DNA of 14,403 nucleotides from the IMG/VR virus record IMGVR_UViG_3300035703_000645; one strand, 5' to 3'. The notes under the pieces are model-generated. The model saw nothing but the letters and a program-made list of their open reading frames with translations, made no database searches and was not told the DNA's origin. This DNA comes from a virus. Made by a program: the position numbers and the translations under genes. Positions 1 through 14,403 of this stretch are shown piece after piece. Within the stretch, counting starts at the first letter, position 1. Each line of letters begins with the position of its first letter.

Positions 1-127
1 TAAGTTTTACTGGAGCTGGCTGGATTGAACCTTTAGCGAATACGACTTTTCCAGTCGATGCGTTCGCTTCTTCATCGAATGCGACGATGCGCCCGCTAAT
101 AGTGCGCGAGTTAGAATCTGCCGCTGT
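1..127. repeat. Terminal direct repeat, copy 1 (identical to 14277..14403); marks a circular or terminally redundant contig
   Basis: Base-by-base comparison: taagttttactggagctggctggattgaacc...gaatctgccgctgt occurs at both window ends. The repeat lies inside a coding region. Confidence 0.95.
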
Positions 128-154
128 GATGTTCATAGGTGTAGTTATTTTCAT
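1..154 (-). CDS. 5' segment of the prohead protease / major capsid fusion gene (continues at 14276 after circularisation)
   Basis: Reverse-strand reading from ATG 154..152 gives MKITTPMNITAADSNSRTISGRIVAFDEEANASTGKVVFAKGSIQPAPVKL, which joins in frame to N-LEHDRTRPIGK at 14276. ATG 154..152 forms an ATGA overlap with the portal stop at 151..153. A second in-frame ATG lies at 136..134. The G-x-(I/V)-x-F...HD...PIG pattern fits the N-terminus of HK97-type (S78/U35) prohead proteases. Confidence 0.8.
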   Translation of the reverse strand, partial: MKITTPMNITAADSNSRTISGRIVAFDEEANASTGKVVFAKGSIQPAPVKL

Positions 155-1260
155 AGAAGTAGATCCTCTTCTTCGCGGATTTCATCGATGCTCATCGCAC
201 CAATTCGATTTAGGATTTCGTAAACTTGCGCGCGCTCCATTGGATTACCGCGTAAGAAATCATCTAGATCGAACTTTACGTCCTGACCCAAGGGAGTAAA
301 GTCCGATAAAGATAAACGCTGCTCGATCGCTGTCATAAGCGGACGCAGCGAATAATCGATAAGAGAACGACGTTCGCTTACTGCATTCGAGTAAGTAAAA
401 CTGTTCGGTTCTGCACTTGCGAAATAAGCTGGAAGACCAGCGGCGCGACATAACTCCAGGGCTAAGTAGCCACGAGCTTCGTTAAGTTGAAGATTCTTAG
501 GATCATAACCGACAGTCTCGATCGACACGTCGCCGTTCAAGAATGTAACAGCTTTAGAAGTACGATTCTTAAACGCTGCTACTAATGCGGCTACACGATC
601 TTTCGGAAGTGCTACGCCAGAGTTCTTTAGAATCGTCTGCGGATTAGGATTGATCGCGAAGTCGTAAGCTGTTTTCTCTAATGCCGAAGCTGCGCGAATA
701 GTACGTCCCGCGCGGTTTAAGATTCCTTCATCGAGTCCAGTAAAAACGACTAATTCGCTTGGATCGATTGGCATTCCATCGACAGAATAACTGTCGATCT
801 CTGTTCCGTTAGCGTTTGTCGTAACAGTTACGCGAACAGGATCGATTCTTTCCATCGCTTGAATGCGACCAGTGTCCGCATAGCGAGCCATTACGCGCGC
901 ATAACCGTAACCAGTGAACAGTAAATCTTCTGCGAGCCATGACCAGAATGCCGATCCCGCGATGCGTGGATCTGGCTGATTTATAACACGTGGCTGTTGC
1001 ACTTTCTCGCCAGTTGCGACGTTGCGAGTGTGCATCTCGAAAGAGCCGATAGTCGTGCAGATAATGTTACGCGCGCGAGCTAAAGCTGGAACGCCCATCG
1101 CTTCGGTACGTGTAGCGGTTTGATTACCCATGAAGTAATAACCGCCGAGAGAGTTAAGAGTGTTTACAGGATAAAGAGACTCCGCGGCTTCGATGCTTAT
1201 AGAAGCTTCTGGAGAAGCGGCAGCTTTAACCGTCGGAACGAATAGATCGAGTAATCCCAT
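151..1260 (-). CDS. Portal protein (HK97-family-like)
   Basis: 369-aa ORF directly downstream of the large terminase and upstream of the protease/capsid gene. Size and synteny are typical of HK97-family portals. ATG at 1260..1258. Confidence 0.85.
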   Translation of the reverse strand: MGLLDLFVPTVKAAASPEASISIEAAESLYPVNTLNSLGGYYFMGNQTATRTEAMGVPALARARNIICTTIGSFEMHTRNVATGEKVQQPRVINQPDPRIAGSAFWSWLAEDLLFTGYGYARVMARYADTGRIQAMERIDPVRVTVTTNANGTEIDSYSVDGMPIDPSELVVFTGLDEGILNRAGRTIRAASALEKTAYDFAINPNPQTILKNSGVALPKDRVAALVAAFKNRTSKAVTFLNGDVSIETVGYDPKNLQLNEARGYLALELCRAAGLPAYFASAEPNSFTYSNAVSERRSLIDYSLRPLMTAIEQRLSLSDFTPLGQDVKFDLDDFLRGNPMERAQVYEILNRIGAMSIDEIREEEDLLL

Positions 1261-1287
1261 GCCGCAATTCTAGAGAAGCCTTTACAT

Positions 1288-2805
1288 CTATCCGACCATG
1301 ATGTCAAGATCCATCGGCGGGCGTGTCGCGTAGTGTGTGACGAGTGCAGTCGCAACCGTCGCGCAGACAGTCGACTGCGAAGCTCTCCGTCCGATAGTCC
1401 AGCCACCATCGCCGAACGGAAGTCTCGCAGCTGAGAGAATCTGTTTCGAGAGTTCTGTCTGTTTCGGATCGTGACGTAATCTCTTCGATGTGATCGCTCC
1501 TAACAGTTCGTCGCAAGCTTGGCCATACAGTGCGCCGTCGATGTCCGAGATCGGAATACCCGCTGGAACTAATCGCGCCGCAATAGCCGAAGCAGTTCTC
1601 TTAGAATAAGCCACTGTCTCGACTGGATACTGTTTCGTATAAGGAGCGATGTCGTTAGCGATCGCTTTATCGTCCAAGTTAATCGGATTATGCCAAGTGT
1701 GAAGAAGCTTTACGAAGAATCGCTCGTCGTCGATCTGTTGGGCGGCGACTAACGCAGCGTCGCGGCGATTCGGACTTACGTCTACACCTAGCCAAGTTGT
1801 CTTCTCTGGATCAAGCTCTAAGCCTTCTTCTCCACACTGATTCCACTCTTCGGCTGGAATAGCTGCCGAAATTGTGGCGACCCATCTACAGAGGACTTCT
1901 GTCTTTACGACGTCTGGCGGATCGTTAAGAACCGCCCGAATGTTATCGATGTGGACTGTATGGCCCAGAGCTGGATTCGCCATTGCCGCACCTTTCCAGA
2001 ATGCGGGAGTGTCGTCGATCTTGTCGTAGTTGCTTGACCATTCATAGTAAGCGATGTCGTCGCCTTTCGCGGCAGACATTCCACGCTCGCGAAGTGCGTT
2101 AAGAACTAAAGAATGCTGGTCTCCCGCATTCGACAGCGTCCAGAGCTGCGGATTTTTCGCCGCCATCATGGTATAGCGCAAGCTGGCCCAAGTGGACTCG
2201 TCTTTTAGTTCGCGGGTCTCGTCCACGAATACGGTCTCGGGCTTGGAAATACCGCGAGCAGCTGAGCCGCCAGCTTTAACCATGTAACGACCGCCGCCGA
2301 AATCGGATTTAAGCTCGATCTCTTCTGAGCCATGCGCCCAGCGGATTCTCTTTACTTGTCTGGCCAGATGTTCGTTCTCTTCGATCATGTTAACGATGTC
2401 TCTAAAAGTTTCCAGTGACGTCGTAAGTCGATGAGCTGTTCCGATCTGTAGACCGTCCTGCCATAAGAAGAGACCAGCTAAAGCTCTGACTTTCATGAGC
2501 GTAGTCTTACCCTGTTGTCTTGCGACGACGACGCAGACCAGAGGCGAGTGCCAGCGGCCGTCTGGCTTGACTCTGTGGGCTTCCATGGCGACCCACTTCT
2601 GCCAAGGTAGAAGCGGAAGCTTGATACTGTCCGCAAAATCGATCAATTCTTGCCCGCGTGACGGTAGATCTACGAGTTTAGAGTGGATTCTTGGAGTCGG
2701 AGAGCCTAGATAGAGTCCTGTAGTTCCCTCTAAAACCGATGTAGGCCGATCTGAGCCAGTTTGAGGCTTCTGGTGTCCTTTTGGGTCTTCTGCGTGGCTA
2801 TTCAT
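1288..2805 (-). CDS. terL: Terminase large subunit
   Basis: 505-aa ORF. It has an LPWQKW motif followed by a Walker A-like ARQQGKTT, then an acidic FVDE (Walker B-like) motif and a C-terminal nuclease-sized domain. It sits in an HNH-TerL-portal arrangement. Confidence 0.9.
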   Translation of the reverse strand: MNSHAEDPKGHQKPQTGSDRPTSVLEGTTGLYLGSPTPRIHSKLVDLPSRGQELIDFADSIKLPLLPWQKWVAMEAHRVKPDGRWHSPLVCVVVARQQGKTTLMKVRALAGLFLWQDGLQIGTAHRLTTSLETFRDIVNMIEENEHLARQVKRIRWAHGSEEIELKSDFGGGRYMVKAGGSAARGISKPETVFVDETRELKDESTWASLRYTMMAAKNPQLWTLSNAGDQHSLVLNALRERGMSAAKGDDIAYYEWSSNYDKIDDTPAFWKGAAMANPALGHTVHIDNIRAVLNDPPDVVKTEVLCRWVATISAAIPAEEWNQCGEEGLELDPEKTTWLGVDVSPNRRDAALVAAQQIDDERFFVKLLHTWHNPINLDDKAIANDIAPYTKQYPVETVAYSKRTASAIAARLVPAGIPISDIDGALYGQACDELLGAITSKRLRHDPKQTELSKQILSAARLPFGDGGWTIGRRASQSTVCATVATALVTHYATRPPMDLDIMVG

Positions 2806-3130
2806 GCTTTATCGAGTCGTTTGGTGGTGAAAGAAGACCTCGGGAGAGAGTGGCGGTGGAACTCCCATCAAAAAAAACACCACCCACCTTTTTCTTCGCA
2901 AGATCCATCTCTTCGGGCAAGCGATCTTGACGACTAAAGTTACATCGCTTACATGCTGCGACTAAGTTATCGGGATCATCTGACCCGCCTCTAGCTACTG
3001 GAATTACATGGTCGCACGTGTTGGCCTCTTGGCCACACCAAAAGCAGATCCAGCCGTCACGATTAAGGATTCGTAGACGTAGTTTCTTCCACTGTGTCGA
3101 GTTGCTCTTACGCTGAGAGTGTAGAGTCAT
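2798..3130 (-). CDS. HNH endonuclease
   Basis: CFWCG...CDHVIPVARGGSDDPDNLVAACKRCNFSRQDR is a classic HNH (beta-beta-alpha-Me) motif with two CxxC pairs. I prefer ATG 3130..3128, which forms a TAATG overlap with the upstream stop. The ORF track instead starts at a TTG at 3163. The 3' end overlaps the terL start by 8 nt. Confidence 0.88.
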   Translation of the reverse strand: MTLHSQRKSNSTQWKKLRLRILNRDGWICFWCGQEANTCDHVIPVARGGSDDPDNLVAACKRCNFSRQDRLPEEMDLAKKKVGGVFFDGSSTATLSRGLLSPPNDSIKHE

Positions 3131-3696
3131 TAGTAATAGTTCCGTTCTTGATGGAATGCCCAAGCTTTACAGCTCGTACCATAACGATTCGTAATGTATT
3201 TAAGAGTAGCGTCTATCTGACGATAAGGGTCTAGATCTCTGTAATGCTTAGATCGCATCTGGCCTAGTCCGAAGTGACTACCGTTCTTCGCTAAGTAGTA
3301 CCATCGAGATTCTTTAGTAATGATTCTGTTAAAGCATTGGAACTCTTTATAATCCAAGATCCGAGAATGAGCGTAGAGCTTTAGATGATCTACTGAGTAA
3401 TTAGCTGCTTGGGCAGAGTTAGACCCTAGCTGAGCGATGAGCGCGATTAGAGATAACAGAAGAGCAGACTTTTTATTTATCGCTTTTTTATCTTTAACTT
3501 TTAAGACTGAAAGAACTTCATTCTGTCTAAATAGTTTCAAGGCTCTCTGTGTCTGTATGCGTCCAGCGTACACCCACCGACCAAGCATTTCGAGCGCGTG
3601 GCGTGTTTGTGTCCTGATAACAGTTTGATAACGATTTGATAACGAAATGTTATAAATGGATCTCCACAGTGTGGATCTAGCCTGTGGATAAGTCAT
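3130..3696 (-). CDS. Secreted or membrane-anchored lytic transglycosylase-like (SLT / lysozyme-like) protein; start codon uncertain
   Basis: A hydrophobic segment SALLLSLIALIAQLGSNSAQA follows a Lys-rich stretch, which looks like a signal peptide or signal anchor. The C-terminal domain has ITKESRWYYLAKNGSHFGLGQM (catalytic E-S and GLxQ) and ends QIDATLKYITNRYGTSCKAWAFHQERNYY, typical of small SLT/IsaA-like transglycosylases. ATG 3696 forms an ATGA overlap with the upstream stop, but the first ~65 codons cover the repeat and DnaA-box region. In-frame alternative starts are ATG 3588, GTG 3573 and TTG 3540. Confidence 0.6.
   Translation of the reverse strand: MTYPQARSTLWRSIYNISLSNRYQTVIRTQTRHALEMLGRWVYAGRIQTQRALKLFRQNEVLSVLKVKDKKAINKKSALLLSLIALIAQLGSNSAQAANYSVDHLKLYAHSRILDYKEFQCFNRIITKESRWYYLAKNGSHFGLGQMRSKHYRDLDPYRQIDATLKYITNRYGTSCKAWAFHQERNYY
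3613..3645. repeat. Three tandem 11-bp units with a TGATAAC core (CCTGATAACAG / TTTGATAACGA / TTTGATAACGA)
   Basis: TGATAAC occurs at 3615, 3626 and 3637, exactly 11 bp (one helical turn) apart. Units 2 and 3 are identical. The period is not a multiple of 3, so this is not a peptide repeat. Confidence 0.85.
3660..3691. promoter_or_regulatory. Cluster of DnaA-box-like 9-mers (one perfect TTATCCACA, two 7/9 matches forming an inverted pair)
   Basis: 3683..3691 tgtggataa is the reverse complement of TTATCCACA (9/9). 3670..3678 tgtggatct is the reverse complement of AGATCCACA (7/9). 3660..3668 ATCTCCACA matches 7/9. The latter two form the palindrome TCCACA-g-TGTGGA, and each contains a GATC. 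Confidence 0.5.
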
Positions 3697-3869
3697 GGCT
3701 TACCGCCCCAGCCGTTACCCTTAAACACGATCCCACCAAGCGAGTAAATGCGCTTCATAGGGACAGTGCAATTCGGACAGTATGGATCTCTGGCCAGTGT
3801 GTCCTCGATTGGACGCTGGACTTCTAGCTCTTTACTACACACTTCGCACCTGTATTCATAGGTCGCCAT
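3693..3869 (-). CDS. FmdB-family (CxxC_CxxC_SSSS) zinc-ribbon protein, 58 aa
   Basis: MATYEYRCEVC...(17)...CPNC...FKGNGWG matches the FmdB-type zinc-ribbon signature (M-x-x-YEY-x-C-x2-C ... C-P-x-C ... f-k-G-x-G-f/w). ATG 3869 is preceded by GGAG 8 nt upstream. The ORF track begins 4 codons earlier at a TTG. Confidence 0.75.
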   Translation of the reverse strand: MATYEYRCEVCSKELEVQRPIEDTLARDPYCPNCTVPMKRIYSLGGIVFKGNGWGGKP

Positions 3870-4017
3870 TAGCTTCTCCAATTAGTGCCACCGTCATAGT
3901 CGAGCAGACGCAGCACTGGATCGTCTTTACATTCTCTGGAAGATTATCTGTAATTACACGAATGAGTTGCTGGGTGTCCTTCTTGCACACTCGGCACTTA
4001 AAGCGCAGCTTGTCCAT
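3856..4017 (-). CDS. Unlisted 53-aa Cys4 zinc-ribbon-like protein (MDKLRFKCRVCKKDTQQLIRVITDNLPENVKTIQCCVCSTMTVALIGEANGDL)
   Basis: I translated this by hand. ATG 4017..4015 is preceded by AAGGGAG with a 5-nt spacer. CxxC at residues 8-11 and CCxC at 35-38. It fills the 116-bp apparent gap between 3881 and 3998 and overlaps both neighbours (20 nt and 14 nt), as other junctions in this genome do. The stop is TGA at 3858..3856. Confidence 0.65.
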   Translation of the reverse strand: MDKLRFKCRVCKKDTQQLIRVITDNLPENVKTIQCCVCSTMTVALIGEANGDL

Positions 4018-4492
4018 AGTTACTCCCTTTTAGATTCTCGATCGGCTGTAAGTTCTTCTGGTCGACCCACCATGTCGGCTGCTTAGAGTTTTTATACTTA
4101 GGCCGCTTGGCCATGGCTACAGGTATCCAGCCCGCTAATCGGTAATTCGGCGATGTACCTACGACGAGAATCGCTACATCTGTCTGGCGATCATTCTCAT
4201 AGACGATAAGCTGACCAGATTCGTAACGCGTCCACTTCACTTCGATAAAGCTTCCGACATCTGCCGTTTTCTTAAACTGTGATGACCTTGGATCGAAGTC
4301 GATGTAACCAAGGTAGCGAGCGACCAAGATCTCGGCGACTATTGATTCGGCCACTTGCGCGACATAATCATGGAAGCCGAGTTGTCTGTCGTATCGACTA
4401 GAGGCGTCTGGGTGTCCTTGGATCTGTGCAATTCGTTCCAGAGCTACAGTGTGGGCTAGGACCTTATCTTCGATCGTGGGCTTTACCTTCAT
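3998..4492 (-). CDS. Putative PD-(D/E)xK-fold nuclease, 164 aa
   Basis: AESIVAEILVARYLGY ... ADVGSFIEVKWT gives an E...D-x(n)-E-x-K arrangement typical of the restriction-endonuclease-like or Hjc-like fold. ATGA overlap with the upstream gene. Confidence 0.45.
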   Translation of the reverse strand: MKVKPTIEDKVLAHTVALERIAQIQGHPDASSRYDRQLGFHDYVAQVAESIVAEILVARYLGYIDFDPRSSQFKKTADVGSFIEVKWTRYESGQLIVYENDRQTDVAILVVGTSPNYRLAGWIPVAMAKRPKYKNSKQPTWWVDQKNLQPIENLKGSNYGQAAL

Positions 4493-4680
4493 CTACAGTC
4501 ACCGCAGAGCCAAGTTAATTTTTCTCCGCCTTGTCCCTTGGTATAACCAAAAGCGTCCAGCTTCTTTAGCTTGGCGCAGCTGTCGCACTGTTCGATTTTA
4601 TACTCGGCTATAACTTCGCCATTCTGTAAAAGCTTGGCTGTCATTGATTGCGGATAGATGATCTCGATTAAGTCGCTCAT
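4489..4680 (-). CDS. Small Cys4 zinc-ribbon protein, 63 aa
   Basis: MSDLIEII...EQCDSC...(25)...LCGDCR has two CxxC pairs. I prefer ATG 4680, which lies 2 nt after the upstream stop (TAAAGATG). The longer form in the ORF track would overlap the upstream gene by 58 nt. Confidence 0.6.
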   Translation of the reverse strand: MSDLIEIIYPQSMTAKLLQNGEVIAEYKIEQCDSCAKLKKLDAFGYTKGQGGEKLTWLCGDCR

Positions 4681-4682
4681 CT

Positions 4683-5345
4683 TTATACCTGTGGCTTCCA
4701 CTTGCCATCGCTGGCTAAGACGTACCAGAGCGGCGTACATTGATCGGCCTTAGCCTTTTCGACGCAGAACCACCCGCCCCAAGCTTTACCAGTCTTAGCT
4801 TCGCCAGTCTTAAAGATTCGATGTCCATGGCCGCACTGTGGAGCTTCTGCCACTAGCTCTCCGCCCAGCTGCTTCTTTATCTCGTCCATCGAAGATCCAA
4901 GGCTGGGGATTCCGCTCTGCTCGGCTTCTTCTGCCGTCTTATAGCTTGGCACTTCGCCGAACTTCTGAGTCCAAGGATCGTAATCGTCCGCTGTTGAGTT
5001 AGCGACCTTCGCGCTAATCGTCTCGACTTTCTCCATGTCCTGACGAGTCGGCCGCTTGTCTGATCCAAGTAGTAAGCCGATAGCTCTACCGATCGCAGAC
5101 GTAACAGTGTCCTCGACGAAGAACTTCTTCATGTTGACGTTATAGGTCGCCACGTTACCGAATGCGTAGTCTGTAGCTGACGGCTGTAGATCCTCGTACT
5201 CGCGGAAGATCTGGGCTTGGATAAGGACGTAACCCTTTTCGGCGTTAAAGTCGATGATGTTCGTCTGAACTCTAGCTGTAGGGTGTGTCAACCATAAGCG
5301 GGCAATTCTGGCCGCTACGTCTTCGTAATTGTCTAAAAAGCTCAT
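4683..5345 (-). CDS. Hypothetical DNA-binding protein: possible Rad52/Sak-like ssDNA-annealing core plus a C-terminal Cys/His-rich domain
   Basis: The N-terminal ~100 aa end in FVEDTVTSAIGRAIGLLLG, which resembles the E-x-x-x-T-x-A-x-G-R-A-L-x-x-x-G signature of small phage Rad52/Sak-type annealases. The C-terminus carries CGHGH...WFC...QC. This is motif-level recognition only. Confidence 0.3.
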   Translation of the reverse strand: MSFLDNYEDVAARIARLWLTHPTARVQTNIIDFNAEKGYVLIQAQIFREYEDLQPSATDYAFGNVATYNVNMKKFFVEDTVTSAIGRAIGLLLGSDKRPTRQDMEKVETISAKVANSTADDYDPWTQKFGEVPSYKTAEEAEQSGIPSLGSSMDEIKKQLGGELVAEAPQCGHGHRIFKTGEAKTGKAWGGWFCVEKAKADQCTPLWYVLASDGKWKPQV

Positions 5346-5500
5346 TAGCGCACGTCCTTAGCTGCGTGACGTGATACGGCTCGACCGCGCTTAAAGCCTT
5401 CTCGCTGGCCTTCTCTGTAACCGACCGAATAGCTCATAGCTGCCCACAGAATGCCCGCTATAGCCATGAGAACGAATAGTCCTAATTCACTTGATGTCAT
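5345..5500 (-). CDS. Small single-pass membrane protein, 51 aa
   Basis: MTSSELGLFVLMAIAGILWAAMSY is followed by a basic tail. ATG 5500 is preceded by GGGAGC with a 5-nt spacer. The extra 19 N-terminal residues in the ORF track cover the hairpin region and are unlikely to be coding. Confidence 0.55.
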   Translation of the reverse strand: MTSSELGLFVLMAIAGILWAAMSYSVGYREGQREGFKRGRAVSRHAAKDVR

Positions 5501-5505
5501 TACTT

Positions 5506-5541
5506 GCTCCCGATACTGGGAGCGACGTTCGCGCTCCCGAT
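5506..5541 (-). promoter_or_regulatory. Two mutually exclusive RNA hairpins that share one CGCUCCC arm; one of them occludes the Shine-Dalgarno sequence of the 51-aa gene
   Basis: Minus-strand RNA reads GGGAGCG(5538..5532)-CGAACGU-CGCUCCC(5524..5518)-AGUAUC-GGGAGC(5511..5506)-AAGUA-AUG(5500). The central arm can pair with the upstream decoy (7 bp) or with the true SD (6 bp). The 9-bp direct repeat GCTCCCGAT occurs at 5506 and 5533. Confidence 0.45.
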
Positions 5542-5570
5542 GTAAAGAGTGAAGCAAGAACGCGTCTAGG

Positions 5571-5990
5571 TCAAGATTCCCGCTTATCTGTCGGCGTGTC
5601 GATTGGTGTTTTCGGCTTGGACTTTAATCCATTACCGGCAAGAACTCCGCCTAGGGATCCAGTTAAGAAGATCGAAAGAGTCTTTAGAAGATCGATAAAG
5701 GCCGCATCGTTTGGAGCTTGCGCTCCGATCGGCTGTGTAACGAAGATAAGCGCGTAAGTAATTCCAAGCGTTACGATCAAAAAGACAGCGGCTAAAGTTG
5801 CGCCGATGATAAGAATAAGAGTCGCGTGGACTTCTTCTGGGCTACGGCGTCGAGCTGGCCTCTGGAGCTTCTTCTCCAAGGACGTCTTTAGTGCAAGTTC
5901 CAGTAGGGACGCATTCTGGCGGCTGACACCGCGGCTCTTTCCAGTTTTCATAATCTTGGCATTCGTAGCGAATCCAGCCCTGATAACCAC
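5571..5990 (-). CDS. Two-TM membrane protein (holin- or antiholin-like); start uncertain (GTG 5990, ATG 5951 or TTG 5879)
   Basis: The C-terminal ~85 aa contain ATLILIIGATLAAVFLIVTLGITYALIFV and LLKTLSIFLTGSLGGVLAGNGL, followed by a charged tail. The N-terminal ~50 codons overlap the lipoprotein ORF out of frame. A TTG 5879 start would give MEKKLQRPARRRSPEE followed by the first TM. Confidence 0.55.
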   Translation of the reverse strand: MVIRAGFATNAKIMKTGKSRGVSRQNASLLELALKTSLEKKLQRPARRRSPEEVHATLILIIGATLAAVFLIVTLGITYALIFVTQPIGAQAPNDAAFIDLLKTLSIFLTGSLGGVLAGNGLKSKPKTPIDTPTDKRES

Positions 5991-6051
5991 ACGCAGACAG
6001 CCCAGCCGAAAGGACTAAGGCCAGACCGCCCGCGAGTAGTCTCCGAGTCAC
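5842..6051 (-). CDS. Small Cys-rich lipoprotein, 69-aa precursor
   Basis: (V)TRRLLAGGLALVLSAGLSAC has Arg-Arg, a hydrophobic core and a lipobox L-S-A-C. The mature 49 aa carry 5 Cys, including the lipidated one, and are Pro-rich (CQPPECVPTGTC). The GTG start forms a GTGA overlap with the holin stop. Confidence 0.6.
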   Translation of the reverse strand: MTRRLLAGGLALVLSAGLSACGYQGWIRYECQDYENWKEPRCQPPECVPTGTCTKDVLGEEAPEASSTP

Positions 6052-6233
6052 TTCCCCGTAGACCCGAAAGCTGTGTCTTTAGGATTAAGCCAGCGCAAGA
6101 TAACAGGCAGAACAGCGGCTAAGCCAGCCATTCCGATCGCTTTAGGATCTGTTACGCCCGCCATGTAAACAGCAATAGACGCAGCTAAGAAGCTACGCGC
6201 CCAGCTTGCGAGTAACGCTTTTAAGCTTTCCAT
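6048..6233 (-). CDS. Holin (r1t/LL-H-like, two hydrophobic segments), 61 aa
   Basis: MESLKALLASWARSFLAASIAVYMAGV...AIGMAGLAAVLPVILRWLNPKD. ATG 6233 is preceded by AAGGAG with a 7-nt spacer. It lies immediately downstream of the endolysin and overlaps it by 41 nt. Confidence 0.65.
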   Translation of the reverse strand: MESLKALLASWARSFLAASIAVYMAGVTDPKAIGMAGLAAVLPVILRWLNPKDTAFGSTGK

Positions 6234-6774
6234 CTTTCTTCTCCTTGATCTTCGGCTTCGCTGCCGATTGAGTAGGTACTTCGACGATCGGATAATCGCC
6301 AGCATAGGCGACGAACTTAGGTCGTCCGAAGCCTACGACTTCTTTACCGCTCCCGAATGCCCGCTCTTTAACCATAACCATTCCGCCGTTACGCTGATCC
6401 CCAGTTCCCGAAGTGTTTCCTTCGATGGTGATTACTGACTTCGCTTTAACTCCAACGACGATTCCAATGTGGCTAATACGATCGACGCCATCATGCGGAA
6501 AGTCCATAAATGCAAGATCACCGATCTTAGGATCTGACTCTACCCAGCGGCTTACTTCTTTGAGCTTATGCGCTCCCGCAGCTGTTGAGACCATCGATGG
6601 CAGCTTTACGCCAGCTGTGTGGAAGCACCAATTAACGAAAGATCCACACCATGGCAGACCGTCGGCCTTAGTAAACTTTCCGAACTTAGTAATGTTCTCT
6701 GGCTCTTCGACGTAGCCCACTTCTTTAAGTGCTACTTCTACGACTGCCGCAGCTGTTCCGATTGGGTAAGTCAT
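6193..6774 (-). CDS. Endolysin, CHAP-domain peptidase/amidase
   Basis: GLPWCGSFVNWCFHTAG (catalytic Cys context) ... GDLAFMDF...ISHIGIVVG...ITIEGNTSG (His/Asn context) is the CHAP signature. It sits next to the holin. Confidence 0.85.
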   Translation of the reverse strand: MTYPIGTAAAVVEVALKEVGYVEEPENITKFGKFTKADGLPWCGSFVNWCFHTAGVKLPSMVSTAAGAHKLKEVSRWVESDPKIGDLAFMDFPHDGVDRISHIGIVVGVKAKSVITIEGNTSGTGDQRNGGMVMVKERAFGSGKEVVGFGRPKFVAYAGDYPIVEVPTQSAAKPKIKEKKDGKLKSVTRKLGA

Positions 6775-6980
6775 GAGAGAAGTAACTTCGCTTCGTCTTC
6801 TGTCATACCTAGACGCGACAGAAGTGCAGCTTTAGCCGATGCCTTTTCTTCCATCGCCTGAATCTGGGCTTCTGCCGCTGCCTTATCGATTTCAAGTTGA
6901 GCTAATTCCGCTTCGTTCATGTCGCGGATAATCTCTTCGCCTGTTTGTGCGTTAACGATTTTTACTTGTGGTATTTCCAT
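6771..6980 (-). CDS. Hypothetical 69-aa coiled-coil protein between the tail fibre and the endolysin
   Basis: The ORF has TAATG and ATGA coupling on both sides. The sequence is Ala/Glu-rich and helical (ELAQLEIDKAAAEAQIQAMEEKASAKAA). Confidence 0.6.
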   Translation of the reverse strand: MEIPQVKIVNAQTGEEIIRDMNEAELAQLEIDKAAAEAQIQAMEEKASAKAALLSRLGMTEDEAKLLLS

Positions 6981-7660
6981 TAGTTTTCTCCGTAGATGTA
7001 CATAGTGCCAGTCGAGAAGCTGCTTGCGTGATTTATCGTAACCGAAGAAATAGCGGCGGCTGCCTCGAATCTGCCAAGGTTATAAGAGACAAGGATTCCA
7101 GCCGTTGCATCACGTCCAGAAGATCTTATGTCTACGTCGATAAGAGAAGTATCTGTGTAACGTGGGATCGTCATTAGAGCGGCGAACTTACCGCTAGCAG
7201 CTGTATTAGAGTTCGAGTTATTAAGGAATAGACTCGTTCCAGTCGTGAAATCTGCCTGGACTCCAGCCGAAGCATAATAGATTCGATGGTCGGTGTAACT
7301 GCTTGTCGTAATTCCGTTAAGTCTTAAAGTTACAGCTCCGACCGCTGGCGATGTTACGTCTTTGATGTAAATAAATAGATTCTTATAACTTTGAGAAATC
7401 GAACTTACTGTAACGCTAGAACCTGTAAGCGTAGTCGTAGAGAGAAGAGTAATACCGCCGCCAGAAGCTACGGTCGTCCATGTGAAGTCCATGTCCGTTC
7501 CCGAGTTCTTCGCGAGAAGTTGTCCAGTAGTTCCGCCTTTAAGATCCATCAAAGAAGCGTCGATAGAATCGCCAAGTGTCTCGATAGCTGTCGCGCCGTC
7601 TTTTACCAAGTCGGTTGAAGTAGGAACACTCCAACCGAAATTAGGCGTAGTCGTTGCCAT
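6980..7660 (-). CDS. Tail fibre / receptor-binding (minor tail) protein
   Basis: The N-terminus MATTTPNFGWSVPTSTDLVKDGATAIETLGDSIDASL matches the conserved tPNlGl-x-P...D...iD N-terminal motif of many siphophage minor tail or fibre proteins, which is common in actinophages. It is the last structural gene before the lysis cassette. Confidence 0.65.
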   Translation of the reverse strand: MATTTPNFGWSVPTSTDLVKDGATAIETLGDSIDASLMDLKGGTTGQLLAKNSGTDMDFTWTTVASGGGITLLSTTTLTGSSVTVSSISQSYKNLFIYIKDVTSPAVGAVTLRLNGITTSSYTDHRIYYASAGVQADFTTGTSLFLNNSNSNTAASGKFAALMTIPRYTDTSLIDVDIRSSGRDATAGILVSYNLGRFEAAAAISSVTINHASSFSTGTMYIYGEN

Positions 7661-7670
7661 TTTGTCTCCT

Positions 7671-8909
7671 TTATGCGACTACTGTCGCGTTTATCCAGTC
7701 TAGTGTAGGGCTAATCGTGTTCCATGTTTCGGAAGCTGGCACGTCATTCCAGCGGAACGCGTCGAGCGAATACGAAATCGGCGTGACGTAAAGATCCAGA
7801 GCTAAAGAGTTATAGCCAGCCGAGAATCTCCAGCCTTCTACGAATCCTTGAAAGTTCGATCCCATGTTTTCGGGTAGATCTGTAATGTTTACTGGCATTC
7901 CCATAAAGACGCTTATAAGCGAATTACGTTCTGAATCGCTAATGTTAGGGCTGCCAAGTGGATAACGAATAGACTCAAAGTTAGCTCTAGGGTAAGCGCG
8001 AAGAGCAAGATAAAACGCGGCTTGATTTGTCGCATCTGTTCCAGTTTCGAGCGATGTCTGAATGTTTTGCGCCAGTGCTCCATAAAGTGCAATAGAATCG
8101 GGATCGTCGTCTGTGACTTGCTGACCGTTTTTATAAGTAATCGTAATAGAGTTACGAACGTCGCCCGCTCTTGTCGATGTTTGTAGACCACTGGAGTAAG
8201 CGTCTAAAGCTGAAAGATCTACGTAACCGTTCGTCGATAAATAAGTGCCTCTTCTTGTCGAATTGGCATACCCGATGCGGCCTTCGCTGTCTTCGTAAAT
8301 GTAACCAAGTCCAGAAGTGGCTAAAGCTGCGACTAAAGAATAAGCATCTGTCACGTCTGCGCTTCGATCTGTTAGCTCATAATTCCCGGGACGGTCTATC
8401 TGGCCTACGCCGCTGTTTTCTGCGTCCGACCATGGAATAGTCGGATCGTAGTCGGCCCAGTGCAGAGCTGCGGGAACTTCATTCCAAGCTCCGTAAAGAA
8501 TGCCATCAAGGACATCGAAGATCTGATCGCCTTCGTAAGCTTTATTTAGTACGCCATCGGTAAGAACTTTAGGCAGACGCGAAAGTGCGCCAAGTGCCGT
8601 AACAGTAATAGTCTGAACGAGTCCGCCAGTTCCCGATCTTTCCACTGTCGTAAGAATGTCGCTTACGCTACCGCCGAAGATTGCCACTGGAGTAGCTGCG
8701 GAGTTTTCTACGAAGACAGTTATCCCAGAGTTAATCGCTACAGTGATCGGATCGTCGTCGATGTTAAGAATCGATAAACTACAATAACCCGCCACCGCTT
8801 GCTGATAAATGTCGCGGCGGCCAGATTCGATCGTAAGATTCGCCAGAGTTATGTTCTTATACTCGACTCCATCGATAAGAACGCTCCAGACTGGAGTCCA
8901 TAGAGTCAT
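7671..8909 (-). CDS. Distal tail protein-like minor tail protein (Dit / siphovirus tail component)
   Basis: 412-aa ORF immediately after the tape measure (ATGA overlap). The N-terminus WSVLIDGVEYKNITLANLTIESGRRD...SLSILN resembles the Dit-family opening. Confidence 0.65.
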   Translation of the reverse strand: MTLWTPVWSVLIDGVEYKNITLANLTIESGRRDIYQQAVAGYCSLSILNIDDDPITVAINSGITVFVENSAATPVAIFGGSVSDILTTVERSGTGGLVQTITVTALGALSRLPKVLTDGVLNKAYEGDQIFDVLDGILYGAWNEVPAALHWADYDPTIPWSDAENSGVGQIDRPGNYELTDRSADVTDAYSLVAALATSGLGYIYEDSEGRIGYANSTRRGTYLSTNGYVDLSALDAYSSGLQTSTRAGDVRNSITITYKNGQQVTDDDPDSIALYGALAQNIQTSLETGTDATNQAAFYLALRAYPRANFESIRYPLGSPNISDSERNSLISVFMGMPVNITDLPENMGSNFQGFVEGWRFSAGYNSLALDLYVTPISYSLDAFRWNDVPASETWNTISPTLDWINATVVA

Positions 8910-10477
8910 GCGATTAAGAACGATCCCGCGCCGAGAGTGCCGCGCGCTTGCGACTTATTAACTACATCGATGATAGTGCGAGCCGCCGATTCTGGATCTC
9001 CGACTACGCCCATGTTTACAGTTACGCGAGCGGCTGCATTAGATTCGCGTTCTGCTCGAAGTCTGGCTGTTTCCGCCTTTAGTTCTTCGCGTCGTAAAAT
9101 CGCCGCTTGCATAGCTGGAGAATAAGCAGACAGCGGCGCGCCTGTAAATGTAGGCGATCCAGCATTAGGCGCGAACGTACCACCACCACCACCGAATCCG
9201 CCGCTAATGATTCCACCCGAACCATCTTCACCGCCGAAGACTAAGCCTTGGCTTTCGCTAGCACCCACGAAAGAAGCATTACTAGCACCGAATAATCTAG
9301 TTACTGGGTTATCTTTAATCAGATCGATAACCTTCTTCGCTCCGTTATAAATGCCAGTCAATAGCGACACGAACTTTCCGAAAGCTGTAACCAGTCCAGC
9401 GACTAAAGTTCCAAGTCCTTCTAATGCTGTCTTAAATGATCCAGCGAGAAGCGGGACTAAATACTTCTTAGTAAAGTCCCAGATCTTTTCTAAGAATCCG
9501 TAGAATGGCTCTAGTTCTGTAGAGTTATCCGAAATTGCCTTTTTAATCTTATCGAATGCGATTTTAAGTCCTTCGAGAATTGGCCCGATGATTTTAGTAA
9601 TTTGTGGAATTATTTCTTTATACAGGAACTCCCACCAAGAAGTTAAGATCGGAAGTAGATCGTCGCGAATGACTGTAAAAATCTGACCGAATGCTGGCCC
9701 AAGTGTTTTTCCTAAACCATCGGCGAATCCTTGGATCGCTGGGATTCCCTTATCGACGAACCCAGATAGAAGCGGAGTAAGCGCATCTAAAACGTAAGAA
9801 CCTACGGTCTCTTTTGCTTCATCGAATGCAACAGTAAGACGAGCCATCTTTCCCTGAAAGGTCTCGGCTTGCTTAGAAGCTTGGCCCTCGAATGTTTTAG
9901 AAAGTGCCGCAGCTGCCGCATCAAAGTTTTTGGACTTAATGATGGACTCGTCAATTCCGACGCCAAGCTTCTTTAGTGCGCCTAGATTACCGTCATAAGC
10001 TTTACCGAGAGCTTCGGAGACAGTCTTTAGATCTTTACCTGTTCCCGCTGCGATGTCCAGAGCTAGGGTCTGGAGTTCTTGCGCCTTCTGAACGTCTTTC
10101 GTACTTCTGACTAGTCGATCAAGCGACGGCCTCAAAACGTCGTCCGTGATTCCGTTAGCTAGTGCCGTCTGAGTTATGTAATCCTCTGTAGCTTTTATCT
10201 GCGCTTCTGTTGCGCCTGTAACGTTCTGTAAAGTTGTCGCTAGTTTAGCCTGAGCTGCTTCGTCCTCGATTGCAGACTTAACGCCATCGACGAGAAGAGT
10301 AGCCGCGTACGCCGCAGCTGCCGCTCCCGCTACTGCGAAAGCTGCGCCCGCTTTCTTAGCGAAGCCGCCCATCTTAGATCCGAAGCCTTCGACTTCATTT
10401 TGTGCGCCTTTTACGCCCTTTTTTAATTCGTCAAAGTCGGCGTCAAAAGTAATCTTTATCTTAGGAATGCCAGCCAT
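8906..10477 (-). CDS. Tape measure protein (523 aa)
   Basis: It is the largest tail-module ORF. It is Ala/Leu/Lys-rich and helical, with hydrophobic segments and a Gly-rich tract (GGFGGGGG), and it lies between the chaperone region and the Dit-like gene. Confidence 0.85.
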   Translation of the reverse strand: MAGIPKIKITFDADFDELKKGVKGAQNEVEGFGSKMGGFAKKAGAAFAVAGAAAAAYAATLLVDGVKSAIEDEAAQAKLATTLQNVTGATEAQIKATEDYITQTALANGITDDVLRPSLDRLVRSTKDVQKAQELQTLALDIAAGTGKDLKTVSEALGKAYDGNLGALKKLGVGIDESIIKSKNFDAAAAALSKTFEGQASKQAETFQGKMARLTVAFDEAKETVGSYVLDALTPLLSGFVDKGIPAIQGFADGLGKTLGPAFGQIFTVIRDDLLPILTSWWEFLYKEIIPQITKIIGPILEGLKIAFDKIKKAISDNSTELEPFYGFLEKIWDFTKKYLVPLLAGSFKTALEGLGTLVAGLVTAFGKFVSLLTGIYNGAKKVIDLIKDNPVTRLFGASNASFVGASESQGLVFGGEDGSGGIISGGFGGGGGTFAPNAGSPTFTGAPLSAYSPAMQAAILRREELKAETARLRAERESNAAARVTVNMGVVGDPESAARTIIDVVNKSQARGTLGAGSFLIA

Positions 10478-11013
10478 TAGTTCAGCCTCAATTCTTTAGC
10501 GATCTGTTGCACCATGAGCGCATACTCTCGGGCCACGACTGGGACATAGAAGTCGACAGCTGGAGCGATCCAGTAGCCGCGCTTATTGTAGGGAGTCTTA
10601 AATCTGTTCGTAAATGTGCGCCCGATCGAGTCCACTCCGCCGTGAGATCCGTATTCTGTTCCCCAGAGCAGCGCGCCAGCTGGAGCAGCTTGTCGACGTA
10701 CTTTCCCTTTACCGCTTTTAGAAGCTTCTCCGCCATAAGGACGACCGACCTTCTTAGGGCCACCGATGTCGACGCGAATAAGACGATCGCGTGGAGACTT
10801 GATCGTCTGGACTACTAGCTTCGTCTGTGGAGCTGGAGCAGACAGTCCGCTCATCATAAGCTGGCCAGCTAATCGCTGAGACATAGGCTGCGCGCGATCT
10901 CTAACTAGTTGCTGATACTCGGCTGGGAACGAACCAAGTAGCCCGAGAAGATTCTTAAACTCGTACGGATCGACAGTAATGGCATAAGTGCCGCGGCCTT
11001 TAGTGTCTGCCAT
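10477..11013 (-). CDS. Hypothetical structural protein, HK97 gp10-like features (178 aa)
   Basis: LWGTEYGS...YWIAPAV resembles the E-(F/Y)-G-(T/S) ... P-(F/Y) core of the HK97 gp10 / tail-completion family. TAATG overlap with the tape measure start. The position between chaperone and tape measure is atypical. Confidence 0.35.
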   Translation of the reverse strand: MADTKGRGTYAITVDPYEFKNLLGLLGSFPAEYQQLVRDRAQPMSQRLAGQLMMSGLSAPAPQTKLVVQTIKSPRDRLIRVDIGGPKKVGRPYGGEASKSGKGKVRRQAAPAGALLWGTEYGSHGGVDSIGRTFTNRFKTPYNKRGYWIAPAVDFYVPVVAREYALMVQQIAKELRLN

Positions 11014-11391
11014 TCTGCCTCTCCAGTATCTCGATCGCTGTAAGTAAATCTTCCGCCGTCTGCCACTCTCTCATCGGGATCTGGGTCGCTATTGCGACTT
11101 CGACCAAGATTCGATTTAAGCTTCCGACGGGCCAGCTTTTGGGTCTGACTTCTTACTATTAATTCCTTCTACAGTCTCGACCCAGATCTCGAAAGGCTTA
11201 ACAGGATTCCCAGCTGCTTCGCGCTTCATAGCGTGATAAGCCAAGAATGTGAGCCCTTCGAGACCTAGCTTCGATTCTGCTTCGTTTACTGTTGCGTTAA
11301 ACTTTCTTTCCCATTTAACCCATTCTGGAAGAGCTGCGACGTATGTAGCGACGTCTCCCGATAGGTACTGGACTTCTAGTTCTAGCTTCAT
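11000..11391 (-). CDS. Predicted -1 frameshift product of the tail assembly chaperone (gpGT-like, ~130 aa)
   Basis: After a -1 slip at C_CCA_AAA (11143..11137) the frame reads SWPVGSLNRILVEVAIATQIPMREWQTAEDLLTAIEILERQNGRH (45 codons) with no stop until TAA at 11002..11000. That spans the entire 102-bp apparent gap and ends just past the next ATG. Confidence 0.55.
11116..11391 (-). CDS. Tail assembly chaperone (gpG-like, 91 aa, zero-frame product)
   Basis: Small acidic ORF between the tail tube gene and the tape measure region. It carries an in-phase slippery heptamer near its 3' end. Confidence 0.65.
   Translation of the reverse strand: MKLELEVQYLSGDVATYVAALPEWVKWERKFNATVNEAESKLGLEGLTFLAYHAMKREAAGNPVKPFEIWVETVEGINSKKSDPKAGPSEA
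11137..11143 (-). promoter_or_regulatory. Candidate -1 programmed frameshift slippery heptamer CCCAAAA (X_XXY_YYZ, in phase)
   Basis: The zero frame reads GAC CCA AAA GCT, so the heptamer C_CCA_AAA is in the phase required for tandem tRNA slippage. It lies 6 codons before the zero-frame stop. Confidence 0.55.
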
Positions 11392-11413
11392 TTATTGCTC
11401 CCGATTCTGTTTC

Positions 11414-11815
11414 TTAGCTAAATGTCTCTGTAGGTGTTCCCACGACTGTAAAGCTCATGCTAACAGTCTGAGCGTCTGGCGATGATCCGCCCACGCTTGG
11501 GAATAGTGGAAGAACGTTAAAGCTGAAGACTGCGCCTGTAACAGCTGTTAGCGATACCGCTAGAGTCGTGTTAGGTGCTGTCTCTGCCGCTGTCCATAGA
11601 GCTTCGCAGAGTGAATCCGCTGCGCCCCAGTCTGCGAGCATCTCGACATCGAAAGTCCACTGTGAATCGATCGACTTATAAGCCTTCGAATAAAGTGTGT
11701 CGTAAGTTTCGATAGTGACGTCCGCTGAAAGCGTCGCGCTTGTCGCTTGCTCGTCGTAGTTCTTAGTCGCGATCGTCATAGCGAGATCGCGTCCAGTAAT
11801 GACGGTCGTGGCCAT
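11414..11815 (-). CDS. Major tail (tube) protein, 133 aa
   Basis: It lies directly upstream of the chaperone and has a strong RBS (TAAGGAG). The opening ITGRDLAMTI...ATSATLSADVTIETYDT resembles small siphophage tube proteins. It is unusually short. Confidence 0.6.
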   Translation of the reverse strand: MATTVITGRDLAMTIATKNYDEQATSATLSADVTIETYDTLYSKAYKSIDSQWTFDVEMLADWGAADSLCEALWTAAETAPNTTLAVSLTAVTGAVFSFNVLPLFPSVGGSSPDAQTVSMSFTVVGTPTETFS

Positions 11816-11824
11816 TGTTTCTCC

Positions 11825-12214
11825 TTAGTTTGTTTGTGTGTAATAGGTCGCGAGCTGAATCTCGCCAGCGAGAATCTCGGACGCGCCTATAGTTAACGGG
11901 ATCGGATTCGAGATGTCTCCGACTTCGTACCCTGACGGAATGGCCGCCAGAATGCTAATTACGAGCTGCTCCCAGTTATCGAGCGCGCTCTGATTATCGT
12001 AGATCGCTACGCCTACGGTTATTACTAGATTTACTTTTACTTTTACGTTCGACTTACCTAAGAACGTAGGCTGTAAATACGGAACGCTCGGAACGACCGC
12101 CGCGAATGGCACGATCGGAGCTTCTGGGACAGAATCGTAAGTGTTAGCCGCGACGTTCTGGATCGCTGTCTTTAACGGATTACGAACGCTTGAAAGAATG
12201 GAAGAAGCTGGCAC
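11825..12214 (-). CDS. Neck / tail-terminator-like protein (129 aa)
   Basis: It lies between the connector and the tube gene. GTG start 1 nt after the upstream stop. It is assigned by synteny, with a weak DUF3168-like resemblance. Confidence 0.4.
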   Translation of the reverse strand: MPASSILSSVRNPLKTAIQNVAANTYDSVPEAPIVPFAAVVPSVPYLQPTFLGKSNVKVKVNLVITVGVAIYDNQSALDNWEQLVISILAAIPSGYEVGDISNPIPLTIGASEILAGEIQLATYYTQTN

Positions 12215-12215
12215 T

Positions 12216-12794
12216 TTAGCCGCCGACCATTACTTCGACATCGACGTAATTACCTAAGAGACCGATTACACGATTCTGGAGACTGCGGCCCATTCTGTAG
12301 GGCGAACTCTGGAAGTCCACGCCTTCGATCTGGCCGCCCGCAGCTGTTCGAGATTGAAAGACTTCGATCGATACCGCGTAAATCGCTGATTCGATTGACG
12401 GATCGGAAGCGTAGAGAGTAAGCGCGTCATAACCTGAAAGCGTCGCTGTGCCGTTCGGAATGATCTGGCGACGAGTGACGTCTGACGATGTTAGAGCTGC
12501 CGAGAATGAAGTATCTGTAACGACTGTAAGAGTGTGAGTCGCTGTAAATGGAGCTGGAAGTCCTGTAATGACGATCGACTGTCCTACGACGAAAGGGTGT
12601 GTCCGTCGAGTGTAGAACTTAGCTACGTTGGAAGTTAATTCGTACTCGACGACTGCCGTCGTGTTCTGTACGAGTAAAGGAAGAATCGTATTCTGAGCGG
12701 TAACGATTAGCTCATCGAGATAAGCGTCCGAATAGAGAGAAGAGCTAACGCCAAGGACGGATCGCAGCTGTGCAGCTGTAATAATGTTCGGCAC
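12216..12794 (-). CDS. Head-tail connector (gp6-like adaptor) protein, 192 aa
   Basis: The N-terminus ITAAQLRSVLGVSSSLYSDAYLDELIVTAQNTILPLL matches the gp6-like head-tail connector opening (it-x-eelk-x-hLri...d-x-l-x-x-li-x-aA). It is the first gene after the capsid gene. GTG start preceded by GAAGGGAAGAG. Confidence 0.6.
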   Translation of the reverse strand: MPNIITAAQLRSVLGVSSSLYSDAYLDELIVTAQNTILPLLVQNTTAVVEYELTSNVAKFYTRRTHPFVVGQSIVITGLPAPFTATHTLTVVTDTSFSAALTSSDVTRRQIIPNGTATLSGYDALTLYASDPSIESAIYAVSIEVFQSRTAAGGQIEGVDFQSSPYRMGRSLQNRVIGLLGNYVDVEVMVGG

Positions 12795-12816
12795 GTTAGC
12801 TCTTCCCTTCTACTAC

Positions 12817-12844
12817 TCGACTAGCTCGGGAGCGAACTAGTCGA
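12817..12844 (-). other. Stable RNA hairpin just downstream of the capsid gene stop (no U-tract)
   Basis: Minus-strand RNA reads UCGACUAG-U-UCG-CUCC-CGA-G-CUAGUCGA: an 8-bp stem, a U-G wobble, a 3-bp stem and a tetraloop. The internal mismatch is a G-U wobble only on the minus-strand transcript (it is C-A on the plus strand), which argues for function in the sense RNA. Confidence 0.5.
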
Positions 12845-12861
12845 TGTCTGATTTATTCGAT

Positions 12862-14403
12862 TTACGCCTTGTTATTCTTGAATGCGCCAGCTGCGATCTT
12901 GGTCGCTAGTGCGCCGTAACCGTAGTAACCGACAGTAATCTGGCCAGAAGCGATTACGTCCGCACGAAGACGGAAAGTAGGTCCCTCGTACCAAGTGTAA
13001 GCGTCTGGGTTAACGACTAGAAGAGTTCCGTCGCCATCGCCCGCGTTAGTTGGATCTACGAATAGATCAAGTGCCGCGACTCTTCCGACTAGTGAATCTG
13101 GACGAACTACGCCGCCAGCGTTCATAGGCTGCGAAGCGTTATAGATTGGACGTCCTGAATCGTTTAGAGTCATGATGTTAGCCCACTGGCCAGTCGATGC
13201 GATAAGAGACTTAGCAAATGGACGTGGAAGACCAGCTGTAGCAGCGTAAACAGAAGCAGCTCCACGAGACACAATTCCAAGAAGCTCTGCAGCTGTTGGA
13301 TAAGTCGATGTAGTAGTTCCGTCTGCTGTTGCGCCTGAGATTAGAAGACCGTTTACGTAAGCATTCTCGGCCTTAGCCTTAGCTGCTGCCATGTTACGGA
13401 TTAGCTCCTCGAAGAATGCTGGAGAAGTACGATCCAATAGTTCCACGCTGAAAGTCTGCTGTCCCGCGAACTTCTTAACGTCTACAGTGATGAAAGCTGA
13501 GTTCTGATCGGTCTCGCTTGGAGTTCCTTCTTCGGCTGTTACTGCCACTGTAGGAGCTTGCGTGATCTTAGGGATCTCGAAAGTCATGCCCGCATCTGGA
13601 AGAGTTCCGCGAGAGATCGCGTCGATAGATGGACGGATCGATGTTGAAAGTCCGTTTACTACTTCTGCCATCTGACGAGTAGGCACGAGACCCGCGTTAT
13701 CTGTTGTGTTATCCGCAGCTAGAACGTACTGGCGAGCTTGATCGTCGCCCATCGCTGCGCGGATTGTGTTTTCCACGTACTTAGCAGCTGTGAACTCCAA
13801 GCGTGGCTTAGTGAATGATCCGCCTACGATTGGCTTCGCTGCGGCTGTTGTTGACTGAGCAGCTTCGACCGTCTCGACGGTTTCCGCGTTTGTGACGGTG
13901 TTGTCCACTTCGTCTCCTTCTGTTGTTGTTGGTATTACTTCCTCTTCCACTGTGGAATCGGAAATCTCTTCGGCGATTTCTTCGCCAGTTGTCGCCGCGA
14001 CTTCTGCGACTCTTGCTGATCGTACCGCTGGCTCTGTGACCAAGGCGACGCCCGTTAACTCTCCCGCTAAGACGCGCATAGTGCCGTCCTTTAGCATGAT
14101 GTAATCGTCGACCGCTAGTTCTATCGAGAAGCCGTCGCGTAATCCGCTCATAGCTTCTTCGAGAGCATCTGAACCCGATGTCGTATTAGCGATCTTAAAT
14201 ACAGCATCGATTGAATCTTCGTTTAGTGTCATGTCTAAAGTTTTACCGATTGGACGAGTGCGATCATGTTCCAAGTTAAGTTTTACTGGAGCTGGCTGGA
14301 TTGAACCTTTAGCGAATACGACTTTTCCAGTCGATGCGTTCGCTTCTTCATCGAATGCGACGATGCGCCCGCTAATAGTGCGCGAGTTAGAATCTGCCGC
14401 TGT
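12862..14403 (-). CDS. Prohead protease / HK97-fold major capsid fusion protein (3' portion; the ORF runs through the terminal repeat and starts at 154 or 136 after circularisation; ~516-522 aa in total)
   Basis: The N-terminal ~140 aa contain LEHDRTRPIGK...GLRDGFSIEL...ALVTEPA (S78/U35 prohead-protease motifs). An acidic Thr/Glu/Val-rich linker follows (EEIAEEISDSTVEEEVIPTTTEGDEVDN). The remainder is an HK97-type capsid domain (GLVPTRQ...FEIPKIT...VDVKKFAGQQTFSVELLDRTSPAFFEELI). No separate protease, scaffold or capsid gene exists elsewhere in the genome. Confidence 0.88.
   Translation of the reverse strand, partial: TAADSNSRTISGRIVAFDEEANASTGKVVFAKGSIQPAPVKLNLEHDRTRPIGKTLDMTLNEDSIDAVFKIANTTSGSDALEEAMSGLRDGFSIELAVDDYIMLKDGTMRVLAGELTGVALVTEPAVRSARVAEVAATTGEEIAEEISDSTVEEEVIPTTTEGDEVDNTVTNAETVETVEAAQSTTAAAKPIVGGSFTKPRLEFTAAKYVENTIRAAMGDDQARQYVLAADNTTDNAGLVPTRQMAEVVNGLSTSIRPSIDAISRGTLPDAGMTFEIPKITQAPTVAVTAEEGTPSETDQNSAFITVDVKKFAGQQTFSVELLDRTSPAFFEELIRNMAAAKAKAENAYVNGLLISGATADGTTTSTYPTAAELLGIVSRGAASVYAATAGLPRPFAKSLIASTGQWANIMTLNDSGRPIYNASQPMNAGGVVRPDSLVGRVAALDLFVDPTNAGDGDGTLLVVNPDAYTWYEGPTFRLRADVIASGQITVGYYGYGALATKIAAGAFKNNKA
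14277..14403. repeat. Terminal direct repeat, copy 2 (identical to 1..127)
   Basis: Same 127-bp string as 1..127. Unit genome length is 14,276 bp. Confidence 0.95.

Follow-up and report, generated by a model that had tools for sequence, protein, structure and literature searches.

Theta origins of the iteron type that make use of DnaA include P1 oriR, pSC101, F oriS and RK2 oriV. They place DnaA box(es) by three or four phased direct repeats; their iterons measure 17–22 bp and serve as sites for a plasmid Rep protein whose gene is adjacent. The lambda origin lies inside gene O. In bacterial chromosomes, the oriC element known as BUS combines tandem DnaA boxes, a GC gap, DnaA-trios and AT-rich DNA (PMC8287927). 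Another chromosomal arrangement is the double DnaA box of E. coli, found at oriC R4/C1, datA, DARS1/2 and the nrdA, polA, purH and dnaA promoters (Stringer, Fitzgerald & Wade 2024, PMC11317965). Direct pairs of this kind are favoured by E. coli DnaA, which binds the double box as a dimer; the two 9-mers stand 2–3 bp apart, and a spacing of 4 bp abolished DnaA binding at purH (PMC11317965). In phages, conserved DnaA-box pairs, including the variants TTATCAACA and TTATTAACA, have been described in 25 T5-like genomes (Davison 2020, 10.1101/866236). The T5-like phages carry about eight boxes, in four pairs, within large inverted repeats inside a 10-kb terminal repeat, and they possess their own replication machinery, with origins reported elsewhere. 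Literature searches on DnaA boxes in actinophages or small phages returned nothing specific.

The element considered here was found in a stretch of viral DNA of 14,403 nucleotides (IMG/VR record IMGVR_UViG_3300035703_000645), hereafter the window. It belongs to a family of 14–16-kb freshwater tailed phages in which hundreds of relatives carry DnaA-type sites at one fixed spot; a megablast search of the whole window against GenBank phages gave no match. The family element is a tandem pair, GTTATCCACAG-NN-GTTATCCACAG, placed between the stop codon of the upstream gene and the start of a transglycosylase gene. Like the E. coli double box, it consists of two direct 9-mers, at least one of them a consensus, often with the same flanks (gTTATCCACAg) and in an intergenic position. 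It differs in its gap of 4 bp (13 bp from start to start), in having usually two perfect boxes, and in residing in a phage. With the iss region of T5-like phages (Davison 2020, 10.1101/866236) the likeness is literal, the pair of phage PR1 being the same, TTATCCACAGAAGTTATCCACAG; the same variants (TTATCAACA, TTATTAACA and TTATGCACA) are tolerated, the element is kept across a phage family while its flanks drift, and it is end-proximal. Where the T5-like phages have several pairs, a single pair sits at a gene boundary here, in a cos phage of 14 kb without recognisable replication genes or large inverted repeats. The tandem boxes, with the upstream one nearest the consensus, also recall the bacterial BUS (PMC8287927), as may the AT-rich, easily melted DNA on the CACA side in the window; the phage locus departs from the BUS in lacking at least three DnaA-trios within 16 bp and a dnaA/dnaN neighbourhood, and in a GC-skew extreme of the wrong sign. 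The window resembles iteron-type origins in that DnaA box(es) lie by three phased direct repeats and an AT-rich stretch, although these repeats measure 11 bp, no Rep-like gene was found, and most relatives have no such repeats. As at the lambda origin, the cis elements are tolerated within an open reading frame, but that frame encodes a cell-wall hydrolase and not an initiator.

The box cluster of the window and the pair of the family

The sequence-only reading of this DNA had described a perfect DnaA box, two inverted 7/9 boxes each with a GATC, and three TGATAAC cores one helical turn apart. All were confirmed where it had placed them (Table 1), the cores starting on the plus strand at 3615, 3626 and 3637, exactly 11 bp apart. 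Its view that such clustering exceeds chance was borne out in 1500 first-order Markov sequences with the composition of the window. At least one perfect box arises with a probability of 0.047, a perfect box plus at least two more boxes at no more than two mismatches inside 35 bp with a probability of 0.0007, and three identical 7-mers at exact 11-bp spacing in 0/1500 sequences. The cluster is thus non-random within the window. Across the whole window the enrichment of boxes at no more than one mismatch is only mild (5 versus 1.6 expected, a count reached by 5 of 200 shuffles). The overlap with the first codons of the SLT-like frame, also noted earlier, is correct; the ATG lies at 3696, and the cis elements fall within the tolerant N-terminal ~75 codons of the gene, whose product has an aggregation-promoting-factor C-terminal-like domain at residues 118–188. 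Treating the region as plain non-coding DNA was ruled out, as about 75 of 78 relatives have no stop in the SLT frame across it.

Table 1. Sequence features in and around the box cluster (positions in the window)
Feature	Position	Strand	Remark
Box A, perfect DnaA box TTATCCACA (11-mer CTTATCCACAG)	3683..3691	-	SLT-like ORF codons 3-5
Box B, degenerate second box AGATCCACA, 7/9	3670..3678	-	GATC inside; start to start 13 bp from box A
Inverted 7/9 box ATCTCCACA	3660..3668	+	GATC inside; with box B makes TCCACA-C-TGTGGA
Inverted half-repeat TTATAAC	3649..3655	-	Ahead of the direct repeats, then AT-rich stretch
Three 11-bp direct repeats CGTTATCAAAT, CGTTATCAAAC, TGTTATCAGGA	3612..3644	-	GTTATC common to DnaA-box 11-mer
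Conserved DNA motif GGTGGGTGTACGCTGGACGCATACA	3554..3578	-	Includes TACGCT, a TAnnnT -10-like hexamer
Least stable 100-bp duplex segment in the whole genome	3446..3546		140-240 bp downstream of the boxes; A-rich N-region of signal peptide
Physical genome ends (cos)	2841..2856		Relatives' contigs start at 2841, end at 2856
SLT-like secreted or anchored transglycosylase gene	3130..3696	-	NF052397, 9.6e-18
Upstream gene, FmdB-family zinc-ribbon protein	3693..3881	-	Stop overlaps SLT ATG (ATGA)
p220	4683..5345	-	Predicted ERF/Sak3/Rad52-like annealing-protein fold in N-domain; C-terminal zinc ribbon
164-aa protein, possible PD-(D/E)xK nuclease	3998..4492	-	D...EVK motif; phrog_18407, function unassigned there

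Among distinct relatives fetched by protein similarity, 76 of 78 carry the pair directly after the upstream stop. A second sample, picked by protein and not by motif, has the pair at no more than one mismatch in 71 of 80 loci; five of the 80 have a single inverted box and two have no box. At the position homologous to box A in the 76 of 78 relatives, T1, T2, T4, A7, C8 and A9 are invariant and position 5 is free. The resulting 9-mer profile, T T (A/G) T N C A C A, is fitted by 67 of 76 box A copies and by most box B copies, and it agrees with the relaxed DnaA box TT(A/T/G)TNCACA. The box B position holds TTATCCACA (41/76) or TTATNCACA and is degenerate solely in genomes with the iteron cassette; other relatives have an inverted TGTGGGACAC-GCCCAAG at a place comparable to that of the inverted 7/9 box. 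Nearly every copy has a gap of 4 bp between the 9-mers (G-NN-G); one relative has 3 bp. Compared with these relatives, the window cluster, with one perfect box and two 7/9 boxes, is a decayed version of the canonical tandem pair.

Relatives read the pair in two different frames; in distant clades it is intergenic (stop-pair-GGAGG-ATG), and in others it falls within a 3' coding end. These placements rule out protein-level conservation as the cause of its persistence. It is kept even where TerL identity is only 30–37%, and it stays in place while the upstream gene varies. Elsewhere in 516 kb of relatives, box-like 9-mers occur at chance level (34 versus 33 expected). Taken across the family, these comparisons show strong selection at the DNA level, with the specificity of a DnaA box and at a fixed position, and the conservation check that the earlier reading had proposed thus favours the boxes, kept as DNA across two reading frames and intergenic contexts. 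The GATCs, which it had counted with the element, turned out to be incidental and are not conserved in relatives; an explanation through Dam and SeqA was dropped because iteron-type relatives do not conserve them either.

Host DnaA as the likely partner of the pair

The unit GTTATCCACAG is identical to E. coli oriC R1 and R4, flanks included. As a 25-mer, the same element recurs in bacterial chromosomes: among the 120 matches listed, 111 lie in chromosomes of Actinomycetota, where the copies are origin-proximal and intergenic, beside gyrB/gyrA, crgA, parS/parB and pheA/serS. A rough estimate puts the number of matches expected by chance in the entire collection at about 0.02. The 25-mer is also present in phages without p220, SLT and HNH, including unrelated phage contigs, and the pair occurs in 39–115-kb phage contigs that probably have replication genes of their own. 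Because the 11-mer equals R1/R4 and the 25-mer is shared with Actinomycetota, the T5-like region and unrelated phages, it is very likely that host DnaA binds the pair. The earlier proposal of a host DnaA site thereby gains from conservation at the DNA level, from DnaA-like substitutions and from the presence of the tandem module elsewhere, with binding itself standing as a prediction from sequence.

The pair of the family has the direct orientation of the double box, the second box of the window matching at only 7 of 9 positions. The 4-bp-spaced form is also carried by Actinomycetota chromosomes and by the T5-like phage PR1, so the spacing rule may differ between DnaA orthologues, and the 4-bp-spaced double box may represent a distinct class of high-affinity DnaA site. 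The relatives of TerL, the Gram-positive-type transglycosylase domain and the way the motif is distributed among chromosomes point to a host that is probably actinobacterial. MAG bins were set aside as an unreliable guide to the host, the family members there being short contigs in bins of Burkholderiaceae and Pseudomonadales. In the literature searched, no earlier link was seen between three things that are connected here: the box pairs of the T5 iss region, the end-proximal boxes of cultured actinophages, and the Actinomycetota 25-mer by gyrA/crgA/parS/serS. If DnaA is their common partner, phage use of the host initiator would extend far beyond the examples of lambda, P1 and T5.

Exchangeable cassettes and a possible role in replication

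The element bears on the question of how the smallest tailed phages copy their DNA without replication genes, and in these genomes the pair, which does not change even where the proteins have diverged deeply, is the only conserved site predicted to bind a replication protein of the host. The absence of recognisable replication genes, noted earlier for the window, holds for the family: the window ORFs in 3130–5990 yielded no initiator, helicase, primase or polymerase, and neither did ten accessory families selected and scanned from the 185 loci, the other families being judged by eye. The sole universally conserved non-structural protein is p220 (185/185 loci); the 164-aa protein is present in 111 of 185. 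An AlphaFold2 model of p220 reached a pLDDT of 82 (37 for the full-length protein with a shallow alignment), and its Foldseek matches in BFVD were to ERF (6e-5), SAK3 (8.5e-4) and Rad52/59/22 (5e-3). Against the PDB, Foldseek returned only non-significant dsRBD-like matches, and PDB sequence and profile searches with p220 and the 164-aa protein were empty. Since the guess from a sequence motif that p220 is Rad52-like draws its backing only from Foldseek against viral models, p220 is described as annealing-protein-like.

The cis region next to the pair behaves as a swappable cassette, as replication origins often do. Of 278 loci, only 12 have the 11-bp repeats (the window and 11 relatives, a small subclade), and the phased repeat did not hold up as a general part of the element. 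Within the 12 iteron-carrying loci the arrangement TTATAAC-(A/G)AAA-CGTTATCAAAT is conserved in every case, and a search for a gene tracking the repeats found no phage gene specific to iteron-bearing genomes. Most relatives have further boxes and a hairpin cassette in place of the repeats. The motif GGTGGGTGTACGCTGGACGCATACA is 96–100% identical in relatives that are otherwise unalignable and is read in two frames (VYAGRIQ versus CTLDAYN); in relatives, CTTGAC-N7-8 stands ahead of its TACGCT. RNA folding of 3520–3700 on the minus strand gave no excess structure (z = +0.95), and scanning the window and three relatives against Rfam gave no credible match. In terms of duplex stability, the 50-bp segment 3614–3664 ranks fifth least stable in the genome (z = 2.9), and the least stable 100-bp segment (Table 1) reaches z = 3.9; neither stretch is kept in relatives with the hairpin cassette.

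Because the family encodes no initiator, helicase, loader, primase or polymerase, replication initiation is regarded as the most likely use of the pair, which would be a docking point for host DnaA; this reading is advanced tentatively. After cos circularisation, DnaA bound to the pair would nucleate on the adjacent cis region, which in the window genome comprises the 11-bp repeats with GTTATCA and the stretch of lowest duplex stability. It may then help to open the DNA or to load the host helicase, and p220 might subsequently aid recombination-driven amplification into concatemers for cos packaging. E. coli R1 faces the unwinding element, and in the TTATCCACA reading of the phage box the AT-rich repeats are found 3' of it. 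Actinobacterial oriC regions contain far more boxes than the two to four of the phage. According to the DnaA-trio rule, at least three trios (3'-NAN-5', consensus GAT) stand within 16 bp of a box (PMC8287927); a search by eye for (NTN) runs of at least three on the box strand within that distance found none in the window and none consistently in relatives. The detrended cumulative GC skew of 23 genomes shows a maximum, not a minimum, 0–0.21 genome lengths downstream of the pair, so that this check went against the origin, as a weak test for a 14-kb phage transcribed one way. The proposal of a DnaA-dependent origin is therefore upheld in part: the absence of initiator genes and the unstable adjacent DNA speak for it, whereas the skew maximum, the missing DnaA-trios, the box-less relatives and the T5-like counterexample speak against it.

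A broader view, offered with somewhat more reserve, is that this clade of minimal 14–16-kb phages without an initiator of its own replicates as host-initiator-dependent "mini-chromosomes", and that end-proximal double DnaA boxes are a general, hitherto unrecognised phage device for engaging DnaA. The phages would carry a copy of the double box employed near the origin by their hosts, which are probably actinobacteria. The pair would be set into the 5' part of a lysis-related gene, where changes are tolerated, and after it would come interchangeable cassettes for unwinding or priming, either 11-bp repeats or covarying hairpins.

Other uses of the boxes

The pair sits in an intercistronic gap at the entry to the SLT-HNH-cos-TerL-portal-capsid series, and with TerL beginning 37 nt from the left genome end, the late genes would have to be read across the joined cos from upstream. 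DnaA at the pair could thus block or modulate read-through into the late genes, or act on a nearby promoter, tying late expression and packaging to a DnaA availability that would fall as phage DNA copies titrate the protein. Such a transcription switch is rather unlikely, yet it has several points in its favour. DnaA/box complexes reportedly block RNA polymerase (Schaefer and Messer); the exact stop-pair-SD/ATG placement recurs in hundreds of genomes; the distance from the left end to TerL leaves no promoter room; and the -10-like TACGCT motif is conserved downstream. The Actinomycetota copies are likewise intergenic, beside gyrA, crgA and serS, and E. coli double boxes outside oriC, datA and DARS lie mostly at regulated promoters (PMC11317965). 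However, zero sigma-70-type promoters are predicted in 3000–4600, the CTTGAC-N7-8-TACGCT spacing makes a non-canonical promoter, and the inverted-box variants speak against a strictly orientation-dependent roadblock. A switch would also leave unexplained about 200 bp more of frame-independent conserved DNA, the iteron and hairpin cassettes, and the replication mode of the phage. The boxes lie 650–900 bp from the right genome end, and in a different role, like that proposed for T5, they would bind membrane-associated DnaA during entry and pause or anchor the genome, or place it at a host replication site. The right end is likely the last packaged and first injected, and PR1 (KY363465), a T5-like Providencia phage, has the identical pair CTTATCCACAGAAGTTATCCACAG inside its terminal-repeat injection-stop region. 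In Microbacterium phage Pepe25, AATTCCACAGAGTTATCCACAGG stands 256 bp from the left end, within an 890-bp non-coding terminus, and the unrelated contigs L207, L223 and L237 carry the pair or an array within 0.35–1.2 kb of a contig end. Tethering is nonetheless improbable: the T5 entry model is itself a proposal, the two conserved genes (SLT and HNH) lying between explain the end distance simply, and the orientation toward the near end is inconsistent across unrelated contigs. Moreover, we know of no two-step injection in small cos phages.

Multiplying genomes might instead act as a DnaA sink, titrating the protein in the manner of datA and stopping host initiation. The sites are of the high-affinity consensus type, datA and DARS are built on double boxes (PMC11317965), and the unrelated 22-kb contig L223, with 23 perfect boxes in about 480 bp, looks sink-like. 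Two boxes per genome would make a weak sink, though, and titration requires neither a fixed position nor a fixed orientation at a gene boundary and does not explain the conserved flanking cis elements; host takeover by this route is very improbable. Just as little probability is given to the idea that a phage protein, whether p220, a Zn-ribbon protein, HNH or terminase, is what binds the boxes, the 11-bp repeats or both, the boxes being DnaA-box lookalikes; the repeats taken alone may still have such a partner. The co-occurrence of p220 and the pair in 185 of 185 family loci would agree with it, as would the resemblance of the repeats to initiator or regulator iterons, and we know of no host factor for GTTATCA. 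Against it stand a substitution pattern that matches the tolerance of DnaA, the lack of any gene tracking the iteron cassette, and the conservation of the 25-mer in bacterial chromosomes and in phages without p220, SLT and HNH. A terminase recognition site, cosB- or pac-like, had been named earlier as an alternative, with HNH and TerL just downstream and no small terminase gene evident. It is refuted because the physical ends map about 830 bp, and two genes, downstream of the boxes, and it can be given almost no credence; the motif is, besides, present in bacterial chromosomes. The contigs of 27 relatives begin at window position 2841 and those of 12 end at 2856; neither contig end includes the intervening 14 nt, which read CGCCACTCTCTCCC on the coding strand.

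The box pair in the window and among relatives

Read on the minus strand from 3696, the site runs ATGAC-TTATCCACA-GGCT-AGATCCACA-C-TGTGGAGAT-CCATTTATAACATTT-CGTTATCAAAT-CGTTATCAAAC-TGTTATCAGGA. The perfect DnaA box, two 7/9 boxes and three TGATAAC cores of the sequence-only reading were all found as described, and their clustering does exceed chance: among 1500 composition-matched random sequences, a perfect box arose in 4.7%, a perfect box with two further near-boxes within 35 bp in 0.07%, and three identical 7-mers at exact 11-bp spacing in none (0/1500). A cassette of the window's type comprises the perfect box (box A), box B in decayed form, TTATAAC in inverted orientation and three or four 11-bp GTTAT(C/A)A repeats. 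These repeats have GTTATC in common with the box 11-mer and are sited on its CACA side; their distance from box A (49 bp start to start) puts them out of helical phase with it. The GATCs of the window boxes show no conservation among relatives. Among the matches listed, the repeat cassette is confined to the window and 11 other loci of 278, and a search for a phage gene co-distributed with it found none.

Coordinates of the sites and genes discussed
Feature	Position	Strand	Basis or remark
Perfect DnaA box (box A)	3691..3683	-	direct sequence reading
7/9 box (box B)	3678..3670	-	direct sequence reading
7/9 box	3660-3668	+	direct sequence reading
Three TGATAAC cores	3615, 3626, 3637	+	direct sequence reading
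HNH ORF	2798-3163		
TerL	1288-2805		
Pair in phage PR1 (KY363465, L479)	9510-9532		second copy in other terminal repeat
Boxes in phage Pepe25 (L478)	256-277 and 613-621		890-bp non-coding left end
Example chromosomal loci	L278-L397, e.g. L286, L289, L316, L317, L338		

A first sample took, from relatives found by protein similarity, the 330 nt that precede the conserved transglycosylase domain (78 distinct sequences). Among the matches listed, the tandem pair GTTATCCACAG-NN-GTTATCCACAG directly follows the stop codon of the upstream gene in 76 of the 78, and the identity of that gene differs among relatives that have the pair. The positional profile, T, T, A (G in 4), T, N (C64 G6 A5 T1), C (A in 9), A, C, A with G flanks, is the classical relaxed DnaA-box rule. 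Outside the pair, these loci (516 kb) contain the relaxed motif about as often as chance predicts (34 found, 33 expected).

An exact-pattern scan of IMG/VR recovered at least 120 contigs; among the matches listed, about 110 are small phages with the SLT-like transglycosylase (SLT), HNH and p220, a 220-aa protein, and with TerL 30-37% identical to that of the window. The pair is intergenic in these distant phages (TAA-ata-GTTATCCACAGAAGTTATCCACAG-GAGGT-N5-ATG). Because pattern retrieval is motif-biased, the distant clade was resampled by protein only (80 loci), avoiding choice by motif, and the two protein-based samples offset this bias; IMG/VR contigs are redundant. The pair was found at no more than one mismatch in 71 of these 80 loci among the matches listed, with box B perfect in 48/48 distinct sequences. 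Exceptions comprised one 3-bp spacing, five loci with the perfect box inverted and two without any box. The question of conservation in relatives is thereby answered in favour of the boxes, which are kept across two reading frames and in intergenic DNA. Whether they are coding had been left undecided: in about 75 of the 78 sequences the pair does not interrupt the transglycosylase frame, which usually begins at an ATG or GTG overlapping the upstream stop, but relatives differ in which of two frames covers the pair (MKLST... and MSYPQ...).

Host DnaA as candidate partner

GTTATCCACAG is identical, flanks included, to E. coli oriC R1 and R4, whose two contexts match the chromosome sequence (100% identity, once per chromosome, ~185 bp apart). 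By ChIP-seq, E. coli DnaA is found almost exclusively at direct box pairs, namely at oriC, datA, DARS and regulated promoters (PMC11317965). The 25-mer AGTTATCCACAGNNGTTATCCACAG occurs in at least 120 genome records, of which 111 of 120 among the matches listed are Actinomycetota (~70% G+C); for its 23 specified bases, our hand estimate is ~0.02 chance matches in the 596-Gb collection. Chromosomal copies occupy conserved intergenic sites (the gyrB-gyrA gap, beside crgA, beside parS/parB, the pheA-serS gap), often close to other DnaA-like boxes, and those in complete genomes map near the replication origin. To our knowledge, chromosomal double DnaA boxes with 4-bp spacing are a class that has not been characterised.

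The pair is also present in unrelated phage contigs. The T5-like Providencia phage PR1 has an identical copy within its 10.5-kb terminal repeat, which is the injection-stop region, and conserved DnaA-box pairs have been described in this region of 25 T5-like phages (Davison, 10.1101/866236). Microbacterium phage Pepe25 carries AATTCCACAGAGTTATCCACAGG 256 bp from its left end, and near matches occur in Streptomyces (~133 kb), Arthrobacter and Rhodococcus phages. As the pair recurs in bacterial chromosomes and in unrelated and cultured phages, a universal host protein is the only plausible common partner, and binding by DnaA, though inferred, is very probable.

The element resembles the E. coli double DnaA box in sequence and orientation but differs in spacing (2-3 bp in the latter), and probably acts in a comparable way. 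It does not belong to the oriC/BUS class, because it lacks trios, or to the iteron-Rep class, because there is no Rep gene. Among phage elements, the T5 injection-stop pair is its nearest relative. The literature searched yielded no paper on DnaA boxes in actinophages or minimal tailed phages. Separately, an unrelated 22-kb phage contig (L223, IMGVR_UViG_3300043009_000020) bears at its end (12862-13347) an array of 23 perfect TTATCCACA boxes within ~480 bp, 22 on one strand and one inverted, which might serve as a DnaA sink of the datA kind or as an origin.

Genome ends and possible functions of the pair

Every gene is encoded on the minus strand, in the order prohead protease-capsid, tail genes, tape measure, CHAP lysin, membrane proteins, p220, an 83-aa protein, a 164-aa protein, FmdB-type zinc ribbon, the DnaA-box site, SLT, HNH, TerL and portal. 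The first and last 127 nt form an exact direct repeat (1-127 = 14277-14403); the window is therefore a circular assembly whose ends overlap by a k-mer, giving a true genome length of 14,276 bp. In the protease-capsid ORF (12862-14274) the N-terminal part (Peptidase_S78 profile positions 1-56) seems to be missing, we think because the ORF runs off the window end. A GenBank search found no close relative, and IMG/VR holds hundreds, mostly of 14-16 kb. The nearest cultured TerL proteins are from actinophages (28-30% identity), and the transglycosylase domain is of the Gram-positive aggregation-promoting-factor type; we can only infer the host.

Among the matches listed, 27 relatives' contigs begin at window 2841, which is 37 nt ahead of the TerL ATG, and 12 terminate at 2856. 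The 14 nt between (CGCCACTCTCTCCC) are missing at both contig ends, as expected if a 3' cohesive overhang was lost in library preparation. These positions are the physical cos ends. The HNH ORF spans cos, so its last ~19 codons exist only when the genome is circular or concatemeric; there is no evident gene for a small terminase. The boxes had also been suggested to be a terminase recognition site, but the termini map ~830 bp away, by which a packaging role is effectively refuted.

The sequence-only reading had proposed a host-DnaA-dependent origin in a phage without recognisable replication genes, and the latter part agrees with the scans: Pfam, PHROG and NCBIfam yielded no initiator, helicase, loader, primase or polymerase in window ORFs in 3130-5990 or in ten accessory families chosen among the genes that precede the pair in 185 loci. 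Other accessory families were assessed by eye; the pool contains methylases, a kinase-like ATPase, a metallophosphatase and DUF6378. p220 (4683-5345, minus strand), found in 185/185 family loci examined, is the only universal non-structural protein. Its N-terminal 125 aa (modelled with pLDDT 82) match ERF, Sak3 and Rad52-type annealing proteins among viral models, with no significant match in the PDB, and are predicted to have this annealing-protein fold; its C-terminal zinc-ribbon domain is related to mycobacteriophage L5 gp49 (PF25690). In the model that we tentatively favour, the pair would dock host DnaA, which would serve replication initiation on the adjoining cis cassette in this initiator-less family, and p220 would thereafter drive recombination-dependent amplification. 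Besides the lack of replication genes and the universal p220, adjacent unstable DNA may speak for an origin: the 100-bp segment with the lowest duplex stability in the genome (3446-3546, z = 3.9) lies just downstream of the boxes, as does 3614-3664, one of the five least stable 50-bp windows. Against it, inspection by eye under the BUS rule found no DnaA-trio run after the pair, and such trios define the bacterial basal unwinding system (PMC8287927). In 23 genomes, detrended cumulative GC skew, a proposed check of the origin, had a peak instead of a trough at 0-0.2 genome lengths downstream of the pair, most often at cos. Some relatives have no box or an inverted one, and the 9-mers of the pair are separated by 4 bp, which at E. 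coli purH abolished DnaA binding (PMC11317965). T5-like phages share the same pair, yet their origins are reported at other sites (10.1101/866236).

Rather than an origin, the pair could be a DnaA-controlled gate on transcription into TerL and the structural genes; since only 37 nt separate TerL from the left end, such transcription must run from the pair across joined cos. This is a less probable reading. An end-proximal tether or DNA-entry control of the T5 kind is rather improbable here. A DnaA sink is very unlikely, and equally so is binding by a phage protein, which fits poorly with a pair shared by chromosomes and unrelated phages.

Exchangeable cassettes and further conserved DNA

The closest overall relative among the matches listed, L256 (IMGVR_UViG_3300042449_000013), has TerL 94% and p220 93% identical to the window's, and most proteins at 90-98%, with p83 and the tape measure more diverged. 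Its cis region between zinc-ribbon stop and signal peptide differs wholly, with a canonical pair, extra boxes and a hairpin cassette, whereas the window at 3540-3700 has one good box and 11-bp repeats. The stretch from upstream stop to signal peptide is therefore a recombining module.

A conserved nested hairpin (GCGAGC-CGC-TGAG-GCG-GATA-GCTCGC plus outer stem), not present in the window, lies ~90-170 nt downstream of the pair in L118, L256, L203 and others, inside the 5' coding part of SLT; the distant clade has two adjoining hairpins. Among the compensatory changes are GAGC/GCTC, GACC/GGTC, GGGC/GCCC and AAGC/GCTT, and 7 of the 13 predicted pairs show covariation. The hairpin has no Rfam match, is kept also in both relatives without DnaA boxes, and might act as an RNA element or as a priming signal in single-strand DNA.

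The motif GTGTACGCTGGACGCATACA (window 3578..3554) is also conserved and likewise read in two frames. In the window (3554-3578, minus strand) and relatives it takes the form CTTGAC-N7-8-(G)GTACGCT(GGACGCATACA) and is conserved across cassettes. TACGCT fits TAnnnT, TTGAC is too near for a -35 element, and in hairpin-type relatives TACGCT is part of the outer stem. Another motif, CTCTGA(C/G)CAG(C/G)ACTT(A/T)TAC, accompanies the pair in the family and in the unrelated contigs L207, L237 and L254.
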